Shown here: one piece after another, positions 1 to 32,000 of the stretch
How the letters are laid out: the number at the start of each line of letters is the position of its first letter
Position numbering within the stretch: the first letter of the stretch is position 1
The notes under the pieces: generated by a model
The model's input: only the letters and a program-made list of their open reading frames with translations
Database searches by the model: none
What the model was told of the DNA's origin: nothing
Program-made: the position numbers and the translations under genes
Assembly (NCBI GenBank): GCA_016871995.1
Contig: VHBL01000002.1
Span: 1-32,000, forward strand
DNA: 32,000 bases
DNA from: Nitrososphaerota archaeon
GTDB lineage: Archaea > Thermoproteota > Nitrososphaeria > Nitrososphaerales > UBA57
Direction of reading: 5' to 3'

Positions 1-140
1 AGTTTGTACCCTACCTTTCCCCAGCCCATGCCCGCGTCTATAATGACTTGTTGCTTGTTTGGATCTCCTAGCCAATTAGCTATGTGGTGGTCGACTATGT
101 TTTCTACGGTCAATTGATAACCAACTAGTTCTGCTGCCAC
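1..140 (-). CDS. edge-truncated ORF (first ~46 codons; continues past window start), function unknown, possibly a nucleotide/SAM-binding enzyme
   Basis: The minus-strand frame is open from GTG (138-140) to the window edge. It translates as AAELVGYQLTVENIVDHHIANWLGDPNKQQVIIDAGMGWGKVGYK. The VIIDAGxGxG stretch resembles a glycine-rich binding loop. It is absent from the ORF track because it is truncated. Confidence 0.25.
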   Translation of the reverse strand, partial: MAAELVGYQLTVENIVDHHIANWLGDPNKQQVIIDAGMGWGKVGYK

Positions 141-163
141 GACAAAAGGGGTATATTTGCTAA

Positions 164-352
164 TTAACCTTGAGTGTTAGGATGATAGACAGTCTCACTT
201 GGCTGGTCTGTAAGATTCATTTGGCATGATAGCTCGGCTAAAAGTATATTAGGAGCATCCTCAAAATTGCCCAAATCGGGGTTATTTTTGATTATAAGCC
301 TTGAAAATAAGCCAAGAAGGGTAAAGGGTGGTTTTGCCCATGATTTGTCCAT
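164..352 (-). CDS. hypothetical 62-aa ORF
   Basis: ORF only, with no motif recognised. It ends 23 nt upstream of the edge ORF in a neighbouring frame. The two could be one gene broken by a frameshift. Confidence 0.2.
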   Translation of the reverse strand: MDKSWAKPPFTLLGLFSRLIIKNNPDLGNFEDAPNILLAELSCQMNLTDQPSETVYHPNTQG

Positions 353-3300
353 GCTTGCTCAAAAGTATTGACCAGTTAGTAAAAACTGTGTCCTATTTTA
401 TCCGAATAATGGACGATTTGTCCACAATGGTTATATACCAATTTCTAAAACCTGCTCCTACAATTAATAGGTGTGTCCATAGATTGGATAATCGAAAAGT
501 AAAACTGACGGAAAAAATACACGCAGTAGCATTCATAGTGCTACTAGTAACGAGTGCTGTATTCATAGCTGCGCCTGCCTTCACTCCGAAGGCTTCAGCT
601 GCAGTGACAGGTACATTGACACTATCTCACTCTAAGCTGTACGGGAACAGTACACTAAGAATCCTGATAAGCGATTCTGATATCAACTTGGCATCATCGC
701 AATTTTCAAGCCTGAAACTGACCATAACAGCGAGCGGTGCAAATCCGGGCGCTGCAAAGAGCCTTAACGCTACGCAGCTCTCAGATGGTTCTTGGGTTGC
801 TCATATAGCCAACATGTCATGCTCTTCTCTATGTGCATCTAATAACGGTACTATAGGGCATAATAACTATGTACTTGGTCTTAATAGAACTACTAATGTA
901 AACTTTGGAACCGCTACCGGAAGCGTGGTCAGAACTGCCACAGCCATAAGGGTAGGTTCAGGTGGTAATCAAGTTGTAAAAGTAAATAACACAGATGCGC
1001 TAGCATACGTTCTAAACAATCTAAAAAGTGCCACTGGAAGGGTAGCTGGAAAGAACTATATTGAAAACCCAGGCACTATGGCAAGTAGGTACATAAATAG
1101 CACATTACTTAACCCCGTGATCCAACTCTTTAACTTTACCAGACTGGATACATTATCAATAACCTATACCGACTCAACAGGCTCCTCTGGAGGAAGCGTT
1201 GAAGTCACGCAGTCAATTACCTATGAATATACAACTGGAAGTGCTACAAATGATAGAACTTCAATACCAGCATCTGCGATATTAAGACCGGTGATTACCG
1301 ATATCGACAAGAACCGCGATCCCACAAGAGCAGATTCATTCACGGTAAGCAACAACTCCCACGCAGGAGGGAGGACTGGAAGTTTCAAGGAGAGTGGAAG
1401 CGTCTGGTTCGTTATTACAAGCACCAATACTACTGGAAGCATTAGCGGCACTATTGCAAAGAGGAACGGTACAGGTACTGGAGTTCAGCTTACGTTCACT
1501 GAGACTGGACTAAATACAAACGCGTTCGAACTGAATACAACAGCAGGCTTCAACTTGAACAACTCATTCCTGATACGCAGCGGTACATTTCTGCCCAGAG
1601 CTGTAAAAGATGGTGACTTAGTTAGAATTGTCTTCAGCGATATTGAAGCATCTACAGCACTAGCAGCAACAACAACCTTTGGCGTAACCTCAACAGTCTC
1701 TAGGAAGATTGGCTCTATATCTCTATCCACCTCAAGCGCAGCAATATCGAGTGATATTACGGTAACAATAACAGATCTAGATGCAAACAACAATACTAAG
1801 GCAAAAGATAGGTTTGTAGCGCTAGTCAGACTTAACACAACGGCAGGCTCTCTAGGAAGTGCCTCAATGGCGCGCGTTACTGCATGGGAGACCGATACAA
1901 ACTCGAGCACGTTCCAGTTCGTCATTAGACCTACATTATCTAATACAACACGAATCTCAGTATCTTCTACAGCACCCAACAACACACAAATCAACGGCAG
2001 AGTAACTGGTAGCGTTAGACCTGGTGATTCTGCAACATGGTACGTGACATATAACGACAACTTCACAGGCGTAATAACTGTCGCTAATGCAACTGCAAGT
2101 CTTGCGTGGAGCACAGGAACATCAATATCATTAGATAAGACTTCATATGGTTCATCAGACCTTGAGGCTAAGGTAACGCTTACTGAACCAAACGCAAATG
2201 ATTCAACAGCAGCTCAAGAGACGCTATCATTCAACTCTACTAAGAGGACTAGTGTAGAGAACTCAACAGTGAGATTCTCTGGCACCGTCAAGATAGGTAA
2301 CTTTGCATTAGTTGTCATAAACGGCACAAATGGTGGTCAAGGCATACGCAACTTTACAGCACTTGCAATAGAGACCTCAGCCAGCTCTGGTGTCTGGACA
2401 GTCACGATAAACTTGGCAACTCTTCGAGCTCAACCTAACGGTCTCACCAGCACTGATCAACTAAGAGTTTCATACACTAGCAAGTTCACCTCTACTACAT
2501 ACAATTCAACCGCAACTATCGGCGGAACTCTGGCGACGATCAACTTCAACAGAGCAGAATTTCCAATAGCTCCTAACAGAAGAGCAAACATGACCATCAA
2601 CGTGGTCGACACGGATCTGAATCAAAATCCATCCGCACAAGAGACTCTCACCCTAAGACTCTTTATCAGAAACGCAACTGACGGCGTCGTCGGTAACAGA
2701 ATTGCCTCAGGACCAGCAGCAGCACCATCAGGTGACATCAGGAGACTTAGTTGGTTCAATGTATCTTTGACCGAGACAGGACCCAACACAGGCGACTTCT
2801 CAGTGAAGATACTAGTTAACTGGAATAGCAGCAGTGTAGGAATGGCTAGATTAGCAAACTACAGCCACCCAACAAAGGCCCTCTTCAACCTAGATCGGAA
2901 TTCAGATCTAGTGGGCGGTAGGATTCAGGCATGTGTAACTGATGGACTAGGACCCACTACACTTGAAGCATCACAGGCAGGTACTGTCGCAAGTGCAAAA
3001 GGTGTATGCAAATCAATTAACTTCGCTGTACATGGCGCTACAATATCGACGAACGTGACATCAGCCAAGATAGGAACAGCGATCAAGGTCACCCTAACAG
3101 AGCAGGACTTAGACTCGGATGTGGGTGAAAAAGACACGGTCCAGATTAGGTTCGCTATCACAAAGGGTACAGCAGCACCCAGCGAGGACACAACACCTGA
3201 TCTGAACGTTACGCTCACACTCACAGAAACATCAGCCAGCTCAGGTGTATTCACCAATTCCAGCACGCTCGGAACAGGCGTCAACCCATTCAGCCAGGTC

Positions 3301-4485
3301 AACGCAAGCAACCACGTCAGATTCAGATACCAAGACGATGCTGCACCCGGTAGCACTGCATCTGCAGGCCTAGCAAAGGCAAAGATTACTACAACAGTAG
3401 TCGTGGGATCATCAACTGGCACTCTGACAACTATACCTACTTCAGAAACAGGGCCATACAACGTGTTAGTAGTAACGCTGGTCGATCCAGATTTGGCATT
3501 CAACAGGACAGGTACGCTAGGAACAGACTCTACAGGTAGAGTAGTCTTGCACTCGGTAAGGTCTGAGCAGACGAACGACGTAATCAACAATGTCCTAGCT
3601 AAGGAGATGGACCGCACTATAGGCAAGTTCAAGTTCAACATAACCATCTCATACTCGGCCACAGCTGTAACTACCGACCAAACACTCCAAGTCAATGCGA
3701 CCGACAAGATACACCTATTCTACAACGATAGGCTTGACAATGCAGGCGAAGTCAAAGTCGTTGAGAAGATAATCACAGTCACCACAAAGGACGGTGTACT
3801 AGCAACAAACAAGGCAAACTACCTCGTAGGCGAGGTCATAACAATCACTTTGACAGATATCGATGCGAACAGGGACTCAGGAGTAAGGAACACAACTACA
3901 GTAACAGTCACAACGAACAGCTGGACAGCAGGCACAGACATTACACTGCTAGAAGTAGCAGCTGATAGTGGAGTATTCACGGGACAGGTGACCATAGTCA
4001 GCACACTACCATCGGCAGGACAAGTGCTCGGAGCCGTCGGCGACGTAATAACCATAAAGTACATCGATGCATTCGGTAGCGGTGCAGTAAAGAAGACGAT
4101 ACTATTCACCGCACGCGTAGGAACATCCTTACCAAGGACACAGCAAGTCCCAGCATCAGCACCAGCAGTAGTCAACGCACAAGGACAGCCACTGACAACA
4201 GTACGAATGGGTGACGTAGCAACCATACAGGCCACAGTCAGGAACAATGACACAACAGCGCACACATTCACATACCTAGTCCAAGTCAAGAACGCACAAG
4301 GCGTAGTAGTGAGTCTGGCATGGCTCAGAGACATCTCACTAGCTGCAGGAGCGTCAACATCACCAGGTCTGGCCTGGATACCAAGTACGACGGGAACCTA
4401 CACAGTGGAAGTCTTCGTCTGGGAGAGCCTGACTAACGCGGTAGCACTCTCGCCAGTACAGAGGATCACTGTCACAGTGGGTTAG
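328..4485 (+). CDS. giant secreted, sequon-rich surface protein; candidate S-layer lattice subunit (SlaA-like architecture)
   Basis: 4.1-kb uninterrupted ORF. A hydrophobic signal-like segment (AVAFIVLLVTSAVFIAAPAFTPKASA/AV) lies at aa 66-92 of the maximal ORF. The real start is therefore probably ATG 409, ATG 427 or TTG 484, the last with AGGTG upstream. I counted about 40 N-x-S/T sequons by eye. The protein is Thr/Ser/Asn/Val rich and has no C-terminal TM. Motif pairs (V/I)T(L/V)xDxDxN ... ETxxxSGxF recur. The C-terminal ~110 aa looks like an Ig/CARDB-type beta domain. Confidence 0.85.
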   Translation: MVLPMICPCLLKSIDQLVKTVSYFIRIMDDLSTMVIYQFLKPAPTINRCVHRLDNRKVKLTEKIHAVAFIVLLVTSAVFIAAPAFTPKASAAVTGTLTLSHSKLYGNSTLRILISDSDINLASSQFSSLKLTITASGANPGAAKSLNATQLSDGSWVAHIANMSCSSLCASNNGTIGHNNYVLGLNRTTNVNFGTATGSVVRTATAIRVGSGGNQVVKVNNTDALAYVLNNLKSATGRVAGKNYIENPGTMASRYINSTLLNPVIQLFNFTRLDTLSITYTDSTGSSGGSVEVTQSITYEYTTGSATNDRTSIPASAILRPVITDIDKNRDPTRADSFTVSNNSHAGGRTGSFKESGSVWFVITSTNTTGSISGTIAKRNGTGTGVQLTFTETGLNTNAFELNTTAGFNLNNSFLIRSGTFLPRAVKDGDLVRIVFSDIEASTALAATTTFGVTSTVSRKIGSISLSTSSAAISSDITVTITDLDANNNTKAKDRFVALVRLNTTAGSLGSASMARVTAWETDTNSSTFQFVIRPTLSNTTRISVSSTAPNNTQINGRVTGSVRPGDSATWYVTYNDNFTGVITVANATASLAWSTGTSISLDKTSYGSSDLEAKVTLTEPNANDSTAAQETLSFNSTKRTSVENSTVRFSGTVKIGNFALVVINGTNGGQGIRNFTALAIETSASSGVWTVTINLATLRAQPNGLTSTDQLRVSYTSKFTSTTYNSTATIGGTLATINFNRAEFPIAPNRRANMTINVVDTDLNQNPSAQETLTLRLFIRNATDGVVGNRIASGPAAAPSGDIRRLSWFNVSLTETGPNTGDFSVKILVNWNSSSVGMARLANYSHPTKALFNLDRNSDLVGGRIQACVTDGLGPTTLEASQAGTVASAKGVCKSINFAVHGATISTNVTSAKIGTAIKVTLTEQDLDSDVGEKDTVQIRFAITKGTAAPSEDTTPDLNVTLTLTETSASSGVFTNSSTLGTGVNPFSQVNASNHVRFRYQDDAAPGSTASAGLAKAKITTTVVVGSSTGTLTTIPTSETGPYNVLVVTLVDPDLAFNRTGTLGTDSTGRVVLHSVRSEQTNDVINNVLAKEMDRTIGKFKFNITISYSATAVTTDQTLQVNATDKIHLFYNDRLDNAGEVKVVEKIITVTTKDGVLATNKANYLVGEVITITLTDIDANRDSGVRNTTTVTVTTNSWTAGTDITLLEVAADSGVFTGQVTIVSTLPSAGQVLGAVGDVITIKYIDAFGSGAVKKTILFTARVGTSLPRTQQVPASAPAVVNAQGQPLTTVRMGDVATIQATVRNNDTTAHTFTYLVQVKNAQGVVVSLAWLRDISLAAGASTSPGLAWIPSTTGTYTVEVFVWESLTNAVALSPVQRITVTVG

Positions 4486-4532
4486 GTGCATCCTAGATGC
4501 ACTCCCCCTCTCTTTTCTTTGAGGCGAACAAA

Positions 4533-5759
4533 ATGATCAAGAACATATCAATCGCACTATTACTGGTATCAATGATACTGGTGGCTTCGCCACTAGCGTC
4601 AGCACAAGCTGTAACTGCAACAACTAACAAGACGAACTATGTGGCTGGAGACAGACTGAGTGTCGCAGGTGTAGGTCCCGCAAATGACGATGTGACAGTC
4701 ACTCTAACCAATCCTAACGGAGCGTTGGTAGGCATTGCTCAAGGTAGAGTCAGTTCGAACAACGTGTACAACGTTACTGTGCTAACATTTCCGTCTGGTG
4801 ACCAGAGATTCCCATTTGGAGCCTATTCAGTCCGAGTAACAGCGGCAGCCGCAGCAGCATCAACAACAGTCACAATAAACTTTGCAGCAACTACAGGTAC
4901 TGTAACGCCACCACCAGCAGTAGGCGGTGCTGGAGGGCTAATAGTATCCGTCCATGCGGAAGGGACATACTTTTCAGGTGATAGAGTCCGTATCTACGCA
5001 ATAATAACAAACAATGGTGCTCTAGCAGACCCAACAGCATTTTCGGCAGCTCACGTCCACAGGATGGACAATACAATAGATCAGTTGCTGGGAACTCAGC
5101 AGAGAATACATGCTGGCTGGTATTATTTCGACTACACTGTTCCAGCTAATGCAGCTCCTGGAACCTATGGTGTTCATGTTGGAGTTACATTAGCCTCTGC
5201 AGGAAGTAACGGCGATGCGGCATTCCAAGTAGCACCAGCAAACAGGGACACGGCAGCACTTGCAACACAGCTTACAACCATAAACACGGCTATCCAAGGT
5301 GTCAGCACAGCTCTAAACGGGCTGAGCCAATCATTCACTGCACATGACCAAAGATTAACAGCTATTCAGACAGCAGTCACGACAGCACAGACAGCGATAA
5401 CTGGAAGGATCAATACTCTGGATACAGACATAACATCAAGGCTGAATGGTGTTGCGGGAGCAGTTGGGACTCAGATAATAACAGCGCAGAATACTATTGT
5501 ACAGAGAGTCGATGGCATACCAGCATCAGTAAACACCGCAGTCACAACGGCAGTTCAGAATGCACAAACAGCTATAACAACTGCAGTCAAGAATGGATTT
5601 ACTGAGCTCGGTGGCAATGTAGAGGAGATCGAGGACAGCGTCAGAAGCGCAGCAGCGGGAACTGCACAGTCATCAACATTCGTGCTGGTGATTGCAGGGC
5701 TAGCTGCATTGAGCGTAGTGCTCCAGATAGCCATACTCACGAGAAAGAAGAGCGCATAG
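4533..5759 (+). CDS. membrane-anchored coiled-coil surface protein; candidate S-layer stalk/anchor (SlaB-like architecture)
   Basis: ATG 4533 is preceded by GAGG 9 nt upstream (the ORF-track start at 4497 is less likely). The signal peptide is MIKNISIALLLVSMILVASPLASAQA. Two beta-rich segments follow, then ~140 aa of T/A/Q/I/N-rich heptad-like sequence (TAIQGVSTALNGLSQSF...TAQTAITGRINTLDTDITSRLNG...). The protein ends in a single TM helix (FVLVIAGLAALSVVLQIAIL) and a basic tail (TRKKSA). The start lies 47 nt after the upstream stop. Confidence 0.8.
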   Translation: MIKNISIALLLVSMILVASPLASAQAVTATTNKTNYVAGDRLSVAGVGPANDDVTVTLTNPNGALVGIAQGRVSSNNVYNVTVLTFPSGDQRFPFGAYSVRVTAAAAAASTTVTINFAATTGTVTPPPAVGGAGGLIVSVHAEGTYFSGDRVRIYAIITNNGALADPTAFSAAHVHRMDNTIDQLLGTQQRIHAGWYYFDYTVPANAAPGTYGVHVGVTLASAGSNGDAAFQVAPANRDTAALATQLTTINTAIQGVSTALNGLSQSFTAHDQRLTAIQTAVTTAQTAITGRINTLDTDITSRLNGVAGAVGTQIITAQNTIVQRVDGIPASVNTAVTTAVQNAQTAITTAVKNGFTELGGNVEEIEDSVRSAAAGTAQSSTFVLVIAGLAALSVVLQIAILTRKKSA

Positions 5760-5761
5760 CG

Positions 5762-5787
5762 CTTTTCCTTTCCCTTTTCTTTTTTTT
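5762..5787 (+). terminator. pyrimidine/oligo-T tract after the surface-protein pair
   Basis: The sequence cttttcctttcccttttctttttttt ends in a T8 run (5780-5787). Oligo-T tracts are the known archaeal termination signal. Confidence 0.4.
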
Positions 5788-5828
5788 ACATAACAATTTA
5801 GTTATCCTCCTTTTTTCTAACGATCCTG

Positions 5829-7328
5829 ATGCAAAACCAAGGTGATGGTTCAGGGTTACGTATCGCTTATGCCGGGTTCGTCCAGTTCCTAACTCAACTT
5901 GTAGGCTTGGGAACGGGCCTGCTTTTTGTTACTCTAATTACCAGAAACCTTACCGTTTCTGATTTTGGACTCTGGCAGGTTATTGGGAGCGCAGTAGGGA
6001 TAGCTATCCTTCCTGCGAGTGTCGTCACGTTCTGGAACCTCCGGGGTGTTGCCAGAAGGGAGGACGTAGGTCGAACTTCAGTTGTTGCAGGTATGCTATC
6101 GCTTCCCCTAACTTTTGCAATTCTTTTAGCAGTTTCCACTGGTGTAGGTTCACGGATAGAACTGGTTGGCTTTGTTGTCATTGCAGCATTGCTCCAGTTA
6201 CCATTCATGGTACTCTTCGAATCGGTAAAAGGTACCATCCAAGCTACGAAACCGGCATTTCTTGGTTATTCGAGCATTTTCTTTGAAATTGCAAAGGTTA
6301 GCGTAGCGTTCTATCTGGTAATCATGCTGAAAGTAGGCCTTTACGGCGCCATATTGGCCCTTGCCTTGGCATATGCAATACAAGACCTGATAATAATCAT
6401 CACAGTAAAAGGGAAACTTGGAGGTAGAATAGATCTCGCATTAATCAAGCAATGGATAAAGGCAGCTTGGGTGCCTCTTCTTGATAGAGGGGTCAGCAGG
6501 CTCTGGAGTTCTGACGCCATTCTGGTTGCTCTGATGCTCGGAAGTACAGTTCCGGTGGGGTTGTTTCAGGGACCGAGGATCTTTACAGCGATAATAATGT
6601 ATAGCGAGATATTTCTCCGTGTTCTTTACCCGAAGCTCATAAGAGACAGATTGAAGGCTGATATTGGAGTAGCATTCAGGCTGCAGAGCCTTCTGGAAGT
6701 TCCTATGGTCGTGGGCGCAGTCATGCTTGCTGGAGACCTCCTTTCTGTACTTGGAGCAGAGTATGTCAGTTCGGCTCTTCTTTTACAGCTTCTAGCAATT
6801 GTAGCAGTTGTGGAGAGCATAGAGCGCGTAATGTACTTTGTACTTTACGGTACAGAGACTGTAGACTCGAAACGTGATGGTTATTCGTTCAAGAACCTCA
6901 AGTCGAGCTGGCTAGTAAAGCTTCCACTGCTGGATCTATCAAAGTCTGTTATATACATGGGCGCACTTGCAGCTGCGCTGTATCTTTTTGCTACACCCGC
7001 TAAACCGGAGCTTGTAGCTTTGATCTGGGGAATTATTTACGCAGTAGTAACAGTGCCTTATGCTGTACTGAAGTTGATACTGGCTCGAAAGTTCTTCCCG
7101 CATACTCTACCTTGGGTGCAGCTCGTGAAATATGTGGTTGCTGGGGTTGTTATGGGGTTAGTACTTTTGCTTTTTAGAGGAGAGACTCCTGCAGAGCTAA
7201 GCGTAATATCCGCAGTTATCCGTCTTGGATATCTAGTAGGTTTGGGTGCTGGAGTCTATTTCGGAATTCTGGCACTAATCGATTCGCACTTTAGGGGCAT
7301 GGTCAAAACCCTAACCAAAAGACAGTGA
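5829..7328 (+). CDS. polysaccharide/oligosaccharide flippase (MOP/Wzx-type polysaccharide biosynthesis protein)
   Basis: 499 aa, hydrophobic throughout, with roughly 12-14 predicted TM segments. The N-terminal pattern (GFVQFLTQLVGLGTGLLFVTLITRNLTVSDFGLWQVIGS) is typical of Wzx/RfbX-type proteins. It sits among glycosylation genes. Confidence 0.75.
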   Translation: MQNQGDGSGLRIAYAGFVQFLTQLVGLGTGLLFVTLITRNLTVSDFGLWQVIGSAVGIAILPASVVTFWNLRGVARREDVGRTSVVAGMLSLPLTFAILLAVSTGVGSRIELVGFVVIAALLQLPFMVLFESVKGTIQATKPAFLGYSSIFFEIAKVSVAFYLVIMLKVGLYGAILALALAYAIQDLIIIITVKGKLGGRIDLALIKQWIKAAWVPLLDRGVSRLWSSDAILVALMLGSTVPVGLFQGPRIFTAIIMYSEIFLRVLYPKLIRDRLKADIGVAFRLQSLLEVPMVVGAVMLAGDLLSVLGAEYVSSALLLQLLAIVAVVESIERVMYFVLYGTETVDSKRDGYSFKNLKSSWLVKLPLLDLSKSVIYMGALAAALYLFATPAKPELVALIWGIIYAVVTVPYAVLKLILARKFFPHTLPWVQLVKYVVAGVVMGLVLLLFRGETPAELSVISAVIRLGYLVGLGAGVYFGILALIDSHFRGMVKTLTKRQ

Positions 7329-7332
7329 AAAA

Positions 7333-8025
7333 ATGTTTGGCATATACAAGAGCATAAAGGCGATCTTTGGACCAGTCTTTGGACGCTTGCTGGGAAACAG
7401 GTATAGACTTCCTGCACGTCTTTTGGAATTAAAGCTGGCGTCGTTATTGGGTAACCCAGTTAACGAAAGAATAATCGAGTATCCTTGGGTCCTTGACCGT
7501 CTTAAAGAAAGGAAAGGTGGAAAAATACTCGATGTCGGATGTGGTTGGCCAGGCCTGCTATCAAGTTACCTTCTTTCCAAGGGCTATGATGTATATGGGC
7601 TTGACATTGTACAATGTAAGACTCTCCCGCAGGATAGGTTTTTTCTGCTTGACGCAAGGAAGACAAATCTTCCTAATGCTTCTTTTGATACGATCATCTC
7701 GCTGTCTACATTGGAACATATAGGAACCGATGAAGAAGAAGACGATATCAAGACCATGCAGGAAATGTGGCGCCTGCTTAAGAAAGATGGCGTATTGCTT
7801 TTCACTACGCCATTTGCCGCCAAATACGGCAATAGAGGCCAAAGGTTCTTCAGCAAAGAACGTCTAATGGAAATAACAAAATCTTTCAGAGTGCACGACA
7901 CTAAATACTTCATTCAAAAAGGCAGCAGCTGGGTAGAAGTATCATTGGGAGATGCCGAGGATGCAACGCGCAACTACGACGGCGTTCATTCCATAGCCAT
8001 AGTCGCTATGGTACTCGAGAAGTAA
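7333..8025 (+). CDS. class I SAM-dependent methyltransferase
   Basis: Motif I is ILDVGCGWPG, followed by an acidic residue at the end of beta-2 (YGLDI). A post-motif LSTLEHIG is also present. Length 230 aa. Confidence 0.85.
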   Translation: MFGIYKSIKAIFGPVFGRLLGNRYRLPARLLELKLASLLGNPVNERIIEYPWVLDRLKERKGGKILDVGCGWPGLLSSYLLSKGYDVYGLDIVQCKTLPQDRFFLLDARKTNLPNASFDTIISLSTLEHIGTDEEEDDIKTMQEMWRLLKKDGVLLFTTPFAAKYGNRGQRFFSKERLMEITKSFRVHDTKYFIQKGSSWVEVSLGDAEDATRNYDGVHSIAIVAMVLEK

Positions 8026-8027
8026 CT

Positions 8028-8804
8028 CTAACCTATCCATTCAGGCCTTACTGGCTCGAGTTTCAAGGTGGATTCGTCAAGGATTGAATAGAGCTGTTCA
8101 GCTATAGAATATTCGTCCCGTTTTGGCTCCCTTTTAGCTATCAGACTGGCATACCATATCTGATTCTTGACAAAATGGTTCCAATTCACAGCAGCATGAT
8201 GTAGAAGTATTATGTCGGTATTGACCCGTTTCCCCTCGACACCCTGCACAGGATTTCTCCCGAAGTACGGTCTCAGTCTTTCTTTGCCTAGTAGATGCTT
8301 AGCTAGTCTCTTTAAGAACGGGCCCGCAGGGTTGGGAAATCTTAGTTTGGTCGACGCTCTTACCAAATATGTGTTAAAGGCATAGGAAAGAAACTTGTCG
8401 GGCCTGTCCACGCGATAGTGCCGATCATTCTTCCATAACCAATATTTTTTGAAGGTATATAGGCCAACATCATTATGCTCGGTCAACTCCCTAATTTCTT
8501 TCCGTAGCCTTGGCTCGAAGGTTTCGTCGGAGTCCATGAAGAGTATCCAGTCAGCCTTTCTCTGGAGAGCCATTTTGAGTAGCAAGTTCATGTCGTTCCA
8601 TTCAATTCTTGTCGATTTGCCCTTTATCAAATCAGCCAACGCAACGTTTGGGATACTTCTGACTATACGTTCAGTTTCGTCACTCACAAACCCTCTCCCT
8701 ACAACAACTACTTCATCCACAGTCAAAGATAGGTTCTTCAAACTCTTAGGCAAGATCCATTCGCAGTTACCACCTACCTGCATGGCTCCAACTATCTTCA
8801 TCAC
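8028..8804 (-). CDS. family 2 glycosyltransferase (GT-A fold)
   Basis: 258 aa. The N-terminal Rossmann-like strand is followed by the DxD-type motif FMDSDE. The size and layout match GT2. Confidence 0.8.
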   Translation of the reverse strand: MMKIVGAMQVGGNCEWILPKSLKNLSLTVDEVVVVGRGFVSDETERIVRSIPNVALADLIKGKSTRIEWNDMNLLLKMALQRKADWILFMDSDETFEPRLRKEIRELTEHNDVGLYTFKKYWLWKNDRHYRVDRPDKFLSYAFNTYLVRASTKLRFPNPAGPFLKRLAKHLLGKERLRPYFGRNPVQGVEGKRVNTDIILLHHAAVNWNHFVKNQIWYASLIAKREPKRDEYSIAEQLYSILDESTLKLEPVRPEWIG

Positions 8805-8926
8805 GCAACCTAATCAGAAATCGGTTTATAGAGTTAGTACCTTTCAAAAAAATCTAACCCTTGGTATTTAATGGACAATTAAGAAAACTTTAAGCACAGA
8901 GCTTAGGTTGGAAATTCGGCTAGACC

Positions 8927-10075
8927 TTGTTTCCACTGCTCATGATACCAGGACCAACTACATTGCATCATAGGGTAAGGAAAGTGATGAACGACCCTCA
9001 GGTAGGCCACTCTAGCAAAGAGTTCTACGAAGCTTTTGTAGAGCTTTTACAGCTGACAAAGAAGGTATACAAGAGCACAAAAGGCCATCCATTCGTGATA
9101 ACTGGCTCTGGGACGATAGCGATGGAAGCTACTGCAGTGAGCTTGATAGAGCCCGATGACCCAGTAGTTGTTCTTGACACTGGCCATTTTGGGCAGAGAT
9201 TCGAATTAATTCTGAATTCTCAGGGTGCAAAAGTTGACACCTTGAGTTTCAAGTTCGGAAATCACGCCGAGCCAAAGATTCTCCAAGATAAGATCTCGAA
9301 GAAAAAATACAAAGCCGTATTCATGACACACGTTGACACATCATCGACAGTTTCAAATCCCATAAAGGAATTGGTGCGAATAGCAAAGGACGCAGGAGCT
9401 CTAGCTATAGTCGACGCTGTATGTAGTCTTGGCGGAATGGAAATTGACTTCGACAGTCTCGGTGCTGATGTTGTACTAAGTGCATCACAAAAGGCCCTCG
9501 GCGCTCCTCCTGGTGTTGCTCTGATGATGCTCTCGCAAGGTGCTATAGAGTGGATGAACAGAAGAAAGGTTCCCATTAGATCATATTACCTGAACTTGCT
9601 CAGGTGGAAGCCAATAATGGAGGACCCCAAGATGTACCTAGCTACACCAGCTGTTCAAGTAATGCTAGCACTCAAAGAGGCTTTGACCATGGTCATTGAG
9701 GAAGGGTTAGAACCAAGATGGGAAAGACACAGGAAACTTGCAGAAGCTGTAAGGACAGGCTTGGCAGCGTTAGATCTTTCGTTTATAGCTGAGGATGGTT
9801 ATAGGGCAAATACAGTGACAGGAATCCATGTTCCAAAGGGCGAAGCTGGTCAGATCCAATCATCTCTGAAATACGAATACAACGTGGAAGTTGCTAGAGG
9901 TTTTGGGGATTTGAAGGAGGACGCTCTCAGAATAGGGCATTTTGCAAATGTTGATAAAATGCATGTGACTGCACTTCTCTCCGGGATGGAGTTGACGCTC
10001 AGAAGTCTGGGCATTGATGTCCCGAAGGGGACTGCAATTGAAGCAGCGTCCAAGTTTCTCTTGCCTGGTGCCTAG
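8927..10075 (+). CDS. class V PLP aminotransferase (serine/alanine-glyoxylate or serine-pyruvate aminotransferase family)
   Basis: The N-terminus LMIPGPTT and the PLP-lysine context SASQKALGAPPG are both present. Length 382 aa. The start is TTG 8927 or ATG 8942. Confidence 0.85.
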   Translation: MFPLLMIPGPTTLHHRVRKVMNDPQVGHSSKEFYEAFVELLQLTKKVYKSTKGHPFVITGSGTIAMEATAVSLIEPDDPVVVLDTGHFGQRFELILNSQGAKVDTLSFKFGNHAEPKILQDKISKKKYKAVFMTHVDTSSTVSNPIKELVRIAKDAGALAIVDAVCSLGGMEIDFDSLGADVVLSASQKALGAPPGVALMMLSQGAIEWMNRRKVPIRSYYLNLLRWKPIMEDPKMYLATPAVQVMLALKEALTMVIEEGLEPRWERHRKLAEAVRTGLAALDLSFIAEDGYRANTVTGIHVPKGEAGQIQSSLKYEYNVEVARGFGDLKEDALRIGHFANVDKMHVTALLSGMELTLRSLGIDVPKGTAIEAASKFLLPGA

Positions 10076-10130
10076 CACTCGACAGACTTAAGAACAAAGT
10101 ATTGTTAGATTATCAAAAGAGAAATTCAAT

Positions 10131-11282
10131 TTGAGGTCTGTATCAATCATCGGAACACATCTAACAAACTTTGGAAAACTTGACAAAAACCTGAAGCAGA
10201 TAGCTGCCGAAGCGTGTGTAGGTGCCATGGATGATGCTGGAATCTCTCCTAGACAGATAGAAGAGTTTGTACTTGGGAATTTTGCCTCTGGAACACTGAC
10301 AAAGCAGGAAACTGTGGCACCCATAGTGGCAAATGCCGTGGGACTTGCAAGCATACCCGCTACCAAAGTTGAAGGGGCGTGTGCCTCGGGTGGGATAGCG
10401 CTAAGGTATGGTTATCAGATGGTTGCCAGCGGTCTTCGAGATTTTGTGCTAGTTGCTGGTGTTGAGAAGATGACCGCAGCACCAACAACAAAGGCAATTG
10501 AGAGCCTTGCAGCTGCAGAAGACATGGAGATCGAAGGAAGGACTGGGCTAACATTTCCAGGTTTTTTTGCATTAGTAATGAACCGTTATTCGCAGAAGTT
10601 CGGGACTACAAGGGAGCAGATAGCCCAAGTTTCAGTCAAAAATAGGAAATACGGGACGCGTAACCCAAAGGCGCAGTTCAGGAAGGAGGTCACAGTTGAG
10701 GAGGTCATCAACTCCCGCCTAATTGCTGACCCTATTAGACTGCTAGACTGTTGTGGAATAAGCGATGGTGCTGGGGCGGCAGTACTTTGTCCTACTGAAA
10801 CAGCGCGCAAGTTTACGGACACGCCAATTCAGATTGCTGGAATAGCACAGGTAAGCGGAAAAGGTGCAGCGTTCGAATACGAAGACCTTACGGGTTTTGA
10901 ATCTACTAAAGTGGCTGCAGAGCAGGCTATGCGTATGGCTAGAGTTTCTCACAGAGAGGTAGATGTGCTTGAATTGCATGACTGCTTTACGATTGCTGAG
11001 ATTGTAGCAAGCGAAGATCTTGGATTTTTCACAAAGGGGGCTGGTTCAGGGGCACTTGAGGAAGGAGAAACCCAGATTGGAGGAAAGATCCCGATAAACC
11101 CTAGCGGAGGGCTGCTATCAAAAGGCCATCCTATCGGTGCGACAGGCATAGGCCAGGTATATGAAATAGTTGAGCAGCTCAGAGGGGAAGCACCTAATCA
11201 GGTTTCTGACGCTAAGGTAGGAATGACACATAATTTCGGGGCAACAGGAACAGTATGCGTAGTGAGCATTCTCAAAAGGTAG
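10131..11282 (+). CDS. archaeal-type thiolase (acetyl-CoA C-acetyltransferase, SCP-x-like)
   Basis: The nucleophile Cys lies in EGACASGG. The C-terminal half carries NPSGGLLSKGHPIGATG and HNFGATG. The gene is followed by DUF35. Confidence 0.9.
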   Translation: MRSVSIIGTHLTNFGKLDKNLKQIAAEACVGAMDDAGISPRQIEEFVLGNFASGTLTKQETVAPIVANAVGLASIPATKVEGACASGGIALRYGYQMVASGLRDFVLVAGVEKMTAAPTTKAIESLAAAEDMEIEGRTGLTFPGFFALVMNRYSQKFGTTREQIAQVSVKNRKYGTRNPKAQFRKEVTVEEVINSRLIADPIRLLDCCGISDGAGAAVLCPTETARKFTDTPIQIAGIAQVSGKGAAFEYEDLTGFESTKVAAEQAMRMARVSHREVDVLELHDCFTIAEIVASEDLGFFTKGAGSGALEEGETQIGGKIPINPSGGLLSKGHPIGATGIGQVYEIVEQLRGEAPNQVSDAKVGMTHNFGATGTVCVVSILKR

Positions 11283-11590
11283 CAGTGTACAGGTGTAAGG
11301 ACTGTTCTTCAACAACCGTGTCTTACAGGGCAATATGCCAGAACTGCTCTTCGAAGAACATTGAAAGCGTTAAACTGGATGGCAGAGGGAGGATATTCGC
11401 ATATACGATAATCAGGGTAGCTCCTGAGCAGTTCAAGACGCAAGAGCCATATGCTGTTGGGATTGTGAAACTGGATTCTGGTCAACTGGTTAGCGGGAGG
11501 CTAATAGCGCAAAATTTGGAGATACTAGAAAACGGGATGAAAGTAGTGCTCGAAAATGTAGATGATGCAGGCTTCTGGTTCAGAGTTTAG
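11255..11590 (+). CDS. DUF35 Zn-ribbon/OB-fold protein (thiolase-associated scaffold)
   Basis: The Zn ribbon is CKDC-x10-CQNC, followed by an OB-like segment (GRIFAYTIIRVAP...PYAVGIVKLDSGQLVSGRL). It overlaps the thiolase 3' end by 28 nt. An alternative GTG start at 11285 would remove the overlap. Confidence 0.85.
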   Translation: MRSEHSQKVAVYRCKDCSSTTVSYRAICQNCSSKNIESVKLDGRGRIFAYTIIRVAPEQFKTQEPYAVGIVKLDSGQLVSGRLIAQNLEILENGMKVVLENVDDAGFWFRV

Positions 11591-13707
11591 CTCAGGGTTA
11601 CTGGATGGAACCTGATTCTTCTTGCAGAGTTGCTTAGAGAGCCCACAATAGCGATCTTATAGCCGCAGTTTAGACACTTGTTATTCCTGTCCATCTTCCA
11701 GTCTAGTATGTCGTAGCCGTAGCGTTGCACAACTATCTGCTTGCATCCAGGGCAGTAGGTATGCTCGAGAGAATGGCCTGGGACGTTTCCTATGTAGACA
11801 TAGTTCAAACCAACCTCTTTTCCTATTTCATGGTGCCTGACAAGTGTCTCTATAGGCGTCATAGGAAAGTCCATCATCTTGTAGTCAGGGTGGAAGCGCA
11901 AGAAGTGTATCGGAGTATCGGGGCCAAGGTTGTCATATACCCACTTTGAAAGATGCCTTGCAGAGTCTAGAGAATCGCCCACTCTGGGCACTATCAAGTC
12001 AGTAATTTCAAGATGAATCTTAGTTTTCCCTTTTAGTTCGAGGAGGTTCTGAAAGATAGGATCAGCACTGGGTATGCCTATGAACTTCCTGACAAATTCC
12101 CTCTCCCCGCTGCCTTTGAAGTCCACAGTAATACAGTCTAAAAAGTTGGGCATCATTGCAATTGATGGAGGCGTCATGAAACCGTTTGAAACGAAGATGT
12201 TGATCAAGCCTTCCTTCCTTGCGACTAGCCCTATGTCATGGGCATATTCAATGAATATGGTGGGTTCGTTGTAGGTGTATGCTATGCCATCGGCTTGATA
12301 CTTCTTGGCCATTTTGACAATATGCTGTGGTGAAGCATCAGTACCTTCTACCTTTCTTCTCTGGCTTATGTCGAAATTCTGGCAATAATGGCAATTATGA
12401 ACCAGAATGCCATCCGCGACATAGTTATGGTTGGGGATACATTCTAAGCTGTACACTTCCTCGAATCTTTTGGCTTGCTCTATGGATTCGATAGTTAACC
12501 ACTGTCTCTTATTCGTTCTGACTACAGGAGCTGACCTTTCAAGCAGAAGAGTTTTTACCTCTTCTGGATGGTTGAAAAGTTGCCTTCCAGATATTCGGAT
12601 TACCCGCCAGCCATTAAGCTCGAGTGTTTGGTCTCTGATTTTGTCGTTTTTTGCAACCTGTAAGGAGTTATAATGCCACCAGCCATCTACTTCGATGTCT
12701 ATTTTCGCCTCAATCAACGCGGCATCGGCTATATAGTAAGACTTTGAACCCTCGATTCCCTTTTCCACTTTGATCTTGTATTCGGGCTGGTATGGTAGAC
12801 TTAATTCTTCGAGTAATCTATAGAGACGCTCCTGCCCTTCCGAGGGGTACCTGTAAAGCCATGTTCTAAGCCTCTCAACATTGCAGTGCCAACCATACGA
12901 TGGATCTGAGAGAAACCTTTCTTGACTAGTCTTTATCAGCTTTTTTACACATTCAGTTTCCTTCATAGGGTTATTGTTTAACATCCTGTTTCTGACATTT
13001 GCTGAATGCTCCTCAGTCCACTCCAACCCTCTGACGTAGCACTCTCCTCTATGCGCATTCCAGGCAGCTAGTCCTGTAACTCTGGCGCTACATACTGCAC
13101 ACCTAAAGACTGCGTTCTTAATGGATTCACTTCTCTTTGAATGCCAAGTTGGCGTATTTTGATACCAGACTTTTAAGACGTTGTCACCATCATTCAGCTC
13201 TCCTACCTCTTTCCAACCTCGCTGTGTTAGTACGGGGTGCTCCTTGGTTGCATAGAAAGTGCCGTGGCCCCTACTTCCATAAGATACTTCATAGATTTCT
13301 GCCCACCTTCTTCCAACGTGAGTAACTACTGAAGGAACGATTTTGAAACCTTTGTTAACCTCGTAAGACCACAGCGTGTCACCTGGCAGTATGCTTTCGA
13401 CTGTCTTTTGGCTCCCATCGGCCATCATAATATTCGTACCCTTTGGATGACAAAGCCAGTTACAACCCGTGGTAGCTATGGAGAATATTTTGGAGCCAGG
13501 CATAAAATGGGTTACTGGCTTCTTTTCTATCGGGTCTACGTGTCCAGCTATGACCTTGCCATAAACCAGAAGTTGGAGTTTACCATCAATGTTCTGCCTG
13601 ATTCCGCAGAGCCCGATCTTTCCTTCTGGTATGTTACAGTATCTGGAACAAGCAGTACAGAGAACTCTCTTTTCTGGCAGCTGCTCGTATAGGACGGCTT
13701 CCTTCAA
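11587..13707 (-). CDS. AmmeMemoRadiSam-type radical SAM enzyme (AmrS / PFL-activase-like) interrupted by an intein
   Basis: The exteins read MKEAVLYEQLPEKRVLCTACSRYCNIPEGKIGLCGIRQN...SIATTGCNWL // CHYCQNFDISQ...YTYNEPTIF...C-terminal CPGC...CLNC ribbon. Removing aa 86-438 restores GCNWLCHYCQN, the CxxxCxxC motif. The start codon is TTG. Its stop overlaps the convergent DUF35 stop. Confidence 0.9.
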   Translation of the reverse strand: MKEAVLYEQLPEKRVLCTACSRYCNIPEGKIGLCGIRQNIDGKLQLLVYGKVIAGHVDPIEKKPVTHFMPGSKIFSIATTGCNWLCHPKGTNIMMADGSQKTVESILPGDTLWSYEVNKGFKIVPSVVTHVGRRWAEIYEVSYGSRGHGTFYATKEHPVLTQRGWKEVGELNDGDNVLKVWYQNTPTWHSKRSESIKNAVFRCAVCSARVTGLAAWNAHRGECYVRGLEWTEEHSANVRNRMLNNNPMKETECVKKLIKTSQERFLSDPSYGWHCNVERLRTWLYRYPSEGQERLYRLLEELSLPYQPEYKIKVEKGIEGSKSYYIADAALIEAKIDIEVDGWWHYNSLQVAKNDKIRDQTLELNGWRVIRISGRQLFNHPEEVKTLLLERSAPVVRTNKRQWLTIESIEQAKRFEEVYSLECIPNHNYVADGILVHNCHYCQNFDISQRRKVEGTDASPQHIVKMAKKYQADGIAYTYNEPTIFIEYAHDIGLVARKEGLINIFVSNGFMTPPSIAMMPNFLDCITVDFKGSGEREFVRKFIGIPSADPIFQNLLELKGKTKIHLEITDLIVPRVGDSLDSARHLSKWVYDNLGPDTPIHFLRFHPDYKMMDFPMTPIETLVRHHEIGKEVGLNYVYIGNVPGHSLEHTYCPGCKQIVVQRYGYDILDWKMDRNNKCLNCGYKIAIVGSLSNSARRIRFHPVTLS
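12394..13452 (-). mobile_element. intein (353 aa) with an embedded endonuclease module
   Basis: The first residue is Cys (CHPKGTNIMMADGS, block A). Block B TxxH is ATKEHPVLT. Blocks F/G are VYSLECIPNHNYVADGILVHN, followed by the +1 Cys. The central ~210 aa lacks LAGLIDADG motifs. It carries a C2HC finger and a DUF559/Vsr-like stretch: YYIADAALIEAKIDIEVDGWWH...GWRVIRISGRQL. Confidence 0.85.
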
Positions 13708-13990
13708 TTAAGATAATAATGGTTTAGGTCTGCTATAAAGAGTGGGGTACCCTCAGGTTAGCTTCTATTGACGGGGGCCACAAAGCCAGAATGAATCCTC
13801 CTGACTAAAGTAAGAGTTACCAAACGTATCCTAGGTGCAAGAAGCCCTTGTTTAAAATAAATCCAAAGCTCTACGGTTCGGACATTTTAACTCCAATAGT
13901 TTCTATGACTCAAGATAAAGGACCTGATCAACGCGTGAAGAATAAAAATGGCAACCTCTAAATCTAATCGCTATAACGGCTCAGGGGCGT

Positions 13991-14016
13991 GCCACCGTAG
14001 CTCAGCTCGGTAAAGC
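13991..14016 (+). pseudogene. tRNA 5' fragment (acceptor 5' strand + D-arm) without a matching 3' half
   Basis: GCCACCGTAGCTCAGCTCGGTAAAGC matches the 5' end of the tRNA-Asn at 21133 in 23/26 positions. No CGGTGGC acceptor partner or T-arm is present downstream. The following sequence ends in a T6 run at 14102-14107. Confidence 0.5.
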
Positions 14017-14025
14017 CCGGACTCT

Positions 14026-14103
14026 ACCGTATAATGTCCAAAAATTCCAAATGGATACGGAAAATTCCTCTCCACCTATGGAGGCAGGTTGCGAAGCCTC
14101 CTT
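14026..14103 (+). repeat. left copy of inverted repeat (partner 21046-21121)
   Basis: The core 14067-14103 (CCTCTCCACCTATGGAGGCAGGTTGCGAAGCCTCCTT) is the reverse complement of 21046-21082 at 34/37 positions. The outer 8-mer ACCGTATA (14026-14033) is the reverse complement of 21114-21121. The 31-33 nt between core and 8-mer are divergent. The core can form a GGAGGC/GCCTCC hairpin. Confidence 0.6.
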
Positions 14104-14298
14104 TTTTGTTTCGGAAAAGAAGGCAGCTTCCGATGCCATGAGTTAAGTCTATATGTCATGCAGAATGAAACCTAAAGTCACTATTCGGGTAATTAGGGCA
14201 GCTTGTTTGAATGACCTTTGATTCAACAAGACTAAAAGGCTCTATCTTCTGATTGATGCTATCGTCTTCCCGTTTGACTTGTCCATGATATTAATTTG

Positions 14299-14508
14299 CT
14301 AAGGATGCACGCTGAAAACTACATGCCCCAAGACATCTATCAGCTCACGGCCTTTTTCGTTGTCCAATTTTTCAGAGGTGCCTGAAGCCACCATATCGTG
14401 GAATGAGTGTTTGCTCTTTGGCACACCATTGGTTCTAATGTGTCCAACAACTGGCTGGCTGTTGTAGAATTTGGCCCTGATGTCCTGAGCTTCTTTCTGA
14501 TTTTTCAT
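14299..14508 (-). CDS. hypothetical 69-aa protein
   Basis: A TATA-like tttttata (complement of 14535-14542) lies ~30 nt upstream of the ATG. This is consistent with a leaderless or short-leader transcript. No motif recognised. Confidence 0.45.
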   Translation of the reverse strand: MKNQKEAQDIRAKFYNSQPVVGHIRTNGVPKSKHSFHDMVASGTSEKLDNEKGRELIDVLGHVVFSVHP

Positions 14509-14674
14509 ATCTGGCGTTTATAGGAGGACCGCACTATAAAAAGAGGTACAAGACGGATTTTTTGGATCTCCCAATTCGCCGCTTCCCGTAAGTTACAAGA
14601 GGAGGTAATCGTACTTAGTTCCTGCAAAATACATATCCAGCTCCTCGGCTAGATTGACAAGGATAACTCTGGAT

Positions 14675-14791
14675 CTAGCGATTACTTCTGCTCTTTTTAC
14701 CTTCCGCATAGCATTCTTTCCGATGCTTTCTGAAGACTAGGGTTCCGTAGAAGGTCTTGCCACACCTTTTGCAAACATTTTTATCTGGCAT
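14675..14791 (-). CDS. 38-aa C2HC zinc-finger mini-protein (below the ORF-track cutoff)
   Basis: Translates as MPDKNVCKRCGKTFYGTLVFRKHRKECYAEGKKSRSNR. The spacing C-x2-C-x12-H-x3-C is the classical zinc-finger spacing, with aromatic and Leu core positions. Confidence 0.3.
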   Translation of the reverse strand: MPDKNVCKRCGKTFYGTLVFRKHRKECYAEGKKSRSNR

Positions 14792-15084
14792 AATTACACG
14801 AACTTTGAAGGCAAGACATAGTTAGTACCTGGTCTTTAGCTGCTTTATTAACAAGATGCCACCTATAACATCAGATAAAAATGCTCAAAAGACAAAGCAA
14901 AGGAATGAAAAAATCATTATCCAAGAAACGCTCCAAAACTAGAGATAGTAGAGCAAAACGGCAACACGAGGTAGGACTACATAAGCCAGTATAGTGGTAT
15001 TTCCCTAACTAAATTATGTCTAATGATCAAATGTCTGAATTAGAGCTAAGTTTCAACATGGCCAGTAAAGAAGGCTAGCTAGAA

Positions 15085-15237
15085 ATGGGGCGAGTTTCTC
15101 GATGCAAGTTCTGCGAACAAGAGATTGTTTGGATGGCTAGCTCAGGATCGGCCCAGCGTCCGTTCAATCTTAGCGGGAGTCCTCATCATTGTGTATCGCG
15201 GCTAGCTATGTTGGTCGCTGATACAGGATCCAAGTGA
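15085..15237 (+). CDS. 50-aa zinc-ribbon-like mini-protein (below the ORF-track cutoff)
   Basis: Translates as MGRVSRCKFCEQEIVWMASSGSAQRPFNLSGSPHHCVSRLAMLVADTGSK, with CxxC ... HHC ligand candidates. It ends 9 nt before the hflX start. Confidence 0.3.
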   Translation: MGRVSRCKFCEQEIVWMASSGSAQRPFNLSGSPHHCVSRLAMLVADTGSK

Positions 15238-15246
15238 AGTAGAGCA

Positions 15247-16332
15247 ATGGCCCTGGACAAAAAAGCTGTTCTGGTCACATACCCCGATGCGTTTACCAAG
15301 CAGGAGGCTATTGGTCTCGCTGAAGCTGCTGGCTTCGAAGTTGTACAGACAGTCGCCCAAAGATACTTGAAGCACGGGGAGTATGGGGTTGGCTCTGGTA
15401 AGGCACTCGAGATAAAACAGATCGCAGACGAATCAGGTTCTACTGACATTATCGTTGATGAAGCATTGACTTCATCACAATTAAACAACCTCGCAAAGAT
15501 AACTGGTAAGCATATCTTAGACAGAGAAAGGCTCATTCTTGATATCTTCGCAAGTAGGGCCAATACTACAGAGGCAAAGCTCCAAGTTCAACTAGCGGAA
15601 TTGGGGTACGAGATGCCTAGGACGAGGCAAAGTGTCCGTCTTTCCGTCAAAGGAGAGCGACAAGGTCTTTCAGGAATGGGTGAATACGCTGTAGATGTTC
15701 GATTCCGAGCATTGAAGAAGCGGATGTCTTTCATAAAGGAAAGGCTTCGCGAGGCCGAGAAAAGGCGCGAGCTATATCGGTCACAAAGGCAGAAGCTGCA
15801 CATGCCTCTAGTTTCGCTTGTCGGTTACACAAGCTCAGGAAAGACTACACTGTTCAATCGGCTGGCAGAGGAAGACAAAGAAGTTGCGGCCAGCCTGTTT
15901 ACTACTCTCACGACGACTACTAGGAGTGTAATGTTGCCTGACTCTACCAAGATACTTCTTTCAGACACTGTAGGATTCATCAGCAGGTTGCCTACATACA
16001 TGATCGAGGCATTCAAGTCGACGCTGGACGAGCTAAATTACGCAGATCTGGTTCTTCTAATGGTAGATGCCAGCGAACCAGTTGATGATATGAAGATAAA
16101 ATATGATAGTTGTTTAAGCATTCTAAGAGAACTGAAGGTATCAGCGAAGGTCTTGACGCTTCTGAACAAATCTGATGCAACCTCAAAAGAGAACATGATG
16201 GCAGTCAAGGGAGTTGTTGGGAATTCACTATATGCGGTTATTTCTGCAAAGCGTGGTGACGGCACACATATTCTCAAGAATCTGATTCGGCAGAATCTAA
16301 AACTGCAACCCCAAGTAAAGCTAGTTATATGA
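15247..16332 (+). CDS. hflX: GTPase HflX
   Basis: The N-terminal HflX domain is followed by G1 GYTSSGKTT, G3 DTVGF and G4 NKSD. The context LFTTLTTTTRSV...LLSDTVGFISRLPTYMIEAFKSTLDEL is typical of HflX. Confidence 0.9.
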   Translation: MALDKKAVLVTYPDAFTKQEAIGLAEAAGFEVVQTVAQRYLKHGEYGVGSGKALEIKQIADESGSTDIIVDEALTSSQLNNLAKITGKHILDRERLILDIFASRANTTEAKLQVQLAELGYEMPRTRQSVRLSVKGERQGLSGMGEYAVDVRFRALKKRMSFIKERLREAEKRRELYRSQRQKLHMPLVSLVGYTSSGKTTLFNRLAEEDKEVAASLFTTLTTTTRSVMLPDSTKILLSDTVGFISRLPTYMIEAFKSTLDELNYADLVLLMVDASEPVDDMKIKYDSCLSILRELKVSAKVLTLLNKSDATSKENMMAVKGVVGNSLYAVISAKRGDGTHILKNLIRQNLKLQPQVKLVI

Positions 16333-16442
16333 TGGGGTAGTCTTATTAGCTGATGTAACGCATTAGGTGCGGGAGAATTTTGGCAAAAGCTAAAAAGAAA
16401 GCAAAGAAAGCTGCAAAGAAGTAGGTTATAACAAAGCTTGAA

Positions 16443-16470
16443 GGAAGTCTAGGTAGCACTTCCTTTTTTT
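16443..16470 (+). terminator. hairpin plus T7 run downstream of hflX
   Basis: GGAAGT (16443-16448) pairs with ACTTCC (16458-16463). TTTTTTT (16464-16470) follows immediately. Confidence 0.5.
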
Positions 16471-16538
16471 CATTCTCCAAAAATTGACCCCAGTTCAGTA
16501 TTATGCATGTTATATAGTACGGCTACGCATAGAGCATC

Positions 16539-16895
16539 ATGTTAGTACAAGATTACAGAACTACTAAGACATGGGAAGACGAATTGAGGTATAGCAGACC
16601 AAATATGACAATACAGAACTATATGTGGGCCCTCCAAGTCTTTTGTGATTGGAGCAAGACGACTCCTGATGAGCTGATCATACAGAGATTGGGGGATATC
16701 TCCAACAAATCTGATTATATTAAGACTCTAGCGTTTAAGAGAATCCTTGATTTTCAGAATTCGAAGCGATCGAGGACAAAGCACACAAGGGATATGATAG
16801 TCAAAGCACTTGAATCTTTCTATCATGATAACTCCGCTGGAATTGACAACATAGACCTTGACGATACTAGATTGCGGCTCAAAACATTCCTTTAG
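16539..16895 (+). pseudogene. 118-aa ORF resembling only the N-terminal SAM-like/core-binding domain of a tyrosine recombinase (integrase relic)
   Basis: The pattern TIQNYMWALQVFCDWSKTTPDELI ... IVKALESFYHDN parallels the layout of the integrase fragment at 21314. No catalytic domain follows. A TATA-like ttatatag lies ~25 nt upstream of the ATG. Confidence 0.4.
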
Positions 16896-17114
16896 TTAAA
16901 TCCATTCACTGCTTTTGACCTATCGAAAATACGGGCTTTTACGCCTATTTGGTCTGCTACCCGAAGTCATTGGTTCGTGGAGCGAACCGAAGAGTGAGAT
17001 TCTTGACTGTAGGTAACAGAGCGAGGGACAGAGATGCACGACCAATCATTGGTCTACTACAGATAAAAGTTGAGGAACATTCAACAGGCACCTTGCCTCT
17101 ACTCCAAAGAATCC

Positions 17115-18350
17115 TTATTTTTTCTTGATTCGCACTTTTACCGCAGCATTATCTTTTACCTCCTCAACATAGAACAAAACATTATTCACTTCAGCCTCAT
17201 CGCCTATCTTTGGTAGATCCTTCAGAACGTGATGGAGTAGACCATTGATAGTAGAGCTCCCTGCAACCCTAGAAAGATCTACATTAAGAAATCTCTCAAC
17301 GTCCTCAATCTCAGTATCTCCATGAACTAATATTGTATCTCTATCTATTCTCCTTATTAGCATAGGAGAAATTTCACCTTCGTCCACTATTTCTCCCACG
17401 ATTTCTTCCACCAAGTCCTCCAAGGTAAGTAATCCTTCAACACCCCCAAACTCATCAACAACTATAGCCATATGGGCCTTTTTGGATTGGAATTCTCTAA
17501 GTAGGTTTCCAACAGCCTCCGTTTGAGAGACAAAGAGCGGTGTCCTAGCGACTTCCATTATGTTTAGCTTCCCTTTACGGTTTCGATGAGCAGTCAATAA
17601 CTCCTTAAGATATGCAATCCCAACCACCTTATCTCTAGAGCCGTCGATTATAGGTGCTCTAGAGTATCTGCTCTTAACCAATTCATTCATCGCATCTTTT
17701 ACAGAGATCTTAGAGTCGAGAACGAACATCCTGACTCTAGGCGTCATAACCTCTCTGGCAGTTATGTCACCGGACTTTAACGCACCTTTGATGAACTCCA
17801 TTTCATGCTTTTCTATGACTTGCTGTTCAGCACTCATTTCAATCATTGTCTTGAGCTCCTCTTCAGTCACTAGTGGTATCTGCCCTATACCCGATTTTGT
17901 AAAGGCCGAGGTAAGTTTCTCAAAAGGAATCACAAGAGGAACAAGTATGTAACTAAGAAGTTCTATCGGCCTAGCTACCAAAAGGGAGATCTTTTCATTA
18001 TGAACAGTTGCGTAAGACTTGGGAGTAATCTCTCCAAACGTAAGGATAGCAAGGGTAAGCACTCCTGTTGCTATCCCGAGTCCCACAGAGCCAAAGGCTT
18101 CAGTCGCTATCAATGTGCCCAATGCCGCAGCTCCAATATTAACCAAGTTATTCCCGATAAGTATGGTTATTAGAAATCGCTTAGGATTCTGTTTGAGTTT
18201 GTAAAGCGCATTAGCGCCCTTCTTTCTCTCTTCTATCAGTGTCCTCACTTTTACCTCCGTAGTCGAAATCACGGCAGTTTCACTTGCTGAAAAGAAAGCT
18301 GAAAGCCCGATTAGAGTTACGAGCACGACTATCTGAACTATGTCGACCAT
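17115..18350 (-). CDS. CNNM/CorC-HlyC family transporter (DUF21 TM domain + CBS pair + CorC_HlyC domain)
   Basis: It has four N-terminal TM helices and a TPR-containing CBS region (REVMTPRVRMFVL). The C-terminal transporter-associated domain is present. Length 411 aa. Confidence 0.9.
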   Translation of the reverse strand: MVDIVQIVVLVTLIGLSAFFSASETAVISTTEVKVRTLIEERKKGANALYKLKQNPKRFLITILIGNNLVNIGAAALGTLIATEAFGSVGLGIATGVLTLAILTFGEITPKSYATVHNEKISLLVARPIELLSYILVPLVIPFEKLTSAFTKSGIGQIPLVTEEELKTMIEMSAEQQVIEKHEMEFIKGALKSGDITAREVMTPRVRMFVLDSKISVKDAMNELVKSRYSRAPIIDGSRDKVVGIAYLKELLTAHRNRKGKLNIMEVARTPLFVSQTEAVGNLLREFQSKKAHMAIVVDEFGGVEGLLTLEDLVEEIVGEIVDEGEISPMLIRRIDRDTILVHGDTEIEDVERFLNVDLSRVAGSSTINGLLHHVLKDLPKIGDEAEVNNVLFYVEEVKDNAAVKVRIKKK

Positions 18351-18496
18351 TAATCTCCTCTATTTATGATCCAATCCCTTGATTAAAGTTTAGGTGAAAA
18401 CAGAACACTTGGATGTTCTTGGGGGCCAGATCAGTAGAGTTCAATTCTCAAGACAGTGGAGCAGAAGGAAAGAAAATTACTCCAGTCCAAAGATTG

Positions 18497-18821
18497 TCAA
18501 GTATTTGGACCAAACGGCAAAGCAATTATAGAGATGTTACAGGGACACATCATAGCGTCACCATTAACCATGTGGTGATGAGTGGTGTGTGGTAGAGTCC
18601 AGACACCAATGGGAGAATTGTGGTCGCAGGGAGGACGGTCCCTGAAGATCATCAAAATCAATAGTCGCATTGAAGTGTGTAACCGATGAAACATTGACTA
18701 CTCGTGAAGGTGCACTCGCCTTGAGAGTTGGAAGGAGCAGGTTAGTGAGCAGAAATGGTCGCTTTATTCCTGAGCTGCAACCTGTAATCATGCAAATCTT
18801 TCCACGCATAGCAGGTTGCAA
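18497..18821 (-). pseudogene. short-chain dehydrogenase/reductase relic (internally deleted and frame-broken)
   Basis: The 85-aa ORF has the NAD(P) motif [13 protein letters not shown]. This runs straight into [27 protein letters not shown], a mid-protein SDR segment, so ~100 aa between them are missing. The catalytic YxxxK region is not found in frame downstream. Confidence 0.55.
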
Positions 18822-18855
18822 GTCTTACTCCTCTCGATAGAGTATCATTTGTCAA

Positions 18856-18903
18856 TAACATAATCGCGCTTATTATGTTACTGAATCAAATAGTTTGAAT
18901 CAG
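18856..18903. promoter_or_regulatory. two adjacent palindromes upstream of the fdh-like gene (possible operator sites)
   Basis: TAACATAAT-n7-ATTATGTTA (18856-18880) has perfect 9-bp arms. CTGAATCAAA-tag-TTTGAATCAG (18881-18903) matches at 9/10. They lie 60-105 nt upstream of the start at 18963. Confidence 0.25.
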
Positions 18904-18962
18904 GGCGGATCTGCTAAATTACTTGTTTCATTAGAAAGCTCATTAAGACCTTTTCAGATGTT

Positions 18963-21003
18963 TTGCCTGTGTTGGCAGAAAAGCAAACTGTGTGCCCTTT
19001 CTGCGGTGTTGGTTGCGGCATAACCGTTTCAATAGTTGATGGAATACCAAAAAGAGTCCTTGGAGTCAAGGATCATCCTGTGAGTAGAGGGCATTTATGT
19101 GCAAAGGGCCTAGCGGCACTTGACATTCTGGCATCAAAGGAACGCTTGGGATATCCTCTAAAGAGAAACAACTTTGGCTCTTTTGAAAGAATTTCGTGGT
19201 CTAACGCTTTATCACAAATTAGTTCACGCATTAGAAGCATTGTTGAAAGACATGGTTCTGACACAATAGCCTTCTCAGGCGGCTGCTTGTGCACAAATGA
19301 AGAAAACTATCTGATTCAGAAACTTGCAAGGAGAATCGGAACTAATAACGTTGACAGCTGCGCAAGGCTCTGCCATCAACCATCTCTACATGCATTGAAG
19401 CGTATGGTAGGTTTCGGTGCTGCAAGCACTCCAATGAGTAGCATGAAGGATTCTAAACTATTAATGTTCATAGGCTCTAGTCTTGCTGACTCGCATCCCA
19501 TACTTACTCAATATGTAATGGCAGCCAAGAACAACGGGGCCAAAGTAATAGACATAGATCCTAGAGAGCCTTCCCTTGCTAGCTAAGTTTGCAGACCTTC
19601 ATCTGAAGATATCACCGGGGACTGATATTGCTCTGCTGAATGCTATGGCTAATGTAATCATAAGCGAGGGTCTTCAGAATGAACAGTTCATTCAAGATAG
19701 GACGACTGGCTACGAAGAGTTTAAGCAAGCAGTGGAGAAGTATTCACCTGAGAGCGTTGAAAGAATAACTAATGTGAATCCTTTTTTGATAAGGCAGGTT
19801 GCAAGACTATATGCCACGTCCGGAACGTCACTGATTCTTGCAGGGATAGGCATTACAGAGCAAATTCAAGGAACAAATACGGTCGCAGCAGTAGTCAACC
19901 TTGCACTTCTGACAGGCAATTATGGCAGGACAGGCACGGGAGTATGCCCTTTAAGGGGTCAGTCCAATGTTCAGGGGGCAGGAGATGTTGGAGCCTCTTC
20001 AGAGTTCTTCCCCGGAGGGCTAACAGTTAATGTAGAAAATGCAAAAGTGATGGAGAAAGCGTGGAGGTTCACAGTTCCTTCAAATGGAGGAGCAACGATG
20101 ATGGAGATGATCTCCAAAGCGCTGACCGGAGAGATCAAAGCTCTGTATTTTATGGGCTTCAACCCTGTGCACAGCCTTCCAGACAGGACACGGACAGAAA
20201 AGGCGCTTTCATCTCTTGAATTACTGGTAGTTCAGGACATCTTCATGAGCTCAACTGCAAACTTTGCGCACTATGTCCTCCCATGTGCAACTTGGCTAGA
20301 ACGGGAGGGTTCAACGACAAACATGGACAGAATGGTTCAATGGAGGGACAAGCTTTTAGCTCCATTGGGAGAAGCAAAGCCGGACTGGGAAATTCTTATC
20401 GAACTAGCAAAGGTACTAGGTTTCAGTGAGTTTGACTATAACTCTCCGCGTGATGTCTTGAAGGAGATAAGTCAGGTAGTTCGTGCATATTCAGGCATAA
20501 GCTGGGAACTGCTTTCAAGCAACATAGAGGTTCGATACCCTCTAGCGGATGGTAAAAACACTGATGTGCTCTTCGCGGAAAAGTTCAATACACGTGATGG
20601 TAAAGCAAATTTTGTACCCGTCGAATACCTACCAATTCAGTTCACCTCTGAAGAATTCCCTTTCGTGTTGACAACAGGTAGAGTAATTTCCAGATACAAT
20701 ACAGATGTTATGACTGGCAAATCAAAGCTACTGCTCATTCCTGGGACAGACATCAACTATGTTGAAGTTAATCCCGAAGACGCTGAAAGAATCGGTTTCA
20801 GGGAAGGGGACAAGGCGAGCATCACTTCGAGGTTTGGCAATGTGGTCCTGAGCGTGAGGATAACAACGTCAGTAAGGAATGGAATGTTGTTTGCACCAAT
20901 GCATGGAGGTATGGTGAACTATGTCACAGGAGGGTGCTTAGATGAAACTTCCCTTACTCCGTGCTACAAATGGACTGCTGTAAGACTGGCGCGTGCCGTT
21001 TAG
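18963..21003 (+). pseudogene. molybdopterin oxidoreductase, formate dehydrogenase alpha (FdhF-like, Cys type), split by a 1-nt frameshift
   Basis: The N-terminal 4Fe-4S motif is CPFCGVGCG...GHLCAKG. The active-site context CARLCHQPS is a Cys-His pair at the position where FdhH has SeCys-His. Frame 1 ends IDIDPREPSLAS* at 19586. Frame 2 continues LAKFADLHLKISPGTDIALLN, and the two frames overlap at 19558-19586. No Tat signal. Confidence 0.8.
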
Positions 21004-21045
21004 GTTTCTGAAAAGTCGTTTAGTCTTAAAGGCAGAATAAAGAGG

Positions 21046-21121
21046 AAGGAGGCTCCGTAACCCGCCTCCATAGGTGGAGAGGATACTTCACGAAAACGCT
21101 CTTATAGAGAATGTATACGGT
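21046..21121 (-). repeat. right copy of inverted repeat (partner 14026-14103)
   Basis: See the left copy. This copy lies between the fdh-like stop (21003) and the tRNA-Asn promoter. Confidence 0.6.
21101..21108 (+). promoter_or_regulatory. TATA box for tRNA-Asn
   Basis: cttataga is centred ~27 nt upstream of the mature tRNA 5' end at 21133. Confidence 0.4.
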
Positions 21122-21132
21122 GTGCTTGATAG

Positions 21133-21236
21133 GCCACCGTAGCTCAGCGTGGTAGAGCAGCTGAATATTGTGCTGATGCTGTTACCTCGTTGAGAGAGAA
21201 ACCAGCTGGTCGTCGGTTCAAGTCCGACCGGTGGCG
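21133..21236 (+). tRNA. tRNA-Asn(GUU) with two short introns (14 nt at 30/31; 16 nt at 37/38)
   Basis: Acceptor stem GCCACCG/CGGTGGC, discriminator G73. D-arm GCTC-AGCGTGGTA-GAGC. T-arm GTCGG-TTCAAGT-CCGAC. Removing 21164-21177 and 21185-21200 gives the anticodon arm GCTGG-CTGTTAA-CCAGC. Both introns can be drawn as bulge-helix-bulge motifs (see findings). The mature length is 74 nt. CCA is not encoded. Confidence 0.8.
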
Positions 21237-21274
21237 CATCAAATTTAATCCTAAAATAGGACTTTTTCCGCTAT

Positions 21275-21308
21275 AGCTGGCGGAGGTTCAAGTCTTCCCT
21301 GACTCGCA
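21275..21308 (+). other. orphan tRNA 3'-half-like sequence (anticodon-stem 3' strand to discriminator)
   Basis: AGCTGGCGGAGGTTCAAGTCTTCCCTGACTCGCA aligns to the tRNA-Asn 3' half (21204-21238) at 27/36 positions with one gap, counting the shared TC that follows each sequence. T-stem changes are compensatory (GTCGG/CCGAC becomes GGAGG/CTTCC). No complementary 5' acceptor strand (GAGTCAG) is nearby. Confidence 0.5.
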
Positions 21309-21313
21309 TCCGC

Positions 21314-21766
21314 TTGCCATATAACCTGTTGGAAGGTAAATACTACGATGTATTCCGAGAGTGCGTCAAGAGTCCAAAGAGCCTTCCTTCGTATCAGAGA
21401 AGCCTGATAAAATTTCTAACTTATGTCAAGATGGATGCTAATCGTTTTGTCAACCTTGCTTTGAAGAATCCGAAGAAAGCTCAGGACCTCATAATTGATT
21501 TCCTGCTTGTACAAAAGAGACGATACGAGAAGAAGGAAATATCAGGATCATACATAAAGAACCTAAAGAAACCGATCAAGCTCTTACTGGAAGTCAATGA
21601 CGTAACCCGAATTAACTGGAAAAAGGTCAGCCGTATCCTTCCTCCAGAGAGAAGGTATGCATTGGACAGAGCTCCAACCATTGAAGAGCTAAGATTGCTT
21701 TACCAAGCTGGAGGTTTGCGGGAACGCTTCTGCCTGCTAACGATGGCTAGCAGCGGCATTACCTAA
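21314..21766 (+). pseudogene. truncated tyrosine recombinase/integrase (N-terminal domain only)
   Basis: A SAM-like N-terminal domain is followed by DRAPTIEELRLLYQAGGLRERFCLLTMASSGIT*. The stop falls exactly where the box I catalytic Arg (..SGxR) is expected. The reading frame is open upstream to 21278, through the tRNA-like T-arm. Confidence 0.6.
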
Positions 21767-21825
21767 TAACACCCTCGTACCCTCAATGAAATTAAACTCG
21801 AATGTATTCCAGACCAAGGCCAAAA

Positions 21826-22194
21826 TCAGTGTCGGCTCCTATTGTAAGAAACAGCGAAACTGGTCTTCTTTTTGAGCTCTTTGTATGGGTTCTCATGGCC
21901 TTGCACTTGAAGGCGAAGTACTTGCGACGCTATCGCCAGCAGGCTTGCGGCAACGATTACTGCGCTAATCGATGTTCTTATCATTACACTGGCAACAGCA
22001 AGATCGTGCAAATGAGCAAGTAGCAATTCTGTTGCAACAACGATGCTGAAGGCTATGTAAGAGAGGAAGAGCAGGTACCTTACCGAATGAAAATACGAGA
22101 GCCTTTGACTCATAACTAGATATGCGTGATAACCTGTAAACACTATCGTTGCTAAGGACAGGATTATTTCTACCAGAAGCGTCCAGTATTCCAA
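21826..22194 (-). CDS. hypothetical small membrane protein (3-4 TM)
   Basis: It has hydrophobic segments LLVEIILSLATIVFTGY, YLLFLSYIAFSIVVATELLL and ISAVIVAASLLAIA. TTG start. No motif recognised. Confidence 0.45.
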   Translation of the reverse strand: MEYWTLLVEIILSLATIVFTGYHAYLVMSQRLSYFHSVRYLLFLSYIAFSIVVATELLLAHLHDLAVASVMIRTSISAVIVAASLLAIASQVLRLQVQGHENPYKELKKKTSFAVSYNRSRH

Positions 22195-22294
22195 GTTAGT
22201 TCACTTTTCGGGTGAGGATATTAAGGAATTATGGATCCAGAATCTATAAGACGTATAGTAGCAGATATAAGAAGCAGATTTTTGTCTTGCCTTA

Positions 22295-23599
22295 ATGGAT
22301 GCTTATGACGTAGTTGTCATTGGTGGTGGATGCGTTGGTTGCTCTACAATTTATCATTTATCGCAGCAATATCAAGGGAAGTTCTTGCTCATAGAAAAAG
22401 AGTATCAACATGCTATGCACACCAGCAACGTCTTCAGGAACAGTGGCACAATTCATGATGGGGCAACGGAGGATTACGTGCCAGGTACGAAAAAGTACGT
22501 CATGAGCCCTTCGGGGGCAAGGAAACTCATCGACTACTGCAAAGCTGCAGAAAAGAAATACAAGAAAAATCTAGCCAAAAAAGTCGGGAAGATGGTAGTT
22601 GACAGCACGAGGGAGAAACTTGACAAGATGGAAGAAGGTAGCAATAAAATCGGTTTTGATGTTAGGGTATTAGGCAGGAAGGAGATAGAGAAGATACAGC
22701 CTATAGTTGTACGTGAGAGAGAGGAAAGAGATCAAGTGTTTGCTCTTTATCATTCTGAAGCTCATATAATTGATTCTTCCGCATACGTGGACACATTGGT
22801 TGGCGAGGCTAAGGAGAAAGGAGCCGAGTTTGCTTATAGCACCAAACTAACCGGTCTGAAAGAAAAAGATGGCCTATTGGAGATAGAAACTAGCAAAGGA
22901 AACTTGCTTGCGAGATATGTCGTAAACTCTGCAGGCATGCACGCAATAACGATAGCAAGAGAATTAGGGGTAGGAGATGACTATACTCTAATACCAGTGC
23001 GTGGGGATTTCTTTGAGATTGTAGGCGCAAAAGCGACGGAGATAACCAAATGTATCTATCAAGCGCCTGTAAAATCATCTACTGCAGGAACGAGCAACCC
23101 TCAGCACTTTCATCCGTCAATGCACGGGAAAACTTACGGAGGGCCTACTGCTGTCCCAATTTACGGCATGGAGCTATATGCAGGTAAGCCTGAAGAGAAT
23201 GCTGTCGATAGCAAGTACTATCTGCTAGAATTGGCAAAGGCGACTCTTGGGTTTTCGGGCTTCTGGAAGCTTCTCATGAAGGGAAGTTTCTGGGAGATGA
23301 GCTACAGGGAATTCAGAAAATCCGTCTTGCCCGAGAGGTGGGCACTGAAGTACTTCTTACAGGATGCAAGGAAACTCATTCCATCGCTAGAAAAGTCTGA
23401 TTTGGTAAAGTCTCCGCATTCGGGAATAAGGGCTCAGCCGCTAGATAAACAGGGGAACATGGTTCCAGACATCCAAATACTGTACGGGAGAAATTCGTCG
23501 CACTACTTCAGCCCCTCACCTGCACTCTCTCTCTCAATCACATTGGGAGAGAATGAAAGTGCTCGCATAGCGACAGAGTTAGACCTTAAGCCATTATAA
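22295..23599 (+). CDS. FAD-dependent oxidoreductase (DAO family; L-2-hydroxyglutarate oxidase-like)
   Basis: The N-terminal dinucleotide fold is YDVVVIGGGCVGCS. This is followed by HTSNVFRNSGTIHDG and NSAGMHA segments typical of the DAO/LhgO group. Confidence 0.75.
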   Translation: MDAYDVVVIGGGCVGCSTIYHLSQQYQGKFLLIEKEYQHAMHTSNVFRNSGTIHDGATEDYVPGTKKYVMSPSGARKLIDYCKAAEKKYKKNLAKKVGKMVVDSTREKLDKMEEGSNKIGFDVRVLGRKEIEKIQPIVVREREERDQVFALYHSEAHIIDSSAYVDTLVGEAKEKGAEFAYSTKLTGLKEKDGLLEIETSKGNLLARYVVNSAGMHAITIARELGVGDDYTLIPVRGDFFEIVGAKATEITKCIYQAPVKSSTAGTSNPQHFHPSMHGKTYGGPTAVPIYGMELYAGKPEENAVDSKYYLLELAKATLGFSGFWKLLMKGSFWEMSYREFRKSVLPERWALKYFLQDARKLIPSLEKSDLVKSPHSGIRAQPLDKQGNMVPDIQILYGRNSSHYFSPSPALSLSITLGENESARIATELDLKPL

Positions 23600-23607
23600 C
23601 AAGAAAT

Positions 23608-25038
23608 TTACTTTGACCCACCCAGTGTGAGAACTCTTATGATGTCTGTCCTGCCTTTTGGACTTGTAGGACTCCCAGCAACGACGATTATCTGGTCGCC
23701 TTTTTTACCGTACTTGTTCTTGAGCACGATTTGCTCCGACTCCCTGAATATCTCTTCAGCCGTCTTGAGGGTGCGCGACATAATAGGTATCACTCCCCAA
23801 GAAATCAGCAATTGCCTAGCTACATCCTCGTCTCCCGTTAGGGCAAGTATGGGTTGGGGGCACCGATACCTTGAAATTCTCCTTGCTGTCAGCCCAGATC
23901 TTGTTGGAGCGACAACAGCTGCAGCTTTTATGTTAAGTGCCAGTTCTACTGCCGAAAGGCTCAGAGCTTCACCGATGCCAGGCTCTAAATTCTCTCTATG
24001 CTTCCTGATTACTGCACGATGATCTATTGCCTTTTCAGCCTCCTGCACTATCTTAGACATTACCCGCACTGCTTGGACGGGGTAGTTGCCAACAGCAGTT
24101 TCTTCCGATAACATGACTGCGTCAGTTCCATCAAGAACGGCGTTAGCTATGTCTGTCACTTCTGCTCTGGTAGGCGTAGGGCTGTTCACCATGGACATGA
24201 GCATCTGCGTCGCGGTTATCACTGGTTTGCCAGCATCGTTGCACTTTTCAATAATTTTCTTCTGTATGATGGGAGTTCTTTCAAAAGGTAATTCGACACC
24301 AAGGTCTCCTCTTGCGACCATTATCCCGTCTGCAATTTCGAGAATCTCCTCTAATCTCCTGAATCCCTCTGCCTTCTCTATCTTGGCAATGATCATCGCA
24401 TTGCTGCTATCCTGATGAACAAGTTCCTTGGCTACTCGTACGTCGTCTGGTCCTCTAACGAAAGACACAGCAAGAAAGTCAGCTCCCGCCTCTATGCCGA
24501 AGCGTATGTGCGCTTTGTCAACATCGGTTATGGCTGGAAGTTTTAAACTCCTGCTCGGCACATTCACGCCCTTTCTTGAGAAGAGCAGTCCTCCTACAAC
24601 TACCTTACAGATAACATCGTGGCCCTTTACGCGTTTGACTTTGAGAGTTATTAGGCCATTGGCAAGCGAAATTTCGTCTCCAGCGGACACCTCGGATGCC
24701 AAATCAGCATAGTCAACAGGAATTCTCTCGCTTATACCCTCAAAGTCACCCGGCGAGAGAGTAATCTCCGCACCTCTCTCAAGCAACATAGGACTAATTT
24801 TGATCTTCCCTACTCGTATCCTTGGCCCAGGCAGATCAAGCAACAGCCCTATTGGCGTTTGCGTTATGCTAGATGCCTTTCTGACAGCGTCGATTAGAGA
24901 TTTATGAGTACTCCTGTTGCCATGCGAGAGATTTACCCTAGCAACATTCATACCTGCCTTTATCATCCCGCATATTGTATCGGTTGAGGAGCTGTTAGGC
25001 CCGACAGTGCATACGATCTTAGTTGCGCAAGTGCCCAT
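23608..25038 (-). CDS. pyk: pyruvate kinase
   Basis: TKIVCTVGPNSSS...MNVARVNLSHGN, IIAKIE, MVARGDLGVE and a C-terminal alpha/beta domain are all present. ATG at 25038 is preferred over the TTG at 25059 given in the ORF track. Confidence 0.9.
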   Translation of the reverse strand: MGTCATKIVCTVGPNSSSTDTICGMIKAGMNVARVNLSHGNRSTHKSLIDAVRKASSITQTPIGLLLDLPGPRIRVGKIKISPMLLERGAEITLSPGDFEGISERIPVDYADLASEVSAGDEISLANGLITLKVKRVKGHDVICKVVVGGLLFSRKGVNVPSRSLKLPAITDVDKAHIRFGIEAGADFLAVSFVRGPDDVRVAKELVHQDSSNAMIIAKIEKAEGFRRLEEILEIADGIMVARGDLGVELPFERTPIIQKKIIEKCNDAGKPVITATQMLMSMVNSPTPTRAEVTDIANAVLDGTDAVMLSEETAVGNYPVQAVRVMSKIVQEAEKAIDHRAVIRKHRENLEPGIGEALSLSAVELALNIKAAAVVAPTRSGLTARRISRYRCPQPILALTGDEDVARQLLISWGVIPIMSRTLKTAEEIFRESEQIVLKNKYGKKGDQIIVVAGSPTSPKGRTDIIRVLTLGGSK

Positions 25039-25158
25039 CACCGCTGCTATAAGGAGCAAGGATAAAGTGTTAACCCTTCGTTGCCATGCTTAATGGAACG
25101 GGCGTTCCAAGGAATTCCTTATCCTCATTTCTTATGCAATAATGGTCTTGAAAATAAG

Positions 25159-25368
25159 ATGTCAGGAAGAAACGGTTCAATCAGAAAAACTAAATCTGAT
25201 ACTGTGTGTCGATTCTGCAGAAAATTACTACACAGCGGTAGGATGGCAAGGAAGTTTACTGTTCATGGGAGAGCTGTATACGAATGCAGCGATCATTTCC
25301 CGAGAGAGTCCGAGCAAAAGATAGCGAAGATGGAGCAGATTATGGTTCCTGGTAAAGCTGCTTATTGA
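25159..25368 (+). CDS. hypothetical 69-aa Cys/His-containing protein
   Basis: Translates as MSGRNGSIRKTKSDTVCRFCRKLLHSG...VYECSDHF (CxxC ... CxxH). An A/T-rich box lies ~25 nt upstream of ATG 25159. The longer ORF-track start (25081) would leave only ~20-40 nt of spacer to the divergent pyk start. Confidence 0.35.
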   Translation: MSGRNGSIRKTKSDTVCRFCRKLLHSGRMARKFTVHGRAVYECSDHFPRESEQKIAKMEQIMVPGKAAY

Positions 25369-25481
25369 AGACCGGTCGGTGATACCACTACAAGGCATAT
25401 TAAAAGTCGAGCTTATGCACGTGGTCGACCTTTTTTCTACCTAACGCTTTAAAGCAAAGCAGGTAAAGCACCAATCAATTA

Positions 25482-26616
25482 ATGTCTATTTTTCTAAGCA
25501 GACTTGAAAGGTCTCTTCAGGCTAAGGCTGCTACATTCTCCTTCAGGGACTTGTTTTTCATAATGTTGGCACTGCATCTGTTCATCCTTAGCACTCCTCC
25601 AACAGATGCTATATGGGACGAAAACATCTATAGTTTAGCCGCAATAAGTTTCCTCAACGGTCAAGCGTCGTACATTGAACATCCATTCCTTGGTTACTTT
25701 TGGATAGCGTCAGGAACATTTCTGTGCAATATTATTCAGCATAGCGATCCTTAGCAAGGAAACTTCTCTATTTTCACTTGTCTCACTTGTCGTGTACCAT
25801 CTGGCCGCCAACAGAAAGAGATTGATTAAACCCGAGACCAAGGCTATCTCTGCCGCTTTCTCCTTTACCGTCCTGATAGTCATATCTACGTTCTCGCCCC
25901 TGTTCTCCTTTAACATGATCTACAGACCTGCATATTTTGCAACTCCAGACGATGAAAGAAACTTGCGCCCTACAAGGATAATATTTCCTTGGGAAAACTT
26001 CCTCTACTATTACACATACCAGAGAGAGTTCACGCAGGCCGCAGGTGCTGGAAGTCAAGCTACATGGGAAGGGACTAGGTGGTATGGCTGGATTATTCCT
26101 ACCACTTTCTTGCTTACCCGTGTTCCCACAATTTATGAATTAAACGTCACTGCGATTCAAGCAAGTGGGTTAAAGAATATTGCAGGATACATTTACACAA
26201 TACATTCGCAACGGTTGCTTAGTTCTACAGGAAATAGCACGGTAGAATACAGGTACAATGATACCAGATATGTTGGGTTTGGCAATCCTTTTGTCTGGAG
26301 CCTTTTTTGGCTTTTGCCTATAGCTGCAATCTTCTTTGCAATTAGAAGGAAAGTTTCTGAAATTGGTCTGTTCAGTATAATATGGATGACCGTAATCTAT
26401 GCACCATATATCTACATAGGCCAAACGCTGCAAAGGATCGTCTTTCCGTTTTACTTTCTCAATGCTCTGATTGCCCTTCCATTGTTCGCAGCTTGGGCAC
26501 TTCAGCAAGCAAGAATTTCTGAAGATGCAAAGATCATCGTGCTCGCGACGCATATCACGTTGGTAATAATGTACTTTGTATACTACTTCCCTCTGAACGT
26601 GCTCAGATTTCCATGA
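25482..26616 (+). pseudogene. GT-C type membrane glycosyltransferase (PMT_2/ArnT-like), frameshifted
   Basis: The first-loop acidic motif context is AIWDENIYSLAA...EHPFLGYFW. Frame 1 stops at 25754. A second frame, open from 25708, continues with TM-like sequence (AILFSIAILSKETSLFSLVSLVVYHLAA...). More TM helices follow to 26616. Confidence 0.55.
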
Positions 26617-27008
26617 AAAAGACGACGATCAAGCAGAAGGTCTTCATAGATGCCAAGCCAGAAGAGATCTACGACGCCCTTATAGATGCCAAGGAGCATA
26701 CAGAGTTCACTGGTGCCAAAGCGACTTCACAACCAAAGGAAGGGGGCAGGTTCACGGCCTGGGATGGCTATATTTCAGGCACGCATCTGCTGCTGGAAAG
26801 AGGTAAGAGGATAGTGCAGGAGTGGAAGACTACGGAGTGGCCAGAGGGTTATTCTCCATCGAAACTTGAATTCATGCTAAAGGAGAAGCAAGGAGGGACT
26901 GAACTTATCATGCTGCAGACAAGCGTACCTGCAGAGCAAGCAGCGTCATATGAGCAGGGCTGGAAGGATTTTTACTGGGATCCGTTGAAGGAATATTTCA
27001 AGAAATAA
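26613..27008 (+). CDS. SRPBCC superfamily protein (Aha1/AHSA1-like domain)
   Basis: 131 aa. The layout IDAKPEEIYDALIDAKEHTEFTG...GGRF...G...LE...KRIVQEW is typical of PF08327-type proteins. Its start overlaps the upstream stop by 4 nt. Confidence 0.75.
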   Translation: MKKTTIKQKVFIDAKPEEIYDALIDAKEHTEFTGAKATSQPKEGGRFTAWDGYISGTHLLLERGKRIVQEWKTTEWPEGYSPSKLEFMLKEKQGGTELIMLQTSVPAEQAASYEQGWKDFYWDPLKEYFKK

Positions 27009-27139
27009 AGTGAACTATGCCTCTAGATAACTTGACCAGTATCGAATATAACAATTCTATTCTGACTTGTCTCGTCAATAGAAGCTGGCTCAGGGTACCC
27101 AAAATGTGCAGGGATATCCACTGATAGTGTTTATACCAA

Positions 27140-28408
27140 TTACATCGCATTTGCTCCAGCAAGCATGTCCTTTATGACAGCGAGCAGAGAAACCTCACCC
27201 TTGATCTTCTCCATCGCTATCTTCCTGACAATCCTGTTGCCCCCTCTTATCCCGTACATCTCCTCCAGTATCCCGCAAACTATCTTCGGATAAGCGGTGT
27301 AAAGCCTCCTGTTCTCCATGTATTTAGGCCCCTTGCTGAATGTCCGCATATCAGTTAGAACCTTCTTCTGTTCGAGGGCCTTGACATAATATGAGAGGGA
27401 GGATTCGCTAAAGTCGTTTCTTTCCCTAGCCTTCTTGACAGCATCAGCAGCAGCCATCCCAGAAGAGATTGCCAAGTCGACACCTCTGAAGGTGTAGCCA
27501 TTATTGATGATAAAACCTGCAGCGTCGCCGCATACCAACATGCCCCCTCGGTATAGTTTAGGAATCATGGCAAGCCCGGCTTCTGGGATTGTATGCGCGC
27601 TATACTCCAGTGTTTTGCCACCCTTCAATAATTTCGCTATTGCTGGATGCTGCTTGAAATTTTCGAATACTGAGGGAACTTCTATCTTTGCTTCCACAAG
27701 GTCAACGGCTTTTACTACAACACCTACTGAAACGCTATCTTTGTTGGTGTAGATGAAGGCACCACCCCTAAGCCAGCTGCTCGCATACCCTACATAGACT
27801 CCAGAAAAGCCTTCATCTTTATTCAGTCCAAACCTTTCTTCTATTACGCTCTGCGGAAGCTCAACGACATCCTTTATCCCTACAGAAACGTGTTGCGGAT
27901 CGATGTTATTCCTCAAGCCAGCTTTCTTAACCAATGTTGCGGTAGTTCCCTCACAGTCTATTACAGTGTCTGCAAGGACATCGTCGCTACCAGCTTTGAC
28001 TCCTTTTACCAGTCTTCCTTCAATTATAAGCTCGTCGACCTTGGTCTCTGGGAAGAGTAATGCACCTTTTTCGACCGCTTTTTCTGCTAGCCATCTATCG
28101 AATTTTGCCCTAATCGCTGTGAAACTGCAAGATTGGGAACTTGCAAATGTTATCGATGCAGAGGATTTTTCGTTCATGAATGTTACCCCTTCCTTGACAA
28201 CATTTCTTTCGATAGGAGCGTCTTTTTCGTAATCTGGAATCAGATCACCCAAAGAATAGGGGTAAATCCTCCCCCCAAACACATTCTTAGATCCTGGAAA
28301 CTTTCCTCTTTCTAGCATCAGAACCTGCAGACCAGAACTTGCTAGAGAGTAGGCACATGCACTACCAGCAGGGCCTGCTCCTACGACTACAGCGTCAAAC
28401 TTCTCCAA
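27140..28408 (-). CDS. FixC-like FAD-dependent oxidoreductase (ETF-quinone oxidoreductase / geranylgeranyl-reductase superfamily)
   Basis: FDAVVVGAGPAGSACAYSLASSGLQVLMLERGKFPGSKNVFGGRIY closely follows the FixC N-terminal pattern. Length 422 aa. No ETF or FixX genes are adjacent. Confidence 0.8.
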   Translation of the reverse strand: MEKFDAVVVGAGPAGSACAYSLASSGLQVLMLERGKFPGSKNVFGGRIYPYSLGDLIPDYEKDAPIERNVVKEGVTFMNEKSSASITFASSQSCSFTAIRAKFDRWLAEKAVEKGALLFPETKVDELIIEGRLVKGVKAGSDDVLADTVIDCEGTTATLVKKAGLRNNIDPQHVSVGIKDVVELPQSVIEERFGLNKDEGFSGVYVGYASSWLRGGAFIYTNKDSVSVGVVVKAVDLVEAKIEVPSVFENFKQHPAIAKLLKGGKTLEYSAHTIPEAGLAMIPKLYRGGMLVCGDAAGFIINNGYTFRGVDLAISSGMAAADAVKKARERNDFSESSLSYYVKALEQKKVLTDMRTFSKGPKYMENRRLYTAYPKIVCGILEEMYGIRGGNRIVRKIAMEKIKGEVSLLAVIKDMLAGANAM

Positions 28409-28454
28409 GACATTCCATCGTAAAATTGATGGGTATTTGCACCTTTTGGCGAAG

Positions 28455-28736
28455 TCAGCCTACCCTTGTAGAAAGTTTGCTAATCCCTTTTACCTCTATT
28501 TCCGAGACAAGTTCTGCTTTCTTGATAGCCTCCTCGACCCTGTCAACTGCCCCTTCTTTCTCTTCTACTTGAATGTCGAGCAAAAGTGCGACCAATCCAA
28601 AGGCTATTGGTTCTTCTCCAACCTTTTTGATAACTGAACCTTTAGGAAGGACCTTTTCTATAGAAGATGTCATCTTCTTTAGATCAGTTCCGACTTCCTT
28701 CGGTAATACCTTCATTTTGGCAATCAGTAATCCCAT
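28455..28736 (-). CDS. ef1b: translation elongation factor aEF-1 beta
   Basis: Translates as MGLLIAKMKVLPKEVGTDLKKMTSSIEKVLPKG...EEPIAFGLVALLLDIQVEEKEGAVDRVEEAI...VSEIEV, 93 aa. The ORF-track N-terminal extension to 28832 is spurious because it overlaps the Zn-ribbon gene. Confidence 0.85.
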   Translation of the reverse strand: MGLLIAKMKVLPKEVGTDLKKMTSSIEKVLPKGSVIKKVGEEPIAFGLVALLLDIQVEEKEGAVDRVEEAIKKAELVSEIEVKGISKLSTRVG

Positions 28737-28741
28737 TGAGA

Positions 28742-28921
28742 TCAGGGCCCCTGAAATCCGCAGTTCATGCATTTGTACTCTCTGGAGAACTTCCTGCACT
28801 TTTCGCATCTCCACATAAGAGATTCTCCACACTCAGGGCAGTAGAACTTTACAGCCTTCTCTCCAGGCAGTATAGGCTTGTTACACGATGAGCATATTGG
28901 AAGTGTCTGTGTTTGTGACAT
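28742..28921 (-). CDS. 59-aa double Zn-ribbon protein (COG2888-like) commonly found upstream of aEF-1beta
   Basis: Translates as MSQTQTLPICSSCNKPILPGEKAVKFYCPECGESLMWRCEKCRKFSREYKCMNCGFQGP. It has four CxxC pairs. It is below the ORF-track cutoff and ends 5 nt before the ef1b start. Confidence 0.75.
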   Translation of the reverse strand: MSQTQTLPICSSCNKPILPGEKAVKFYCPECGESLMWRCEKCRKFSREYKCMNCGFQGP

Positions 28922-29098
28922 TTTGCAGCCTGTTCCATTACCTCTTATTTTAATAATTTGTTCTTATTGGCGTATCTGCTAGAAACTTCCTGCATAGAGG
29001 CAGTCACATAAAGCGATGTTATGGTAATTAAACAAGATTCAGATTTAGGCAAAGAGATTGCAGAACGAATATAGAGAAGGTAAACCATTTAGCCATAA

Positions 29099-30349
29099 AT
29101 GAAGGGCTCAAAAGCAGCTATTATTGTGATCTTGCTGGCTGTGATAATCGGTTCAGCAGCCCTCGTTTTAACGCCGCAAGAACCTGTTCCAGCTCAGAAT
29201 AAAGGGCAGCAAGAAATGGTGCCCAGCCCTCAGCCTAACCCGGCTCCAGAACCCCCTGAACCACAAGAACCTCTGCGGACGCTCAAGGTTCAGGTAGCTT
29301 TCCAGAACCTGTTCCATGAAAGAATGGTCTATGTAACTCACGCTGGAGATGGGAGTAATCGCCTATTCGTACTCCTTCAAAGGGGATTGATACTTGTCTT
29401 TCCAAATCAAGCCGATGTAAAATCTGCAGAAGTGTTTCTCGATATATTTGACAAAGTCAACTCAGCGGGCAATGAAGAAGGGCTTCTGGGTCTTGCTTTT
29501 GATCCTAACTTTACGAGTAACGGATACTTCTACGTTCACTATACAGCAAACCCACCCAGACGCTCTGTCATCTCCCGTTTCTCTGTCAGCGACGATCCCA
29601 ACAAGGCAAACAAAGCAAGTGAGCTAATCTTGCTGGAAGTTTCGCAGCCATATTCAAACCATAATGGAGGCCAGTTAGCCTTTGGCCCAGACGGTTATCT
29701 GTACATAGGGCTGGGGGATGGGGGTTCAGGTGGTGATCCGCATGACAACGGACAGAGTAGAGCATCACTCCTTGGGAAGATTCTACGGATAGATGTTAGT
29801 AAATCATCGCAAAATGAACGTTATAGACTTCCTCCAGATAATCCATTTGTTTCTGAACAAAACATGAAGGGTGAAATTTGGGCCTATGGTTTGAGGAATC
29901 CTTGGAGATTCTCATTTGACAAGGTAACAGGACTGTTTTGGGTTGCTGATGTTGGGCAGAACAATTACGAAGAGGTGAATATCATAGAGAAGGGTGGGAA
30001 TTATGGCTGGAATAAGATGGAAGGCGCTCACTGTTACCCTCCCTCTGTGACAAATTGCAACAAAGAAGGGCTCAGGATGCCTATAGCTGAGTATAACCAT
30101 GATGAAGGCTGTTCTATAACAGGTGGTTACGTTTACAGAGGGACTAAACTTAAGATGCTCTATGGCGCTTACATCTACGGCGATTATTGCAGCGGCAGAA
30201 TATGGGCTCTCCGCCACGACGGCTCTAAGGTTACAGAAAGCTTTCTGTTAATTGACTCGAATCTGACCATCTCGTCGTTCGGAGAAGACGAAGCTGGTGA
30301 GCTATACATTTTATCATTCGACGGGAAGATTTACAGTCTTGTTCCTTAA
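29099..30349 (+). CDS. PQQ-dependent sugar (glucose/sorbosone) dehydrogenase, membrane-tethered
   Basis: An N-terminal TM helix and a Pro-rich linker (PQPNPAPEPPEPQEP) are followed by a beta-propeller. The propeller carries HNGGQLAFGPDGYLYIGLGDGGSGGDP and WAYGLRNPWRFSFD. Confidence 0.85.
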   Translation: MKGSKAAIIVILLAVIIGSAALVLTPQEPVPAQNKGQQEMVPSPQPNPAPEPPEPQEPLRTLKVQVAFQNLFHERMVYVTHAGDGSNRLFVLLQRGLILVFPNQADVKSAEVFLDIFDKVNSAGNEEGLLGLAFDPNFTSNGYFYVHYTANPPRRSVISRFSVSDDPNKANKASELILLEVSQPYSNHNGGQLAFGPDGYLYIGLGDGGSGGDPHDNGQSRASLLGKILRIDVSKSSQNERYRLPPDNPFVSEQNMKGEIWAYGLRNPWRFSFDKVTGLFWVADVGQNNYEEVNIIEKGGNYGWNKMEGAHCYPPSVTNCNKEGLRMPIAEYNHDEGCSITGGYVYRGTKLKMLYGAYIYGDYCSGRIWALRHDGSKVTESFLLIDSNLTISSFGEDEAGELYILSFDGKIYSLVP

Positions 30350-30355
30350 ATGCGG

Positions 30356-30754
30356 TCAGGCGATCCCGGAAATTACGTATATACTTGCAGCAGCAATCAC
30401 CAAAGTAAGCAGAAGACCTACTAAAGCGAATTTTCCCGCGGGCCTTGGTTCCTTCTCCTTTATCTCAGCGTAGTCAGACCTATACTTCCTGATTGAAATG
30501 AGGTTCACTACACTACCTACAATAACTGTTACCATTCCCAAGCCTGTATTAGCCCTAACTGGAGCCTGAACAGGTACTGGTTCGGCACCAGGATCTGCCT
30601 GGTTAGGTATGAACACTTGAACCTGACTCGCCGTCGCGCTAAATATAGTAGCAACTACGCCTACCGCTATAATTGCTAGTCCTACAACAAGCCTGAGTAT
30701 ATATCTCCTTTCAACAACTCTGTACTGGTCTGTAGGTCCACGATACTTCATCAT
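30356..30754 (-). CDS. hypothetical membrane protein (3 TM)
   Basis: The start is taken at MMKYRG (30754). The longer ORF-track version would overlap the divergent nitrilase start. TM segments include LRLVVGLAIIAVGVVATIF, LGMVTVIVGSVVNLI and FALVGLLLTLVIAAASIYVI. Confidence 0.5.
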   Translation of the reverse strand: MMKYRGPTDQYRVVERRYILRLVVGLAIIAVGVVATIFSATASQVQVFIPNQADPGAEPVPVQAPVRANTGLGMVTVIVGSVVNLISIRKYRSDYAEIKEKEPRPAGKFALVGLLLTLVIAAASIYVISGIA

Positions 30755-30850
30755 AGTTATTTGCCGCGATAAAATCAAACCGTGGTACCTATTAAGTGTT
30801 AAGAGACCCTGCAGAAAAGTTAACAATGCTAAATTGCGCTTAAGATAGGA

Positions 30851-31660
30851 ATGGTAAATCTTAGTTTCATTCAGTTCAAGCCAAATTTTGGGGATATACA
30901 GGGCAATCTTGATCAGGTAAAGGAGCTCGTCCCAAGAGCCATGCAAGGAATAATTGTTTTACCAGAGCTCTTTAACACAGGTTACACCTTTACTGGCAAA
31001 AAAGAAGTTGCAGAGCTTGCTGAAGAAGCTCCAGCAGGTGAAACCTGTTCCAAGTTGGCAGATCTATCCAAAAAGATGACCAGTACTATCGTTGCTGGCT
31101 TTGCTGAAAAGGCAGGCTCGAAAATATATAACAGTGCTATGATAGTTTCAAATGGTGAATTTTTGGGCGTATACAGGAAGGCACACTTATTCTACAAAGA
31201 GAAACTGTGGTTCAGCCCTGGGAAGACAGGCTTCCCAGTATTCGACACAAAGGATGGAAGGATTGGTGTCATGATCTGTTTCGATTGGATCTATCCAGAG
31301 GCCGCAAGGGTTCTTGCACTGAGAGGAGCGGATGTGATAGCGCATCCATCAAACCTTGTCCTTCCTGGCCTTGCACAGAGAGGAATGAGAATACGAGCTC
31401 TTGAAAATAGAGTCTTTACTATTACTGCCAATAGGGTGGGAACTGAAAGTAGAGGAGAAGACCGGTTCAGGTTCACAGGGCGAAGCCAGATAGTAAGTCC
31501 GAAGATGAAGGTTCTTGCATCTGCAAACTCTGCAGAAACTACCGTGAAATCTGTTGAGGTCGATCTTTCGCAAGCACGTAACAAAATGATAAATAAACTA
31601 AATAACTTGCTGGAAGGAAGGCAAATAGACCTGTATTCATCTCTTACGAAGCAGGTTTGA
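30851..31660 (+). CDS. carbon-nitrogen hydrolase (nitrilase superfamily)
   Basis: The catalytic triad contexts are LPELFNTGY (Glu), YRKAHLF (Lys) and VMICFDWIYPE (Cys). Length 269 aa. Confidence 0.9.
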   Translation: MVNLSFIQFKPNFGDIQGNLDQVKELVPRAMQGIIVLPELFNTGYTFTGKKEVAELAEEAPAGETCSKLADLSKKMTSTIVAGFAEKAGSKIYNSAMIVSNGEFLGVYRKAHLFYKEKLWFSPGKTGFPVFDTKDGRIGVMICFDWIYPEAARVLALRGADVIAHPSNLVLPGLAQRGMRIRALENRVFTITANRVGTESRGEDRFRFTGRSQIVSPKMKVLASANSAETTVKSVEVDLSQARNKMINKLNNLLEGRQIDLYSSLTKQV

Positions 31661-32000
31661 TCACTATTGCGGGGATCTCCTTGCCGTTATGCCTTATCTT
31701 AAGAGGAGAACTGTTCCCGTTCGTGTGCAAGACTCTTCTTTCGAGACCCTTTCTCCCCCTAAACTGCCAAAGTTCGCCCATGGCACCAAAGGCTTGAGCC
31801 CACTGCACAAAGGTCACGCTCTCGGCTCTACCGATCCTTGCCTTACCACTCTTTACCTGAATAACAAGAATCTCGCCATCTTTGGCTGCAAATACATCTA
31901 CAGGGCCGTGTGACATTGCACTTCTGCTACATACCCAGCCTTCGTTTCTGAGTATGCTCATTACTTTGTACTCTTTTGCCCTGCCCCTGTAATAGTTTGT
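31644..32000 (-). CDS. hjc: Holliday junction resolvase Hjc-like PD-(D/E)xK nuclease (5' end beyond window)
   Basis: The frame stays open upstream of the ORF-track Met to the window edge. YYRGRAKEYKVMSILRNEGWVCSRSAMSHGPVDVFAAKDGEILVIQVKSGK follows the Hjc pattern (YRKG..ERELv..L...Gf.vvRsagS...DlvA......l.iEVK). It overlaps the convergent nitrilase-family 3' end by 17 nt. Confidence 0.6.
   Translation of the reverse strand, partial: TNYYRGRAKEYKVMSILRNEGWVCSRSAMSHGPVDVFAAKDGEILVIQVKSGKARIGRAESVTFVQWAQAFGAMGELWQFRGRKGLERRVLHTNGNSSPLKIRHNGKEIPAIVIKPAS

Follow-up and report, generated by a model that had tools for sequence, protein, structure and literature searches.

Gene pair and flanking features

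The analyzed stretch of DNA (the window; 32,000 nt from a Nitrososphaerota archaeon) carries near its start two genes on the same strand, designated here ORF1 (the SLP gene) and ORF2 (slaB), which are accompanied by several conserved noncoding elements (Table 1). The maximal reading frame of ORF1 runs on the + strand from a GTG at 328 to 4485 and encodes the 1385 amino acids given in the initial annotation. That length is correct for the frame but not for the protein, which almost certainly starts at the TTG at 484 and comprises 1333 amino acids. We placed the start there because it is fixed by alignment with two related loci, L002 and L010, both of which have an ATG at the aligned position. 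With this start the hydrophobic helix, which the longer reading would put at aa 64-90, lies at aa 12-33, is followed by ASA, and is truly N-terminal. In the same alignment, the 70 nt 5' of the start codon are near-invariant, although the encoded SLPs share only ~50% identity, and we infer that the conserved region acts as a putative SLP promoter.

Table 1. Features of the gene pair and its surroundings (positions counted from the first nucleotide of the window; aa, residues of the respective protein)
Feature	Position	Strand	Basis or remark
Conserved SLP upstream region (putative promoter)	411..473	+	Alignment of window, L002, L010
Inverted repeat GGACGATTTGTCC	411-423	+	Upstream of SLP gene
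TATA-like TTATATA	431-437	+	Upstream of SLP gene
Shine-Dalgarno-like AGGTG	469-473	+	Upstream of SLP gene
ORF1, NmSLP family, predicted S-layer lattice (canopy) glycoprotein, 1333 aa	484..4485	+	phmmer, hhalign, Foldseek
SLP C-terminal domain (aa 1214-1333), putative SlaB docking part	4123..4482	+	Identity profile along SLPs
Conserved intergenic element	4485..4524	+	Comparison of window, L002, L009, L010
Predicted hairpin GTGCATC-CTA-GATGCAC	4486-4502	+	Directly 3' of ORF1 stop codon
Pyrimidine/T-rich tract	4503-4520	+	Between hairpin and GAGG
GAGG	4521-4524	+	5' of ORF2 ATG
ORF2, SlaB homologue, 408 aa from ATG	4533..5759	+	NCBIfam, profile, AF2, Foldseek
ORF2 signal peptide	aa 1-26
ORF2 β-sandwich 1	aa 27-120
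ORF2 β-sandwich 2	aa 135-235
ORF2 hendecad coiled-coil stalk	aa 238-375
ORF2 TM helix, then basic tail RKKSA	aa ~380-402
T-rich tract with T8 run at 5780-5787 (putative terminator)	5763..5787	+	Sequence reading, 3' of slaB stop
499-aa polytopic membrane protein	5829..7328	+	~10-12 hydrophobic segments; after slaB in window clade
SAM-dependent methyltransferase	7333-8025	+	Pfam Methyltransf_11, E 4e-14
GT2-family glycosyltransferase	8028-8804	-	Glycos_transf_2, E 2.5e-5, just above cut-off

As initially described, the ORF2 start codon lies 47 nt beyond the ORF1 stop, is preceded by its own GAGG, and opens a frame of 408 codons. The stem of the hairpin between the genes is invariant across the window, L002, L009, and L010, with loops reading CTA, CTA, ATA, and CAA, and the intergenic RNA has a predicted folding energy of -17.8 kcal/mol (z = -2.0); because no compensatory stem changes were seen in these loci, the structure is not proven. 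The oligo-T sequence that had been noted 3' of ORF2 is a T-rich tract containing a run of eight, likely an archaeal terminator; termination of archaeal transcription at oligo-T is well established.

The SLP gene is followed by a slaB homologue in eight of nine distinct related Nitrososphaerota loci (the window, L002, L003, L009, L010, L005/L006, L007, and L008), whereas L004 has a related SLP gene without an adjacent slaB. The pair is thus co-conserved in relatives. Farther downstream, proteins 64-84% identical to the 499-aa membrane protein occupy the same position in L002, L003, and L009. This protein had no match in Pfam, NCBIfam, or PDB sequences, even when a profile was used; speculatively, it may be a transporter of glycans or lipid-linked oligosaccharides. 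The methyltransferase gene, which is syntenic in the same three loci, and the glycosyltransferase gene are probable glycan-biosynthesis neighbors.

ORF1 is a member of the NmSLP family

ORF1 belongs to the family of NmSLP, the S-layer protein of Nitrosopumilus maritimus, to which it is homologous in sequence and fold and with which it shares a C-terminal domain and sequons, while being shorter (1333 vs 1734 aa). When ORF1 was compared with PDB sequences by phmmer, NmSLP was found with an E value of 2.3e-27 (8c8k_A). A profile of window-clade SLPs, constructed without Nitrosopumilus sequences, aligned by hhalign with Nitrosopumilaceae SLPs with 100% probability (E 6.5e-50) over 832 columns spanning the C-terminal two-thirds. 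The AF2 model is all-β (pLDDT 54, with the first ~500 aa too poorly modeled for their fold to be judged), and its best four Foldseek matches in the PDB are all NmSLP entries (E 2e-34 to 1e-23), ~10-20 orders of magnitude ahead of the next ones. Every named homologue is from Thaumarchaeota, Nitrososphaera, or Nitrosopumilaceae, in accord with the earlier view that the host is of Nitrososphaeria rather than Sulfolobales type.

ORF1 has a predicted signal peptide (aa 1-39/40), and its N-terminal helix is the sole segment with a Kyte-Doolittle value above 1.6; the protein therefore has no membrane anchor, as the initial reading of a signal-like helix without an anchor had supposed. The N-x-S/T sequons, put by eye at about 40, number exactly 40, compared with 24.5 ± 4.3 expected from composition-preserving shuffles, only 2 of 2000 of which reach that count.

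The most conserved stretch of the SLPs is aa 1214-1333, with 35.6% identity to distant AOA-type SLPs (11-22% elsewhere) and 53% identity to P0012 (~20% over the rest of the protein). It represents the conserved C-terminal (tenth) domain of NmSLP, and the strongest phmmer stretch on 8c8k_A (aa 1508-1733) runs through it. This domain may be the part to which SlaB docks; in NmSLP it faces the membrane, and a role in anchoring has been proposed (PMC11153153). The N-terminal third, on the other hand, is poorly conserved and barely alignable with AOA-type SLPs.

ORF1 lacks the strongly acidic character of NmSLP-type proteins. Its net charge is +8 (pI ~8.9) and that of its clade relatives ranges from +4 to -5, whereas AOA-type SLPs have net charges of -50 to -215 and pI values of 4.0-4.6. 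An acidic NmSLP-type surface has been proposed to attract and channel ammonium; acidity is a functional property rather than a criterion of homology. Sequon density also differs, at 3.0 per 100 aa in ORF1 compared with 0.5-1.2 in AOA-type SLPs (2.5-6 times higher). A weak local match of aa 960-1313 to the Kustd1514 family of anammox S-layer glycoproteins (NF052345, E 6.9e-14) probably reflects the Ig-like repeat domains common to S-layer glycoproteins; with a score of 50 bits, where the cut-off is 1400, we rejected membership in this family, whose bacterial members lack a SlaB partner.

ORF2 is a SlaB homologue with a hendecad stalk

The architecture of SlaB, comprising a Sec signal peptide, two to three β-sandwiches, a long coiled coil, and a single C-terminal TM helix, is found in ORF2. 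Its only hydrophobic segments are aa 1-29 and 377-405, the latter followed by the basic tail, and the AF2 model, although of low overall confidence (pLDDT 59), shows two β-sandwiches and a helix from aa 240 to 375. Hydropathy and model thus agree with the signal peptide, two beta-rich segments, C-terminal TM helix, and basic tail described initially. The heptad-like character ascribed to the stalk was not borne out: over its 137 aa the hydrophobic period is 3.65, corresponding to an 11-residue hendecad in which positions 1/4/8 are hydrophobic. At a period of 3.67 the power is 96-108, compared with a shuffle mean of 9 and none of 2000 shuffles as high, whereas the heptad signal (power at 3.50) is not significant. 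ORF2 is not sequon-rich (3 found, 4.7 expected).

ORF2 is a true homologue of SlaB, not a convergent look-alike. The NCBIfam SlaB model NF040788 matches aa 8-125, the first β-sandwich, at profile positions 7-124 (E 8.7e-10); the score of 38 bits stands against a curated equivalog cut-off of 700, and ORF2 is therefore a distant member of the family rather than an orthologue by NCBI's rule. With a profile of eight ORF2 homologues, the top match in PDB sequences is SlaB of S. acidocaldarius (8qox_B, E 7.9e-6), although the coiled coil, whose composition readily gives rise to spurious matches, contributes much of this score. The same chain heads the Foldseek results (E 3.4e-9, 503 columns, whole length), nearly level with complement MG domains (3.6e-9) and with all TM-scores at ~0.2, so that fold evidence alone does not separate SlaB from MG domains. 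A search of 1.84 billion representatives with the ORF2 profile yielded 681 relatives; the SlaB model matches 77 of 102 sampled, with a best E value of 2e-106 and 1.5e-47 for P0161. Finally, hhalign aligned ORF2 with its heptad-type Nitrosopumilus counterparts through both β-sandwiches (~212 columns, E 1e-12).

The counterpart downstream of AOA (Nitrosopumilus-type) SLP genes likewise encodes a signal peptide, two β-sandwiches, a coiled coil, and a C-terminal TM helix, but its stalk is built of heptads and is about half as long (~65 vs 137 aa). SlaB of S. acidocaldarius has the same domain order as ORF2 and a similar stalk length, with a coil period of 3.50 (8qox_B) rather than 3.65 and three Ig-like domains (bioRxiv 10.64898/2026.08.21.746120) rather than two β-sandwiches.

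Proposed S-layer organization and alternatives

We regard it as likely that the pair is a thaumarchaeal (Nitrososphaeria) S-layer operon, consisting of an NmSLP-type canopy and a SlaB-family anchor. The homologies, architecture, and synteny described above support the two-gene module of lattice protein and TM-anchored coiled-coil stalk proposed in the initial annotation, as do the excess of sequons in ORF1, the glycosyltransferase and methyltransferase genes nearby, and the strong conservation of the SLP C-terminal domain. Its implied novelty outside the Sulfolobales fails, because the SLP/SlaB pairing in Nitrososphaerota is already published: most of these organisms encode a SlaB homologue, and N. 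maritimus has one adjoining NmSLP (PMC11153153; PMC11559005; bioRxiv 10.64898/2026.08.21.746120). The latter, Nmar_1546, described as a cell-anchoring protein, lies next to NmSLP (Nmar_1547) (PMC11153153; bioRxiv 10.64898/2026.08.21.746120) and is far scarcer than NmSLP (PMC11153153), making stoichiometric anchoring doubtful in N. maritimus. The neutral, sequon-dense canopy, the long hendecad stalk, and the intergenic hairpin may be new local variations.

In the operon we propose, ORF1 would leave the cell by the Sec pathway, carry N-glycans on many of its 40 sequons, and assemble, as an array of Ig-like/β-sandwich domains, into an outer lattice (canopy) like that of NmSLP. Typical NmSLP-type proteins build a hexagonal (p6) lattice on the cell, and typical SlaB a trimeric stalk binding the lattice and tethering it to the membrane. 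The C-terminal helix of ORF2 would sit in the cytoplasmic membrane, and its ~137-residue stretch of 11-residue repeats would form a presumably oligomeric, parallel coiled coil, giving a stalk of ~20 nm. The two N-terminal β-sandwiches would then reach the underside of the canopy, probably touching the conserved SLP C-terminal domain, and this contact would set the width of the pseudo-periplasm. Both genes are probably co-transcribed from a strong conserved promoter, and the hairpin and pyrimidine tract may lower expression of slaB relative to slp.

Another explanation, which we consider unlikely, is a divergent SlaA/SlaB system, in which ORF1 would be an orthologue of SlaA that has diverged strongly and the module as a whole would stem from a Sulfolobales-type one. 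The Sulfolobales genes (S. acidocaldarius; PDB 7ZCX, 8QOX) indeed share the order of lattice gene then stalk gene, similar sizes, and division of labor with the pair, and ORF2 is homologous to SlaB. Furthermore, P0012, an ORF1 homologue at 30% identity, has a precomputed Pfam tag 'PF28202: SlaA-like', and a preprint labels NmSLP the N. maritimus 'SlaA' and reports HHpred cross-matches among Ig-rich Thermoproteota S-layer proteins (bioRxiv 10.64898/2026.08.21.746120). Like SlaA, ORF1 is large, secreted, predicted to be heavily N-glycosylated, without a membrane anchor, and encoded 5' of slaB, but this likeness in size, position, and role is one of function and does not speak for homology. In PDB sequences including SlaA, no SlaA chain was matched at E≤10 by ORF1 (phmmer) or by its nine-sequence family profile, whereas the ORF2 family found SlaB from 8QOX in the same set. 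NCBIfam and the local Pfam copy, which lacks PF28202, gave ORF1 no SlaA match. Among the best 50 of 1493 Foldseek PDB matches to its low-confidence model (pLDDT 54) are NmSLP and arrays of α2-macroglobulin/complement type, whereas SlaA is absent from them. Both the profile searches and the structural comparison with S-layer proteins thus recover SlaB for ORF2 and, for ORF1, NmSLP instead of SlaA, to which ORF1 has no detectable similarity in these searches. As to homology, the initial description of a SlaA/SlaB-like pair holds for its second member only; the option that the module arose independently is wrong for that member, as its homology to SlaB is detectable.

It is quite unlikely that ORF1, rather than forming the lattice, acts as a secondary surface glycoprotein (an adhesin or a minor paralogue of the SLP), with ORF2 anchoring it or something else to the membrane. 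Because the view is limited to 32 kb of the genome, ORF1 could be such a secondary copy; N. maritimus has SLP paralogues, the neutral, sequon-dense composition of ORF1 sets it apart from the acidic lattice proteins of AOA, and its N-terminal third is poorly conserved. Nevertheless, ORF1 adjoins slaB as NmSLP does, its putative promoter region shows very strong conservation, the neutral type lies beside slaB at every locus of the window clade and in the P0012 clade, and the homologue search found only one such large SLP-type protein per contig. We find it highly improbable that ORF2 is an independent, tetrabrachion-like hendecad surface fiber whose likeness to SlaB is convergent. Its coil period is not that of the heptads in S. 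acidocaldarius SlaB, and the coil supplies much of the profile-to-PDB score, but the SlaB model falls on the N-terminal β-sandwich rather than the coil, the alignment with heptad-type neighbors spans both sandwiches, most sampled relatives match that model, and the domain order is identical to that of SlaB. The tetrabrachion stalk also uses an 11-residue repeat. Stalk and canopy are, however, one polypeptide in tetrabrachion and two genes in the window, and tetrabrachion was not among the matches of the database searches run here. In Staphylothermus marinus it likewise provides a membrane-anchored long coiled-coil stalk that keeps the canopy off the membrane (bioRxiv 10.64898/2026.08.21.746120).

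With the NmSLP/SlaB operon as the preferred reading, two 'hypothetical proteins' can be given names, ORF1 as an S-layer glycoprotein of the NmSLP family and ORF2 as an anchor of the SlaB family. The result supports the idea that across Thermoproteota (Sulfolobales and Nitrososphaeria) SlaB, the anchor, is the half of two-component S-layers that has been conserved, whereas the canopy protein has either been replaced or changed so far that its kinship can no longer be recognized. More tentatively, and as a possibility rather than a probability, the clade may have a variant thaumarchaeal S-layer, in which a neutral canopy shielded by ~3 times more N-glycans is held about twice as far out on a hendecad SlaB stalk, the SLP C-terminal domain docks SlaB, and the hairpin tunes the SLP:SlaB ratio. 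In such a canopy the strong negative charge that supposedly concentrates ammonium in ammonia oxidizers would have been lost, and the stalk would have switched from heptad to hendecad geometry. The find is otherwise largely ordinary, and the contrast in composition is the only part of it that could change thinking: neutral, glycan-dense versus acidic canopies bear directly on the proposal that the AOA S-layer concentrates ammonium as a cation sieve. If the clade are not ammonia oxidizers, they would provide a natural negative control for the model of the acidic S-layer as a cation sieve.

Structure of the slp–slaB gene pair

Two co-oriented open reading frames lie where the initial annotation had proposed a surface-layer module (Table), and most of its description of them holds. 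The exceptions are the length of the first protein and the repeat of the second. ORF1, the S-layer protein (SLP) gene slp, had been read as 1385 aa, its maximal reading (328..4485, GTG start). TTG 484 of the window aligns with an ATG in the relatives L002 and L010, and the 70 nt upstream of this codon are almost invariant among them; thus, slp encodes 1333 aa. With this start, the expected signal-like helix (aa 12-33, followed by ASA) is truly N-terminal, and it is the only hydrophobic segment, in keeping with a protein that has no membrane anchor. The N-x-S/T sequons, put at about 40 by eye, number 40, versus 24.5 ± 4.3 in composition-preserving shuffles, of which 2/2000 reached this count. 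Two independent assemblies of the locus (L001 and L011: a contig from Logan SRR16108666, and JGI 3300020200 Ga0194121_10000373) break off just upstream of, or just inside, slp (window 1-483), which suggests a repeat or strain-variable region upstream.

Features of the slp–slaB locus, in window positions
Feature	Position	Remarks
Inverted repeat GGACGATTTGTCC	411-423	Upstream of slp, within near-invariant 70 nt
TTATATA	431-437	Upstream of slp, within near-invariant 70 nt
AGGTG	469-473	Upstream of slp, within near-invariant 70 nt
slp (ORF1)	484..4485	
Hairpin GTGCATC-NNN-GATGCAC, pyrimidine tract, GAGG	4485-4524	Immediately 3' of slp stop
slaB (ORF2)	4533..5759	408 aa
Hendecad coiled-coil stalk	5244-5657	ORF2 aa 238-375; period 3.65
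Polytopic membrane protein (ORF3)	5829-7328	499 aa; directly 3' of slaB; kept in L002, L003 and L009

The second gene, slaB, begins 47 nt past the slp stop, with GAGG upstream at 4521-4524. Its product has the signal peptide, C-terminal hydrophobic helix (aa ~380-402) and basic tail (RKKSA) originally described, and the oligo-T that follows the gene is a T-rich stretch containing a T8 run. In an AlphaFold model (pLDDT 59, about 80 in the first domain), the two beta-rich segments form β-sandwiches (aa 27-120 and 135-235), and a helix spans aa 240-375. This stalk had been called heptad-like; however, its hydrophobic period reveals an 11-residue repeat with hydrophobic residues at positions 1, 4 and 8, a periodicity that is highly significant relative to shuffles. 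In contrast, the coil of Sulfolobus acidocaldarius SlaB is a canonical heptad with a period of 3.50.

Family membership of the two proteins

Four results place ORF2 in the SlaB family as a distant but genuine member, with membership holding at the family level. The NCBIfam SlaB model NF040788 matches aa 8-125 at profile positions 7-124 (E 8.7e-10), with a score far under the equivalog cut-off. Because phmmer with ORF2 alone returned only spurious WD40 and antibody matches among PDB sequences, reaching SlaB in this set required a profile, designated A1, which was built from eight ORF2 homologues. Its best PDB-sequence match is S. acidocaldarius SlaB (8qox_B, E 7.9e-6), with the coil aligned and the N-terminal domain weakly aligned in the correct order. 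Foldseek with the ORF2 model also ranked 8qox_B first (E 3.4e-9, aligned over the whole length), but with low TM-scores and a score nearly equal to that of complement MG domains, so we regard this result as supporting evidence only. Searched against 1.84 billion representatives, A1 retrieved 681 proteins at E≤1e-3, and 158 when the limit was E≤1e-10. The SlaB model matches 77 of the 102 relatives sampled (best E 2e-106); one protein, P0161, is retrieved by A1 over its full length at E 3.6e-11 and matches the SlaB model at E 1.5e-47. Sequence space is therefore continuous from ORF2 to Sulfolobales-type SlaB, and we do not regard ORF2 as a convergent analogue. Matches of ORF2 or its relatives to Pfam MG2, Baculo_PEP_C and DUF7310 were below threshold and indicate just "β-sandwich" and "coiled coil".

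The proposal of a SlaA/SlaB-like module thus stands for ORF2 but not for ORF1, which is an NmSLP-family S-layer protein and "SlaA-like" in role and gene position only. Its one real phmmer match among PDB sequences is the Nitrosopumilus maritimus S-layer protein (NmSLP, 8c8k_A; E 2.3e-27), with similarity strongest over the C-terminal 220 residues. As an independent test, hhalign was run between Nitrosopumilaceae-type SLPs and a profile restricted to the clade of the window, giving a probability of 100% (E 6.5e-50) over 832 columns that span the C-terminal two-thirds. A match to 8c8k_A at E=0 was obtained with a profile that included Nitrosopumilus-type sequences; being circular, it was not counted as evidence. 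The AlphaFold model of ORF1 aa 43-1242 (pLDDT 54, with acceptable quality only beyond residue ~500) is all-β, and its four best Foldseek matches are NmSLP structures (E 2e-34 to 1e-23), followed by α2-macroglobulin and complement arrays (1e-13). Membership in the NmSLP family holds in all but the acidic charge.

Homology of ORF1 to SlaA was rejected on a consistent set of negative searches: no SlaA chain was found among PDB sequences at E≤10 with either phmmer or a profile, no SlaA match in NCBIfam or Pfam, and none among the best 50 Foldseek matches. The SlaA chain should be in the PDB set searched, because SlaB of the same entry was recovered from it. Only one thing points to SlaA: the ORF1 homologue P0012 bears the precomputed Pfam label "PF28202: SlaA-like", a family outside the Pfam set searched here.

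According to von Kügelgen et al. 2024 (PMC11153153), the cell-anchoring SlaB has a homologue in N. maritimus. This homologue was identified as Nmar_1546, which adjoins NmSLP, Nmar_1547 (2026 preprint, bioRxiv 10.64898/2026.08.21.746120), and slp and slaB were scored as present in all groups of ammonia-oxidising archaea (AOA) except Nitrosocosmicus (Jung et al. 2024, PMC11559005). As these three papers describe the arrangement, a canopy-plus-stalk S-layer outside the Sulfolobales is already published. The interest of the locus lies in its charge, glycan and stalk variations, not in the two-gene module itself; these features, together with C-terminal-domain conservation and the hairpin, may be new. 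The mechanism we favor as most likely, with good confidence, is that a coiled-coil anchor of the SlaB type tethers a glycosylated lattice of the NmSLP type.

Conservation and variation among relatives

A contig scan with back-translated patterns, which proved too clade-specific, returned only two loci; wider synteny was taken from contigs encoding homologous proteins, none being located for P0014 (Nitrososphaera sp.). Within the window's own clade (L002, L003, L009 and L010), the genes run in the order SLP, SlaB homologue, 499-507-aa membrane protein and 231-aa methyltransferase, the L010 contig ending within the third gene. The L002 and L003 proteins are 48-58% (SLP) and 55-70% (SlaB) identical to those of the window. 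In the P0012 clade (L005/L006), where the SLP is 30% identical, a SlaB homologue (31% identical, E 2e-28) is encoded directly 3' of it. Downstream genes of 323 aa in the Nitrosopumilus-type L007 and 319 aa in L008, from a further lineage, each encode a signal peptide, two β-sandwiches, a short coil and a TM segment, and each product matches A1 by hhalign (97.8%, E 1e-12). Thus, the slp-slaB order recurs in all of these loci and the pair is co-conserved in relatives. All named homologues are from Thaumarchaeota/Nitrososphaerota, which bears out the first impression of a Nitrososphaeria-like window. The Nitrosopumilaceae-type L004 (GCA_035631875.1, DASQHX010000011.1, 6001-11343; SLP P0016, 1780 aa) has a 90-aa ORF and cytochrome-oxidase genes 3' of its SLP instead of slaB; this SLP may represent the second paralogue type; alternatively, that genome may carry slaB at another site.

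The hendecad stalk is also found in the P0012-clade SlaB homologue, with lengths of 137 aa in the window and 163 aa in L005 (period 3.65-3.67). Stalks of L007 and L008 are ~65 aa with a period of 3.50, and the P0161 stalk has this same period. At about 0.15 nm per residue, the window stalk is predicted to be roughly 20 nm long. The pseudo-periplasm is predicted to measure about 25-30 nm across, more than would be expected with the ~65-aa stalk of Nitrosopumilus-type SlaB homologues. Conservation in the SLP family is by a wide margin highest at aa 1214-1333, with 35.6% identity to distant members versus 11-22% elsewhere. Such a pattern fits binding, on the membrane side, to a partner that is itself conserved; we infer this partner to be SlaB.

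The window SLP has a net charge of +8 (pI ~8.9) and 3.0 sequons per 100 aa. SLPs of the window and P0012 clades are charge-neutral (net +8 to -5, pI 6.3-8.9), with 2.1-3.0 sequons per 100 aa, compared with net charges of -50 to -215, pI 4.0-4.6 and 0.5-1.2 sequons per 100 aa in Nitrososphaera-/Nitrosopumilaceae-type SLPs (acidic set: P0013-P0017 and P0019). Because the ammonium-sieving model rests on an acidic surface, a neutral relative is informative, and most so if the organism carrying it does not oxidise ammonia. Neither amo nor other diagnostic genes for ammonia oxidation were found within the 32,000-nt window, and nothing usable came from the literature searched for pyruvate kinase in lineages other than AOA.

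The intergenic hairpin recurs in L002 (4989-5027), L009 (849-888) and L010 (4953-4992), followed by the pyrimidine tract and the slaB ribosome-binding site; L003, where the slp-slaB junction is aberrant, was left out of this comparison. The stem is unchanged in the four loci, which encode proteins just ~50-70% identical, while the loop reads CTA, CTA, ATA or CAA. The hairpin may attenuate or process the transcript, such that less SlaB than SLP would be made; since compensatory stem substitutions were not seen among the four loci, we offer this role as a hypothesis. In gene calls, the hairpin is wrongly translated and adds a spurious "MHSPSPFFEANK" extension to the N terminus of SlaB.

Neighboring genes and other features of the window

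Searches of Pfam, NCBIfam and PDB sequences returned no match for ORF3, and a 4-sequence profile at E≤10 did no better. ORF3 therefore represents an orphan family; we speculate that it could transport a glycan or lipid-linked oligosaccharide. Genes for a methyltransferase and for a GT2 glycosyltransferase also lie downstream, consistent with glycan synthesis.

A 104-nt tRNA at 21133-21236 (+), scored at 49.8 bits by Rfam and not reported by ARAGORN, is probably an intron-containing archaeal tRNA. A formate-dehydrogenase-like molybdopterin oxidoreductase is split between overlapping ORFs in different frames, 18963-19586 (+), carrying the Fe4S4 domain together with the first part of the molybdopterin domain, and 19576-21003 (+), with the remainder; the split is a frameshift, pseudogene or assembly error. 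Finally, the gene for an AmmeMemoRadiSam-system radical SAM enzyme, 11587-13707 (-), is interrupted by an intein with a DUF559/endonuclease-like insert (aa ~86-440).

Follow-up and report, generated by a model that had tools for sequence, protein, structure and literature searches.

What is a 353-residue insertion doing inside the iron-sulfur motif of a radical SAM enzyme? The question is raised by a gene lying in a 32-kb window (the whole stretch of DNA analysed here) from a Nitrososphaeria-type archaeon. By its sequence, the host gene encodes AmrS, an AmmeMemoRadiSam-type radical SAM enzyme. The insertion is very probably a class-1 intein that is mobile and encloses a homing endonuclease of the DUF559/Vsr-like type; it is placed between the first and second cysteines of the AmrS CxxxCxxC motif. 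The gene, read from the minus strand, is composed of the following features:

11587..13707, minus strand: whole precursor gene, 706 aa, ~81 kDa, TTG start, TAA stop; AmmeMemoRadiSam-type radical SAM enzyme plus intein
13453..13707, minus strand: N-extein, aa 1-85, C-terminal ...TTGCNWL; holds the first cluster cysteine, C82 (codon 13462..13464)
12394..13452, minus strand: intein, aa 86-438, 353 aa, ~41 kDa, running from Cys1 to His-Asn; matches PF14890, TIGR01443 and, as an AF2 model, HINT domains
13159..13452, minus strand: HINT N-lobe, intein residues 1-98, with block A Cys1 and block B; placed by phmmer alignment to the Mtu RecA intein
13237..13248, minus strand: codons of block B, T69-K-E-H72 (intein numbering), within the HINT N-lobe
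13039..13101, minus strand: C2HC zinc-finger-like motif, C118-x2-C121-x12-H134-x3-C138 (intein numbering), all four ligands invariant
12811..13038, minus strand: helical linker, intein residues 139-214, with an invariant R-M-x3-N-P-M motif
12517..12810, minus strand: DUF559/Vsr-like nuclease of the PD-(D/E)xK superfamily, intein residues 215-312; placed by Pfam, Foldseek and profile alignments
12394..12516, minus strand: HINT C-lobe, intein residues 313-353, with blocks F and G and the terminus ...YVADGILVHN
11587..12393, minus strand: C-extein, aa 439-706 and stop codon, N-terminal CHYCQNFDISQ; C439 and C442 are the second and third cluster cysteines

The 706-codon precursor reading frame is intact in translation of the window. 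CHPKGT starts at residue 86 and VHN stops at residue 438, so that the boundaries given in the original prediction, made from the letters of the DNA, hold to the base. Removal of the intein joins ...TTGCNWL to CHYCQNFDISQ... and rebuilds GCNWLCHYCQN, in which C82-NWL-C439-HY-C442 forms the radical SAM motif (C82-x3-C-x2-C); the predicted splice-junction peptide is ...TTGCNWLCHYCQNFDISQR, also written GCNWLCHYCQNFDISQR. The rebuilt motif aligns to C-LMR-C-LY-C (GCLMRCLYCHN) of the PFL-activating enzyme 3c8f. The spliced product, itself 353 aa, gives one colinear match to TIGR04337, free of any net indel, that pairs residues 7-334 with model positions 4-331 and scores 333.4 bits, compared with 315.2 bits for the precursor and a curated cut-off of 220. 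This match bears out both the proposed AmmeMemoRadiSam-type host and the seamless extein junction. Because the insertion separates the first and second cysteines of CxxxCxxC, the second cluster cysteine serves as the +1 nucleophile, as had been claimed, and C439 of the precursor holds both roles. The ORF-poor stretch upstream of the gene (13708..15246) gave no Rfam matches and no repeats.

The insertion reads as a canonical class-1 intein, with Cys1, a TKEH block B, a His-Asn end and Cys+1. Cys86 is intein Cys1, and the C-terminal junction is ...LVHN|C439. Profile scans score above curated cut-offs, with Pfam Intein_splicing (PF14890) at 47.5 bits against 35.8 and TIGR01443 (intein_Cterm) at 23-25 bits against 15.6; together with the canonical blocks A, B and G, this upholds the earlier identification of a real intein. 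T69, E71, H72, H352 and N353 are invariant in an alignment across 8 homologs, and the splicing nucleophiles and assisting residues are all present and invariant. An AF2 model of the intein (pLDDT 77) finds HINT domains in Foldseek, including the Mtu RecA, Ssp/Npu DnaB and gp41-1 inteins, with E values of 1e-5 to 1e-4. BIL domains, which have the same HINT fold, are also among the top matches of the model.

Standard class-1 intein chemistry suggests how this precursor would splice. An N-S acyl shift at Leu85-Cys86 of the 81-kDa precursor, aided by block B Thr69 and His72, would produce a thioester that is attacked by Cys439 (+1). Cyclisation of Asn438, aided by His437, would then be followed by an S-N shift joining Leu85 to Cys439, yielding a 40-kDa enzyme whose C-N-W-L-C-H-Y-C motif is whole and which could receive its cluster. 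It is sensible to suppose, as the original prediction did, that the unspliced precursor would be unable to bind the cluster or to work.

Between the two HINT lobes lies a module that the original prediction had overlooked: an endonuclease of predicted DUF559/Vsr-like type, neither LAGLIDADG nor HNH. Its nuclease matches Pfam DUF559 (PF04480) at intein residues 239-304 with 32.1 bits against a cut-off of 20.6, so that by sequence it counts as DUF559 and is not identified as belonging to EDxHD. Foldseek pairs it with the catalytic domain of I-Bth0305I (3r3p) at an E value of 8.6e-4 and a target TM of 0.78, and profile alignments extend to 3hrl, 3r3p and PvuRts1I. D243, E254-x-D256, H260, D270 and R273 are conserved residues that line up with 3hrl and 3r3p. 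In front of the nuclease, the C2HC motif gives weak profile matches to C2H2 fingers and is presumed to be a DNA-binding part of the module; the helices of the linker are likewise presumed to bind DNA. Once freed, the 41-kDa intein would be expected to recognise amrS alleles that lack it and to cut them at the conserved DNA encoding GCNWLCxYCQN, and repair of the cut from an intein-bearing allele would copy the element in (homing).

Alleles of the kind that such an endonuclease would attack exist. In a MAFFT alignment with six intein-free homologs, the insertion appears as a single clean gap between L85 and C439, at the CxxxC|xxC position that had been proposed. Three of the six are 84-89% identical to the exteins and have no indels, and these empty alleles (P0027, P0028 and P0029) adjoin OB-fold, thiolase and aminotransferase genes, as in the window. 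Empty-allele DNA across the insertion point reads GGTTGTAACTGGCTT|TGCCATTATTGCCAG, and the empty site in L002 or L004 reads ...GGTTGTAACTGGCTT|TGCCRTTATTGYCAR... The survey of homologs thus shows a presence/absence polymorphism of the intein at a syntenic locus.

The occupied site is also widespread. The intein stands at the identical position in all 32 readable GTDB species loci, most copies being exactly 353 aa, which brings its occurrence at the AmrS site to at least 32 archaeal species genomes; since these were independently assembled, chance is ruled out. Many of the host genomes are labelled Nitrososphaera, Nitrososphaeraceae or Nitrosotalea. Many database homologs are 610 aa long, with first residues 'MADGS...' that lie inside the intein. 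A naturally split or interrupted gene is rejected as the source of these entries by the continuous 719-codon ORF, N-extein included, on one such contig (P0012, locus L001) and by the N-junction, which is read through in frame in all 32 GTDB loci. The 610-aa entries are mis-called starts.

Every module of the intein (HINT, finger, linker and nuclease) is under purifying selection, with dN/dS of 0.03-0.22, and dN/dS in related pairs is well below 1 for both intein and extein. In some pairs the intein is more similar than its host (79% against 68% identity for L006/L008), and in the pair L010/L013 the intein dS is lower than the extein dS; this discordance between intein and host shows signs of horizontal movement. 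Mini-intein derivatives (P0025 and P0156) and a decayed copy with 8 stops (L040) fit a homing cycle. Recent import was also considered from base composition and dropped: GC fails to separate the intein (0.446) from the exteins (0.463 and 0.452), so there is no sign of it. The closest intein found is 64% identical, and recent homing into the window lineage therefore cannot be shown. Viral contigs gave a weak match to the nuclease alone, which leaves no evidence for a viral vector. That purifying selection on the endonuclease is so strong would fit a domesticated element that benefits its host as well as one that is actively homing.

A beneficial role could take the form of a conditional switch, making the intein more than a parasite. 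The junction contains a CxxxC pair (CNWL|C) and a CxxC pair (C|HYC), both conserved in 32 of 32 loci. Residues -1 and +1 come together in the intein fold, so Cys-4, Cys1, Cys+1 and Cys+4 would be mutually near; the precursor could undergo metal or disulfide chemistry, and it is a reasonable inference, already drawn in the original prediction, that splicing is sensitive to redox state or metal. A disulfide (Cys-4/Cys1 or Cys+1/Cys+4 being the candidates), a bound metal or an Fe-S species would then block splicing, and completion of the oxygen-labile enzyme would await reducing conditions or an adequate iron-sulfur supply. There is precedent in the MoaA intein of P. abyssi, also in a radical SAM host, where the precursor stays trapped and unspliced for as long as a native Cys-3/Cys1 disulfide has not been reduced (Callahan et al. 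2011 NSMB, as reviewed in PMC3922620 and PMC10663303). The selection on all intein modules and the taxonomic labels of many hosts point the same way. Nitrososphaera, Nitrososphaeraceae and Nitrosotalea live aerobically, which endangers a radical SAM cluster. Against a switch, the junction cysteines are already host cluster ligands and intein nucleophiles, and a regulatory explanation for them is therefore unneeded; the nearest orthologs thrive without the intein, and mini and decayed copies are what a selfish element would be expected to leave. Such a switch is thus possible but unlikely. A more elaborate form is somewhat less likely again: that the four-cysteine junction is a redox/iron-sulfur checkpoint blocking Cys+1 attack, with the intein kept as a post-translational switch, and that the CxxxCxxC loop is an unrecognised intein hot spot exploited in this way, with all three ligand cysteines used as +1 and tandem inteins three residues apart.

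Decay offers another account, in which the intein has lost splicing or endonuclease activity and the interrupted gene is a non-functional relic, or pseudogene. The block F position, often Asp, reads Ser/Ala/Gly in the clade of the window intein in the homolog alignment, and among related copies L040 has decayed and L024 carries 1 stop. A Pfam scan of 30 window ORFs (among them the target gene, two short ORFs and 24 that reach 110 aa or more) gave 0 matches to AMMECR1-family or Memo-like partner genes in the 32-kb window. The uninterrupted 706-codon frame, the invariant splicing residues, exteins that align to intein-free orthologs without indels, and the low dN/dS of intein and extein all speak against decay, and make a relic very improbable. 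An assembly chimera or a gene fusion with a non-intein Hint/BIL domain, for which the BIL domains among the Foldseek matches could be cited, is effectively refuted by the homolog alignment and the 32 loci, given that the identical codon carries the insertion in independent assemblies, one continuous host protein flanks both sides, and the His-Asn|Cys junction and the PF14890 and TIGR01443 scores are specific to inteins.

The mobile intein with a nested endonuclease, the favored reading, has relatives among described elements. The original prediction took the host site to be outside the classic ones; AmrS itself stands as the host, and the claim of novelty was overstated, since the MoaA intein is published and NCBIfam holds two curated radical SAM families with inteins, NF038136 ('intein-containing Rv2578c family radical SAM protein') and NF045703 ('tetraether lipid synthase Tes, intein-containing'). 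The AmrS and MoaA inteins are both class-1 elements in oxygen-sensitive archaeal radical SAM hosts, with cysteine-rich splice junctions and an N-extein cysteine a few residues before Cys1. They differ in host (AmrS/TIGR04337 rather than MoaA) and in the upstream cysteine, which lies at -4 in AmrS (CxxxC) and, as known from review descriptions, at -3 in MoaA (CxxC); the disulfide trap is demonstrated for MoaA and conjectural for AmrS. The hosts of the two NCBIfam families also differ from AmrS, and the window protein belongs to neither family because it scores far under both cut-offs. Its match to NF038136 is partial and confined to the intein part, with Cys1 at about model position 76, and reaches 42.7 bits against a cut-off of 700. 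An Rv2578c-like host (P0180, CGYNCRY|C) is colinear with NF038136 across the junction (residues 73-461 against model positions 46-340), which suggests that the NF038136 intein is also inside the cluster motif. Related inteins occur at Cys1, Cys2 or Cys3 of the motif in QueE-like, SPASM, B12-binding and Rv2578c-like radical SAM proteins, and the motif sometimes holds two inteins in tandem. A literature search found no paper describing the window intein or the radical SAM CxxxCxxC motif as an intein site.

The nuclease shares its fold with I-Bth0305I (PMC3239194) and DUF559 (PF04480; 3hrl), and D243, H260 and D270 align, with the same spacing, to the I-Bth0305I catalytic residues D196, H213 and D222. 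Each of the two nucleases goes with a self-splicing element. A group I intron encodes I-Bth0305I, whose relatives occur as free-standing ORFs that separate the halves of split inteins, whereas the window nuclease forms an in-frame part of a contiguous intein, with a C2HC finger and not NUMOD/HTH repeats ahead of it. LAGLIDADG homing inteins (PI-SceI, PI-PfuI and Tli VMA) likewise have a HINT domain split by an endonuclease module, a conserved catalytic motif as insertion site and Cys at +1; their endonuclease fold is not the Vsr/DUF559-like PD-(D/E)xK fold predicted here, and their hosts are replication, repair or ATPase proteins instead of a metabolic radical SAM enzyme. The AmrS intein thus adds one more member to an established type of mobile element and does not represent a novel type of system. 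The endonuclease types given in an intein review are LAGLIDADG, HNH, GIY-YIG and His-Cys box only (PMC7765530), and the window intein documents a contiguous intein with a DUF559/Vsr-like endonuclease, a type outside that list.

The locus also bears on annotation. Several public entries for amrS start at an internal Met within the intein or read 'DUF559 domain-containing protein', and such entries lose the N-extein and the first cluster cysteine because of that internal start or name. Inteins occupy the radical SAM cluster motif repeatedly, at times in tandem, and this pattern merits a systematic survey. For the enzyme itself, if the intein splices, AmrS activity would depend on protein splicing because a [4Fe-4S] ligand doubles as the splicing nucleophile. 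The locus would then offer a natural system in which to ask whether Fe-S loading, oxidants or zinc compete with splicing, an idea raised earlier by the P. abyssi MoaA intein. Should the checkpoint reading prove true, an oxygen-labile radical SAM enzyme would be completed only when conditions allow.

The amrS gene of the window encodes a precursor of an AmmeMemoRadiSam-type radical SAM enzyme, AmrS, which is interrupted by an intein:

11587..13707, minus strand, amrS precursor ORF (TTG start, TAA stop, 706 aa)
12394..13452, minus strand, intein (353 aa; CHPKGT begins at residue 86 and ...LVHN finishes at residue 438)

The boundaries proposed in the original prediction (12394-13452, aa 86-438, 353 aa) are exact. 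Removal of the intein joins ...SIATTGCNWL to CHYCQNFDISQ..., recreating GCNWLCHYCQN as proposed and restoring the C82-x3-C-x2-C motif. The AmmeMemoRadiSam-type assignment of the host is also upheld: spliced AmrS (353 aa) matches NCBIfam TIGR04337 (AmmeMemoRadiSam system radical SAM enzyme) with 333.4 bits (cut-off 220) in a single stretch, residues 7-334 against model positions 4-331, and there is thus no net indel at the junction. The restored motif aligns with GCLMRCLYCHN, the cluster-binding cysteines of the radical SAM pyruvate formate-lyase activating enzyme (PDB 3c8f).

A search with spliced AmrS yields 6950 homologs at E 1e-30 or better. The top matches are intein-free proteins of 353-355 aa (P0027, P0028 and P0029, at 89%, 86% and 84% identity), the empty alleles that the original prediction had proposed to survey. 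When the precursor is aligned by MAFFT with six homologs that lack the intein and three that contain it, the only gap falls exactly at L85/C439, bearing out a seamless insertion. The contigs carrying empty alleles share the window's neighbourhood, in which amrS and an OB-fold (DUF35-type) gene converge, followed on the longest such contig by thiolase and class-V aminotransferase genes. The orthologous locus is therefore polymorphic for presence or absence of the AmrS intein. In one intein-free contig, L002, the DNA of the empty site reads GGTTGTAACTGGCTT up to the insertion point and TGCCGTTATTGCCAG after it, and that of L003 and L004 is similar. Directly upstream of amrS lie ~1.5 kb (13708..15246) in which no ORF exceeds 69 aa, Rfam matches nothing at E 0.1 or better and repeats are absent; the upstream neighbours vary among empty-allele contigs (GSDH in L002, small ORFs in L003).

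Intein profiles recognise the inserted segment: Pfam Intein_splicing scores 47.5 bits (cut-off 35.8) and TIGR01443, the intein C-terminal region, about 23-25 bits (cut-off 15.6). The full set of splicing residues is present, comprising Cys1, block B T69-K-E-H72, penultimate His352, terminal Asn353 and Cys+1; the eight inteins aligned all share T69, E71, H72, H352 and N353. A minor departure is the block F position, often Asp, which is Ser/Ala/Gly in the AmrS-intein clade. An AlphaFold2 model built from 17 sequences (mean pLDDT 77) places a beta-rich HINT splicing domain at intein residues 1-98 and 313-353, split by a mostly helical insert. Foldseek matches the HINT part to the Mtu RecA, DnaB and gp41-1 inteins and to BIL/Hedgehog domains in the PDB (E about 1e-6 to 1e-4).

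The insert carries an endonuclease module. Pfam DUF559 covers intein residues 239-304 (32.1 bits, cut-off 20.6), Foldseek pairs the insert with the I-Bth0305I homing endonuclease's catalytic domain (3r3p; E 8.6e-4, target TM 0.78), and the nuclease segment, used as a profile, aligns with the DUF559 structure 3hrl, with 3r3p and with the PvuRts1I nuclease domain. Conserved residues are D243, E254-x-D256, H260, D270 and R273, and the spacing of D243/H260/D270 matches that of D196/H213/D222, named as the catalytic residues of I-Bth0305I (PMC3239194). The element is therefore a bifunctional intein with an endonuclease of the Vsr/DUF559-like PD-(D/E)xK type, not LAGLIDADG or HNH. One review gives intein endonuclease types as LAGLIDADG, HNH, GIY-YIG and His-Cys box only (PMC7765530); Vsr-like endonucleases are reported from group I introns and, as free-standing ORFs, from between the two halves of split inteins (PMC3239194). 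Upstream of the nuclease, an invariant C118-x2-C121-x12-H134-x3-C138 motif has classical zinc-finger spacing with Cys as last ligand and, together with an invariant RMxxxNPM helix, presumably represents DNA-binding elements.

Close relatives of the intein (42-63% identity) are confined to AmrS proteins and form 26 clusters, with source names including Nitrososphaera, Thaumarchaeota, Nitrosotalea sp. TS, Nitrososphaerales, Thermoplasmata and 'Methanobacteriota'. Scanning GTDB with one genome per species turned up 38 intein loci. All 32 that are readable across both junctions share an identical site (N-extein GC(N/S)W(L/A/H), intein C...HN, C-extein CxYCQN), and most of these inteins are exactly 353 aa long. 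Decayed copies (L040 with 8 stops, L024 with a single stop) and endonuclease-less mini-intein derivatives (P0025, P0156) also occur. Among close pairs that allow the comparison, dN/dS is 0.03-0.22 in the HINT lobes, in the finger plus linker and in the nuclease, similar to the values of the C-extein (0.03-0.05); low values in every intein segment indicate that the endonuclease module is under purifying selection.

Intein and host histories are discordant. The window's exteins are 84-89% identical to intein-free orthologs and 60-68% identical to exteins of other intein-bearing genes; L006 and L008 share inteins at 79% identity and host genes at 68%; and between L010 and L013 intein dS (0.39) is about half of extein dS (0.78). 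This is consistent with the usual life cycle of mobile inteins, sporadic gain through homing and loss. Nothing in the base composition points to recent import, and the viral contigs searched yielded nothing beyond a weak nuclease-only match.

AmrS intein sequences are already public, and some are mis-annotated. P0002, P0003, P0005, P0007, P0008 and P0012 (610-615 aa) are called from an internal Met in the intein (M-ADGS...), thereby losing the N-extein and the first cluster cysteine, and other entries are named only 'DUF559 domain-containing protein'. The true ORFs are continuous, for example L001 2674-4833.

Elsewhere in the window, a molybdopterin oxidoreductase is split between overlapping plus-strand ORFs in different frames, 18963..19586 (Fe4S4 domain and start of the Molybdopterin domain) and 19576..21003 (the rest and the dinucleotide-binding domain), which could reflect a frameshift, sequencing error or recoding site. 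A plus-strand tRNA at 21133..21236 (Rfam, 49.8 bits) probably contains an intron, since it spans 104 nt; ARAGORN in bacterial mode reports zero tRNAs across the window. Three large consecutive plus-strand ORFs, 328..4485 (1385 aa), 4497..5759 (420 aa) and 5829..7328 (499 aa), match nothing in Pfam at E 1e-5 or better.

Radical SAM enzymes are already known as intein hosts, so the novelty claimed for the host site was overstated. The Pyrococcus abyssi (Pab) MoaA intein is a published case (PMC3922620, PMC10663303), and among the curated NCBIfam families are NF038136, for Rv2578c family radical SAM proteins with an intein, and NF045703, for intein-containing Tes. The literature searched describes neither the cluster motif as an intein site nor an AmrS intein; the latter is therefore so far undescribed, but of a known kind of element. 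Searched exhaustively with phmmer, 1.84 billion representative proteins yielded 1219 matches at E 0.001 or better. Among the best 150 of these, intein excision rebuilds CxxxCxxC in 15 proteins, whose host assignments rest on weak NCBIfam/Pfam matches or the motif itself.

Intein positions relative to the cluster cysteines among the best 150 of 1219 phmmer matches
Before Cys1: B12-binding methyltransferase-like protein
Before Cys2: AmrS, Rv2578c-like host, B12-binding radical SAM
Before Cys3: SPASM radical SAM, Rv2578c-like hosts, five QueE-like proteins

The radical SAM cluster loop looks like a recurrent intein hot spot. Metagenome proteins P0154, P0157, P0179, P0180, P0192, P0209, P0234, P0237 and P0289, of SPASM-type, Rv2578c-like and QueE-like families (the last with GCNLxCPx before the intein and CDTDY after it), carry related inteins with Cys2 or Cys3 as +1 residue.

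Tandem inteins three extein residues apart within one CxxxCxxC motif occur in P0164 and L012 (AmrS), P0230 and P0185 (B12-binding radical SAM proteins) and also P0173. The AmrS layout is GCNWL, intein 1, C(R/Q)Y, intein 2, CQNFDISQ. P0164 (946 aa) has a 170-aa mini-intein as intein 1, and its intein 2 (405 aa) has LAGLIDADG-like motifs by eye; L012 (about 2775-5442, a continuous ORF positioned by translation) has a 353-aa DUF559-type intein 1 and a mini-intein 2. The HINT plus DUF559 architecture is also found in phage Mu F-like proteins and in P0151 (520 aa, glutaredoxin-like), directly before the first Cys of CPHC, so that a redox-active cysteine is again the +1 nucleophile.

Following established intein chemistry, splicing would take the class-1 route: after an N-S shift at Cys86, Cys439 would carry out trans-thioesterification, Asn438 would cyclise and an S-N shift would follow. 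This would yield a 40-kDa AmrS whose cluster motif is intact and set free the 41-kDa endonuclease, whose target, by homing-endonuclease biology, would be conserved DNA in the empty allele. Cys439 doubles as splicing nucleophile and cluster ligand, and 353 residues part the first ligand from the other two, so full AmrS activity should depend on splicing. The original prediction read the anatomy correctly, and the splicing dependence, the failure of the precursor to bind a cluster and the redox sensitivity that it proposed are plausible. Because the intein fold draws residues -1 and +1 together, Cys-4, Cys1, Cys+1 and Cys+4 are probably near each other in space, and a disulfide or metal at this junction would be expected to inhibit splicing. 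A parallel is Pab MoaA, where a native Cys-3/Cys1 disulfide is reported to stop splicing of the radical SAM enzyme until reduction (PMC3922620, PMC10663303). Of most interest are a possible control of splicing by redox state or Fe-S at the four-cysteine junction, and the recurrent, sometimes tandem, intein colonisation of the radical SAM cluster loop.
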